Shown: positions 1 through 64,000, counted from the stretch's first letter. The stretch is DNA of 64,000 nt from Mobula hypostoma (GCF_963921235.1 NC_086097.1:39496001-39560000); one strand, 5' to 3'. Notes: generated by a model from the letters alone, not told the origin. Program-made: numbers and translations.

Positions 1-99
1 CTCTGGAAATTTATTAGCTGATCCATCTGAGGCCTTTTAAACTGAACATTATTTCAGCCAGATTGACAAATTCAACTATGTTGGAAAATATTGGTGAGA

Positions 100-1489
100 A
101 ACGGGCTCATTTACAGCCACAGCAGCAGCAGCAGATGAAACGATTAATTATGAAATTTAAGGATTTATTTCCTGATATCCCAAATGAACCACAGTGGCCT
201 TATATGATGTAGATGTGGGTAATGACAAACCTATAAAACAACATCCATATCGTATAAATATTGAAAAAATGCAAACTTGCTGAACAAGAAATTGAGTATA
301 TGTTAGAAAATGATGTTATTAGACCTTCTACTTTGGATTGGAGTTCACTTTGTATATCATGGTACCTAAACCAGATGGTAGTATCAGATTCTGCACTGAT
401 TACCGAAAGGTGAATGTTGTAACAGAAACAGATGCTTATCCATTCCCTAGAGTGGATGATTGTGTAGACAAGGCTGGAAAAGCCAAGTTTCTTTCAAAGA
501 TTGATCTGTTAAAAGGATATTGGTATGTTCCTTTAACAGATAGAGGTAGAGAAATTTCTGCCTTTGTGACGCCTTCTGGGTTGTATGAATACGATGTTCT
601 GCCATTTAGAATGAAAAATGCTCCGGGAACATCCCAGAGAATGATTAATTCTGTAATTCAAGGGTTAGAACACACAGACGCCAATATTGATGATTTGGTC
701 ACGGGTAATGACACCTGGGAAGCCCATATCTCTGCAGTGGAAAAGCTGTTTGAAAGACTCTGAAAAGCCAACATTACAATTAACCTAGCTAAGAATGAAT
801 TTGGCCATGCCACTGTGACCTATCTTGGTTATGTTGTAGGTTAAGGCAGGTTGGCTCCTGTTCAGGCAAAAGTTCAGGAAATTTATGAGGTTCCCATTCC
901 AGGTGGGAAAAGGGCTCTTTGTAGATTTCTGGGAATGGCCGAATATTATCGCAAGTTCTGTAAGAACTTTGCTGATATTGTTCTCCCATTGACTAACCTC
1001 CTGAAGAAGGGTGAAAAGTTTGTTTGGACAGAACCTTGTCAGGAGGCATTTGATAAATTGAATGCTATCTTATGTCACCAACTTGTGCTCAGGTCACCTG
1101 ATTTTGCCAAGCCATTCTCCATAGCTGTGGATGCCAGTGATGAAACTGCAGGAGAAGTGTTACTGCAAAGGGATGATTATGATGAAGTTGGCCATCTTGT
1201 AGCTTACTTTTCAAAGAAATTCAATGAGCATCAAAGAAATTATTCCACCATAGAGAAGGAATTATTATCACCTATTTTGGCTTTGCAGCATTTTGAGGTG
1301 TATGTTTGCACAGCTCACAAACAACTTGTGGTTTACCCAGATCATAATCCATTGGTGTTCTTGAGTAAGCTGAAAAACAAACATAGAAGGTTGCTGAATT
1401 GGAGTTTGGTTTTGCAAGAGTATGATCTCATGATAACTCACATTAAAGGCAAAGATAATGTAATTGCCGACTATCTTTCCAGATGTTAA
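100..1489 (+). pseudogene. Disrupted pol (RT-RNase H)
   Basis: ORFs 338-763 and 851-1489 are pieces of one pol broken by stops and upstream frameshifts. Confidence 0.88.
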
Positions 1490-1666
1490 ACTTGCAATGT
1501 AATTTTAATAATGGAGTGGAATTTGGTATTTGTATATGCTCCTGCAATATGTTGTATTAATTTGTAGTGTGCTGTATCATAACCGTATATGTATTGTTCC
1601 ACATATTGTAGATTGTAGTTAAAAGTTTGCTCTTACAGATCAAAATTTTATCTTCTTTGGGGGAGG

Positions 1667-2423
1667 TGTTATGTGTCCACAGTTACATTTCCCTGGGAGT
1701 CCATAATTTCGTTTACTGTGGGTGTCATGTGGCCCCAGTTTTGTTTTACTGGGAGTCCATAGTTTCGTTTCTGTAAGTGTTACCTTATGATGTGTGCTGA
1801 TGGTGTAAAAGAAATGTGGGCATTGTGCTGAGAAGGAGTCGAAGGAAAGAGAGAGAGAGTGAAGATCACAGACTTTGAGCTATCCGGCAACAACTCATGA
1901 TCGCGAAGGGTAAAGTCTAATGCTTACCCAAACCCAAAGGATTGGGTTAATCAGCGGCACACTGTGCATTGTGGAGACATGTCTGCCCTTCATATAATCC
2001 ATGGGTGTGGATTTCGTGACAGTTACTTTGTGAAATCGCCCTTCATGGACTTCAGAACAGTATTCCTCGGCTGGGATCTTCGGTAACCGTTTCTTCATTC
2101 ACTAGCTGTGGAATCTTTGGAATTCGTCGTGATCGCCTCGTTGCTGCACTGTGAATCCACAAATCTCTCCTCTCACCTTTTATGTGAATTACTGGGACTC
2201 TCTTTACTGCCACCTTACAACTGTGCTTGAGTAAGATTTGTTAAGAACGGGTTCTAAGTTTGACTGTAAGGGAGCTAAAGATGCATAACACTGTTAACTT
2301 CTGTTTAAAAAGTTGTTAATTTTCTATATTTTTGAGTAGCTGTAAATAAATATAGTGGTTTTAATATTAAAACCCAACTCAATTTGTCATCTCTTGCTGC
2401 TGGTATGTTACGAAATCGTAACA
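1667..2423 (+). repeat. 3' LTR of the Gmr1-like element
   Basis: Starts TGTTATG directly after the PPT and ends CGTAACA. AATAAA near 2345. Internal ~56-bp imperfect duplication at 1671-1781. Confidence 0.85.
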
Positions 2424-5049
2424 CGGCCAACTGGTATTTCATTGTGGTTGTAACTCACTTCCTTTCATTTCATTCCCTTATCTCCCTTCCTTTCATTTCA
2501 GTCTTGTTAAGTCTTGACCAAAACACAGCAATGGCTATGCTCCCTGCTTACCTTAGTCCTCATTCTGTGAAACAAGACTACAGCTTAGATTGATGCTGTA
2601 AAGGAGAAGAACTAATTTTGTATTGAGTTACTGCTTCTGAGCCTTAGTGTTGGCGTTAGTTTTTGTTTGAGAGTTTTAGTTGACTGCCCTGTTGGTCCAG
2701 TGGCCCAAACTACCTACGGTCACTCAGGGGAGGCACTTAATGGAGTTTGCAAACTTTTATTGTCACTTCATTAGAAACATCAGTTCCATCATGGCCTCCA
2801 TAAGTACACTCACCAAAAAGACCCCTACTGGATTTCTATGAACAAATGAAGCAGACCAAGCATTTTCAGAACTGAAATGACACTTCACCACTGCCCCAAT
2901 GCTCCTACATCAAGACCCATCCCTTCCATTCATCATTGAAGCTGATGCATCAGATGTCAGCATTGGAGCTGTACTCTCCCAGCACTCATTTGTAGAGAAT
3001 TGGCTGCACCCCTGTGCTTTTCTTTCCTATCGCTTTAGTCCTGCAGAATGTAACTATGATGTCGGGAACCGAGGGGCACAGCACCCCGTTTTGATATGGA
3101 GGGATCACAAGGATCTCCCCTACATCCATGATGCTAAGGGACTTAATTCTTGTCAAGCCAATTGGTTTCTTTTCTTCACCTGGTTTAATTTCACTCCCGC
3201 CTACAATCCTGGCAGCAAGAATACTAAGGCTGATGCTCTCTCCTGCCAGTTTGATATCACTGAAGACAATGCCATTCCAGAGCCCATCCCTTTGTCATTT
3301 TTGCATAGCTGTGATTTGGGGAATAGAAGCAGAAAGAACATTTGGACCAGGCCCAGGTGGAGGACCTCCCAACCAGCTGTTTTCCCTGCCACTGTGCACC
3401 CTGAGTGTTGGAGTGGGGTTACTCTTCCCATCTGGTTGGCCATCCAGTGATTCAATGGACCCTGGAATTCATGGAGAGATGATTTTGATAGCCATCTATG
3501 TCCCAGGATATCCACGGCTTTATCTCTGCCTGACTCACTTGTGCCCAGAACAAGATAACATGTCAGCGCCCTCCTGGTCTGCTCTGCCCATTGCCCGTGC
3601 CTGTTGGTCTCTGGTCCCACCTCTTGCTGGATTTTATCACTGGCTTGTCTCCGTCAGATGGGAACATTACCATTCTGGTAGTTGTGGGCAAAGCTGCCCA
3701 CTTCATTGCTCTCTTCAAGCTCCCATTGGCTCATGAAACTACCACCCTCCTGGTTCAGCATGTGTTCAGGCTGCATGGCTTCCCTCAAGACGTAGTGTCT
3801 GATCAAAGACCACAGTTCATGTCCCATTTTCGGTAAGCTTTCTGTTATCTTTTGAGAGCCATGGCCAGCCTCTTTCCAGGTTTTGACTGCCAATCTAACA
3901 GCCAGACTGAGAGAGTGAATCAGGAGCTGGAGACAATCCTGTGCTACCTTGTCACTTCTAACCCCACAACCTGGAGCTCCCAAATGGTTTGGGTACAGAT
4001 TGCCTACAATAACTTTCAGTCATCCTCCACTGGCATGTCACCCTTTGAGTGCCAAAAGGGACTCCAGTCAACACCTTTCCCTGACCAGGAGACTGATGTG
4101 AGAGTTCTGGCTGCTGAACAGTTGGTCCTGCGTTACAAGCACAGGTAGAGATGGGCCATGACTTTTCTGCAGTAAAATCGGAAACATTATACCTGGCAGG
4201 CTGATCGGCTCTGTTGGCAGCTGACGCCTCTCAAGGCAGGGAAGAAAGTCTGGCTGGTGTCCATATATTTTCCTTTGAAAATTTGAGAGCCTCAAGTTGG
4301 CCGCACACTACAGGGGCCCATTCATAGTGGAGAAGGCTATCAACTGATCCTCCAATGTGATGTGCCTGCCATGATCGATGGAAATTCACTCAGTGTTCCA
4401 TGTTCCACAGATACAGCCGGTGACTTCTGTCCTCTTTGTTGCAGTCAGCCCCTCTCCCCTCCTGGCATCTCACCAGGTGTGGAAAAGGGTCCAGCTTCTC
4501 ATGGGGCACGGCCCAGGGGAATGTTCTTGGAATCCGGTTCATGATATCCTGGACAAGTCTCTCATACTGAATTTCCATTGGGCCTGGGGAGGGGTCCCTG
4601 TCACAACCACAGACTCTGCCACTGAGCCTGGCTGCCCTTGCAGGTGGGCTGCTGAGCGGGGTTGGCAATCACGCTCATGAGTATGCAAGTTCCAGCCAAT
4701 TAGTGTTTCACTGTGGTTGTATTTAACTCCCTTCCTTTTGTTGCAATCTGGTGAAGTCTTGGCCAAGCACAGTGGCAGCTACGCTTTCTGCTTACCTTAG
4801 TCCTCATTCTGGGAAAGAAGGCTACGGCCTTGTAAGGAAGTGGAACTAATTTAATTATTAAGTTACTGCTTCCAAGCTTCGGTGTCAGTGTGAGCTTTAG
4901 TTTGAGAGTTTTAGTTGATGGCCCTGTTGGCCTAGCATTTATTATTTTACCCTTTGTTCTGCACAGTTCTTATTAAAGTTCAGTGAGCTGTTCAGTCAGC
5001 TTCAGTGTCTCTTCCTCTGCCCTTGGGCCATCACCGCACATTTGTGTCA
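2424..5049 (+). mobile_element. Degenerate, internally deleted chromovirus (sushi-like Gypsy): partial 5' LTR, RNase H, integrase, chromodomain relic, 3' LTR
   Basis: [17 protein letters not shown] (RNase H); [31 protein letters not shown] and QTERVNQELE (integrase); GHGPGECSWNPVHDILDKSLILNFH (chromodomain-like). 2424-2700 aligns by eye to 4693-4935 of the 3' LTR (TGTCACA at 4599 to TGTGTCA at 5049). Confidence 0.85.
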
Positions 5050-5560
5050 TACAAGTCATCAGCCCTGAGTATGATCACGCCTTCAGGCTGTTTCATGTTC
5101 AGCAGTGAGGATGGATAACAGATCGATCAACAGTGATGGCTTCAGGAAGTTTGCAATGTATTTAGGTTTCACACATCACAAAAATCACATCTTGCTGACT
5201 GGCTGCCGGTAGTGAACACTAAAGTCATCTGTTCCGCTTATGCTGGAAGGAACGTACAAATTGCACAGCAGCTCCATGGTCAGTGAATTGAATACTCAAA
5301 GCTACACTCAGTTTTACACAGCCAGTGTGTTCAGGACAGTTGATTGACATCTATGCAAGCATGATAATGCCAAGAAAAACAACGTGAAATCAAATGCAAA
5401 GAAGCACATGAAATTCACTACATAGCTGAGACAGTCTAGTAAATATAGTTCTTGTGAAATACAATAATCAGACAGGCCAGGTAAACAACTCTACATGTTA
5501 TGCAGTCATTTGAGTTGATTAGGAAAGAATCCATGATCACAGCATTGAATAATTTGGTTT
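5050..5560 (+). mobile_element. Ancient Gypsy integrase relic
   Basis: Hand translation from 5105 gives VRMDNRSINSDGFRKFAMYLGFTHHK/ITSC*LAAGSE, matching the integrase core pattern SDNGPxFxSxxF..H..ITPxxPxxNGxxE. Confidence 0.6.
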
Positions 5561-5619
5561 GCATCATTAAACGATATATATTTACCATGGCTTTTAACAA
5601 GGTCACATATGGTATACTG

Positions 5620-7400
5620 GTTCAGAAGGTAAACATACACTTATTATCAACATATATACTGTTACGTACCCCGTAACTGGGTTGCCAAACCAGCAGAAAT
5701 GGATCACTCAGTTGGAGTCTGGAGTACTAGAACTAAGAAAGTTTTATTAAAGAAACAAGCAACACAGTAATCGAAAGGATAATAAATGCAACAGTTCAGT
5801 GATGATAAACACACATGTGCACAGCATTAAGATAACAGCATCAATCAAGCTCTACCGTTGTCTAGGGGTAAATGACCAAATTTCAAAATGACTCAAAGTT
5901 CAGTCCAGTTAGTAGTTCAGTTCGCAGTAATCGTTGCCCTGGCGATGGACAACGTGGGGGGAAGAGAGACAGAGAGAACAGGAACAACTGATCATTCAGA
6001 ACACTGCTTCACTCACAGACCAGCGAGATGGCTCACAGACCAGCGAGATGGCTCACAAACAGATTTTGGGCGGGTCCTTGGTGATGTCACCTGAGGTCAC
6101 CGACTGTGACCCCTCCTCCAGATGCGGTCGATCCTCTGCAGTGAACCCGGCACCCAGGCAAGGGCGGACACACACCGGGTTCCCGCTGATCGTACCTTTC
6201 CACCCTTGTCGTTGTCTGATACTTCTCACCCACTCGTGAGAGGCGCACCGCTTCCAGGGTCTCGTTACCTCGGGTGGCGTGTGTCCCTGTCTTAGCGAAC
6301 CTGTCCCTTTTTATCCCCCTGCTGGGGTATCGCCTGTCCATCACTTCAAACAGTTCAGGGTTCAAAGGGGGGGAGCCGCTCCAGACAGCTCTCTCTCCCA
6401 CATCCCTTCATTACACATCTCCAGACGCTGCTCCATTGTTCCTCATCTCTCCTTCCCCTGAGGGCAGGTGGCAGACCAACTGCTGATGCCACTGATGCTA
6501 GCCCAGGCCAGCAAACATCTTAATTTTATGTGTATTCTCGTAACAATACGCAGTATACAACTCTGAGAATCACCTTTTCCAGACAGCCATGAAGCAAAGA
6601 AAACCATGGAGCCATTCAAGGAAGGACATCAACGCCCCCCATGTAAAGAAAAAAAACAAATAGTGCAAACAGCAACAGGAACATCAACTTCCCCTACGCG
6701 CAAAATACTAATTGCGCAAATGGCAACAAGAACATCACCCCCCGCCACACAAGAAAAATACTAATTGCACAAATGGCAATAAGAACATCAAACCTTGAAT
6801 ACTCCACCTCACGCAAAAACACAAACAAATCGCATTAATGGCAACAAGAACATAAAACCCGAACCACCTCCCTGCACAAAGAAACAAACAAATCATGCAA
6901 ACAGCAACAAGAAAGAATGGGTGGAAACACAGAGTATAAACGCGTAAAACTGAAGAGTCTAAGTGAACTACAGTCCAATGCATAAAATGCAGGTCCAGAA
7001 CTTTGGTATCATTCCCCAACAGCATCAGGGAGAGACACCATTCAAATGCAAAGGCCTTCCCTTGGGAACAGGGACCGAGAGACTGTCGCACACAGACACC
7101 CCCTCTGGCAGCAATGAACGTGAGGCTGGTAGATGGTGCTGAACATTCGCTGGCCTTCCACACTCGCCTTGATGTTTCAATCTTTCTCAATGCTTTAATC
7201 GGTGTGAAATGGAGTTGATTATGGGCTCGTGCCCCACCTCTAAACTTCTAGGCCTCGAGCTCGCTCACCTCCTGGAATCTTCTCAGAGACAGCAAAGTGC
7301 CAGGTTGCTCAATCGATCTTCAAATTGTAGATGTCAGGTTCTAACAGTACCAGAAGCACATTTAAAATAAAAAGAAACAGAAGAAGTGAAAGAACAGTTT
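5620..7400 (-). repeat. Dispersed non-coding repeat (LINE-tail or SINE-like) split by the solo LTR, with an internal degenerate tandem array
   Basis: The end motif (tttattatcaa..tatacaactctgag..cagccac..aaagaaaacc) recurs at ~53520, ~58925 and in reverse at 23236-23418. Five to six ~52-62 bp units (gcaaatggcaacaagaacatca) at 6620-6915. Confidence 0.6.
5660..6545 (-). mobile_element. Solo LTR (886 bp) with 4-bp TSD
   Basis: Termini TGTTACG...CGTAACA. ATAC on both flanks (5656-5659, 6546-6549). AATAAA on the minus strand near 5745. 20-bp tandem duplication at ~6014-6056. Confidence 0.92.
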
Positions 7401-7794
7401 CACTCGTTTTCAAGCGTGGTACATTATCAAGACAGTGAAGTCTCCTGTCATTGTAGCTTCTGCCATACACTCTCATCAGTTCATGCAGAGGCCATGTAAA
7501 TGTCTGCAGGAAAGAACAGCCAAAATCAATTTTGATGTTCCAAATTCACTAAATTTGCCAAGGGAAATCAACAATGTTTTTCAACAAATCCTTTGACGTT
7601 CCTATTACCGCTTTGTGATGCAGCAAATATACGTTTGTATATCGGAAAGAAGGCAGAGATTTATATTCAAAACAGTACACTAAATATTTACACGTTGAGA
7701 CTTTAAGACTTGCTGCAAATCGACAGCCTGGGATGCACTTACATTAAGAAGTAGTCACACCACATGATTTTGCGTCTAAAAGGCTCAAAGAAGA

Positions 7795-8260
7795 AAGAAT
7801 GAGTGCAGCACAAGAGTACACGACACATTTGGTCCACAATGTTGTGTTGAACTAATTTAGTAATCATATGCACATATTAACTAAACCCTTCTGCCAATGC
7901 AGTGTCCATATCTTTCCATTTCCTGCACATTCATGTGCCTATCAAAATACTTTTGAATGCCTGTATTGTTTTTGCCTCTCCGGCCACCCAAAGCAGTGCA
8001 TTCCAGACACCCACCATTCTATGTGAAACAAACCTCTCAACTTAAAGGCATTTTAACTCTGGGGAAAAAAGGTAATGGTTCATTATCTTATAAACCTCAA
8101 TCAGAACTCCGCTCAGCCTCCATCACTCCAGGGAAATAACCAAAGTTTGTCCAACTTCTCCTTATAGAACATACTTTCTAATCCAGGAAGAATCCTGGAA
8201 AACTTCTTCTGCACCCTTCCTATCATGGGTGACTATAACTGTATGTCATCTCCAGACACT
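7795..8260 (-). mobile_element. Old CR1 LINE 3' fragment
   Basis: Degenerate match to the CR1 3' ends elsewhere in the window. Confidence 0.6.
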
Positions 8261-8334
8261 CCGGGCTCCTTTCTGTGGCTTGGCTCCTTTGCCTAATGGC
8301 AGCTCACTTTGCCAGAGCCCACCATTAATCAGAG

Positions 8335-10780
8335 AGCATAGAATATAGAACAGTGCAGCTCAGTACGGGCTCTTTGGCATACAATGTTGTGTTGACCCAT
8401 ATAAACCTTCTTCTCAATCAGCCTATGCCTTCCCTCCTACACAGCCCATAATATTCCATTTTTCTTACATCAATGTCCCTATCTAAGAGTGTCTTAGATG
8501 TCCCTTCTGTATCAGCCTCTTCCATCACCTCTGGCAGTGCGTACCAGGTAACTACCACTCCATGTAAAAAAAAAATTCCTCTGACTTCTCCCCGAAACTT
8601 TCCTCCACTCTCCTACGATGGACGTCCTCTGGAATTGGGCATTGCTGCCTGGGGGAAAAAACTGCCTATCTTTTCCCCTTATTATCCTATACACCTATCT
8701 CAAGTCACCTCTCATTCTCCTTCACTCCAAAGAGAAATACCCTAGCTCACCCAACCTTTTCTCATAAGTCATGCTCTCCAATCCAGATAGCATCCTTGTA
8801 AATCTCATCTGCACCCTTACTAAATTTTCCACATATTTCCTATAATGAGGCAACCAGAACTGAACACAATAATCCAAGTGTGGACTAACCAGAGTTTTAT
8901 AGAGCTGCTCTTGAACTCAGGCCCCTGACTACACAACTTCTTAAACCCTCTACTAACTTGTGTGGCAACTTTGAGGAATCAATGGACCTAGGCCCCAAGA
9001 TCCCTTTGTTCCTCCACACTGCTATGAGTCTTCTACTTTGCCTTCAGATTTGATCTTCTGAAGTGTATCACTTCAGACTTTCCCATATGGAAGTCCATCT
9101 GCCATTTCTCTGTCCTGCTCATGTATTAGAACATGTATTAGCAGTGGCTGATTGGCAGGAGGGAAAGAGCGGGAATAAAGAGAGCCCTTTCTGTTTGGCT
9201 GTAGGTGATTAGTGCTGTTCCATAGGGGTCTGTGTTGCGACTGATTCTTTTTATGTTATATGTCAATAATTTGTATGATGGTATTGATGGCTTTGTGGCC
9301 ATGTTTGCGGACAATATGAAGATAGAGGGAGGGGCGGGTAGTGTTGAGGATTCAGGGAGGCTACAGAAGGACTTAGACAGATTAGGAGAAAGGGCGAAGA
9401 AGTGGCAGATGGAATACAATTTCAGTAAGTGTATGGTCATACACTTTGGTAGAAGAAATAAAAACATGGATTATTTTATAAATGGAGAGAAAATTCAAAA
9501 GTCTGAGGTGCAAAGGGACTTGGGAGTCCTCATGTAGGTTGAGTTGGTGGTGAGGAAGGCAAATGCAATGTTAGTATTCATTTTGATAGGATTAAAATAT
9601 AAAAGTAAGGATGTAATGTTAAAGCTCTGTAAGACACTGGTGAGACCCCATTTGGAGTATTTTGAGCAGTTCTGGGGCCCTTATCTAAGAAAGGATGTGC
9701 TTACATTGCAGAGGGTTCAAAGGATGTTCATGAAAATGGTTCCTGGATTGAAAGGCTTATTATATGAGGAATGTTTGATAGCTCTGGGCCTGTACTCACT
9801 CTAATTCAAAAGAATGAGGGGAGATTTCATTGAAACCTGTCGAGTATTGAAAGGCCTTGTTAGAGTAGTTTTGGAGGAGGTGTTTTCCTATGGTGTGGGA
9901 GCCTAAGACCAGAGGATGTCCCTCTATTCAGCCTCAGGATAGAGGGGCATCCATTTAGAAACAGAGATGAAAAGGATTTTCTTCAGTCATAGAGTGGTAA
10001 ATCAGTGGAATTTGATGCCTCAGGTGCCTATGGAAGTCAAGTCATTGGGTATAATTAAGGCAGAGGTTGATAGATTCTTGATTAGTCAGGGCATGAAGGG
10101 TTATGGGAAAAGGCAGGAGAATGGGGCTGAGAGGGAAATAGATCAGCCATTATGAAATGGTGGAACAGATTCGATGGGCCAAATGGCTTAATTCTGCTCC
10201 TATATCTTATGGTCTATATCCCCTTGTAACCTATGATAAACCTACGCTTTCCACAGCACCACCAACCTTCATGTCATCTGCAAACTTACTTCCACTTCCT
10301 CGTCCAAGTCATTTATAAAAAGCACAAAGAGCAGGGGTCTTAGAACAGATCCCTGAGGAACACCACTAGTCACTGACCTCCAGGGAGAATGCATTCCACC
10401 TACTGCCGCTCATTCCCATCTGTGGGTAATCAAGGCAAACCACGTGGCCATGTTTCCATGTTTCCCATGCTTCGTGGCTTTCTCAATGAGCCTACCATGG
10501 GAAACCTTATCAGATGCATTACTAAAATCCATCATCAGCACGTCCACCACTCTATTTTCATCAACTTATTTTGTCACCAACTCAAAATTTCACTCGGGGT
10601 CGTGTCATATGACCTGCCCCTCACAATGCCATGCTGACTATCCCTAATAAGACTATGCTTCTCCAAATGCTTGTAAATCCTGCTCCTAAGAATCCGCTCC
10701 AATAGTTTTCCCACCATTGACATAAGAATCACTGGTGTATAATGCCTAGGATTATCCCTATTACCTTTTTTGAACAACAG
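8335..10780 (-). mobile_element. CR1 LINE RT and 3' end, interrupted by an opposite-strand CR1
   Basis: Minus-strand LFKKGNRDNPRHYTPVILMSMVGKLLE..SQHG. The sequence resumes collinearly after the 9135-10215 insert. Tail near 8335. Confidence 0.8.
9135..10215 (+). mobile_element. 5'-truncated CR1 LINE
   Basis: AMFADNMKI, DLDRLGERAKKWQMEYN, LVRPHLEY; tcttatggtc tail. Confidence 0.9.
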
Positions 10781-12381
10781 TGCTGTTGTCTGATCCATAA
10801 AGTGAGACAGTTGGATTTGGTGACTCATCCCCAACAGACATGGGCTCTGGTCAAACGGAGGGGCTGGAGTCGAAGGCCTAGAGTGGAGCCTGAGTCTGCA
10901 AAACTCTGTGAGTCTGCTTGGGAATTTGGGGCCTATTGTCTGCAAATCAAGGATTTCTCAAATAAAAATGGTGGAGGTGTTTTATATTTAAGAAAAATTG
11001 TGACAACTCCCAAACCTGAATACAAAATGCTGTAAAAGTACTTTATGTAATTATGTCTTCACATCAGACCTGCTTCTTAACTCAATGTCGGTGGCTGTGA
11101 ATTATGTATGTTTCCCCCAATTACATTACCCTACCCCCCCCCCCCCAGAATTTACTAAAACCAGCATTGTGAGCCTGTCCGGAGCTTGGACAAAATTCCA
11201 GCTCGGGTCCTGTGTTCCATGGGTGGAGGAGCAGCAGAGGCCCCTGGCTCGTCCAGAGGTGTGTTGATATGCTTATGGTCACGTCGTGATAGAAAGGGCA
11301 TGGTAGTGGAATCCTCCAAATCTTGGTGGGCTGGATTAAGGTGATCTACTGAAATACATTCACGTTTACCTCTCTTATCTATATTAAAAGTCTTTTCTCT
11401 CCATTCCACAATGCGGATCGATCTGTCGTTGGGGAGCCTATTTGTTTCCATCTGATATTTCCTCTGACAGTAGTCCCCAATTCATATCAGATTTCTGGGC
11501 GATGATGGTCCAGAATCACAAATAAGAGAGGTAAACCTGAATGTGTTTTGATGGATATCCTTAGTGGAGTGCCAAACCGAGCAACTCAGGTGCTGATAAA
11601 CACTGGAGCCATGTCTGCGGCTGTCGTCGATGCTAGACCAGCGATCTCTGGCCACCTGGTGGCACAATCTGCCATAGAAAGGACGTGCGTGAAACCACGG
11701 GAGTGGGGAAGAGGACCAACAAGATCCACACTGACGTGGTCAAACTGTCACTCAGGGACCTCCAAAGGTACCAAAGTTGCCTGAACATGACGGTTAATTT
11801 TGCCCGCTGGCATTCCACATAGGCTGCAGTCCAATCATGCATATCCTTTCTGAGGCTGAGCCACTCTAACTTTGGTGCAACCAGTTTCTGTGAGGCCTTC
11901 CGGCCTGGATGCAAGAGGCCAAGTATGGAGTCAAACAGTCTGTCTCCAGTTTGCAGGTACTGTGCGGTGGAGGCGACAATTTGAGACTTCACACAGGAGA
12001 GAAACTCTAGTTTCCTCAAACTTGATGTCAGCCAACTGCAGGCCTGTGACAGCTATTCAGTAAGCCTGAACCTCTGGGTCAATAGCTTGGTTGGCTGCCA
12101 TGCCGGCATAGCCAACCCTTATGAGTGTGGCTTCATTGGCTGGCCATGACAGGCAATCAGTCACAGCAGTATTTTTCCCTTTGATATGTTGTTTATCAAT
12201 TTTGAACTCGTATGTCAGCCAGCTGGCATTGCTGCCATGCAGACCAAGGGTCTGATATTTTTGCTATCGTGTGCATGAGGGGTTTGTGGTCAATGAATGC
12301 TGTGAATGGTGACTCTGTAGAAGAAAATGAAAATGGTGGACAGCCAGATAGAAACTGAGAAACTTATATTCAAAAGTGCTG

Positions 12382-12509
12382 TCACGAGGAATTCTGCAGA
12401 TGCTGGAAATTCAAGCAACACACATCAAGGTTGCTGGTGAACGCAGCAGGCCAGGCAGCATCTCTAGGAAGAGGTACAGTCGATGTTTCAGGCTGAGACC
12501 TTTCGTCAG
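12382..12509 (-). mobile_element. Penelope-derived terminal repeat fragment inserted in the Gypsy RNase H region
   Basis: Same repeat as 25995-26135. Contains CTGACGA..GAAAC on the minus strand. Confidence 0.75.
12477..12509 (-). ncRNA. Minimal type-I hammerhead ribozyme motif (stem I 5' arm lost)
   Basis: Minus strand reads CUGACGA A AGG-UCUCAG-CCU GAAA C AUC GACUG. Confidence 0.6.
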
Positions 12510-15500
12510 TAGTCCCCATAGTCTGAGGCATCAGTAGTAATGGCTGTGGGTGCATTGGGGAGTGGGTACACCTGTAGGATCGAGTTGGAAAGAGCTTGTT
12601 TGGTCTTGTCCGCTGTCCAGTTAAGCAATTGATTAGGAGTATTGATTTTAAGTGTACTATACAGGGGGAACATAAGTTCAGCAACTTGTGGAATAAAGTG
12701 GTGATAAAAATTCATCATACCTAAAAATTCTTGTAGTTTTTTACTAGTGTAGCGTGGTGGGCGGCTACTTTTGATGGGAGGGGTTTCACACCTTCTGTGG
12801 AGATGCGATGGCAGAGAAAGTCAATGGTTGGCAACCCAAACTGGTATTTAGCAGGGTTAATAATCAACCTGTGTTGGCTTAAATGCTTGAAAAGTGTGTG
12901 GAAATGAGGTATGTGTTCGGATTTGGATGCACTGGTGATAAGTAGGTCATGCAGGTTAACAAAAAGGAAGTCTCAGTCTGTTATACAGAGTCCATCAGCC
13001 GTTGGAAAGTCTGTGCTGCACTTTCAGCCCAAATATGCGCAGAAACTCAGAAGAGACCAAATGGGGTTATCATAGCCGTTTTGGGAATGTCCTTTGGGCA
13101 CATGTGCATTCTGATGGTAGCTCCCAATTAAATCAACTTTTGAAAACATTAACTTTCTGACTAAACATGCTGAAAAGTCTTGGATGTGTGGAACCTGGTT
13201 ACAATTGGGTATGGCGGCCTTGTTAAGGTGTTGGTAATCGCCACATGGGTGGAAACCACCATGGGACTTAGGGACCATACGGGGGGGGGGGTGAAGCCCA
13301 GGAGCTACTAGGCTAGTGGTACAATGCTGAATTTTTCCATGTTGGCAAACTCAGCCTTCGCAATTGCCAGCTTTTCTAGGTCCAGACTACTTGTGTCAGC
13401 ATGGACTGGCGGGCCAGTTGTAGAAGTGTTGTGTTCGACCCCATGTTTTGTGACTGTATTGGAGAATGTGGCTTGGTGAGGATTGGGAATTTGCTCAGCA
13501 GTTGAGTAAGCTCACATGCGGTAGTGCGTGTGCTTGACAGAGTCATTTTGGGGAACTTACTGGGGAAGTAGGGTGATGACCCAAAACCCTTGACATCTAC
13601 AAGCTAGCAGTTCTTAAGATTGACTAACAGTTCTTTGGCACCCAGGAAATCTGCACCGAGCAGAGGTCTAGTTGCTTTAGCCAGGACGAAGTTCCACGTG
13701 TACATCGCCCATTGAAGCAGGTTGTCATCTGTCGTGTCCCTTAAATCTGGATCCTGCTGCCCTTGGTGGCCTCCAGTGAGTTTTTGTCCCTCTTTGCCTT
13801 CTCATCAATGGGTGATGCTGGCAGCACACTCACTTGAGCATCTGTGTCACACAGGAAGCATCGTCCTGAAAGGGTGTCTGTAATGAACAGTAGATGACTC
13901 TGGCAGCTGGAACCCATGGTGTTCACAGACCTCTGGTGTCCTGATGTGCTGCTACTGTTGAAGCTGCAAGGTGGTCGGCACTTCCTAGTGTTTGTACCAA
14001 AGCAAGCGTCTGTTTCACAGCCATGGGCATCCTTGGGGGCCTTGCTGACCGGGTGTATTGAGGTACAAAAAGGAAGAATAATGCACTGCTGCCTGGCTGA
14101 GTGTAGCCTATCAGCCATTTTAGCAAGCACCCTATAGTTCATCATGGTGCATTAGTGTGGGCTATGCAAACTTGATCAGGCACTTGCTGCATAAAGCATT
14201 CTTTAAAAATAAAACAAGGATGGTGATTTCCCAGGGGAGACAGCATGTGGTCCATTAGCTCCAATGGCTTAGCATCACAGAGGCCGGAGAAGGAGTGCAA
14301 TTTGTTGGATGGTCTCAGACTCCGATAGTCCAGAAGTCTATAAAAGGTGAGTTTTCAGTGATCGGTATTTATTGTGTTCAGGCAGTTATTCTAGTAGACT
14401 CACCACTCTCGCAGCCATCGAGTGATGCTATCACATAGAAATATTTGGTGTTGTCAGCGGAGATGAATTGGGCAAATTGGGCCTCGCCGGACACAAACCA
14501 AGCACCGGCATTTTGTTCCAGAAACCCCAGCGGTTTCAAAGCGACTACATTGGCCAAGATATTCAATTACACTGGAATCGTCCAAGAGCATTGAGGTCAC
14601 CAAGCTAGATTTTGGCAAATAAAAATGGCAGATGCGTTTTATGCTTAAGAAAAACCTTAACAATTCATTTATTGTACTCCAAACACTGAACACAAAGCAC
14701 GATAAAAGTACTGTATGTAATTACACTACCACGTCAGACCAGCCTCTTAAAGTGAACCCCAACTCAATGTCGGTGGTTGTGCATTAAGTACGTTTCCAAC
14801 AATCGCATTACCCTCCAAATCCACAAGCCCACTGGCCAAGGAAGATGGCCTGACGTGGGATTAGAGGGCTATGTATGTTCGTGGGTGGATAGGTAGGAGG
14901 GAGGGAGCGATGGGGTTTGTTTCACTGTTGTTGTTTTTTTGTGTGTTGTTCTGCCAAGCATTGTGGGCATACTATGTTGGCACAGAACATGTGGCAACAC
15001 TTGCGGGCTGCCACCAGCACATATTTGGGTGATGGTGCTTAACACAAGCAACACATTTTACTGTATGTTTCAATATACACACGATAAATAAAACTGAATC
15101 TGAATCTGACGGAAATGGTGCATCAACAAGTGACCTGCCATTTTGTCTTCTGTCTGGATTAGGTGGTATGTCTGTTCTCTAATAAACATTAGCACAAAGA
15201 TAACCAATTTTTGGTGTAACTTTCTCTTTTTTTAAAATTAAAAATTAAAATATTTAATCATTGTACCATAAATTTCTCCTATCTTTTTTTGTTGAATTGT
15301 GCGCCTTAATGTGCCAAGTTGAATTAAGTAGAATTTGCTCATTCACTGTAATCTTAAATATTGTAAATGTGGTAAATATTTTAAGAGAACCTTGACATTA
15401 AGCAGCTGCTAGACAGAATCTATGGATAACAGAGAGAAAGCCAGGAACATTATATTTAACATTAAAAATTATTTTCTTTTGGGTCTATTTTATTTTTATT

Positions 15501-15944
15501 TGATATTGCGAGTAAATTCATGCAATCCCCCTCTGACTATATAGCATAAGTATTTATTTAAACTAGCCCAACAGAGTTGTGGTGACTGTTGTAAACAATT
15601 ATTTGATTCCAGTTTGTTTGGGCAGATTTAACTGCACAATCTAGGTCAAGATTTCATCATTGGAGTTGTGAATAAATCTGCCTTCTTGCCTTCAAATGTC
15701 AGGAGTCGTTTCACCTTGTACATTCAATTTAAGTTACACGTATCAATTTTAAAGCAGATCTTCTTGCTTGCCAACTGTATCCAAGCCTGAAATTTTCAAA
15801 ACAAACTATGTGATTTAGCATTCTCCCAAATAAAACTATTCTTCAATTTTAGTTCATTTGTTCGCTTGGATTGAGTACTGAGATCTGGTTTCAGTTTTTC
15901 TCCATCACCACCACCATCATAAGCCTCCAATCACAAACAAAATT

Positions 15945-16466
15945 ATAGATAGATAGATAGATAGATAGACAGACATACTTTATTGATCCCGAGGGAAATT
16001 GGGTTTCGTTACAGTTGCACCAACCAAGAATAGAGTATAAATATAGCAATATAAAACCATAAGTAATTAAGTAATAATATGTAAATTATGCCAGATGGAA
16101 ATAAGTCCAGGGCCAGCCTATTGGCTCAGGGTGTCTGGCCCTCCAAGGGAGGAGTTGTAAAGTTTGATGGCCACAGGCAGGAATGACTTCCTATGACGCT
16201 CAGTGTTGCATCTCGGTGGAATGAGTCTCTGGCTGAATGTACTCCTGTGCCCAACCAGTACATTATGTAGTGGATGGGAGATATTGTCCAAGATGGCATG
16301 CAATTTGGACAGCATCCTCTTTTCAGACGCCACCGTCAGAGAGTCCAGTTCCATCCCCACAACATCACTGGCCTTATGAATGAGTTTGTTGATTCTGTTG
16401 GTGTCTGCTACCCTCAGCCTGCTGCCCCAGCACACAACAGCAAACATGATAGCACTGGCCACCACC
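15945..16466 (-). mobile_element. Rex1/Babar LINE 3' fragment with (GATA)n tail
   Basis: VASAIMFAVVCWGS..SHPLH..TERHRKSFLPVAIKLYN. Near-identical to 41274-41620. Confidence 0.9.
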
Positions 16467-17329
16467 GACAGTGGAAAATGGTGGACGATTTAACATACAG
16501 TAAGTATTCATTATTCTAAATGTGTTTTTCTACTGATCATTTGAGATTGCTGAAATGATTAAAAGTGCAGCTTATAAAATAGGCATTCATGTAAAATGGT
16601 TCACAGTGTAGAATCTTTATTCTTAATCATTGTTAAAATAGACCACAAGCCAGTGGATTTAAAAAATCTTAAGGGCTATTTGCAGGAAGATGGAGTCTGA
16701 GATTTCACTAATGGTTCACAGAGAATAAAACGCCCCAGGAAAATTTAGTGGGTCATTAGGTTGTTGCTCTGATGTAGTGTTCAGTTATTCAGTGAACGAG
16801 ATCAAACAGTAGTCAAAACACTCCACAGCAACTATAAAGTGCTATAGAAGACATTCAAAGGCCCTTTATCTATTCCACTGTTATTGGATGAATGCTCATT
16901 CCATGCATAAATAAGAATTCACAGATAATCGGTCACTGACAGTGGGTGAGCCGGTGTCTCAATACCTTGGGTATGTTGCTATGAATGTGTGCGAGGATCT
17001 TAGGAGTCCTGAGCCCTGAGGAGGGGTCTCAGCCCAAAGCATCCACTGTTTATTCATTTCCATTTGGAAAAAGCATACTTTTTTGGTGAAAATAACTTGA
17101 AACAATGCAATAAGGTTGTTAGCGTTATTTATACATAACTCACTGGATGGTGAATGCACTGCAACTTTGGCATTAATCTTTCTGAGGAGCTGAGAAGGTG
17201 ACGGTTGGGGTAGATTAGAAGAAGCCAGTGAAGACAGAGTGTAGAAGCCCTGGCAAGTTTATCAGCAGTAGCTCAGCGACATTTGTATTACATTTCCTGC
17301 CCACCCTGTAGAGTGACAGGCTGGCCTGG

Positions 17330-17890
17330 CAGGAATTTAGAGAGGACTAGAATATAAAAGCAAAGGTGTAATGCTGAGACTTTCTAAGGCATTGATCAGT
17401 CCACGTTTGGAGTACTGTGAGCAGTTTTGGGCTTGTATCTGAGAAAGGGTGTGCTGGCGTTGGAGGGGATCAGAGAAAGTTTATGAGAATGATCTGAATG
17501 ATGAAAGAATTAATGTGTGAGGAGCATTTGTTGGCTCTGGGCCTGTATTTACTGGGGTTTTGAAGAACGAGGGGAATGTTATTGAAATCTACTGAATATT
17601 GAGAGGATGTTTCCTTTGTTGGAGGAGTCTAGGACCAGAGGATACAGCTTCAGAATACAAGGACGCCCCTTTAGATCAGAGATGAAGAGGGTAGTGAACT
17701 TATGGAATTCATTGCCACAGGTGGCTGTAGAGGCCAAGTTAATGGGTACATTTAAAGTGGAACCTGATAGGTTCTTGATTAAGGATGTCAAACGTTATCG
17801 GGAGAAAGAAGAAGAATAGGTTGTGATGGAAAATAAATCAGCCGCGATGGGCTAAATGGTCTAATTATGTTCCTATGTCTTATGGTCTTA
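17330..17890 (+). mobile_element. CR1 3' fragment
   Basis: FPLLEESRTRGYS..RVVNLWNSLP; tcttatgg tail. Confidence 0.85.
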
Positions 17891-18599
17891 TTGACAACAA
17901 ATATCATGAAGTTGTAGACCAAGATTGTTGAGGACGGTATAATTATGTATATTGGGGACTGGGGCTTTGGTGTGTGAAGGCAGCAGTGAGGTGAAGTGGC
18001 AAGTCATTGCACTAGGAAACTGCCTGGGGTACAGTGTACTGGATTAATAGGAGTCATTAATAGGACTCCCCCCATTTTCCATATGGCTTTTAAGAGCTCT
18101 TGAAACCCATTAAATTTAAATGTGTAGAATTGTCTTGTTTCTCTAACATGGGGCATTTGCATTTTTTTTATTAAGTGCAATCGTGAACAATAGCCAGATC
18201 AGAAATGCTGATCAAGTCAACTAGTTCCCAAAGAGAACTCTGATAGGCCAATCAGATGGTTCATTGCTGCTCAGCGACAAAACATTAAAAAAATCATGTG
18301 TACAATTAAGAAATATTAAAGAGTAGTAGAAATACTGGTCATAATGATCATGATGAAGTCAGCTGGAGAGAGACATTTATACACATGCTGTCCTCCATAA
18401 TTCAAAGAGATTGAAGGATAAGGTTGCAGGGTGACAAAACGTGGAAGGAGCACTTGGAACTAAAAACTAATCCCTACCGGGAGAAAACAGCACCTATTCA
18501 TTCCGCACTGTTCTCCAGCAGGTTAAGGACTAAGTCCAGCCGGAACATAACTCACAAGTGCTCTTAAAGGTCAGGTATTAACCCTACCTACCAACAACC

Positions 18600-19465
18600 A
18601 AGCACTGCCATCCTGATCCCCTTCATGATAGCTTATGAAGAAGCATGTGACTTCCCTCCCAGAGATGATAGGTGTTAGTGCACTCGACCCCTGAAGGCTT
18701 GGACCCCATCGTCGCAGATGCTTCCAACCACAGCATCTGGAAGGCTGTTCCAAATTCTGATAGCACAGTGAAGGAAGCTTCTATCCAGTGTGTAGGTCCT
18801 CGCATCAGGCACGGAAACAGCATGAGCAGGCATAGATAAACTTGATCGTGTGGTGCCCCGTCTCTCATTAGATGAAGGCAGCATGGCGCCAAAGTCTGCA
18901 GGGCTGTGGCTGGTGTGCATTTTGTATAGCGCAGTAGCTGCAGCAACCTGTCGTCTGTGGTGTAAGCTACTGATGGCTAGCTTCTTACGAGCTGTGGCTT
19001 CATCTACACCTGTAATCCTGAGAGCCTTTCTTTGAATGGAATCAAGCTGGCTGAGGACACTCTGTGAGGCATTCATCCATGATAAGCAGGCATACTCCAT
19101 AATACTTCGTACCTGGGCTTTGTAAACCGTGGCTCTGCCCTCTTTGTCTAGTTTGGATGCTACTTTCCGCAGTGGTCCAAGCCTTTGTCCAGCCTTGTTT
19201 GAAATAGTGGAAAGGTGTTTATCCCACACCAACTTGCTGTCAATATTAACACCAAGGATTACTAGCTCCTTCTTTAAATCCAGCTTGTAGTTCCCAAAAT
19301 ACAGGTCGGGGTTAGATGGATTCCTCTTGCTGGACATCACCATCGCCTTGCACTTAGTAGGCTCAAAGGTGACATTCCAGTCGTCTACCCGGCCTTTCAT
19401 CCTGTCAAGATCCCTGTTCAGGCTTGCTGCCACTGTATCACTCTCTGCTGCTCTAACTGGTGCAA
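18600..19465 (-). mobile_element. 5'-truncated CR1-group LINE of a different lineage (RT C-terminus)
   Basis: 252-aa ORF: LNRDLDRM..WNVTFEPTKC..LGVNIDSKLVW..VYKAQVRSIMEYA..LDSIQRKA..IWNSLP. Confidence 0.85.
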
Positions 19466-19963
19466 ATATTCACCATTATTTATGCCTGTTGGTGTGCTGG
19501 TAGTTTGTTTTGAGATTCTTACAGAATGACTTCATTATCCTACTCACTGTAGGGTGGGCATTGAATATGAATTAATATCAAGCTCCTCCTTGGTGCCATA
19601 TTCCACCGTCAAGGGTGAGGGCCATGACCTTTCCCATCACATGTGCGTCCACTTGTTTTGGGTCACAGAGGTAGAAGGAAAAGCAATTGAAGGTTGCATT
19701 CAAACTGAGAGTGAGCTTGGGAGAGACTGTCCATTGCAATGTAATAGAATGATAGACGTAAATTTACACATAATCAAATCAGAATCAGGTTTATTATCAC
19801 TGATGTAGGTCATGAAATTTGTCATTTTGTGGCAGCTATACCATGCAAGACATAAAAAAATTACTAACATTTACAGCAAATAAATGCACAGTATTGATAA
19901 ATGTATTATATTAGCCTAATCCTAGTACTTGTGCAAGTAATCTATCATAATGGTTTAGATATA

Positions 19964-20476
19964 TAATCTGGTGGCCATTTTATTCTGTACAGGAGTGAAA
20001 CCCGGTGTTGTCTTCTGCTGTTGTAGCCCATCCACTTCAAAGTTCCTCATGCAGTAGGCTCAGAGATGCTCCTCTGCACACTATTGTTGAAACGCAAGGT
20101 TATTTGAGTTACTGTCGCCTCCCTGACAGCTTGAACCAGTCTGGCCATTCTCCTCTGACCTCTCTCATCAACAAGGTGGTGTCGCCCATAGAAATGCCAC
20201 TCACTAGATGATTTTTTTGTCACATTCTCTGTAAACTCTAGAAATCAGCAGTTGCTCAAATCTCTCCATTGGGACCAACAATCATGCCACAGTCAAAGTC
20301 ACTTAGATCACATTTCTTCCCCATTGTGTTGTTTGATCTGAACAACAACTGAATCCCCTAACCATACCTGCATGCTTTTATACTGTACATTGAGTTGCTG
20401 CCACTTGTTTGGCTGATTAGATATTTGTATTAACGAGCAGGTGTGCAAGTGTACTTAATAAAGTGGCCACTGAGTG
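19964..20476. mobile_element. Non-autonomous Tc1/mariner element
   Basis: Right end taataaagtggccactgagtg|TA; eroded inverted left end ctggtggccattttatt. Confidence 0.7.
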
Positions 20477-21022
20477 TATTCTCCTGCTACCTCTGTAATG
20501 TAATATCCAAAAAAAAATTGTTATACTGTGTTCATCTTGCAATTGGTAACCTGCTAAGGAGCATTGCCAGTATATTAAAGTTTAACGTCTCCAAGATGTC
20601 ACAGAAGAGCATGAAAGGAGTGATAAAATACCAATACTAAACTACGCGAGTTTCTCTATGTGCATATGATGCAATAACATTCATCAAAAATTACCAGGGG
20701 TAAAGCTAAAGATGGCCTCAAACATTACTGACATTTGTAAATGTAATTGAACAAGAGAAAATAGTTTCTAGCATGACTGATCCTTCTATGATGAAGGCTT
20801 TTACAATGATAGCTTTCTTGTATAACATACTGTAAGCATTGACACAGTTGAAAGCTTTTTCGGTTTACAGACCTTTATGCTCACAGGCAAGGCATATGAT
20901 TGTCTGAGAGCGTATACTCTCCTGTTATATAAATAAAAGTCAGACTGGCATGGAATATTGGTGGTATCATTACAGTAGGATTCTGAAAATAATTTCAAAA
21001 TATCTTTGTAATCCTTATATTT

Positions 21023-21102
21023 CAGGGGTTCCCAACCTGGGGTCTATGGACCCTTTGGTTAATGATTGGGGTCCATGATGTAACAAAGTTTGGAAATCCC
21101 TG
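21023..21102. mobile_element. ~80-bp hAT MITE
   Basis: CAGGGGTTCCCAA...TTGGAAATCCCTG termini; 8-bp flanks TTATATTT/TTCTATTT. Confidence 0.8.
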
Positions 21103-21520
21103 TTCTATTTAGTCAGTATCAGAGCATGGTTGTTAGTTCTCCACAAAAGCTGTAAGGAGATTTTGGAATGGTCCCCTGATGCTGATTTAACTAAAATCAG
21201 ACTAATACATTTTACACCTTAATATTCCCAGTGATGGGCTCAACAAAGCCAGAAAAACCATCTTTGATTAATTCTTTGTAATTGATGTATTTGGAATAGG
21301 GAAAAGGAGGTGAGCACGGGTTACCTGCCTTTTGATTGCTGGTGAGATCGCTCTGCCGCTAGAGAGAGAAGCCTGTGTGGCCTGCTACTGTGCCCGGAGA
21401 ACGTTACCCACGTTTTCTGCGTTTTGGACGTGGATATGGATATGGACTTCTGTTTTCAGTCTTATAGTTTTTTTAATATTTTGTGCTTTTCGCCTGATCT
21501 TTCTTGTTTTTTTCGTGTGA

Positions 21521-23044
21521 GGTTTAAATAGGTTTTTTGCATCTGTATTTACTAAGGAAGCTGGCATGAAATCTATGGAATTGAGGGAATCAAGTAGTGA
21601 GACCATGGAAACTGTACAGATTGAAAAGGAGGAGGTGCTTGCTGTCTTGAGGAAAATTAAAGTGGATAAATCCCCGGGACCTGACAGAGTGTTCCCTCGG
21701 ACCTTGAAGGAGACTAGTGTTGAAATTGCGGGGGCCCTGGCAGAAATATTTAAAATGTCGCTGTCTACGGGTGAAGTGCCGGAGGATTGGAGAGTGGCTC
21801 ATGTTGTTCCGTTGTTTAAGAAAGGATCAAAAAGTAATCCGGGAAATTATAGGCCGGTGAGTTTAACGTCAGTAGTAGGTAAGTTATTGGAGGGAGTACT
21901 AAGAGACAGAATCTACAAGCATTTGGATAGACAGGGGCTTATTAGGGAGAGTCAACATGGCTTTGTGCGTGGTAGGTCATGTTTGACCAATCTGTTGGAG
22001 TTTTTCGAGGAGGTTACCAGGAAAGTGGATGAAGGGAAGGCAGTGGATATTGTCTACATGGACTTCAGTAAGGCCTTTGACAAGGTCCCACATGGGAGGT
22101 TAGTTAGGAAAATTCAGTCGCTAGGTATACATGGAGAGGTGGTAAATTGGATTAGACATTGGCTCGATGGAAGAAGCCAGAGAGTGGTGGTAGAGAATTG
22201 CTTCTCTGAGTGGAGGCCTGTGACTAGTGGTGTGCCACAGGGATCAGTGCTGGGTCCATTGTTATTTGTCATCTATATCAATGATCTGGATGATAATGTG
22301 GTAAATTGGATCAGCAAGTTTGCTGATGATACAAAGATTGGAGGTGTAGTAGACAGTGAGGAAGGTTTTCAGAGCCTGCAGAGGGACTTGGACCAGCTGG
22401 AAAAATGGGCTGAAAAATGGCAGATGGAGTTTAATACTGACAAGTGTGAGGTATTGCACGTTGGAAGGACAAACCAACGTAGAACATACAGGGTTAATGG
22501 TAAGGCACTGAGGAGTGCAGTGGAACAGAGGGATCTGGGAATACAGATACAAAATTCCCTAAAAGTGTCGTCACAGGTAGATAGGGTCGTAAAGAGAGCT
22601 TTTGGTACATTGGCCTTTATTAATCGAAGTATTGAGTATAAGAGCTGGAATGTTATGATGAGGTTGTATAAAGCATTGGTGAGGCCGAATCTGGAGTATT
22701 GTGTTCAGTTTTGGTCACCAAATTACAGGAAGGATATAAATAAGGTTGAAAGAGTGCAGAGAAGGTTTACAAGGATGTTGCCGGGACTTGAGAAACTCAG
22801 TTACGGAGAAAGGTTGAATAGGTTAGGACTTTATTCCCTGGAGCGTAGAAGAATGAGGGGAGATTTGATAGAGGTATATAAAATTATGATGGGTATAGAT
22901 AGAGTGAATGCAAGCAGTCTTTTTCCACTGAGGCAAAGGGAGAAAAAAACCAGAGGACATGGGTTAAGGGTGAGGGGGGAAAAGTTTAAAGGGAACATTA
23001 GGGGGGGGCTTCTTCACACAGAGAGTGGTGGGAGTATGGAATGA
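21521..23044 (+). CDS. CR1 ORF2 reverse transcriptase domain (no endonuclease; +1 shift near C-terminus)
   Basis: [42 protein letters not shown]. The G8 run at 23001-23008 shifts the final FFTQRVV..WD* segment out of frame. Confidence 0.88.
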   Translation, partial: GLNRFFASVFTKEAGMKSMELRESSSETMETVQIEKEEVLAVLRKIKVDKSPGPDRVFPRTLKETSVEIAGALAEIFKMSLSTGEVPEDWRVAHVVPLFKKGSKSNPGNYRPVSLTSVVGKLLEGVLRDRIYKHLDRQGLIRESQHGFVRGRSCLTNLLEFFEEVTRKVDEGKAVDIVYMDFSKAFDKVPHGRLVRKIQSLGIHGEVVNWIRHWLDGRSQRVVVENCFSEWRPVTSGVPQGSVLGPLLFVIYINDLDDNVVNWISKFADDTKIGGVVDSEEGFQSLQRDLDQLEKWAEKWQMEFNTDKCEVLHVGRTNQRRTYRVNGKALRSAVEQRDLGIQIQNSLKVSSQVDRVVKRAFGTLAFINRSIEYKSWNVMMRLYKALVRPNLEYCVQFWSPNYRKDINKVERVQRRFTRMLPGLEKLSYGERLNRLGLYSLERRRMRGDLIEVYKIMMGIDRVNASSLFPLRQREKKTRGHGLRVRGEKFKGNIRGGLLHTESGGSME

Positions 23045-23235
23045 GCTGCCAGACGAGGTGGTAAATGTGGGTTCTTTTTTAACATTTAAGAATAAATTGG
23101 ACAGATACATGGATGGGAGGTGTATGGAGGGATATGGTCCGTGTGCAGGTCAGTGGGACTAGGCAGAAAATGGTTCGGCACAGCCAAGAAGGGCCAAAGG
23201 GCCTGTTTCTGTGCTGTAGTTTCTATGGTTCTATG
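21521..23235 (+). mobile_element. Young 5'-truncated CR1 LINE inserted in an older repeat (21300-21520 and 23236-23418)
   Basis: Long open RT frame and ttctatgg tail. The flanks look like two halves of the repeat family seen at 5620-7400. Confidence 0.93.
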
Positions 23236-23479
23236 GGAGGGGGATTTGGGGTTGATGTGCCTGTTCCATTTTCCTTCACTTTTTTTGTGCAGTGGAGGGG
23301 GATTTGGCAGTTGGTGATCGTGCTGCCACTCTTTTCTTTCTTGGTTTCATGGCTGTCTGGAGAAGAAGAATTTCAAACTTGAATGCTTTGATAATAAATT
23401 AACCTTTGAACCTTTGAAGAGTGAAGCTAAAATGGATTGCTATCATTGGGTTTTGTTGATAACTAAATAACTTATAGAC

Positions 23480-24572
23480 CATTACAACAGCTGTGGATGA
23501 GTGTGTCCCCATGAAATCGTTCCTGGTTTCCCCCAGTCAGAAGCCCTGTATGAACAATGAAATCCGGAATCTACTGAGAGGCATTCAAGTCTGGAGATCA
23601 TCTATGCTACAAGAACTGCAGGTACAATCCTTCTCACAGGCAAAGTGGAGGTTCTGGACAAGACTAGAATCAATGAGGGATGCTGAACAGCTGTGGCAGG
23701 CTTTAAAAGCAATAACCTCCTAAAAGGTTAAAACTTGCAACATAGGGGACAGCAGAACTTCACCAAGTGGTGTAATAACAACAACCTCTCACTCAATGTC
23801 AACAAGACCAAGAAACTGATTGTAGACTTCAGGAGAGGAAACCAGAGGTCCATGAGCCAGTACTTATCGGAGGATCAGAGGTGGAGAGGGTCAGTAACTT
23901 TAAATTATTGGGTGTCACTATCTCAGAGGGCCTGTCCCGGACCCACCATATAAATATAATTGTGAAGAAAGCACGGTTGTGCCTCTACTTCCTCAGAAGT
24001 CTCCGGAGATTCAGCGTATCATCAAAAACTTCTCTAGATGTGTGATGGAAAGTGTGCTGACTGGCTTCATTATGGCCTGATATGGGAGCACCAATGCCCT
24101 TGAGCGGAAAATCCTACAAAAGGTAGTGTATTCAGCCCAGTTCATCATGGGTAAAGCCCTCCCAACCATTGAGCACATCTATATGAAATATTGCCATAGA
24201 AAAGTAGTAACCATCATCAAAGATATCCACCACCCAGGCCATGCTCGTTTCTCACTGCTGCCATCAGGTAGAACGTACAGGAGCCTCAGGACTCGCTACA
24301 CCAGGTTCAAGAACAGTTACTACCCCTCAACCATCAGGTTCTTGAACAAAAGGGGATAGCTACACTCATTTAAGGACTGTTATATTGTTATTTCAAGCTC
24401 GTTATTTATTTTTGTTTATTTATATCTGTATTTGCACCGTTTGTTGGCCTTTGATCCTGTTTACAGGTACTGTTCTATAGATTTGCTAAGTATGCCCACT
24501 GAAAAAGAATTTCAGGGTTGTATGTGGTGTCGTGTGTACTCTGATAATAAATTTTACTTTGAACTTTGAACT
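23480..24572 (+). mobile_element. Internally deleted Rex1/Babar-type LINE
   Basis: VDECVP..QKPCM joined to WCNNNNLSLNVNKTKKLIVDFRR and HPGHARFSLLPSGR..RFKNSYYPSTIR; (actttga)n tail. Confidence 0.8.
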
Positions 24573-25593
24573 CTCTTCCTTTGTATTTAAGAATTAAATT
24601 GAAGAAACTTGAACAAATTGGGAGAAAGCTGAGAAAACAACTATTTGACATAAACAAATACTACTAAATAATAATATAGCTATTTATGGAGTCTGCTCAT
24701 ATGGTTTTAATTATTGCTCCAAAAATGCAGGAAACACTTCTAGTTTCATGCTAATACATAATAGAAACAGTAGTGGGCCTGTTTTGATGAGGGTGGGGGA
24801 CAACACTATAGAATGAGAGGAGGACAAAATGATGGAATTAATCTGAGATTCAGTTGTCCTGACCAGCAGCTCTTTAGTCAGAAGTCCAAGGAGCCAAACA
24901 ACAAGAGTTGAGTTAACTTTTTCTCACAGTCGATTCTGGAAATCATGCTCAGATTCATCAAAACAGTGTCTAAACCACACTCCACACAGATATGAATGCA
25001 ATCTGCATGAACATTATCACTGCATAAACATAAATGCTATTTCATTATAGAAAAATGCTATTTCATTATAGAAATAATTGTAATCTAATTGTGATGTAAA
25101 GGTAGTCTCAGTGCTGATGTAAGATGCACTTTGATACCTACACATGGAAGGAAAAATGTACAATTTGGCAACAGATAGGCAGTAGGAAAAGAAGTATGTC
25201 TTGTTCAAAAGTTTTCAGTGTTTAACATGTTTGAGCTACTCACCACCAAATTATTCCCCAAGTTCAGAGCATCAGACAGAAAGTAACTGCAAATCTAACT
25301 GGTGGCTGGACCTCCAGTCTGAACTAGACCAATTTCTTTTTCTTTTGTTATTGTTCCCCATTTATTTATAGGGGTTGTTTGAATGTGTCAAACTGAAACA
25401 TGCTCAGCCATACTGTATTCATCTTAAGTTGCTATCTGCACATCCCTGCAATCTCAGCATTATCAAATATTGGGGGATTTTGCAGGAGGGAAGATGCATT
25501 TTGGTCCAAGGAATATTTTCAAATGAAAGAAAGTATATCTTAGTTTGGCTGGACACATTTATCTTACTGTTCAATTGGATTAAACCTATAGAA

Positions 25594-25675
25594 CGGGGTT
25601 TCCCAATGTTTTTTTTAATGCCATGGATCAATTCCATTAAACAAGGAGTCTGTGGACCTCAGGTTGGGAACCCTG
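25594..25675. mobile_element. hAT MITE, same family as 21023-21102, opposite orientation
   Basis: CGGGGTTTCCCAA...TTGGGAACCCTG; flanks CTATAGAA/CTCTAGAA (Charlie-type NTCTAGAN target). Confidence 0.8.
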
Positions 25676-26094
25676 CTCTAGAATTACCACTATTGAATTT
25701 CAAATGCTAGGAAAAAGAAATGAAATTGAAGTGAAAACCAAATCTTTGTTTTTTGCCAACGTGTTTCCTTCTTCTCTTCTTCATAACTGGAGGCTGCTTG
25801 CAGGGTACCATAAGCATGACACTTCTCAACCACCAACAAGCATTAAGAGCAATGTGGCATAACAGAAGAAACCAATACTGGCATTGCCTCTCTTATCAAG
25901 CAGGCCAGAAAGTGGCCACTGAGAAACCATAGGTGGGAACCTCAGGTAGTTTTCTTCTCCCAATGACACAGGCAAAAAGACCTATTATTTCACATCACAA
26001 ACAAGAGAGAATCTGTTGATGCCAGAAATCCAAGGAACACACACAAAATGCTGGAGGAACTCAGCAGGCCAGGCAGCATCTATGGAAAAAAGTA

Positions 26095-26132
26095 CAGTCG
26101 ACGTTTCAGGCTGAAACTCTTCGGCAGGACTA
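26095..26132 (-). ncRNA. Degenerate minimal hammerhead motif
   Basis: UAGUC CUGCCGA AGAGUUUCAGCCU GAAA C GUC GACUG: stem I and GUC site present, core A changed to C. Confidence 0.55.
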
Positions 26133-26475
26133 GAGATGGGGGAGGGGAAAGAGCGGGGCCTCCAACCTGATGGCATGAACATCGATTTTTCAAACTTCTG
26201 GTAAAGCCCCCACGCCCTTTCCTTCACCAGTTCCCAAGCCTTTTTCCCTCTCTCATCTTATCTTCTTGCCTGCCCATCGCCTTCCTCTGGTGCTCCTCCC
26301 CTCTTTTCTTTCTTCCACCTATCAGACTCCCCCTTCTCCAGCCCTCTATCTCTTTCATCAATCAACTTCCCAGCTCGTTACTTCACTCCTACCCCTCCTG
26401 GTTTCACCTGTCACCTTGTGTTTCTCTCTCCCCTTTCCCCACTTTTTAAATCTACTCCTCATCTTTTTTTCTCTC

Positions 26476-26513
26476 CAGTCCTGCTGAAAGGTCTCACCCC
26501 GAAACATCTACTG
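26476..26513 (+). ncRNA. Degenerate minimal hammerhead motif
   Basis: CAGUC CUGCUGA AAGGUCUCACCCC GAAA C AUC UACUG. Confidence 0.5.
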
Positions 26514-27493
26514 TACTTTTTTCCATAGATGCTTCCTGGCCTGCTGAGTTCCTCCAGCATTTTGTGTGTGTTGCTTCCATTTTTTCACATGACTTCCTCT
26601 CTGCTGATTTTAACTAACTCACCAGGCATGGCATTGCTTAGCTAAGTCACACAATTTTTAACCAAATGTTGCATCTTGGAAATGAAAGTAATTTTTTTTG
26701 TAACGGAGACTTTAAATAATTTGCAAATGGAATCCATTGGTAGTATGATATTTTGTGCAGGTACTTGGGTTGAAAGGCTGTAATTATTTCAATCTTTATT
26801 CTGCTGTTTAAGTTAAAACAACTTACACAAAAATAGAATGAAGGAATATGAGTAAATGGTTCAATTCTCAGTGGACATTACAGGCCAAAGAAAATGAGCC
26901 TGTGGTTGGAGAATCGATTTGGAGGTGGTGAAAAGAGAACTGTAACAGCAGCAATAAAATTGTGTGAATTTGTCATCTCAGGGACAATTAACATAAAATT
27001 AGTAAAGTTGTTCAGAATTACCTGGATTAGCCGATTTCAATAGGGAAAAGAAAGCTGCATGATTTATCTTTGGAATGTATCTAACTCTATAGTCTGTGCC
27101 AAATCACTTCTTCACCTCTTTCAGTTGAGGCTCAATTAGAGACAGCATTAATTGTGCCCATCTGGTGAAGTCTGGCTGATGGATTTTATGTGCCGTAAAG
27201 CACTCTCTCAGATTGCCTGAGTTCCAAATGGATCTGCAGACCTTGGGTTGTTTGGTTTATTAAATGGAGGGGGAGTGGCAAAATCTTTGCAGCTGTGCAA
27301 AGTATGTTTGGAAAACTTGAACACAACCAGCGAGGCAGAATCTGGGAGCGACTGACAATCATTTTTAGCTGAATCAGTTTGTGATCTCTTCCTTCTCTGT
27401 GATTTATCATCAGTCTTTGCTTAAGCTTAAAGAACTGAATATAAACATACGATTGACCTGTGACTTACCATGCAGTGTTACCAATCCTGTGCA

Positions 27494-28065
27494 TAAGAAC
27501 ATGAGAAATAGGAACAGGAGGAGACCATCTGGCCCATTGAGCCTGCTCCACCATCCCATAAGATCATGGCTGATCAAGACGTGGACTCCGCCTAATCCCC
27601 ATAACCCATAATTCCCTACTATGCAAACATCTATGTAACTAAGTATTAAATATATTTAATGAGGTAGCCTCCACTGCTTCTCTAGACAGAGAATTCCACA
27701 GACTCACTACTCGCTGGGAGAAGCATTTTCTCCTCATCTTTGTTATAAATCTATTACCCCGAATCTTGAGGCTCTTTCTCCTAGTTCTCGTCTCATTTAC
27801 CAGTGGAAACAACTTTCCTGCCTCTATCGTATCTATCCTTTTCATAGTTTTATATGTTTCTGTAAAATTCCCTCTCATTCTTTTGAATTCTAGTGAGTAT
27901 AGTCACAGGTGACTCAAGCTTTCCTCATACGCTAACCCCTCATCTGTGGAATCAACCCGGTGAACATGCTCTGCACTGACTCCAAAGCCAGTATATCGTT
28001 CCACAAGTGAGGAGGGAGAGCAGAACCGCATGCAGCATTCTGGGTGCGGCCTCATCAGTACCCCA
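27494..28065 (-). mobile_element. CR1 3' fragment
   Basis: MRGNFTETYK..LFPLVNETRTR..FSQRVVSLWN. Confidence 0.85.
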
Positions 28066-28299
28066 TATGGGACAGGTCCTCTGAAATGATAACACCAAGG
28101 GATTTAATGTTACTGACCATTTGTGGGTTGCTCTAGCATATGTTGGTGGTTGACACAAACAAAGCGTTATACTGTATATTTCGATGTTTCGATGTACATG
28201 TGACAAATAAAGCCCATTTTTAAGATCGTTATTTTTACCTGTTCCATTGCAAAGACCAAAACTTAGATAGTATTTTCCCTTGTAGTTACACTAAAAATG

Positions 28300-28405
28300 C
28301 TATTCAAGAAAGCTAACATGGATGCATTCTAAGAAGTCCTCCTCAAGAATGCCTTGACCAATCTTATTTGTCCAATCTGTGTGCAAGTTAAAGTACCCCA
28401 TGGCA
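28300..28405 (-). mobile_element. CR1 endonuclease fragment
   Basis: MGYFNLHTDW..EEDFLECIHVSFLE. Confidence 0.65.
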
Positions 28406-30379
28406 GCTTCTGTTCCTGTCATGGTGTACATTGGCAATGAATGAACCCAGGTTTGGAGGAATGACAATCCCCTATGTAGAGATGGAAGCAAGAGTTTATA
28501 CATAGGAATTCCAACAGAACATCGGTGGCTTGACTGAACAACACTGCATCCCGTTCTCATTCTCAGAACAAGGACTCTGCAATACACGCTAATCAGGAGT
28601 CCACTTTAAGTAATCACAGTTTGCAGAAAACCCGTGCCAGTCAAAATAAACTTGACAAGATTAAACTGAATTCACAAGGACTTAATGAGTCTTGTTAAGA
28701 CAACAATTAACAAATATAGATAGCCGGGCTCATGACAGTTCCATTCTCAAATGCATCAGATATTTTGTTTTAACAGATCAGACTTTATTGATGTAAATTA
28801 TTGTGAATTTGCATTTCAGTGTGGACTGATACATTATTATAATTGGAAAGATAACAGAGTTATTTTAGTTAAATATAACCTTTTTTGGAGAAATCAATTG
28901 TTTACAATTTGCTGTCCTTTGCAGAAGTGAAAAAAAATGTGATCTACTTTGTGTTTTTATTGCCATTATTATCTTGGAGAAGATTTCTAATGGATCATTG
29001 TATCAGTCCTATAATTAACAATAAATGTCACATATATGTTTACATTGGAATATTAGTTTGTGAGAAAAAAAGAGGAGCATTTAGAATGCAGCATTTCAGA
29101 AGCTTGAACTAACTCTGGCACCACAATGTAAGATCCAGTTTTTGCCTATGTTGTAAGAGCAGAAGAGAATCTGATTGGTGGAGACAAAGTGTTAATTAAA
29201 TTGACTCAGAGATTTTGAACCTGCTAATGATAATATATAATGTGATTGACGTGCCGTTGTGGAAACAAATTGCTACTGGCAGGAGTATCCTGCTGTTCTA
29301 AAAGTACATGAATCTATTTGAGAGTTCGGTAACCAACAGAAGTAGTGTTTATAACAAAGAATACACGAAAGCTAAATGGTATACTTCCCTGCAGAGCACA
29401 GAGTGATGCAAAAAGTAATGGAGACTTTAACTTTCACTACCTGGGCAATATTTTGTTTTGTTCTGGTAAAGTGTGATATTGTTAATATTGTCCAAAACAC
29501 CCATACAATCCAAACTATTCTACCATCCCAAGTACCAACCCTGCCAGCCGCTCCCTCCCTGGATTTTACTCAGGTTGTGAGCCTTGTGTATTATCTCCAT
29601 TCTAAATGTAATCCCAGCTTTTCATCCTTCAAGATTTCCAGTAAGTAGAGGAGGTAGTGTTGCTGTATAGAAAAGTCTTCCTTCCTACTTGCTAGCCCTC
29701 TCCACTTTGTGACCTCTACCCCAGCTACACAACCTAATCTGTTCTCTCTTTGTGGTCAACAGGAAATCAAAACTCTACAGAGGGACGTGAGGACTTCTGA
29801 AATTTACTAACCAGTATTGTCTGCATTCTTCCACCTGCAATCAACAATTCAGAAGGTATTAGTCCAAGTAAAAATTGTGTAGCTTCAGATACGAAAGCTC
29901 TTCTAGCAAGAGATAAGCAAATAATTCAGCATCCTAATTATGTGTAAAAGTTAAGATTCTGAGATCAGAAACCAGGTTAGTTCTGCTTGGGGAACAGATA
30001 ACAGAAGAATGAAGGTATATTATAATGCCAGATAGCAATTTATTCATCTGATATCCTGCATATAGACCTGAATCTCTCAGTGTGGTGAGACAACTAACTC
30101 CAATATACCAATTTAATGATGAACTTGTGTAAGCAACGGTTAGGCTGTGAATTAATTAGCTAGATTACGTTAGTGATATTTAATACATATGTTAAACATT
30201 TACTCAACATGGTATTTTGTGTCTAGATTGTATGAAATCCCTATTTACCTATTTTGTAGATTAAAATTCAAAAATTAAGCAGTTTGTTTTCTTTATAGAA
30301 ATTGAAAAGAAAAACATTGAATTCTGAGATCCACCTCAAAATAGATTCAAACAATGAAGTATGATGTCCTATTCCAGGT

Positions 30380-30815
30380 GTAGCTCTGGGCCCGTACTCG
30401 GTGGAGTTCAGAAGAATTTCGGGCAATCTTATTGAAACCTATTGAATATTGAAAGGCCCAGAATAAATGAAAGTTGAGAGGATGTTTCCTATAGTGAGGG
30501 AGGCTAGGACCAGAGGGCACAGTCTCAGAATAGAGGGATGTCCTTTTATAACAGAAGTTTGTTTACAACGTAGATGAAGAGGAATTTCTTTAGCCAGAGG
30601 GTGGTGAATCTATGGAATTCATTGCCACAGATGGCAGTGGAGGCCAAGTCATTGAGTATATTTAAAGCGGAGTTTAATAGGTTCTTGATAAGTCAGGGCA
30701 TCAAAGGTTATGTGGACAAGGCAGGAGAATGGGGTTGAGAGGGATACTAAATCAGCCAAGGTGGAATGTTGAGGCTGACACGATGGGCCAAATGGCCTAA
30801 TTCTGCTTCCTATGC
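30380..30815 (+). mobile_element. CR1 3' fragment
   Basis: Matches the 3' ends at 9780-10215 and 17530-17890. Confidence 0.85.
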
Positions 30816-31149
30816 TCTTCATATGTATAATTTTCTTTTGTTATTCTGAATCTCTGTGGCAAGAATGCTGTGGCAAGTAAGTTTTTTATTGCATGTAGTT
30901 GTACATATGACATTAAACTTGACTTTCACTTTGAAGATGAGAGGGAAATTACTTAGATTTTGCTCCCTGTCTCAGGTGGAGAGATAGACCTCATATCATT
31001 TGTTTAATGTGAGAGATTGCAGCACATTCAGATTTAGAGAGAAAAGGGTGTCAACCAATCTTCTGTCCATGACATATATCACATCTTAAACTGGGAGTTT
31101 TTTACTTTTTTCCAATAACCTTGAAACAGAACCCTATGAAATTCCATGA

Positions 31150-31245
31150 ACCCGAGAAATTCTGCAGATGCTGGAAATCCAAAGCAACACACACAAAATG
31201 CTGGAAGAACTTAGCAGGTCGGGCAGCATGTATGGAAATGAATAA
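31150..31245 (-). repeat. Penelope-derived short repeat fragment
   Basis: ctgcagatgctggaaatcc..acacacaaaatgctgga. Further copies at ~17010-17065, 35750-35842, 38260-38350, 40480-40600 and 55815-55940. Confidence 0.7.
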
Positions 31246-31609
31246 TCACTATAAAATTCCTCTTAAGAATGTACATGTAGTACCTGTTTTCACTGAGTTC
31301 CAATAAGCCAGTCAAACATAATTTTCACTTCACAAAGCTACATTGACCTTACAGTACCTGATTAATTTGAATTTTTCAGAGTACCTGCTGTTAAGTCATT
31401 AATAATAGCTTTAAACATTATCCATGGTTTGTAGTTTTCTGCTCTCTCTCTCCCCTTTTCATTAAAGGAGATTAATTTGCAATCTGCTAATCTATAATAG
31501 CCATCCTCGAATCTAGAATTTTACACATTTAAAAGCAAAATGTTGACTATGTTTCTAATAATTTGTTTTAAGATCCTCGGATGAAGTTTATTAGAACCTA
31601 AGAGTGATG

Positions 31610-32190
31610 TGCTGATCTACAGCATCCTGGAATATTGTGTACAGGTCTGGACTCCTTATCTAAGGAAGGGTATACATGGAACAGAGGGAGTTCAGAAAGG
31701 TTTACTAGCTTGATCCCTAGGAAAATGTATTTGTCATATGATATGAGACTCAGCAGAACAAGTCCATTTACTCTTGAGTTGAGAAGGGTGTGAGATGATA
31801 TCCTCTGTCAAATCCCAGATCATTAGGGTTTGACAGAGAGGATGTGGTGTAGATGTTTCTCCTGAGTGGGCTGTCTAGAACCAGGGGTCAGAAGCTCAAA
31901 ATAAGAGCTTCAGAAAAAAGCCAGAGCTTCTGGCCATTCAGAAAAAAGGCTGAGAAGAAACTTCTTTGCCCAAAGTATGGTGAATCTTTGGAATTCTCTG
32001 TTCAACCAAAGTGTGGATGCTCAGTCGAGACAGTTATTTAATACAGATTAATATTATAATATTTGGAAATATGGGATAAAGTTTAAGTGTCAGAAAGTGG
32101 TGCTGAGGTCAAAAATCATTCGGGAGCTTACTGAATGGTGGGGCAGGCACAAGAAGCTGAACGCTTTTGTTACTCGTCTTATGTTCTTGA
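31610..32190 (+). mobile_element. Old CR1 3' fragment
   Basis: Degenerate LEYCVQ..SP and FLLSGLSRTRGQKLKIR. Confidence 0.7.
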
Positions 32191-33114
32191 GTTCTAATCT
32201 CTTGTGATCTGAGTAAACGCAATGAGGTTCTACAAGAACAAAATTTGTATTACCTTTTGGACAAACGAAAGTCTGTAGTGGCACTACATTTCTCCTGACG
32301 GAACAAGAGATTTTTAAACATAATAATTTGGGCTAAATTTAATTCTGGTCTATTCAGTACTATTTAAATTAGAAGCATAAAAAAGCTCCTTTTATGTTTC
32401 CTCAGTATGGTATGGTATTCCCATGCTTCAAAGAAACTCCCCTTTTGCTGCCCAAGTGCATCATTCCTACAAAGGTCATTTGAAAAAATATTGTGCACTC
32501 AATCTGAATATGAAAAAGATTATTTGTAGTAAAAATGTCAGCTTCCAACTAAATTTAATTGAATTAAGCTCTTTTTTTTCTTGTTATCAGCTGGTTTCAA
32601 TCCACCTCTAAGTGAAATTCATTTGTCCTTAAGAAGGTTACTTTGTAGAGTATTTCCCAGGAACAATTATGTTCTATTTCAATGAAGTATGTAGAATCAC
32701 TCCCAGTGGCAATAAGGACACTCTTAGTCAGTCAGTTTCAATCTCTTTATGCTTGGGAGAACAGCTGTTAATGTTGATACTCTTAACACTATTCATAAGC
32801 CAGATCTATGTGTTCATGGAGCTCATCACAATGAATACTGTTGACACAGTGCATAAAGGAAACTCAGGAGAGAATGATCCCAGTCAATTTTTCAACTACT
32901 AGTTGAATATTCTGTCTAAATAGACAGAAAGTGTGACTGGTACCTTCATTATCACTTACTCCTCTTAGTTTAGTTGTACTTTGTAGACTGTCTTTAGGTC
33001 ATCCAAAGTACCCATGTGCAGAAAAACAGGCCACCTGTACTCACAACGATCTCTTAAATTTCAGGACAATATTCAATACCCAATATGCTTACATGGAAAG
33101 GTGTGTGTTAATAT

Positions 33115-33640
33115 TGAGTCATAAAATAATAGACTCATACAGTACAGAAACAGGTCTTTTGGCTCACACTGTCCACATTATCATCAAGTACACTTCATTA
33201 CCGATCCAATTTACCGGGACTTGGTCTGTAGCCTTCTATAGCTTTGCTATTCAGGTCCATGACTTTTTAAATGTTTTGAGAATGTGCCTCCATCCTCCTC
33301 TAAGCTTATTCATTCCAAACACCATCCACCCTCTGGGTAAAAAAAAATCTTCTCTGCATCCACTTTTAGTTCATACTTTAAACATATGCCCTTTGTTTAC
33401 TCACCTCATAACTTTGTCCACCTTTAAGCCCCCCCTTTCCGTTTCAAGGCAATCACACCAAGCTGATGCATTCTCTCCTCATAACTGAAATTTTCCATTC
33501 TTCTCAACCCCCTTCAATGTAATCATTTCCTTTCTGTACTACGATCAAAACTGCCCACAGTGAAGTGGCCTCACTGATGTTAATAACTTCCCCACTCTTC
33601 TTTCCTTGCATCTGTATGCTTTCTTTACTGTCCTCTAAGT
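33115..33640 (-). mobile_element. Old CR1 3' fragment
   Basis: Degenerate CR1 tail (tacagtacagaaacagg..ggctcac) and body. Confidence 0.55.
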
Positions 33641-33840
33641 GGAGTTTGCACGTTCTCCCTGGGAACAAGTGGGTTACCCCTTATATCCCAAATGATATTT
33701 CCTCTTACATCCCCAATTGACCATCGTGTGGGTGGCTGTTTGGACAATCAGGGTTTTATTATTGAACATTCCCGAGAGAACAGGTTACTGGGAAATGGGG
33801 GAGGATGGCTTATTTCTGAGAACCAAATGTTCTCCTTCTA
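33638..33840 (+). mobile_element. V-SINE/HE1-like SINE fragment
   Basis: gtggagtttgcacgttctccc core motif. Confidence 0.5.
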
Positions 33841-35924
33841 TGTTTTAAAGGAATATGCAATAGTTGCTATAATGTAAGCATCTATTTCTTTTCAAGCAAT
33901 GATCCCACTCCCACGTATGCACATCGTTCGCTCTCTTGCTGTAATGTGAATACGCCAGTTTAAGCCATCTCCCGCATGCATGCTTTTATTTAATATATAT
34001 GTATTTGTGCACAGACACAACAGTTGTTTCACTGCAGTTGATGTTATGATGCATTAAATGTGCCTGATAAACACATTTATAACGGAGACTTAGGTTTTCC
34101 TTCTGGTTAGCAACTTATTTACTTAAGAGTGGATTTGGGTCACCAGAGGAGGGGGGGGGCCACTCAATAGCTAGTCTTCTTTTTCTCAAATGCTGAGAAA
34201 TCATTCTATTTTTACTTCAGATTTTACGCATACATAATTTATTCTCTTTTGCTATCTTTTTGTTTGTTCATTCATTCGGAAGGTGTGGGCATCCCTTTTT
34301 TAACTTGCGTGGGAGGGAAAGGTTAGATTGACCTTGGACTAAGTTGAAGTGTTGGCAGCACATCATTGGCCAAAGGTCGGTACTGTGCATTACTGTTCCC
34401 CGACCCCGAGTTATAGTCTCTCCTACCAGTGGAAACAACTTCCTTTCCTCCATCTTATTATTTTTATAACCTTTAACTCCTGTTCTAATCGCTGCTTTTT
34501 GATTCACTCCATCTTTCAACCTTGTTCTCTTGCTTGCATTATTTATGTTGCAATCTTCTCTACAATAGGACATTGGGTACACACATTCTTAATATTACTG
34601 CTCTCACTGTATCTGTGTATAGCATTCTACATCACCCGTCTTTGAACCACAGATTTCTTTTCCTTAACTTATTTGTCCTTTGCCAATTGACCCTTGGCTC
34701 ACTCAACAATGCAGAGCTTATTGCCTTTGGCGTTCTGTTTCTTACTGACTATACAGAACCTCTTTGCTTGTCCTGCCTATGTCTCTGGTACCTGCATGTA
34801 CACAAATCTTCCCCACCCCACCGTAAATTTTAACCAGCCCTGAAAGGATATGTCAAACCCTGGCACCATGCCAGAAACACAACCTTGGAGGAATAGAGCA
34901 TGGAAGCAGTTCTTCGGCCCATTGACTCTGTGTCTATGTTCAGCCACCCATTTACTTTAATCCAATATTAACACAGTTTTTACTTTCCTTATATTCTTCT
35001 GAATTCTTGCTCTTTGCTGCAGAGAACAGGACCTATCCTCCTCACTACAATGTCCCCTGCAAACTTGTTTGTTCCTTCCACTGAAATAGCCTCCATTATG
35101 GTGGTATCAGTTAATTCAACCACTACTCTTGTTCAACCAAGATGAAATGAGATCAGATCCTACGAGGTAGTTGTAAATGTTCTGGCTCTTGCTCTCTTGC
35201 CCTCTTGATCTCCTTTCCTGTCTCGTCTACTGACACAGTGCCCTGTCCCTGTCAAATGATCCAGCGTGAAGACCCTACCTTCAGAGGTGTACCTGCTTTA
35301 GCCACCAAATGTCTGGGTAACTCACCTCACCTTTATGTTTTTCAGTGTCTGTAGTTCCACCTTCAGTTTACTGTCTCGGAGCCACATCAATGACATACTT
35401 GAACGTGGTGAATACTTTCTGGTGTCTCCCTGTTATCTTATCAGAACTGTTTCTCAAACTTTATTGATCCAGGAGGAGTCGATGGGACTTTGGTACATGG
35501 TTGATGTACTGAAGGGTTTGTTTCCATGTTGTATTTGTGTGGATGGCAAAATTACGCAAATGGAGTGATACAATTACAGAATTCAGATATTCCCATTTTC
35601 CAATAGCAAAGCATTTGAAATCTTTTCCTTGGATACTTCACTGCTTTTCATATCCTTGTGTAACTGGAATATTGTGTCACACAGATCCGAGCATTGCGTG
35701 AAACTTTCTAAAATTGAAAGTATGCAACATTCTAGGATTTAGGAATTTTGTCAAAGCAACACACATGAAATGCTGGAGGAACTCCAGACAGCAGCTATGG
35801 AAATGAGTAGAATCAGCAGTTGGACCATGATCCTTAATCAGGAATTTTATTTTCAATTCTTCAGGGAAAGATTCATTGGATGGGGTCCTCTCTTCTACAA
35901 CCATCTTCCACACGGTTACTTAAT

Positions 35925-36175
35925 TATTTTTTGCATGGAGAGTGGTGAATAGGTGGAATTCTTTCCCACAGGCAGGTGTGGAGGCCAAGTCTTTATGTAT
36001 ATTTAAAGCAGAGATTGATAGATTCTTGATTGGTCAGGGCATGAAACGATATGTGGAGAAGGCAGGAGATTGGGGCTGTGAGGAAAATTGGATCAGCCAT
36101 GATGAAATGGCACAGCAGACTCGATGGGCCAAGTGGTCTAAATATGCTCCTATAACTTATGATCTTATGGTCTTA
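35925..36175 (+). mobile_element. CR1 3' tail fragment
   Basis: RVVNRWNSFP..FKAEIDRFL; tcttatgg tail. Confidence 0.8.
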
Positions 36176-36437
36176 GTTTACATCCAATCACAGATATTCC
36201 CTCTCTTCACTCCCCATCTCTGAATTTGAAATACTTAAAAATCAGTCTTAAAAATATGTCCAGACCTGAACCACTAATTGTTTGTCTCTCCACAGGTGAG
36301 GGAGTGTTTGCTTTCTTTTTTATTACCAGCATCTGCACTTTTTAATTTCCTTAAAATACACTTGTTCTACTGATATTTCCAGTTTTATACAGTTGTTAAC
36401 TCGATGTTATTTCTGTAGCTGTTGCCTGACCTCCCAA

Positions 36438-36938
36438 GTGGTGGTTGTCCGTTGTGTCCAGCGACAGGAGACCTGTGAGGGAGAGCTTTTAAAGTGGAAA
36501 AGTCGCTGCACTGGAACAGTTCCACGCCCTCCACCTCAGCAGTCCAGGTCCAGTGCTATGAACAAGTGTCATAAACTGGGGCCTTCTTTGGTTGCAGTGG
36601 ATGACCGTGACGTCTTCTGTGCCTTGTCATGCCCCTTGCACTCCATGGAGCGTTGCGGAACCACCTTCCTGGCCGTTGGATCTCACTGTAGATCTCAACC
36701 GCCTGGTCTGCCAAAGCTGACTTTGCACGTTAGGACAGGCATACCCCTCTCTCAGTGGGGTATGAGGTCCGCCGGCTACCCTCACCCGGTTTAGCCCGCC
36801 TGTCAAACCAGTATGCCAGGGTGTGGCTGCTGTGGCATGCTGCTTGGAGTCACAGGTGAGAGATGAGTGTCCAGTGGAGACCAAAGGTGAGTGAGATGTC
36901 CCAGGATAGATAGGCCAAGCCCCTTCTCCAGAGGTGCC
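36438..36938 (-). mobile_element. Non-autonomous RTE-derived (bipartite) element A
   Basis: GC-rich non-coding unit. Minus strand ctctcacctgtgactcc..gccacaccc..gggctaaaccgggtgagggta resembles RTE and RTE-SINE 5' UTRs (recognised from memory); ends ggacacaacggacaaccaccac. Confidence 0.6.
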
Positions 36939-38420
36939 AAGTTTTATCAGTCCTTTCTATATGTTCCAGACTTCCAGCTTTTTTCAGTAGTTTTGATTTT
37001 CAATTTTGCTGCCATTCACCTTTATCACTTTGGAATGAATACCATTTAATCCTCAGCAAGTAATTTGATTTAAGCATGCAGGCTGAACCTTAATCTGAGC
37101 CATTCTTCGTCAGAGATGGGAATTGAAATTTTGTTCACAGTGGATCATGACAGCGATGAGGAAATTCACACTGATCTCTTGTTGTGAAGTAAAGGTTGGC
37201 TGCCACTATGATGAAATTCTGCCGTGATGCTTTTTGTGGCAAATTACACAGTCAATCGTTGCTATTTAAACATATGTAGCAAGTTAGTCGCTTGAAGGAA
37301 TTGGATGATGATAGGCTTCGGGAAGAAGATTATGAGGCCAAAGTGGAAGGAGGACAGGAGAGGAAAAACATCTTGGGATAGAAAACAAATTGAAAATAAA
37401 CACATTTATAAAGGAATTGTTTAGAACAATTAACATTACAATAAGCAATTAACAGAGTATTTAATGTGGCACAAAAGGGCTGTTGGAATCCACAATTATG
37501 TAATTCTTTACTGTGATTTTCCTGAAAACTCAGAATGTTGCAGAAACTAACAGGAAGAAGTTTCACTACAAGAGGTCATGGTGATTTGGGAGCATTTTCG
37601 CTGCATGCGTCATATAGTGAAACTGCACAATTTATGAAGGTTGCTTATTTCAATGAAGGTATCCCTTTGGTGACTGCAAAACACACATTTCTCCTACATT
37701 GTGATAGCATCATGATTGATAATAATTGAAAAACACTCGATCCTGTTTCAAGAATTGAAAACCTTGTATCGTATGAAGACAGGTATATGTTTATTCTGCA
37801 TGCATAGGAGATTAAAGTCATTGTAATAAAGGTGAATTATTTTGAAATTTGTTCTTGACTTGAGGTCAGCAACTTCTTGTTTGATTACATCAAATGTTGT
37901 TTTACAACAGCAGGCATTATTATCAGAGGAAACTCAAATTTCTCAGCAGTGTGCTGTAAGCATTCAAAGTAGCAATAATTACATCCATTCCATCTTTTGC
38001 AGTGGTACCATTAACACATTGTTCTCCTCATTTCTGGAACAATGACCACTAATAGACAAGATTCATCTCAATTCTCTTGATTCATTTGAACACACCTTAA
38101 TGGATGAAATTATTCCTCCTCCTGGATATGTGAAAGAGTTGAATTTGAAATTGTACACAACAACAGATGGGACTGCAGGGAGAATGTCTTAGTTGAGAAT
38201 AATTATAGCTCAGTATTGGAAAAGCAGTCATTCTAAAACAATAAGAATACATAGGTATCGGTAATCTGAAAAGAACACAGAAATTGCTGAAAACAGTCAG
38301 CAGGCCAGGAAGCATCTGTGGAGGGAGGAACAAAGTCATGTTTCAGAACTGTTTCTACAAATATTATGCAAAGTTTTTCAACTTACTGATTCACCATGTA
38401 GAGTTCAGTGATTCAAAGTA

Positions 38421-39664
38421 CGGTGGATTCTGGTTAATTGGGGCACATCGGGACAGTATATTTTAGCCCAATTAAGTGGCTGCCTCAGTTAAAGAAAGCA
38501 TAATAAAAAGAAACTGAGTAACAAATTAAGTAGTTAAATAAAATACAGCACAAATTAGAATGCTACCGATAGTACTACAGTACTATATAACTGTGTATTT
38601 CTTTGAATAGTTCTCGACGGAGGAATTCATCCGGTGTACACAATGTACAAAATCAGCACAGACACCTGGTGACTGCCTTCATACAATTGTATCCTCTAAA
38701 TCTTCATTTTCATTGTAACATGCAAGGTGATAGTTGATACTTTGAAATTCTTCATAGTGCTTAACTTGTTGAAGTAGCAAAACCTTTTCATTTTCACTCC
38801 CGGCCGTTTCTGGCATCTCCAAGCCTGAATGTTTGAAACTACAGTGAAGAAGACAGTTCGGAATTGTCTTACTACTTATTTCTCCCCTAGAATTGTGACA
38901 AAAATCACTGCTTTTTCATCACAAACCCACACAACTGACACAATTTAAAAACTGTTTGCTCTAAGCACGGTGTAGTAACGAACAGCCACACATATGCGTG
39001 TGACTGATGCTAGTTAGAACCTGTTCGGCAACAGCCTCCTGCACCAATTAAGACCATAAGACCGTAAGATATAGGAGCAGAAGTAGGCCATTTGTCCCAT
39101 CAAGTCTGCTCCGCCATTCAATCATGGGTTGATCCAATTCTTCCAGTCATTCCCTGCCTTCATCCCACACCCTTTGCTGCCCTGGCTAATCAAGAACCTA
39201 TCCATCTCTGCCTTAAGTGCACCCAATGACTTGGCCTTCACAGCTGCTCGTGGCAACAAATTCCACAGATTTACCACCCTCTGATTAAAGTAGGTTCTCC
39301 GCATCTCAGTTCTAAAAGGATGTCCTTCAAACCTGAAGTCGTGCCCCCTTGTCCTAGAATCCCCTACCATGGGAAATAACTTTGCCATATCTAATCTGTT
39401 CAGGCCTTTTAACATTTGGAGTGTTTCTATGAGATCCCCCCTCATTCCCTCATTCTCCTCAACTCCAGGGAATATAGCCCAAGAGCTGCCAGATGTTCCA
39501 CATACGGTAACCCTTTCATTCCTGGAATCATTAAGCAGCATAGTGTCCCAAAATAAACAAAGGGAATCCCAGCAATTTACTCAATTAGTTTTTGATCTTC
39601 AAGAGATGTTCCAAATAAGCAGTTGTCTCCATTAACCAATGGCCCAATTAACTGGAATCCAAAG
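38421..39664. mobile_element. Non-autonomous Tigger/pogo-type DNA transposon, interrupted by a CR1
   Basis: TA|CGGTGGATTCTGGTTAATTGGG ... CCCAATTAACTGGAATCCAAAG|TA. Confidence 0.8.
39052..39530 (-). mobile_element. CR1 3' fragment nested in the Tigger-like element
   Basis: MRGDLIET..KLFPMVGDSRTRGH; (agaccata)n tail; ATTAAG at both junctions. Confidence 0.88.
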
Positions 39665-40049
39665 TATTATTGTTTCTGGTTATTTAGCTGTGCATAGTGT
39701 TTCTTGCTCAGATTAACTTTGCTACCTTAATGCTTGGCAAGGATGCCATTTCAAAATAGTAGATTTTAAATCTCATCCTAGTCAAAGTATTATACTGGTT
39801 TTGTTTAGTAAGAATAAGAATTCTTGCTACCTGAATGTTAAGAACATTCAGGATTTCCCAGAATCCCCACTTAATCTCTCACCCTGCCCTGATTCACGTA
39901 ACATTAACATGAACTACGGTTGCATGTGTCAGTATTTACATTGTGCTCAGTCTGCTGACCTGGTTTTGCTTCTCGGACAGTGACATATTTTAGAGCAGCC
40001 CTTCTTTGTATGCTTTCTGTGTAATGCTGTATTTTATTTTCTATTTTTA

Positions 40050-40325
40050 TTTAAAGACACAGCGTGGATCAGGTCATTTTGCCTAACGAGTTGTGCTGCC
40101 CAACAACCTACCTATTTAACACTAGCCTAATCCCAGGACAATTTACAGTGACCAATTAATCTACATATTTGGATTGTGGGAGTAAAGTGGGGCTTTGGAC
40201 TGTGGGAGTAAAGTGGCGAAGAGAACGTACAAACTCCTTACACATGGTGCCGGAATTGAATTCTGGACTCCGGAAGGCCTGAGCAGTAATAGTGTCGTAC
40301 TAACTGCTACACTACCATGGTGTCG
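40050..40325 (-). mobile_element. tRNA-derived SINE (V-SINE/HE1-like)
   Basis: Minus strand ggtagtgtagcagttag (A-box-like), gttcaattcc (B-box-like), ggagtttgtacgttctc core. Confidence 0.65.
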
Positions 40326-40611
40326 TCAGGAACTCTGTACTTATATGAGGCTCCCTAGCTCTTGGTCTGGCATCCTTTGCATTAGTATGCTTTGGATTGT
40401 ATTCTTATACAACAATCCATGATCAAAGTATTGCATTCTCTCTGAAGGTGCCCTACATCCCAACGCCCCCTCCTGCTCTTAGATGAAGAAACAGTGACCT
40501 GAAAAGTTGATTCTGTTACTCTCTGTGCAGCTGCTATCTGACCTACTGTGTACTTCCAGAATTTTATGCTTTACTTCAGATTTTTAACATTTGCTTTTGC
40601 TTTTCCTTTTT

Positions 40612-41000
40612 CTGTGGTGCCTTCCATTAGTCTCGCGAGACCATGGATCTGCGCCTGGAAAGTCTTCACTCTCCAGGGCACAGGCCTGGGCAAGGTTGTA
40701 CGCAAGACCGGCAGTTGCCCATGCGGCAAGTCTCCCCTCTCCACAACACCGATGTTGTCCAAGGGAAGGGCAAGGGCCGATACAGCTTGGTACCAGTGTC
40801 GTCGCAGGAGTTGCCAGAACGAGGTTGAAGGCAATGTCGGACTGCCTTAGGGACTCCAGCTTTGGATTCGCCCTCAGGGTTTACTCTCGAAGCCTTTCCC
40901 ATGAGTGGGTATGGCCGCAAGGCAGTGGAGGTTTGAAATTAAGAATTTTCCCTCTCTTAGATGGACTGCCTTCCTAGACTGACGAGCTCCATCTACCTGA
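40612..41000 (-). mobile_element. Non-autonomous RTE-derived (bipartite) element B
   Basis: Minus 5' end ggtagatggagctcgtcag..ggcagtccatctaagagagggaaaattct..caaacc and 3' end gatccatggtctcgcgagactaa resemble RTE/BovB termini (recognised from memory). Confidence 0.65.
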
Positions 41001-41131
41001 TTTTTAAAGTGGCCCTGAAATAGAAACTATGTTTCTGGCTTTAAGAAGGACTGACAAATGATCCAGGAAACAGTGACCTCAGGACATCCTGCTTCAACAT
41101 CCATGAACATTCTCGCTGCTTATCAGACACT

Positions 41132-43350
41132 CATAGTCATAGTCATACTTTATCGATCCCGAGGGAAATTGGTTTTCATGACAGTTGCACGATAAATAAT
41201 TAAATAGTAATAAAACCATAAATAATTAAGTAGTAATATGTAAAGTATGCCGGGAAGTAAGTCCAGGACCAGCCTATTGGCTCAGGGTGTCTGACCCAAC
41301 AAGGGAGGAGTTGTAAAGTTTGATGGCCACAGGCAGGAATGACTTCCTATGACGCTCTGTGTTGCATCTCGGTGGAATGAGTCTCTGGCTAAATGTACTC
41401 CTGTGCCCAACCAGTCCATTATGTAGTGGATGGGAGACATTGTCCAAGATGGCATGCAACTTGGACGGCATCCTCTTTTCAGACACCACCGTCAAAGAGT
41501 CCAGTTCCATCCCCAAAACAACACTGGCCTTACGAATGAGTTTGTTGATTCTGTTGGTGTCTGCTACCCTCAGCCTGCTGCCCCAGCACACAACAGCAAA
41601 CATGATAGCACTGGCCACCACAGACTCGTAGAACATCCTCAGCATCGTCCGGCAGATGTTAAAGGACCTCAGTCTCCTCAGGAAATAGAGACGACTCTGA
41701 CCCTTCTTGTAGACAGCCTCAGTGTTCTTTGACCAGTCCAGTTTATTGTCAATTCGTATCCCCAGGTATTTGTAATCCTCCACTATGTCCACACTGACCC
41801 CCGGATGGAAACAGGGGCCACCGGTGCCTTAGTCCTCCTCAGGTCTACCACCAGTTCCTTAGTCTTTTTCACATTAAGCTGCAGAAAATTCTGCTCACAC
41901 CATGTGACAAAGTTTCTTACCGTAGCCCTGTACTCAGCCTCATTTCCCTTGCTGATGCTTCCAACTATGGCAGAGTCATCAGAAAACTTCTGAAGATGAC
42001 AAGACTCTGTGCAGTAGTTGAAGTCCAAGGTGTAAATGGTGAAGAAAAAGGAAGACAAGACAGTCCCCTGTGGAGCCCCAGTGCTGCTGATCACTCTGTC
42101 GGGACACAGAGTGTTGCAAGCACACGTACTGTGGTCTGCCAGTCAGGTAATCAAGAATCCATGACACCAAAAAAGCATCCACCTGCATCGCTGTCAGCTT
42201 CTCCCCCAGCAAAGCAGGGTGGATGGTGTTGAACGCACTGGAGAAGTCAAAAAACATGACCCTCACAGTGCTCGCTGGCTTGTCCAGGTGGGCGTAGACA
42301 CGGTTCAGCAGGTAGACGATGGCATCCTCAACTCCTAGTCGGGGCTGGTAGGCGAATTGGAGGGGATCTAAGTGTGGCCTAACCATAGGCTGGAGCAGCT
42401 CCAGAACAAGTCTCTCCAGGGTCTTCATGATGTGGGAAGTCAATGCTACCGGTCTGTAGTCATTGAGGCCGCTGGGGCGCGGCATCTTCGGAAGGGTAGG
42501 AGGGGAGAGTGGAATATGTGTTGGTTGGGGGCCGACAACAGATGACTTATGTGGGGGATGGGCAGGGGCCACACTGTCAAATCTGTTGAAGAACAGGTTA
42601 AGTTCGTTGGCCTTGTCCACTCTGCCTTCAGCTCCTCTGTTGCTAGTTTGCCGGAACCAGTGATGGTCCTCATCCCACTCCAGACCTCTCTCATGTTGTT
42701 CTGCTGGAGTTTCCACTCAAGCTTCCTCCTATACCTGTCTTTAGCCTCCCTGATCCTGGCTTTCAGGCCCCTCTGTATTGCCCTCAGCTCCTCCCTATTT
42801 CCATCTCTAAACACCCTCTTTTAGCTTTCAGGATGTCCTTAATGTCCTTTGTTACCCATGGCTTGTTATTTGAATAACAAAGGACAGTTCTTGTCGGAAC
42901 ATTGCAGTCCACATAGAAGTTGATGTAACCATCAATATCCTCTCCATGTGGCTCACAGAGTGCCTGCCAGTCTGTCACCTCAAAACAACCCTGGAGCGCC
43001 TCATAAGCCTCCTCCGACCATTTCCTCACTGTCCTCGAGGTTGCAGGTTTACGCTTCACCAAGGTACGTAGCAGGGTTTTAAATGAACGAGGTTGTGATC
43101 TGACCTTTCCAATGGGGGGAGGGGAGAGGAGCTGTATGCATCCTTAATGTTGGCGTACATCAAATCCAGAGTCCTCTCCCCTCTGGTTGTACAGCTCACA
43201 TACTGCGTGAAGTTGGGCAGTGTTCTAGCCATGGTAACATGGTTGAAGTCACCCGAGATGGTAATGAGGGCACTGGAGTGCTGGGTTTGTAATCTGCCTA
43301 TGACGGTGTAAATGATGTTACGCGCCGACGTCAGGTTGGCAGAGGGAGGG
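41132..43350 (-). mobile_element. Rex1/Babar LINE, 5'-truncated, frameshifted and internally deleted
   Basis: Endonuclease end (ISGDFNH, TLDLMY, SDHNLV) and RT (NDYRPVALTS, FFDFSSAFNTI, GAPQGTVLS, QKFSDD); (tagtca)n tail. Confidence 0.92.
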
Positions 43351-43584
43351 AGGGCTGGGTTTGGAGTGTCTATCAGACACTCCAAACCCAGCCTGACTCA
43401 CAGCAACCTATCTTGCTGACCTAATCTTGTGGTCTCATTCCATTGATTTGCATTAAATCACTCCTTTGGTGCCAAAAGGACATTTATCCAAGATCCCAGC
43501 CTTTATATTGAACAGTTAATGTAAATCCTGTTGTGTTGAGGAAAGATTGGTTAGCAAAGCTTCTGAAAACTTAACACTTCCAGC

Positions 43585-44352
43585 AGGTGGCGTGGCAAGG
43601 CAGCAGCAGCCTTTCGGATCTGGTGCTACTTTAATTTAGTTTTTAAATTTAATTTTAAGGCACAATTAGGGTTTAGGGCAATGGATAACAGAGCGACTGT
43701 CTACCATCTCCAGACACTGCCACATTACAGAGATCGCCCAAAAACAAACCTTCATGAAGATCTGCTGGTTAAATTGCGCAACCTCGGCTTGCTGAGGGGA
43801 TCGGGCCTACAGTCCTCGGAGTCGCCTGATGCCAGTGGCTGGAGGTGGGGACGTCGTAAGCGGTGTGTGAGGAAGCGGAAGCGAGGTGAGTGGACAGGAG
43901 TCCATGCCAGGAAAAAAGCAAGCCGTAGCCGACTGGCCCTCCCGTCCATTCTGCTCTCCAATGGACATTAAATTGGACTACATCCGACTCCAACCAAATA
44001 CTCGGCGGGAATACAGAAACAGACGGAATCCCGGACACCGCCATTCAGCTGTTTATTTATGTAACAGTTTTCCCCCAAGCCATTGGACTACTAACCTACT
44101 GCCCTCTGCTGTGCCTATTGTCTTGTTTATCATTTATTGTAATGCCTGCACTGTTCTGTGTACTTTATGCAGTCCTGGGTAGGTCTGTAGTCTAGTGTAG
44201 TTTTTGTGTTGTTTTATGTAGTTCAGTGTAGTTTTTGTATTGTTTCATGTAGCACCATGGTCCTGAAAAACATTGTCTTGTTTTTACTGTGTACTGTACC
44301 AGCAGTTATGGTCGAAATGACAATAAAAAGTGACTTGACTTGACTTAACTTG
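43585..44352 (+). mobile_element. Bipartite Rex1/Babar derivative (5' end fused to 3' UTR)
   Basis: Basic leader ending RLALPSILLSN plus IKLDYIRL (start of endonuclease), joined to the 3' UTR with aataaa and (gactt)n tail. Confidence 0.65.
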
Positions 44353-45199
44353 GTTATCTTAAAAGTAATCTTATCTGATCGTTGAAAGACCAAGAATCAC
44401 GATGTGACACTTCTACTTTCATTATCTGAATGTTGTGACAGACCTGTGTCCAAATCTTGTTCACATCAGCTGGTCTTAGCATGATTGTATAATTTTCAAG
44501 TCATTTCAAGTCGAATTGATTGTCACTTGCACGTACGGAAAGGAACAGGTGCAGTGCAAAACTTGTTTGCAATAGCAGACACATTGATTCAGAGAACAAT
44601 ACAGAGTACACAAACCATACAAAGAGTGAAGAAAGAAAAAGATTGTGCTGTGATGGATATTCACATCCTGGGCTTAGAGAGTCTCATGTTTTGCCAAGCT
44701 CACTTTCTAAAACACAGCAGCTGCCGCATGTCAAGATCAAACAGTTGTTGTAACTAAACTTCCAACTATATGCTTTATTTAGTTTCTATTGTAAATGGGG
44801 ATCAGTCTTCAGTTCTCAAAATGTAAATTGAAGCAGTAATCAGCTTGAAGTTGAAAAACAAAGCTTGGCAAACAAGCTCTGTATACAGCAGATGTTTTGT
44901 CTGTGGAATGTAAGAGGTAGCTCATGCACCTGTTTTAGGCTGATCAAGAGTGCAGTATAAAGCAATGTATTCTTTAATTCGGCTTGTTTCAAAACAGACA
45001 AAGCTCGCTAAGTTGTTGGTTCAAGGAAGCTTGAGACAGGATGGATAACAACATTTAGCATCTCTGTTAACTTATCTATTAATGTTGGAAGTTTTATATA
45101 CTCAGAAAAGTTAGCTTTGCAGCATTAGCTGAGAATTGTGTCTCCAAAAAGCTGTTACACCCTTTGTACAAGAAGGGTATCTGAGAAAATATCAAATGC

Positions 45200-45799
45200 A
45201 TGAGAAGGGGGACAGGGGACGCCCACGGTGACCGGGTCTCTGGCACTGAGCCTGGCGCTGTTGTGCAGGAGAGGAGGAGGGAGAAGAGAAATGCGGTAGT
45301 CGTGGGGGATTCCATAGTCAGGGGAACAGACAGGAGATTCTGTGAGCCTGACAGAGATACCCGCATGGTGTGTTGCCTCCCAGGTGCCAGGGTACGGGAT
45401 GTCTCGGATCAGGTCCTGAATATTCTAAAGGGGGAGGGTGAGCAGCCAGTTGTCTTGGTACATGTTGGTACCAATGACGTAGATAGGACAAAGGAGGAGG
45501 TCCTGAAGAGAGATTTCCAGGAGTTAGGAAGGAAGCTGAGAAGCAGGACCTCCAGGGTAGTAATCTCGGGATTGCTACCTGTGCCACGTGCTAGCGAGGG
45601 CAAGAGTAGTCGGATCAGGCAGATAAATGCGTGGCTGAGAGACTGGTGTAGGGGGCAGGGCTTCAGATTCTTTGATAATTGGGACCTTTTCTGGGGGAGG
45701 TATGACCTGTTCAAAAAGGACAGGTTACACCTGAACCCGAAGGGGACCAATATCCTGGCGGGAAGGTTTAATAGAGCTGTTAGGGAGGGTTTAAACTAA
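45200..45799 (+). CDS. CR1 ORF1 SGNH/GDSL esterase-like domain (5'-truncated)
   Basis: VVVGDSIVR, LPGARV, HVGTND, KDRLHLN blocks. Confidence 0.88.
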   Translation: MRRGTGDAHGDRVSGTEPGAVVQERRREKRNAVVVGDSIVRGTDRRFCEPDRDTRMVCCLPGARVRDVSDQVLNILKGEGEQPVVLVHVGTNDVDRTKEEVLKRDFQELGRKLRSRTSRVVISGLLPVPRASEGKSSRIRQINAWLRDWCRGQGFRFFDNWDLFWGRYDLFKKDRLHLNPKGTNILAGRFNRAVREGLN

Positions 45800-48700
45800 T
45801 TTGGCAGGGGGATGGGAACTGGAATGATAGAGCGGAGGAAGGGGAAAACAGAAATAAATCTAAGATAGTGAGCAGTAAAGATGTCAGGAAAGACAGGCAG
45901 GTGATGGGGCAAATTTGTAGCCATTGGGATGAGTTGCAGTGCAATAAAGTTGCAGTGAAATCAAAGCAAAAAGAATCAAATACTGGTCTTAAGGTGTTGT
46001 ACTTAAATGCACGCAGCATAAGGAATAAGGTGGATGATCTTGTACAGCTACAGATTGGCAGGTATGATATTGTGGCCATCACTGAGACCTGGCTAAAGGA
46101 TACATGTCTCTGGGAGCTGAACATCCAAGGATACACGGTGTATCGGAAGGATAGGAAGGTAGGCAGAGGGGGAGGCGTGGCTTTATTGGTAAGAAATTAT
46201 ATTAAATCATTAGAAAGAGGTGATATAGGATCGGAAGGTGCAGAATCTTTATGGGTTGAGCTAAGAAATAGCAGGGGTAAAAGGACCCTGATGGCAGTTA
46301 TTAATAGGCCTCTAAACAGCTGTAGGGATGTGGACTACAAATTACAACTGGAAATAGAAAAGGCTTGTCAGAAGAGCAGTGTTATGATAATTGTGGGGGA
46401 TTTTAACTTGCGAGTAGATTGGGAAAATCAGGTCAGCACAGGATCTCAAGAGAGAGAATTTGTAGAATGTCTGCGAGATGGCTTTTTAGAACAGCTTGTT
46501 GTTGAGCCTACTAGGAGATCGGCTGTACTGGATTGGGTATTGTGGAATGAACCGGAGGTGATTGGAGAGATTGAGATGAAGGAACCCTTAGGAGGCAATG
46601 ATCACAACATGATTGAGTTCACTGTGAAATTAGGAAAAGAGAAGCCGAAATCTGATGTGTCGGTATTTCAGTGGAGTAAAGGAAATTACAGTGGTATGAG
46701 AGAGGAACTGGCCAAAGTTGACTGGAAAGAGACACTGGCGGGAAAGACAGCAGAGCAGCAGTGGCTGGAGTTTATGCAAGAAATGAGGAATGTGCAAGAC
46801 AGGTATATTCCAAAAAAGAAGAAATTTTCGAGTGGAAAAAGGATGCAACCGTGGTTGACAAGAGAAGTCAAAGCCAAAGTTAAAGCAAAAGAGAAGGCAT
46901 ACAAGGAAGCAAAAATTAGTGGGAAGAGAGAGGATTGGGAAGTTTTTAAAACCTTACAAAAGGAAACCAAGAAGGTCATTAAGAGAGAATAGATTAACTA
47001 TGAAAGGAAGCTAGCAAATAATATCGAAGAGGATACTTAAGCTTTTTCAAGTATATAAAGAGTAAAAGACAGGTGAGAGTAGATATAGGACCGATAGAAA
47101 ATGATGCTGGAGAAATTGTAATGGGAGATGAGGAGATGGCAGAGGAACTGAACAAGTATTTTGCATCAGTCTTCACTGAGGAAGACAGCAGTATACCGGA
47201 CACTCAAGGGTGGCAGGGAAGAGAAGTGTGTGCAGTCACAATTACGACAGAGAAAGTACTCAGGAAGCTGAATAGGCTAAAGGTAGATAAATCTCCTGGA
47301 CCAGATGGAATGCACCCTCGTGTTCTGAAGGAGGTAGCTGTGGAGATTGCGGAGGTATTAGCGATGATCTTTCAAAAGTCGATAGATTCTGGCATGGTTC
47401 CGGAGGACTGGAAGATTGCAAATGTCGCTCTGCTATTTAAGAAGGGGGCAAGGAAGCAAAAAGGAAATTATAGACCTGTTAGCTCGATATCTGTGGTTGA
47501 GAAGTTGTTGGAGTCGATTGTCAAGGATGAGGTTACAGAGTACCTGAGGCATATGACAAGATAGGCAGAACTCAGCATGGATTCCTTAAAGGAAAATCCT
47601 GCCTGACAAACCTATTACAATTTTTTGAGGAAATTACCAGTAGGCTAGATAAGGGAGATGTAGTGGATGTTGTATATTTGGATTTTCAGAAGGCCTTTGA
47701 CAAGGTGCCACACATGAGGCTACTTAACAAGATAAGAGCCCATGGAATTACGGGAACGTTACATACGTGGATAGAGCGTTGGCTGATTGGCAGGAAACAG
47801 AGAGTGGGAATAAAGGGATCCTATTCTGGTTGGCTGCCAGTTACCAGTGGTGTTCCGCAGGGATCAGTGTTGGGGCTGCTTCTTTTTACATTGTACATCA
47901 ATGATTTAGATTATGGAATAGATGGCTTTGTGGCTAAGTTTGCTGATGATACGAAGATAGGTGGAGATAGTGCTGAGGAAACGGAGAGTCTGCAGAGAGA
48001 CTTGGATAGATTGGAAGAATGGGCAGAGAATGGCAAATGAAGTACCATGTTGGAAAGTGTATGGTTATGCACTTTGGCAGAAAAAATAAATGGGCAGACT
48101 ATTATTTAAATGGAGAAAGAATTCAAAGTTCTGAGATGCGACGGGACTTGGGAGTCCTCGTACAGGATACCCTTAAAGTTAACCTCCAGGTTGAGTCAGT
48201 AGTGAAGAAGGCGAATGCAATGTTGGCATTCATTTCTAGAGGAGTAGAGTATAGGAGCAGGGATGTGATGTTGAGGCTCTATAAGGCGCTGGTGAGACCT
48301 CACTTGCAGAACTGTGGGCAGTTTTGGTTTCCTTATTTAAGAAAGGATGTGCTGACGTTGGAGAGGGTACAGAGAAGATTCACTAGAATGATTCTGGGAA
48401 TAAGAGGGTTAACATATGAGGAACGTTTGTCCGCTCTTGGACTGTATTCCTTGGAGTTTAGAAGAATGAGGGGAGTCCTCATAGAAACATTTCGAATGTT
48501 AAAAGGTATGGACAGAGTGGATGTGGCAAAGTTGTTTCCCATGATGAGGGAGTCTAGTACGAGAGGGCGTGACTTAAGGATTGAAGGGGGCCCTTTCAGA
48601 ACAGAAATGCGAAGAAATTTTTTTAGTCAGAGGGTGGTGAATCTATCGAATTTGTTGCCACGGGCAGCAGTGGAGGCCAAGTCATTGGGTGTATTTAAGG

Positions 48701-48870
48701 CAGAGATTGATAGGTATCTGAGTAGCCAGGGCATTAAAGGTTATGGTGAGAAGGCAGGGGAGTGGGACTAAATAGGAGAAAATGGATCAGCTCATGATAA
48801 AATGGCGGAGCAGACTCGATGGGCCGAATGGCCTACTTCTGCTCCTTTGTCTTATGGTCTTATGGTCTTA
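45215..48870 (+). mobile_element. Near-full-length CR1 LINE (ORF1 C-terminal half, ORF2, tail)
   Basis: Esterase, APE and RT domains in order; (tcttatgg)n tail. Confidence 0.95.
45784..48771 (+). pseudogene. CR1 ORF2 (APE endonuclease plus RT) with a stop and frameshifts
   Basis: [54 protein letters not shown]. Breaks near 46990, 47040, 47550 and 48030. Confidence 0.92.
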
Positions 48871-49810
48871 AGTGGCTAAGAAAACGGCAATAAACGTAGA
48901 GAGCAGTTCAGGCTTATTAGGAATGGAGTAAGGAACATCATGAAACATGGGAGAAACACAGGTGAACTAGAATCCATTCCTGTGCCCTTGCTTTCTGCAA
49001 TGGACAATTTGTTCATCCTGCGTCATTAGTATGTCCTTTCCAGCCTTGTATCTGAAGGTCACTGTACAGTATAGACTGATGTAAGCTGGGAATTCTGTTG
49101 TCTTTCAAAGTTGAAAATAAATTTATTGTCAAAGTACGTATATGTACCACATACTACCTTGCGATTCATTTTCTTGCAGGAATTCTACAGGAAAGAAGAA
49201 ATGCGAAAAAATTTTTATGAAAAACTATATGGAATCATATAGTTCTGTACCTCCTTCCTGATGGTGGGATGGAGCAGGAAATTGATGGAAGATTCTGCTT
49301 TCCTATGGCAGTGCTCCATGTAAATGTACTCAATGGTGGGAGGGCCTTGCCTGTGTTGGACTGTAATGGACTCGGTTAACTACCTAAATTTCAGTCCATG
49401 GACTGAAGAACTTTGAGTAAACTATAGTTGGGAAAAGTTGAATTGAGCTAACTTGAGGCCAGCTGAATTCAATAGCTAGTGACCTAACATGTAGATAAAT
49501 TAAAGGTGCAAATTCTTCTATGGTCAGGTGTCAAATTAGAAGGTTTGTGATAAACATGCCAGTAGAGTAGTCAGCAGGGGAGTTTGAGTAAGAAAAATAC
49601 AAATGGATTAAGGTAGATTAGAACTTTAAAAAATGACCTAATTTGTTAGAAAACCGAGGGAAAACCTTAATTAGGATTGAGGTTATTTAAATACAGCAGT
49701 TGTTTTTAATCAGAGTCAGGTCAATATCGCTGGCATATGTAGTGAAATGTGTTATTATACAGCAGCAGTACATTGCAATACATAATAATAAAATCTGTGG
49801 ATTACAGTTT

Positions 49811-50178
49811 TGTCTGGAAGATGGCCCCTAAGGATGACCTGCTAGGAGAATACCGCAGAGAGAGGGCAGGGAATATGGAAATGGGAGTGGGTGAAGCAGA
49901 GCCAGAGGACCAGAGGTCATGGCAGGACAATCCACTTCATGGGATCTACCATCGCCAGATATCAGAGTTGGCTGACATAAGAAAGTCCTACCAATGGCTG
50001 GAAATGGCAGGGCTGAGGGACAGCACAGAGGTGCTGCTCTGTAGAGACGCTGCACAAGAACAGACGCTGAACACAAGAGCAATAGAAGCAGGAGTCTATC
50101 ACACCAGACAAGACCCAAGATGCAGACTGAGCACGGAATCTGCTGAAGCCATCCAGCACATAGTAGCAGGGTGCAAGA
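49811..50178 (+). mobile_element. R4-clade (Rex6/Dong-like) non-LTR fragment, zinc-knuckle region
   Basis: WQDNPLHGIYHRQI..SYQWL..AAQEQTLNTRAIEAGVYHTRQDPRCRLSTESAEAIQHIVAGCK (decayed CCHC preceding an REL endonuclease). Confidence 0.8.
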
Positions 50179-50179
50179 T

Positions 50180-52190
50180 TATTGAATTGAATTGACTTTA
50201 TTACTTACATCCTTTACATATATGAGGAGTAAAAATCTTTACGTTACTTCTCTGTTTAAATGTGCAATGTGCAATCGTAGTAATTTATAATGGTTTATAA
50301 TAAATAGAACAGTCAATTTAACATAGAAATACACTCAGAGTGAGTTAATTGGTCTGATGGCCTGGTGAAGAAGCTGTCCCGGAGCTTGTTGGTCCTGGCT
50401 TTTATGCTGCGGTACTGTTTCCTAGATGGTAGCAGCTGGAATAGATTGTGGTTGGGGTGACTCAGGTCCCCAGTGATCCTTTGGGCTCTTTTCTCACACC
50501 TGTCTTCGTAAATGTCCTGAATCATGGGAAGTTCACAACTGCAGATGCACTGGGCTGTCCGCATCACTCTCTGCAGAGTCCTGCGATTGAGGGGAGTACA
50601 GTTCCCTTACCAGGCAGTGATGCAGCCAGTCAGGATGCTCTCAATTGTGCCCCTGTAGAAGATTCTTAGGATTTGGGGGCCCATACCAAACTTCCTCAAG
50701 CGTCTGAGGTGAAAGAGGTGCTGTTGTGCCTTTTTCACCACACAGCTGGTGTGTACAGACCACGTGAGGTCCTCGGTGATGTGGATGCTGAGGAGCTTAA
50801 AGCTATTTACTCTCTCAACACCAGATCCATTGATGTCAATAGGGGTTAGCCCGACTCCATTCCTCCTGTAGTCCATAACCAACTCCTTTGTTTTTGCCAC
50901 ATTGAGGAGAGGTTGTTTTCTTGTCACCACTGTGTCAGTGAGATGACTTCTTCCCTGTAGGCCACCTCGTACTTTTGAGATAAGGCCAATCAATGCAGTG
51001 TTGTCGGCAAATTTAGTTAGCAGATTAGAGCTGTAGGTGGCGACACATTCATGGGTATACAGGGAGGGGACAGTAAAGGAGGGGACTACACAGCCCTGAG
51101 GGGCTCCTGTACTGAGAGTCAGAGGGTTGGAGGTGAGGGAGCCCACTCTTACAACCTGCTGGCAATCTGACTGGTAGTCCAGGATCCAGCTGCACAAGGC
51201 AGGGTCAAGGCCGTGATCTCTGAGCTTCTTATCGAGCCTGGATGGAACTATGGTGTTGAATGCTGAACTGTAGTCCAAGAACAGCACTCTCACATAAGCA
51301 TCCTTCTCCAGATGTGTAAGGGTGGTATGTAGAGCAGTGGCTATTGCGTCGTCTGTCGATCGGTTATGTTGGTAGGCGAATTGTAGGGGGTCCAGTTTGG
51401 GTGGTAGCAACCTGTAGGTGTAATCCTTGACCAGCCTCTCAAAGCATTTGCTTATTAATGAAGTGAGTGCGACAGGACGCCAGTCGTTCACGCATGTTAC
51501 CTTGGTCTTTTTTGGTACAGGAAGAATGGTGGATAATTTGAAGCAGGAGGGCACTCTACACTGGGAGAGGGAGAGATTAAAAATGTCAGTAAACACACCT
51601 GCCAGTTGTGCTGCGCACATCCTGAGTACTCGCCCTAGGCTGCCGTCCGGTAATGTCATATGTTGAAAGATTGGAGCGTCTGGGCTTGTATACGCTGGAA
51701 TTTAGAAGGATGAGAGGGGATCTGATTGAAACATATAAGATTATTAAGGGATTGGACACGCTAGAGGCAGGAAACATTTTCCCGATGTTGGGGGAGTCCA
51801 GAACCAGAGGCTACAGTTTAAGAATAAGGGGTAGGCCATTTAGAACAGAGTTGAGGAAAAACTTTTTCACACAGAGGGTTGTGGACCTATGGAATACTCT
51901 GCCTAAGAAGGCAGTGGAGGCCAATTCTCTGGATTCTTTCAAGAAAGAGTTAGATAGCGCTCTTAAAGATAGCGGATTCAAGGGATATGGGGAGAAGGCA
52001 GGAACAGGGTACTGATTGTGGATGATCAGCCATGATCACAGTTAATGGTGGTGCTGGCTCGAAGGGCCGAATGGCCTACTCCTGCACCTATTGTCTATTG
52101 TCCCGCAGCCTTGCGACTGTCCACTCATTGGAAACATCTGTGTACCTCAGCCTCAGAGATGACCAGATTGCAGGTTATAGGGGTGGCTTT
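50180..52190 (-). mobile_element. Rex1/Babar LINE (second family) interrupted by a CR1
   Basis: [32 protein letters not shown]. The KAAG-PDG motif is split at ~51650/52100. (aattg)n tail at ~50185. Confidence 0.9.
51651..52100 (+). mobile_element. CR1 3' fragment nested in Rex1
   Basis: Intact C-terminal ORF ([21 protein letters not shown]..); (ctattgt)n tail. Confidence 0.9.
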
Positions 52191-52327
52191 CCTCGGAGTT
52201 AGCAACATTGAACCGAGCATAAAAGTGTGTATAAAAAACTGATGTATGAAGGTGCAGGTCAAGAAATATCTGTTAAAGGTGACACTTGTGAAAGATCAAG
52301 AGGTGAGTGTTAGAGAAGTGCATGCAC

Positions 52328-52877
52328 CCTGGTCAGACCCCACTTGGAGTACTGTGCTCAGTTCTGGTCACCTCACTACAGGAAGGATGTGGAAACTGTA
52401 GAAGGGGTGCAGAGGAGATTTACAAGGACGTTGCCTGGATTGGGGAGCATGCCTTATGAAAACAGGTTGAGTGAACTCGGCCTTTTCTCCCTGGAGCAAT
52501 GGAGGATGAGAGGCAAACTGATAGAGGTGTATAAGATATTGAGAGGCATTGATCGTGTGGATAGTCAGAGGCTTTTTCCCAGGGCTGAAATGGCTGCCAC
52601 AAGAAGACACAGGTTTAAGGTGCTTGGGAGTAGGTATCGAGGAGATGTCAGGGGTAAGTTTTTTATGCAGGGAGTGGTGAGTATGTGGAATGGGCTGTCG
52701 GCAACGGTGGTGGAGGCGGATACAATGGGGTCTTTTAAGAGACTTTTGGATAGGTACATGGAGTTTAGAAAAATAGACGGCTATGGGTAATCCTAGTAAT
52801 TTCTAAGGCAGGGACATGTTCGGCACAACTTTGTGGGCCAAAGGGCCTGTATTGTGCTGTAGGTTTTCTATGTTTCT
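52328..52877 (+). mobile_element. CR1 3' fragment
   Basis: LEYCAQFWSPHYRKDV..; ttctatgt tail. Confidence 0.9.
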
Positions 52878-53049
52878 ATCTCACAGGAAGGGAATGGCCA
52901 GTGGTAGTTTCCTTAGGGTGCTGCATACTCTTTCTGCTTGTGCATGTCATCTGTCTATTTCTGTTGTGGAGACCTGGGATGTAGAAAGACCTTGCCAATG
53001 TTCCTTCTCTGATTTTGTGCAATCTCAAGCCAGTAATTCCATGTACAAG

Positions 53050-54530
53050 TAAACAGATGGATTAGCAGCAATAGTAGGCCATTCAGCCCATTTAGCTTTC
53101 TATTAGATCGTGCCTGATCTGATTGTAAACTCATTTCCTCATTCCAGTCTACACACACTCAAGTTCATTCCTGACTAGTCAAAAATCTAACTACCTCCGC
53201 CTTAAAAATGCTCAAAGACTTTGCTTCCAATGCTCTTTGCGTTCCAAAGAATTGTGACCTTCTGAGACTAAGAAATGGTTTGTTTATTTTTAAATGAATG
53301 TTATTTTATTTTTAAATAGTAATCACATCTTAGATTCTCCCACAAGGAAATATTCTATTCATAACTAATGTTTCAAGGCCTTCAGAATCTTGTATTCTGC
53401 AATCATGCTGCTCCTTACCCTTCCATACTCCAGTAGGTTCAAACTTAATCTATTCACCTTTCTGTCCATATCCAGTATAACTCTAAATAACTCTCAGTTG
53501 CTTCCAATACATTTAAAATATTCAAAGAATCAAAGCACATTTATTATCAAAGAATGTATAAATTATACGCCTTGAGATCTGAATGCTTCCCAGGCAGCCA
53601 CAAAGCACGAAACCCAAATAATCCAATTACAAAGAAAAAGAAAGACCAAAAGACCACTGCGCAAAGAAAGAGGGAAAAAAATCCAACAAATCATGCAAAC
53701 AATAGAAGCAAGCCAACAACATTCTGAACCAGACAGGGTCCCCAGATCTGTTCCTGGAGCAGCCGCAGTAGGCCTCTATTTTACCCAGTACTCCCAGATG
53801 TAGTCTCACCAATGCCCTATTTAATTGAAGCCCATTATCAATCATATTACCAACTCAACCATGAGCTCTTATTTTCTGTATGGACTTTTGATGTGGAACC
53901 TTATCAAATACTTCCTGGAGATCTAAGTAAATGGCATCTGCTGCTTGCTCTTTATCCACAGCATACTTTAATTAGACCATAAGACAAAGGAGTAGAATTG
54001 GACCATTTGGCTCATTGAGTCTGCTCCACCATTCAATCATGGCTGATCCATTTTTCCCTTCCTCAACCCCTCTCCCCGGCCTTCTCCCTGTAACCTTTTA
54101 TGCCGTATCCAATCAGGAACCTATCAAGCTCTGCCTTAAATACACCCACGACCTGACCACCATAGCTGCCTGTGGTAACAAATTCACCACCATCTGGCTA
54201 AAGACATTTCTCTGCATTTGTTTTATATGGATGCCTCTCTATACCGAGTCTGTTCCCTCTTGTCCTAGACTTTTTCACCACGGGAAACATCCTTTCCACA
54301 TCTACTCTGTCTAGCCTTTTCAACATTTAAAAGGTTTCAATGAGATACTCCCTCATCCTTCTAAATTCCAGTGAGTACAGACCCAGAGCTATCAAACGTT
54401 CTTCGTATTCCTGGAATCATCCTTGTGAACTCCTTCTGGTTCTTCAAAGATCCCCAGTAAATTAGTCAAACATGATTTCCATTTCACAAAACCACGTAGA
54501 CTTTTCCTAATTGCCTTAAATGTTTCTAAT
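53050..54530 (-). mobile_element. Old CR1 with nested inserts (repeat 53520-53780, younger CR1 53973-54440)
   Basis: Minus-strand CR1 tails at 53050 and 53973; degenerate RT motifs at 53880-53970 and 54450-54530. Confidence 0.65.
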
Positions 54531-54534
54531 AAGT

Positions 54535-55040
54535 CAGTGAGGATGTTGCATTTTTCTTTCAAGGAGACTTTGAGAACATCCTTGAATTTCCTTTTACGTC
54601 TTCTTTAAATTCTCTTGCCACAATGGAGCTCAAAGTGGAGTAGAGTAACATTCGGAGCCTAGAATGAGGAACGTAGACGATATTGTCTGCCTGCCAAAGC
54701 TGTTTAAGCATGATCAGAGTCTTGGAGATGGTAATGTTGGGTGAGGAGAGGACAATGATATTGATTTACCTATGCAGCCAAAGGATTTGAATGATTTTGT
54801 GGGCATGTCATTGGCACACCTCTAATGGTTTGAGGTATCTGCTGCAGGTTGACCATTTCTCTGAAGCATACAAGTACGTGGGGATCAATACTTCCTGCAG
54901 CACCATGGGCTTAGTTCTAAGATTAAGGTCTAGGTTTTCAAACACTCTTTTCCTTAGTCAACCAAAAACTGAGCATTGGAGGTGTTGGTGCATTTTGTTA
55001 CAATCGTCTGCCTTCATGAAGAAGTGACTCTTGAGATATG
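54535..55040 (-). mobile_element. Old RTE LINE RT C-terminal fragment
   Basis: Hand translation of the minus strand: FG*LRKRVFENLDL..TKPMVLQEVLIPTYLYASEKW..RKFKDVLKVSLK. Confidence 0.7.
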
Positions 55041-55544
55041 AAAAGTTGCCTACGATTCCAAATGCTAATGATGACTGGTTGCTAAAAGATCATTGTCTTT
55101 AGATATTTAGCACAAGGGCTATGAGTCAACAATAACTTGTTCTGGAGTGGAAATTGCGAAAAATGAACATTTTCCATATGTTCTATTAACCAGCTGTTAG
55201 TCACTATTTATTTGTATGAAACAATGTGCTTGATATCTGAATGCATCCTATCACAGAATGATTTTAATATATGCTTTACAGCTAATTTAGCAATTTTAAT
55301 TTTACTCCCATTAAGAATAACCTCTGCAGTGGTCTAATCTTGTTTTGATTTCAATTAGAAGACACCAGGGCATTAAATAAATGTCATTTACCCAATTAAA
55401 GTGAATGATGTATTTGCTTTACCACTTTGTAAACTCCTGGGAGTTTAATGCACTGATTAAGGTGCAGTTCTTTTAAACTTCATTTTCTCCAGAGTCAATA
55501 ATAAGCTAAATGATGCTTATTTAAGATTGCAATTAAGTGGCAGA

Positions 55545-55812
55545 TAACAGCCCAGCGTTGGTGATGGATAGTTCTCTGGCCTTTGGATTCAAAGATGAGA
55601 TTGTACTCCACACATCTATGCTGCACTAAGTGTTGCATTGTCAGAAATTTCTGAAGCTTTCTCTGAGTGAGTGAATGTAAGAAAAACCCCAGAAGTCTGT
55701 TTAAGGAGGAACAGAGAATGTTTATTGATATAATAGATATTCATCAACAACACTAATAAATGGTGTAACAGGTCAGTTCTTCAATTTGCCCTGCACCTAG
55801 GGAGTGCTGTGT
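55545..55812 (+). mobile_element. Possible ancient Deu-domain SINE relic
   Basis: Degenerate resemblance, by eye, to the AmnSINE1/SacSINE1 layout (gtgttgcattgtcaga..gtgaatgtaagaaaaaccc..aggaggaacagagaatg). Confidence 0.4.
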
Positions 55813-57831
55813 TCACAAACACAAGAGATTCTGCAGATGCTGGAAACCTTGAGCAACACACATAAATTGCTGGAGGATTTCAGCACTTCAGGCAGATCTA
55901 TAGAGGGGAATAAACAGTCAACATTTCGGGCTGAAACCTGGTGAGTTCCTCCACCTATTCTGTGGGGTCCTATGTTCTCACATGTAACTTGAAAGGTATA
56001 TTTCTGAATATTTAATTGATGGTAAAGCACTGGCATAATCTGAGGATTTGAAGATGGTAATGTAGATGTTATATAAGGCTCAGGTGGGTGAAATACCTGG
56101 CTTCCAAGCATATTTTTTTTTATTGTCAATATGATTGGGGCAGATAAAATCATAAACACAAAATTATCTGCAGATGCTGGGATCAAAGGATCAGGCAGAT
56201 AAAATCACCCTGGGTAACCTGCAAAAAAAATTAGGGTTTTAGTTTTATTCCACTTTGGAAATCTGATTCCATTGACTTGACTGGAACCAACTTTTGCCTG
56301 TTGAGCATTGGCAAATGATGATAAATTCACCCCCCCCATGCTGTTTTGGTAACTCCCAGAATAATCAATTTCGTACTGTTAGGCAAGTCAATCAGTAAGA
56401 CCAGTACTACTGCTGTTGTATAAGTAGATCTGGATCCTACGACTAAGATCTGACATTTTTAATCATCTGTCATGCAGATAACAATGTGTTTATATTAAAC
56501 ATGTATTTACAGTAAGGCAGGTCATGCTGTCAGAATTATCACCTCACTATTAGACAGTGAGTCCTTAGAATGCTGTGTTTATAGGACTCGATAGAAACCA
56601 GGAATAAAGATCATAAGAAATGTTTGCAGCATTGGGCTATATGGTCACTCAAGGCTATTTAGACATGTTGATGCAAAGGATTGTCATCAATGGTGAGTAG
56701 TAATCAAGAATTAGGGCTGCTACTTAATAACTGTAACAAGATTTCTCCAGCAATCTTTGTGGCACCTTGTGCTATGTAACTTTATTCTTTCCCGGCAATA
56801 AAATCTCTGAGTTAAGACTTTGTCCAGAATTTTTGTTTCTTGCTACAGGGGAAACAATGACATAAATTGATAAACAAATGCCTTTTGCTTCCTAATTAAT
56901 ATAGCAATCCATTGGTTATTTGCTGGAGGCCACTATAATTCCAACAATTTCTTTTCCATTATAGACTATATTGATTTATATGACATGTAATATTTATTTT
57001 AATCACTCTTTTTTGAAAAAACAACTGATTGATTTATGCCAAACACTTCACAGTGTAAAACTAATGTATCAATAGCATTTGTTTAGTTTAGTCAAACTGA
57101 CATTGTAATTCTCCACAAAATTGGCCCAAGTAATGGACCACTTTAAAAAAAACATGGAAATTGAAAGCCACACTGCATGCCTGAGTAATGTAAAGTGGTC
57201 CAGGAACAGACATCCATCACTCTGTAAATGCAGCAACTTCAAAAATCTGTGAACTAGATTTTAATCTGGCCCAGAGAGATAGATGAAAATCTCCTTTTGC
57301 TGTTGGCTGTTGTGGCCCTGGAAAATAGGTCTGGAATACTGCAGCGTGCTTTATGCCTTATCGTAATAGTGATTTTTTTCATTGGTTATGTATTCTGTAT
57401 ATATTGCATACTTAACAGAAGGCTGTCAACATTATTATGAAATAACAGGCCAATCATTATTATGGTTCAATTATTATGGTTTTTTGGTGATGACTATCAG
57501 ATTTTTTTTAAAAAAAGGAGAATATGCACTGAATTGAATTCCACAGAATAAAATATATCTTTTTTTTCCTTTCAGTTTGATCTGACATTACTTTGATTTT
57601 ATGGCAGTTTAATTACTAGGATTTTCAAGGATATATTCACCATTAGAAAGGCTTTCACGATCACGAATTCTTGCCATTTTTAGTAAATATTTCACTAGGT
57701 ATTATTAAAACATTTTATCAATATGTTGGTATTCTATTAAAGATATTAATTTTAATTTCTGAGCCTGAGGGCTCAGGTCAGATCTAGGCCAGGCTGATGT
57801 GTTAAGCATACTGCTTTTCCAAAAATGACTT

Positions 57832-58808
57832 AGAAACATAGAAACATAGAAAACCTACAGCACAATACAGGCCCTACGGCCCACAAAGCTGTGCCAAACA
57901 TGTCCTTACCTTAGAAATTACCTAGGGTTACCCATAGCCCTCTATTTTTCTGAGCTTCATGTACCTGTTCAGGATACTTCTAAAAGACCCTATCGCATCC
58001 GACTCCACCACCATCTCCGGCAGTCTATTCCACGCACTCACCATTCTCTGCGTAAAAAAACTTACCTCTGATATCTCCTCTGTACCTACTTCCAAGCACC
58101 TTAAAACTATGCCTTCTCATGCTAGCCATTTCAGCCTGGGAAAAAGCCTCTGACTATCCACACGATCAGTGCCTCTCATCATCTTGTACAACTCCATCAG
58201 GTCACCTCTCATTCTCCGTCGCTCCAAGGAAAAAAGGCCGAGTTCACTCAACCTATTCTCATAAGGCATGCTCCCCAGTCCAGGCAACATCCTTGTAATT
58301 TCCTCTGCACCCTTTCTATGGTTTTCACATCCTTCCTGTAGTGAGGCAACTGGAACTGAGCACTGTACTCCAAATAGGGTCTGACTAGGGTCCTATATAG
58401 CTGTAACATTACCTCTCAGCTCCTAAATTCAATTCCACAATTGATGAAGGCCAATACACTGTACGCCTTCTTAACCACAGAGTCAACCTGCACGGCTGCT
58501 TTGAGCGTCCTATGGACTCGGATCCCAAGATCCCCCTGATCCTCCACACTGCCAAGAGTCTTACCATTAATACTATATTCTGCCATCAGATTTGACCCAC
58601 CAAAATGTACCACCTCATACTTATCTTGGTTGATCTCCATCTGTCACTTCTCAGCCCAGTTTTGCATCCTATCAATGTTCCGCTGTAACCTCTGACAGCC
58701 CTCCACACTGTTCACAACACCCCCAACCTTTGTGTCATCAGAAAATTTACTAACTCACCCCTCACTTCCACATCCAGGTCATTTATAAAAATCATGAAGA
58801 GTAGGGAC
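57832..58808 (-). mobile_element. 5'-truncated CR1
   Basis: (tagaaaca)n tail; minus-strand SKFSDDTK and QDKYEVVHFG. Confidence 0.9.
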
Positions 58809-60539
58809 TTAAACTAGGTGCACATCATTACCCAGATGAACTACAGTGGAACAGATCAATGTAATGGTTGCCTATCATTGCAACTGAGTTCAAAGTGCTT
58901 AAGTGCAAAAACGAACAATTGCAAAAGGTTCAAAGGTCCATTTACTATTAAAATATGTGTGCAATATACAACTCTGAAATTTGTCTTCTCCAGATAGCCA
59001 CAAAACAAAGAAAACCATCAAAGTTGTTCAAAAAAACACCACCCCAAATTTAAATCACAACGGCAATAAGAGCATCGACCCCACCCCATTCCACACAGAA
59101 AAACAAATCAGCCAACTGTGAGATCATCAATCCCCAACACCCCGTGCACAAAAATAAACTTACAAATAGTGCCAAATTTAAATTGCATAGCATCAATAAG
59201 TGTATCAACCTGCGCCATACAAAAGAGTAATTCTCCCCATACAGACAGATTGTGTGGTAATAAAGTACATTTAAGGAAGTCAAATGAAATTTGTTCCATT
59301 AGCCAATAATAAATCCACAACATAGATTATCCCATATTGGAACTTAATAGAGAAATCAGAATCAAAAGAAAAACAGCTTGCAGATAGGTGTATAAGACAG
59401 TATGAACTTGAAGATATTTTCAGATGTACCTTTGAGAGAAGTTGAAATAATGTCGATGTTTCATTTCCCTGTTGTTTGCATAATTCCCACATTGTTAAAG
59501 CAGCATAATTTTTGGAAGTATGAAGAGCAAGATAGCAATTATATTCCCTTTGGAAGTAGCCCCAACATTCTTCTAAAGTAAAAAAAAAGGAAATTATTTA
59601 AAATTAAAATTTTGGCTGTATCCAGAACATTGATATGTGTATGGAGAAAAGGCGTATATGAGCATATAACCCAATTTAACATGGTTTACATCAATGGTGA
59701 TTCTTAATTTATTTACCAATGAAAGCAGACTGTATTAAAAGACAAAGAAGTGACAGATTGAAAAATAAATCTATTTACCATTTACCTGAACCAACATTAT
59801 CATATTATTTCCGCAGAGTATAAATTTATGAATTTTGACATGAAATAAACTGCTTCATTGTTTGAAAGGTTTGGATATTGATATGCTATCAAAATTATTG
59901 TGAAAGTTGGAGCCTTGGTGCTTGGCTGGCCGTTGATCAATTCATGTAAAAAATTGGAGTAATTTGTTATTTTTTTAAGTCACAATTAATTTAAATCGAC
60001 CGAATCCACTCTTCATTTGCTGTTTTCCTTGGGATGGGAATTATATGTTTAATACCATCTGTGGATTTTAACCAGGGATTTTAACATTGATTTTCAAAGG
60101 AGGCATTAGACTCCAGATCTTATTCACCTACTATTTGCCAGGATTCAGGATACAAAATTATTTATCATGTGCACATGGAAAAATACAGTGAAATGCGTTG
60201 TTTGTACTTGGGAGCAGCTGGTACGAGGCCACACATTCTGGTGCCAATATAGCATGCCACATTAAAATACTAATCTTTTCAGACATGTTCTGAATTTATT
60301 GTATAGATAAAGAATAATGTATAAATAATAATAAATCTACTGGACAGCTGGACTTCATTTGAAGTTTGAGAATGCCAAAAAAAAAGATGAATGAGTGGCA
60401 GTCCAATCAGAAGTAGTGGCGTTTTGCTTCCAGTGGTGAAGTTTGATGATGCTCTACCTTCCTTACCGAAGTCTGAGCTCAGAATCTGGTTTGATGCCAA
60501 GCAGGAGAAGATAAACTGAGATCTTATTTATCCATTCTG

Positions 60540-60745
60540 GTGAATGTTAAGCATTCCTCAGCATTAAGGAAGTTATATCTAGTGGTCTGAACAATCCTTA
60601 ATCCTTGGACAAAATAACTAAGCAAACATTCTGGCCATCTTCCCTATGATACTTAAGGGAACTTACTCTGCAAACTTTAGCTGCTACACTATCACATTGC
60701 AACAGTGATTATGCTTTAAGGATTGCTTAATGAACACTTGGAGAT
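60540..60745 (+). mobile_element. Possible second Deu-domain SINE relic
   Basis: gggaacttactctgcaaactttagctgc..acattgcaacagtgattatgctt resembles the Deu SINE 3' half. Confidence 0.4.
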
Positions 60746-60938
60746 TGTATTGGTATTGGTCTTAGTTTACTATTGTTATATGCACCAAGATACCGTGAAA
60801 AGCTTGTTCCGCATACTGTTCATAAAGATCAAATCATTACACAGTGCACAAGGTGGAATAACGTAAAACGATAACAATGCAGAATAAAGTGTAAATACTA
60901 CCAAAAAACGCAGTGCAGGTATAGTAAGGTCATAACAA

Positions 60939-62034
60939 TCCTTAATCCTGTCCGCCAAGGCCTTCTCATGGCCCCTTCTGGCTCTCCTAATTTCTTTCTT
61001 AAGCTCCTTCCTGTTAGCCTTATAATCTTTTAGATCTCTATCATTACCTAGTTTTTTGAACATTTTGTAATCTCTTCTTCTTGCCTAGATTTACAACAGC
61101 CCTTGTACATCACAGTTCCTGTACCCTATAATCCCTTCCCTGTCTCATTGGAATGTACCTACGCAGAACTCCACGCAAGTATCCCCTGAACATCTGCCAC
61201 ATTTCTCTGAGAACATCTGTTACCAATTTATGCTTCCAAGCTCTTGCCTGATAGCCTCATATTTCCCCTTACTCCAATTAAACGCTTTCCTAACTTGTCT
61301 TTTCTTATCCCTCTCCAATGCTATGGTAAAGGAAATAGAATTGTGATCTCTATCTCCAAGATGCTCTCCAACTGAGAGATCTGACACCTGACTGGGTTCA
61401 TTTCCCAATACCAGATCAAGTACAGCCTCTCCTCTTGTAGGCTTATTTACATATTGAGTCAAGAAACCTTCTTGAACACACCCAACAAACTCCACCCCAT
61501 CTAAACCCTTCACTGTAGGGACATGCCAATCAATATTTGGGAAATTAAAATCTCCCACCACAACAATCCTGTTAATATTACACCCTTCCAGAATCTCTCT
61601 CCCTATCTGCTCCTCAATGTCCCTGTTACTATTGGGTGGTCTATAAAAAGCACCCAGTAGAGTTATTGACCCCTTCCTGTTCCGAACTTCCACCCACAGA
61701 GACTCTGTAGACAATCCCTCCATGACTTCCTCCTTTTCTGCAGCCATGACTCTATCTCTGATCAACAATGCCAGGTCCCCACCTCTTTTGCATACCTCCC
61801 TGTCCCTTCTGAAACATCTAAAGCCTGGCACTCAAAGTAACCATTCCTGTCCCTGAGCTATCCAAGTCTCTGTAATGGCCACAACATCGTAGCATCATAC
61901 ATGGAGCTCAGAAAAATAGAGAGCTATGGGTAATCCTAGGTAATTTCTAAGTAAGGACAGGTTTTGCACAGCTTTGTGGGCCGAAGGGCCTGTATTGTGC
62001 TGTAGGTTTTCTATGTTTCTATGTCTTTGTTTCT
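60939..62034. mobile_element. CR1 insertion with inverted 5' segment (APE region minus 60939-~61893; 3' tail plus ~61895-62034)
   Basis: Minus-strand YRPPNS, VVGDFNFP, DHNSI; plus-strand ttctatgt tail. ATAACAA at 60932-60938 and 62035-62041. Confidence 0.85.
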
Positions 62035-62046
62035 ATAACAAGGTAG

Positions 62047-63357
62047 CAGACTTCCCACCTCTCCCGGAAGTTCCGGGAGTCTCCCTCATATCGATAGTGG
62101 CTCCCTGACGCCCGGAAATAGATTTTTTTGAGAAAGAGAGGGGGAGGGAGAGCGAGCGTCCTGATTGGTCTCTGTTCGTGCTAAGCATGGTCCCCAACCA
62201 CCAGGCCACGAGGAAACGATATGATTTGGCGATATGAAATGATATGAGTCAGCTGCACCTTTCCTCATTCTCTGTCACGCACTGTTGAATTTTAACGCAC
62301 GCAAGGTCATCAGTGACCCAAGACTTGCAAAAGAATGGGTCTGTGACCCATTTGTGAATGTCCCCGGTGAATCTTCCATGTCAGCGCGGAAAAAAGATCA
62401 ACTCCTCGAGCTTGCAAATGACGGTGGGCTGAAAAGTATGTTTGACATAACATCTCTGCCGGCATTCTGGATCAAAGTCAAGGCTGCATATCCTGAGATA
62501 GCCATAAAAGCACTGAAAACGTTGCTTCCATTTCCAACATATTTCTGCGAAGCGGAGTTTTCTGCAATGAATACAACGAAAACTAAATTGCGGAATAGAT
62601 TGGACATAAGGAATCCCCTTCGAGTATCGCTGTCTCCCATCACTCCTCGATAGGACCGTCTTGTTGCTGGAAAACAAGCCCAGGGCTCCCACCGATTCAG
62701 CGATATTGGTGTGTTGCAATGATTTTATATGTTCATACGGGGAAAATGTGCGCTGTGTGTTTAATATCCAAACGTTACTTAAAATGTTATGATGCGATTG
62801 ACTTATCACCTATATTCCGGTTGTGATTAACACCCCCGCCCCCGGTCGGCCGGTTCGCAAGAATATTGTCAATATTAAACAGGTCTGCGGTGCAAAAACG
62901 ATTGCGGACCCCTGCTATGTAGACCTATCAGTTTCCTCTGTGGACGGGCTGTACAGTCGACCTCAAAAATAATGACAGTGTTGCTCGCTGCACTGTTTGC
63001 AACAGTGACTTTTCTATTGTCCATGGTGGGTTAAAACGTAAAAGACATGTTGAGGTGAGTTTAACAGGTGTTATTACAGTTTAGCTAACGTTATTTAAAC
63101 TAGCTGGCTGGCTGCCAAGGAGCTACGCTATTGATGTCCTACGTGATGAGGCCAAACTCCCTGTAGACTTGCTTAAAGTTGTAATAGAATAAACATGATA
63201 ATATAATATAAGTACATATTTTAATGTCACATTTTCTGCATATATCCAACTTGGTTTACAGATTAGACAAAATCACTGAACAAAGTTATACGTACATCCT
63301 TGGGGGTGGGGGGGGTGCTACCTCCCTGAGATGAGTTTTTGCAGGGTGGGATGTCTG
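62047..63357 (+). mobile_element. Non-autonomous hAT-like DNA transposon with 6-bp TSD
   Basis: TIRs CAGACTTCCCACC / GGTGGGATGTCTG; AGGTAG on both flanks; zinc-finger relic VARCTVCNSDFSIVHGGLKRKRHVE followed by GTGAGT at ~62980-63060. Confidence 0.85.
62186..62914 (+). mobile_element. Internally deleted Charlie/Buster hAT element nested in the previous element
   Basis: Ends CATGGTCCCCAACC / GATTGCGGACCCCTG. C-terminal dimerisation domain FWIKVKAAYPEIAIKALKTLLPFPTYFCEAEFS..KTKLRNRLD (62285-62653). Confidence 0.88.
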
Positions 63358-64000
63358 AGGTAGGCTGTGACACTATGAGTCCATCTTATCGTACAAGATG
63401 TTCATTCAAGGGTCAGATAACAGCTGGATATGCTGTTCATAATTTCATATGATGTTATGAAAATATGGTATCTGTAAACTGCCTGGTATTAGCACTACCA
63501 AAGACAAGTAACAGAGCAACAATTATCAACAGAAGCTTCCCGATTGAAAGCAGTGAAATCACAATTAACAAAATTCATACTATCCATGGAAACCAATACA
63601 GACACCTGTTGATCCTGCAGAAATAACCAGCCTCACTGTCTACACCACTGAACTCTTTCTTATTTCTGAACTTTGACTTTTGATGAGGTATTGTTAACCT
63701 CATTTTGTCAACATTTGTTAAATAAAAAAGGGGAGGAAAGTACCATTGCCAAGTGTGACTATGTGGATATTTACTTGCTGCTGTTCTACCTCCATATGCC
63801 AGCTGTGCTCAGCCACCAGTATAAATAATTATTATCAACACTACTTTCTGATGCACACTGAGTTGTCTGTTTCCATTATTTACTTTACTTTATTACTTCT
63901 CATAAATTGGCATTAATATAGTATATTTTCTACTTTATTGCTCAGGATTTCTCCCCAGGAAGAATGTTGGAGCTGTATTGCAATCTTGCTCTGTGAATAA

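Follow-up and report, generated by a model that had tools for sequence, protein, structure and literature searches.

A candidate programmed −1 frameshift site at the ORF1/ORF2 junction of esterase-encoding CR1-type LINEs

CR1-type LINEs whose ORF1 encodes an esterase probably use programmed −1 ribosomal frameshifting to make two products: ORF1p, and a minor ORF1p-ORF2p fusion. In the proposed mechanism, through which these elements would mainly express ORF2, most ribosomes would decode UUA and AAC, terminate at the adjoining UAA, and release ORF1p. A minority would slip one base back on the heptamer U_UUA_AAC and continue via a variable linker into the endonuclease and reverse transcriptase. 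The outcome would be an ORF1p-ORF2p fusion made in the fashion of retroviral Gag-Pol. The pause would probably come from a G-rich tract 6 nt downstream, from the adjoining stop codon, or from both. The ribosomal shift itself, its frequency, and its stimulus are what we infer, by comparing sequences.

The starting point is a CR1-type LINE of 3.7 kb in Mobula hypostoma, at about 45212-48870 of the window (the whole 64-kb stretch of DNA that was analyzed). All of its features lie on the plus strand. The element is 5'-truncated within ORF1, of which the 3' part remains (45212-45799), encoding an SGNH/GDSL esterase domain (Pfam PF13472, E 2e-15). Similarity to ORF1 relatives begins at about 45212. 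The closest named matches come from rays, skates, and sharks, and the best is a Hypanus sabinus protein with 85% identity over 45212-45796; homologs are also present in turtle, lizard, and bird records. The reading frame −1 to ORF1 has a TAG at 45781-45783, is open from 45784, and runs for 402 codons to 46992. It encodes a linker of about 65 residues and then, from about 45988, an APE endonuclease (Pfam Exo_endo_phos), and it closes at a premature stop (46990-46992). The remaining ORF2 (47040-48765), comprising the reverse transcriptase (RVT_1, E 1.6e-21) and the carboxyl terminus (tblastn versus P0121), is split over three frames, with frame changes at about 47043, 47546, and 48020. Because of the premature stop and the three frame changes this copy is dead, and therefore the frameshift question concerns the family rather than the copy.

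CR1-clade LINEs end in a short tandem repeat, without poly(A). The 3' UTR of this element (48766-48870) likewise lacks poly(A) and ends in a short tandem repeat, an 8-nt unit repeated at about 48850-48870. Other CR1-clade features also are present: APE followed by reverse transcriptase in ORF2; an SGNH esterase, one known ORF1 type; and collinearity with the full-length P0121. The CR1 assignment was made from these domains, the collinearity, and the 3' repeat, and the phylogeny described below covered the esterase domain only. No second intact ORF1/ORF2 junction was found in the 64-kb window: the decay of an old ORF1 relic near 34.6-35.1 kb has gone too far, and the APE piece present at 61.2-61.9 kb is a truncated one.

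ORF1 ends with the codons GAG GGT TTA AAC TAA (45785-45799). These hold two overlapping heptamers, G_GGU_UUA (45787-45793) and U_UUA_AAC (45790-45796), both in X XXY YYZ phase. The second is the main slippery heptamer and encodes the final ORF1 residues, Leu-Asn; it is also the slippery site of the coronavirus ORF1a/1b junction. Three lines of evidence point to it: the Leu-Asn (LN) ends of related ORF1 proteins, DNA deduced for two other families, and a peak of contig depth. The stop codon UAA (45797-45799) lies immediately 3' of the heptamer, inside the 6-nt spacer (45797-45802). Phased heptamers occupy 9 of 1703 codon positions (0.5%) in the CR1 frames of the window, both junction heptamers counted. 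Against this background, chance is an unlikely reason for a heptamer to end where the sense codons of ORF1 end.

The initial annotation of this DNA, made from the sequence alone, had described the end of ORF1 with its two phased heptamers, the −1 frame opening at 45784 and running through APE to 46992, and an in-frame AUG at 45904. All three are borne out at those coordinates. Its reading of the site as a double one holds for this copy, in which both heptamers are phased, but is not general. In relatives the position ahead of LN is filled by G, A, S, Y, T, C, D, H, or another residue. Of these, G alone permits G_GGU_UUA, and it stands there in 23 of 99 LN tails, so the upstream heptamer is lineage-limited.

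The ends of related ORF1 proteins carry the argument beyond this locus. Among 120 ORF1 homologs, 70 have both the DxxH motif and a tail of 35 residues or fewer, and 49 of these 70 end in LN. Named examples of such xLN* ends come from rays, skates, sharks, Latimeria, Hyla, Zootoca, Macrochelys, Varanus, Hirundo, and Gopherus. A pool of 254 proteins, 190 of them with the motif, yielded 173 with a tail of 22-45 residues, the other 81 being dropped as fragments, frameshifted, or long. Tails terminate in N in 111 of the 173, and in 106 of those 111 the residue ahead of N is L (93 tails), G (10 tails), or K (3 tails). An XXA codon permits only L, G, K, or P before N, and in protein bodies these four account for only 20% of the residues before N. 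A tripeptide that fits X XXY YYZ occupies 3.3% of protein-body positions. Compatible ends, by comparison, account for 51/54 of a fish/amphibian cluster, 14/15 of an amniote cluster, and 18/20 of a further cluster, counts that are not independent events because the sequences are related. The signal seems to be family-wide in esterase-ORF1 CR1 relatives, from sharks to birds. A family check had been set beforehand, and its outcome is that the heptamer and the −1 phase are conserved and the position of the AUG is not, on mostly protein-level evidence.

That comparison across families used mostly proteins, plus one contig mapping, as no vertebrate CR1 junction came out of the scans for related loci. 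None was present among the loci from metagenomes (5), prokaryote genomes (9), viral contigs (1, 0, and 0), and plasmids (1 weak match). Further genome scans for the junction turned up four distant esterases in one genome and none in 30 family genomes.

Viral slippery heptamers fall into classes that include U_UUA_AAC, G_GGA_AAC, A_AAA_AAC, and U_UUU_UUA. ORF1 tails can be sorted in the same way: LN would be encoded by U_UUA_AAC, KN by A_AAA_AAC, GN by G_GGA_AAC, and FL or FF by U_UUU_UUA/C. On a tree of 96 esterase-domain proteins, dereplicated at 70%, the tails are LN (41), KN (14), GN (9), FL/FF-type (9), other (4), and none (19). The tail-search window was lenient (22% by chance), and chance probably accounts for a few LN assignments lying far from the end. 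More distant clades have GN, KN, or FL/FF in place of LN, and sister sequences change class at a single position: SGN* and SKN* (support 0.94), and QGN* and FLN*. In the KN clade the position of the dipeptide is fixed and is followed by 0-15 variable residues.

The residue before the dipeptide changes with the class. In the 96-protein set the preceding residue can supply the base that each heptamer requires in 41/41 LN, 11/11 GN, and 14/14 KN tails. The same test in protein bodies gives 62/76 LN, 48/63 GN, and 53/68 KN (76-82%). Q is dominant before GN and never precedes LN. In the full set, one of the 99 LN tails is an exception to the base rule, with E before LN. This switching of class is the strongest sign that the constraint would act on RNA rather than on protein.

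One lineage serves as a negative control. Eight of the 19 tails scored as none on the tree sit in a single clade, that of zebrafish ZfL2-1 (PDB 4c1b, E 6e-84), in which 0/21 ORF1 ends are slippery-compatible. ZfL2-1, labeled CR1 clade in PMC3905857, has a homologous SGNH esterase ORF1p that terminates at the same helix. It differs in that its clade lacks a slippery-compatible end and in that its ORF1p is dispensable in HeLa cells (PMC3905857). Outside this clade, 11 of 87 proteins lack a canonical tripeptide; two of the 11 end in EN, which would fit G_GAA_AAC.

Frameshifted copies make it possible to deduce DNA from protein. Copies that are frameshifted upstream read the site in the −1 frame and can be combined with intact relatives. 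Two such copies, P0052 (ETLN-type) and P0163 (from the turtle Chrysemys picta), read F-K-L in the −1 frame; together with intact relatives they fix the DNA as T TTA AAY TAG, with zero conflicts at the site. (The longer overlaps contain one and four upstream conflicts, as expected between different copies.) TTA makes up 18% of Leu codons and T occupies 24% of four-fold sites, so that chance agreement would be about 0.04 per family. The TTA codon is thus seen or deduced in three families: that of the window, and the two deduced here. From a skate copy in the +1 frame, P0035, no more than the U preceding the Leu codon can be fixed. P0071 also reads F-K-L and was not counted, because an indel falls at the site.

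Two further copies, P0285 and P0229, are natural ORF1-ORF2 fusions joined at LN or KN; P0285 has esterase, APE, and reverse transcriptase in one frame. Both leave the full heptamer unfixed because the extra base falls at the site. Their linkers contain no Met between LN or KN and the first APE strand. Consequently, AUG initiation could not yield a whole endonuclease in these copies, which are single ones from two more distant families. The same −1 phase into the downstream protein is found in P0052, P0071, P0163, P0229, and P0285. Moreover, the fifth −1-frame residue past the heptamer is Gly in the window and in P0052, P0071, P0163, and P0285, which fits a conserved run of G.

Within the host group, conservation at the DNA level was viewed by taking two DNA runs, with about 21,000 contigs each, and mapping these to 45600-46100 at 80% identity. 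Depth, here the summed contig word depth and a rough measure, peaks at 45787-45803, where it reaches 3.1 and 3.7 times the median, the top value among 30 bins. In the bins that hold the AUG at 45904 it is 18-30% of that peak. Other subfamilies share approximately 45772-45819 and then have different linkers, with alignments breaking before 45772 and after 45817-45830. Among the 40 variants listed of 106, none falls in 45783-45803; position 45804 is C in 13-16% of depth.

The candidate stimulator is the G-rich tract at 45803-45844. The 45 nt beginning 6 nt past the heptamer form the top G4Hunter window of the 3.7-kb element (1.36), and the ViennaRNA quadruplex model predicts a two-tier G-quadruplex at 45803-45815. 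Of the quadruplex raised in the initial annotation, only this two-tier form is predicted: the tract lacks a canonical three-tier motif, and the element contains 16 two-tier patterns. A hairpin or pseudoknot downstream of the heptamer was not found beyond what shuffled sequences give (the two shortest pieces gave z values from +0.6 to +1.1), and the longest local stem near the site has 7 bp, with G-U pairs. A search for a long-range partner of the G-rich tract gave a best duplex no better than shuffles. In the junction deduced for the KN family, a hairpin of −13.9 kcal/mol follows right after the site and is equalled by 59/300 shuffles. The stop codon adjoining the heptamer may contribute to stimulation. 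The site is not classed as a canonical −1 signal, given that a hairpin or pseudoknot was not found and that the frameshift product is a predicted one. As for the esterase-APE-RT fusion proposed at the outset, its core, a −1 shift at U_UUA_AAC, is well supported by the comparison; the double site and the G-quadruplex are weaker, and the product is a prediction.

The in-frame AUG (45904-45906) lies 105 nt past the ORF1 stop and 34 codons ahead of the first conserved APE Asn. Three ORF1-frame AUGs (45812, 45824, and 45881) precede it, the first in good context, and a 7-codon ORF in that frame (45881-45904) has a stop that overlaps the in-frame AUG as UGAUG. Counted from the APE Asn, linker Met residues lie at −34 in the window, at −32 and −28 in P0121, and at −42 in P0123; P0163 has two. 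In four full-length ORF2 proteins, which are M-start by construction, Met residues are found 19-76 codons ahead of the APE Asn, at differing positions. A linker of 60-70 codons would often contain a Met by chance.

AUG codons in vertebrate linkers are the main support for reinitiation or for mixed use. Termination-reinitiation of the L1 or SART1 type would have ORF2 begin anew either with the AUG at 45904 or with a non-AUG codon; the conserved block would in that case act as a coupling signal, or LN would be needed by the protein. This reading is unlikely. It gains from the presence of an AUG upstream of APE, from the Met residues in several vertebrate-type linkers, and from the UGAUG of the 7-codon ORF, which resembles a stop-start overlap; that of SART1 is UAAUG. 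The AUG at 45904, however, is neither close behind the ORF1 stop nor the first AUG, lying 105 nt away and past three out-of-frame AUGs, and Met positions vary by family, with none in the P0285 and P0229 linkers. For LINEs with a bicistronic RNA, reinitiation is the standard model (PMC2881922, PMC5009743). Neither it nor a protein requirement explains why tails change between L, G, and K together with a fitting residue ahead of them, and both leave the TTA codon in three families unexplained. Rather less probable still is that the site is real and ancestral, and that in vertebrate CR1 elements a linker AUG now accounts for part or most of ORF2 synthesis, frameshifting being minor or a relic. 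From rays to turtles, a relic would not be expected to keep its synonymous positions intact, nor would it be expected to be the best-shared block among subfamilies, even though the vertebrate-type linkers do contain Met residues, no strong stimulator was found, and the ZfL2-1 lineage shows that the signal can be lost.

Very improbable, finally, is conservation for a reason other than translation, as a splice acceptor or RNA-binding site, or no cause but chance. The sequence ACUAAU...CAG/G at 45795-45808 resembles a branch point and acceptor, but the branch-to-AG distance is about 8 nt, there is no pyrimidine tract, and the stop codon in other families is TAG, not TAA. Chance is excluded by the position of the heptamer together with its conservation.

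The proposed −1 frameshift resembles those of retroviral and LTR-element gag-pol and of coronavirus ORF1a/1b: a phased X XXY YYZ heptamer ends the structural ORF, a −1 overlap leads into the polymerase, and a candidate stimulator follows a short spacer. It differs in several respects. The element is a LINE, its ORF1p is an esterase rather than Gag, the stop codon directly follows the heptamer, and a G-rich tract takes the place of a hairpin or pseudoknot, neither of which was detected. A parallel among retroelements without LTRs is the Penelope-like group, in which esterases also have been found (PMC3905857). In two-ORF members, ORF1 can be separated from the reverse transcriptase ORF by a frameshift with a pseudoknot (PMC8557442). 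Their nuclease is GIY-YIG, not APE, and the pseudoknot described there has no counterpart here.

LINE ORF2 generally is described as the product of unconventional reinitiation, and in L1 and SART1 specifically of termination-reinitiation (PMC2881922). Those elements share with the present one a bicistronic RNA whose ORF2 relies on translation of ORF1, but they make a separate ORF2p, whereas a −1 overlap at a slippery site, and hence a fusion, is predicted here. For Paramecium non-LTR retrotransposons, recoding of ORF2 has been proposed from consensus sequences, in the form of +1 frameshifting or reinitiation, or of stop read-through (PMC5405496); that clade is unrelated, and the recoding is of another kind.

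Frameshifting as such is already in print for Penelope-like elements (PMC8557442), for HeT-A, and, as a +1 option, for the Paramecium LINEs (PMC5405496). No frameshift proposal for CR1 was found in the portions covered of the literature on CR1, non-LTR, and LINE frameshifting, including PMC2734521, PMC4255032, and PMC5408684; primary CR1 descriptions and Repbase lay outside this coverage. There is a somewhat less than even chance that a passing earlier suggestion stands in Haas 1997, Kajikawa 1997, Kapitonov and Jurka 2003, or Repbase. The examined part of a 2016 review of frameshifting (PMC5009743) does not name CR1, and the word "frameshift" is absent from the available text of PMC4120745 and PMC3905857. 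Supplements of these last two papers, as far as they were covered, hold no junction text, and the matches in those of PMC4316615 and PMC2817409 fall only in the 3' part of ORF2, not at the junction. (A −1 frameshift in Dictyostelium TRE5-A, considered as a precedent, was unconfirmed: PMC5633606, in the part covered, states only that the ORFs overlap, and does not use the word "frameshift.")

A more sweeping version of the proposal would hold that esterase CR1 elements have made a Gag-Pol-like reverse transcriptase fusion by −1 frameshifting since before the jawed vertebrates split, that heptamer classes have cycled between clades, that a G-quadruplex is the stimulator in vertebrates, and that all this is unreported. 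Taken whole, it is doubtful.

CR1 is the most abundant transposed element in birds, crocodilians, and turtles, as well as in snakes (PMC4316615, in the part covered). If the frameshift is real, the active CR1 enzyme would be an esterase-endonuclease-reverse transcriptase fusion whose ratio to ORF1p would be fixed. Annotation of CR1 ORF2 and the design of CR1 constructs would both change. Moreover, the esterase would be tied directly to the integration machinery.

The linker between the ORF1 stop and the ORF2-frame AUG of the main CR1 element holds two small open reading frames: one of 18 codons (45812-45868), and one of 7 codons in the ORF1 frame (45881-45906, including the AUG), whose UGA stop overlaps the ORF2-frame AUG as UGAUG. 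Elsewhere the window contains at least nine more 5'-truncated CR1 pieces, along with more distant reverse transcriptase (RT) fragments (21524-23156, 9145-10215, 50559-51650, and other places); the CR1 piece at 21.5-23.0 kb retains an open RT frame of 507 codons. A second ORF1 esterase relic, on the reverse strand (34638-35105), is very decayed, and its junction is unreadable.

Among relatives of the ORF1 esterase, P0243, P0209, P0173, and P0198 carry QEN/LEN and SSN/VSN tails, and their sisters are of the GN and LN types. Tails of this kind would be compatible with two non-canonical heptamers, G_GAA_AAC and U_UCA_AAC.

The shark-type CR1 ORF1 esterases P0018 and P0071 are named in public records as SGNH hydrolases of Pseudomonas aeruginosa and Proteus mirabilis, probably through contamination. 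In a bacterial assembly, three loci whose contigs are short (L017-L019 in G001) encode low-complexity ORFs of 800-820 residues or more with an esterase domain, two of them sharing the same terminal residues; these probably are contaminating eukaryotic retroelement ORF1s.

Finally, in a LINE-like element on a metagenome contig (L002:918-1744), the esterase ORF1 terminates at UGA followed by CUA, and an endonuclease-like ORF continues in the same frame; a Met lies after the stop, ahead of the endonuclease. Because UGA-CUA is a read-through context, relatives may use stop read-through instead of frameshifting.
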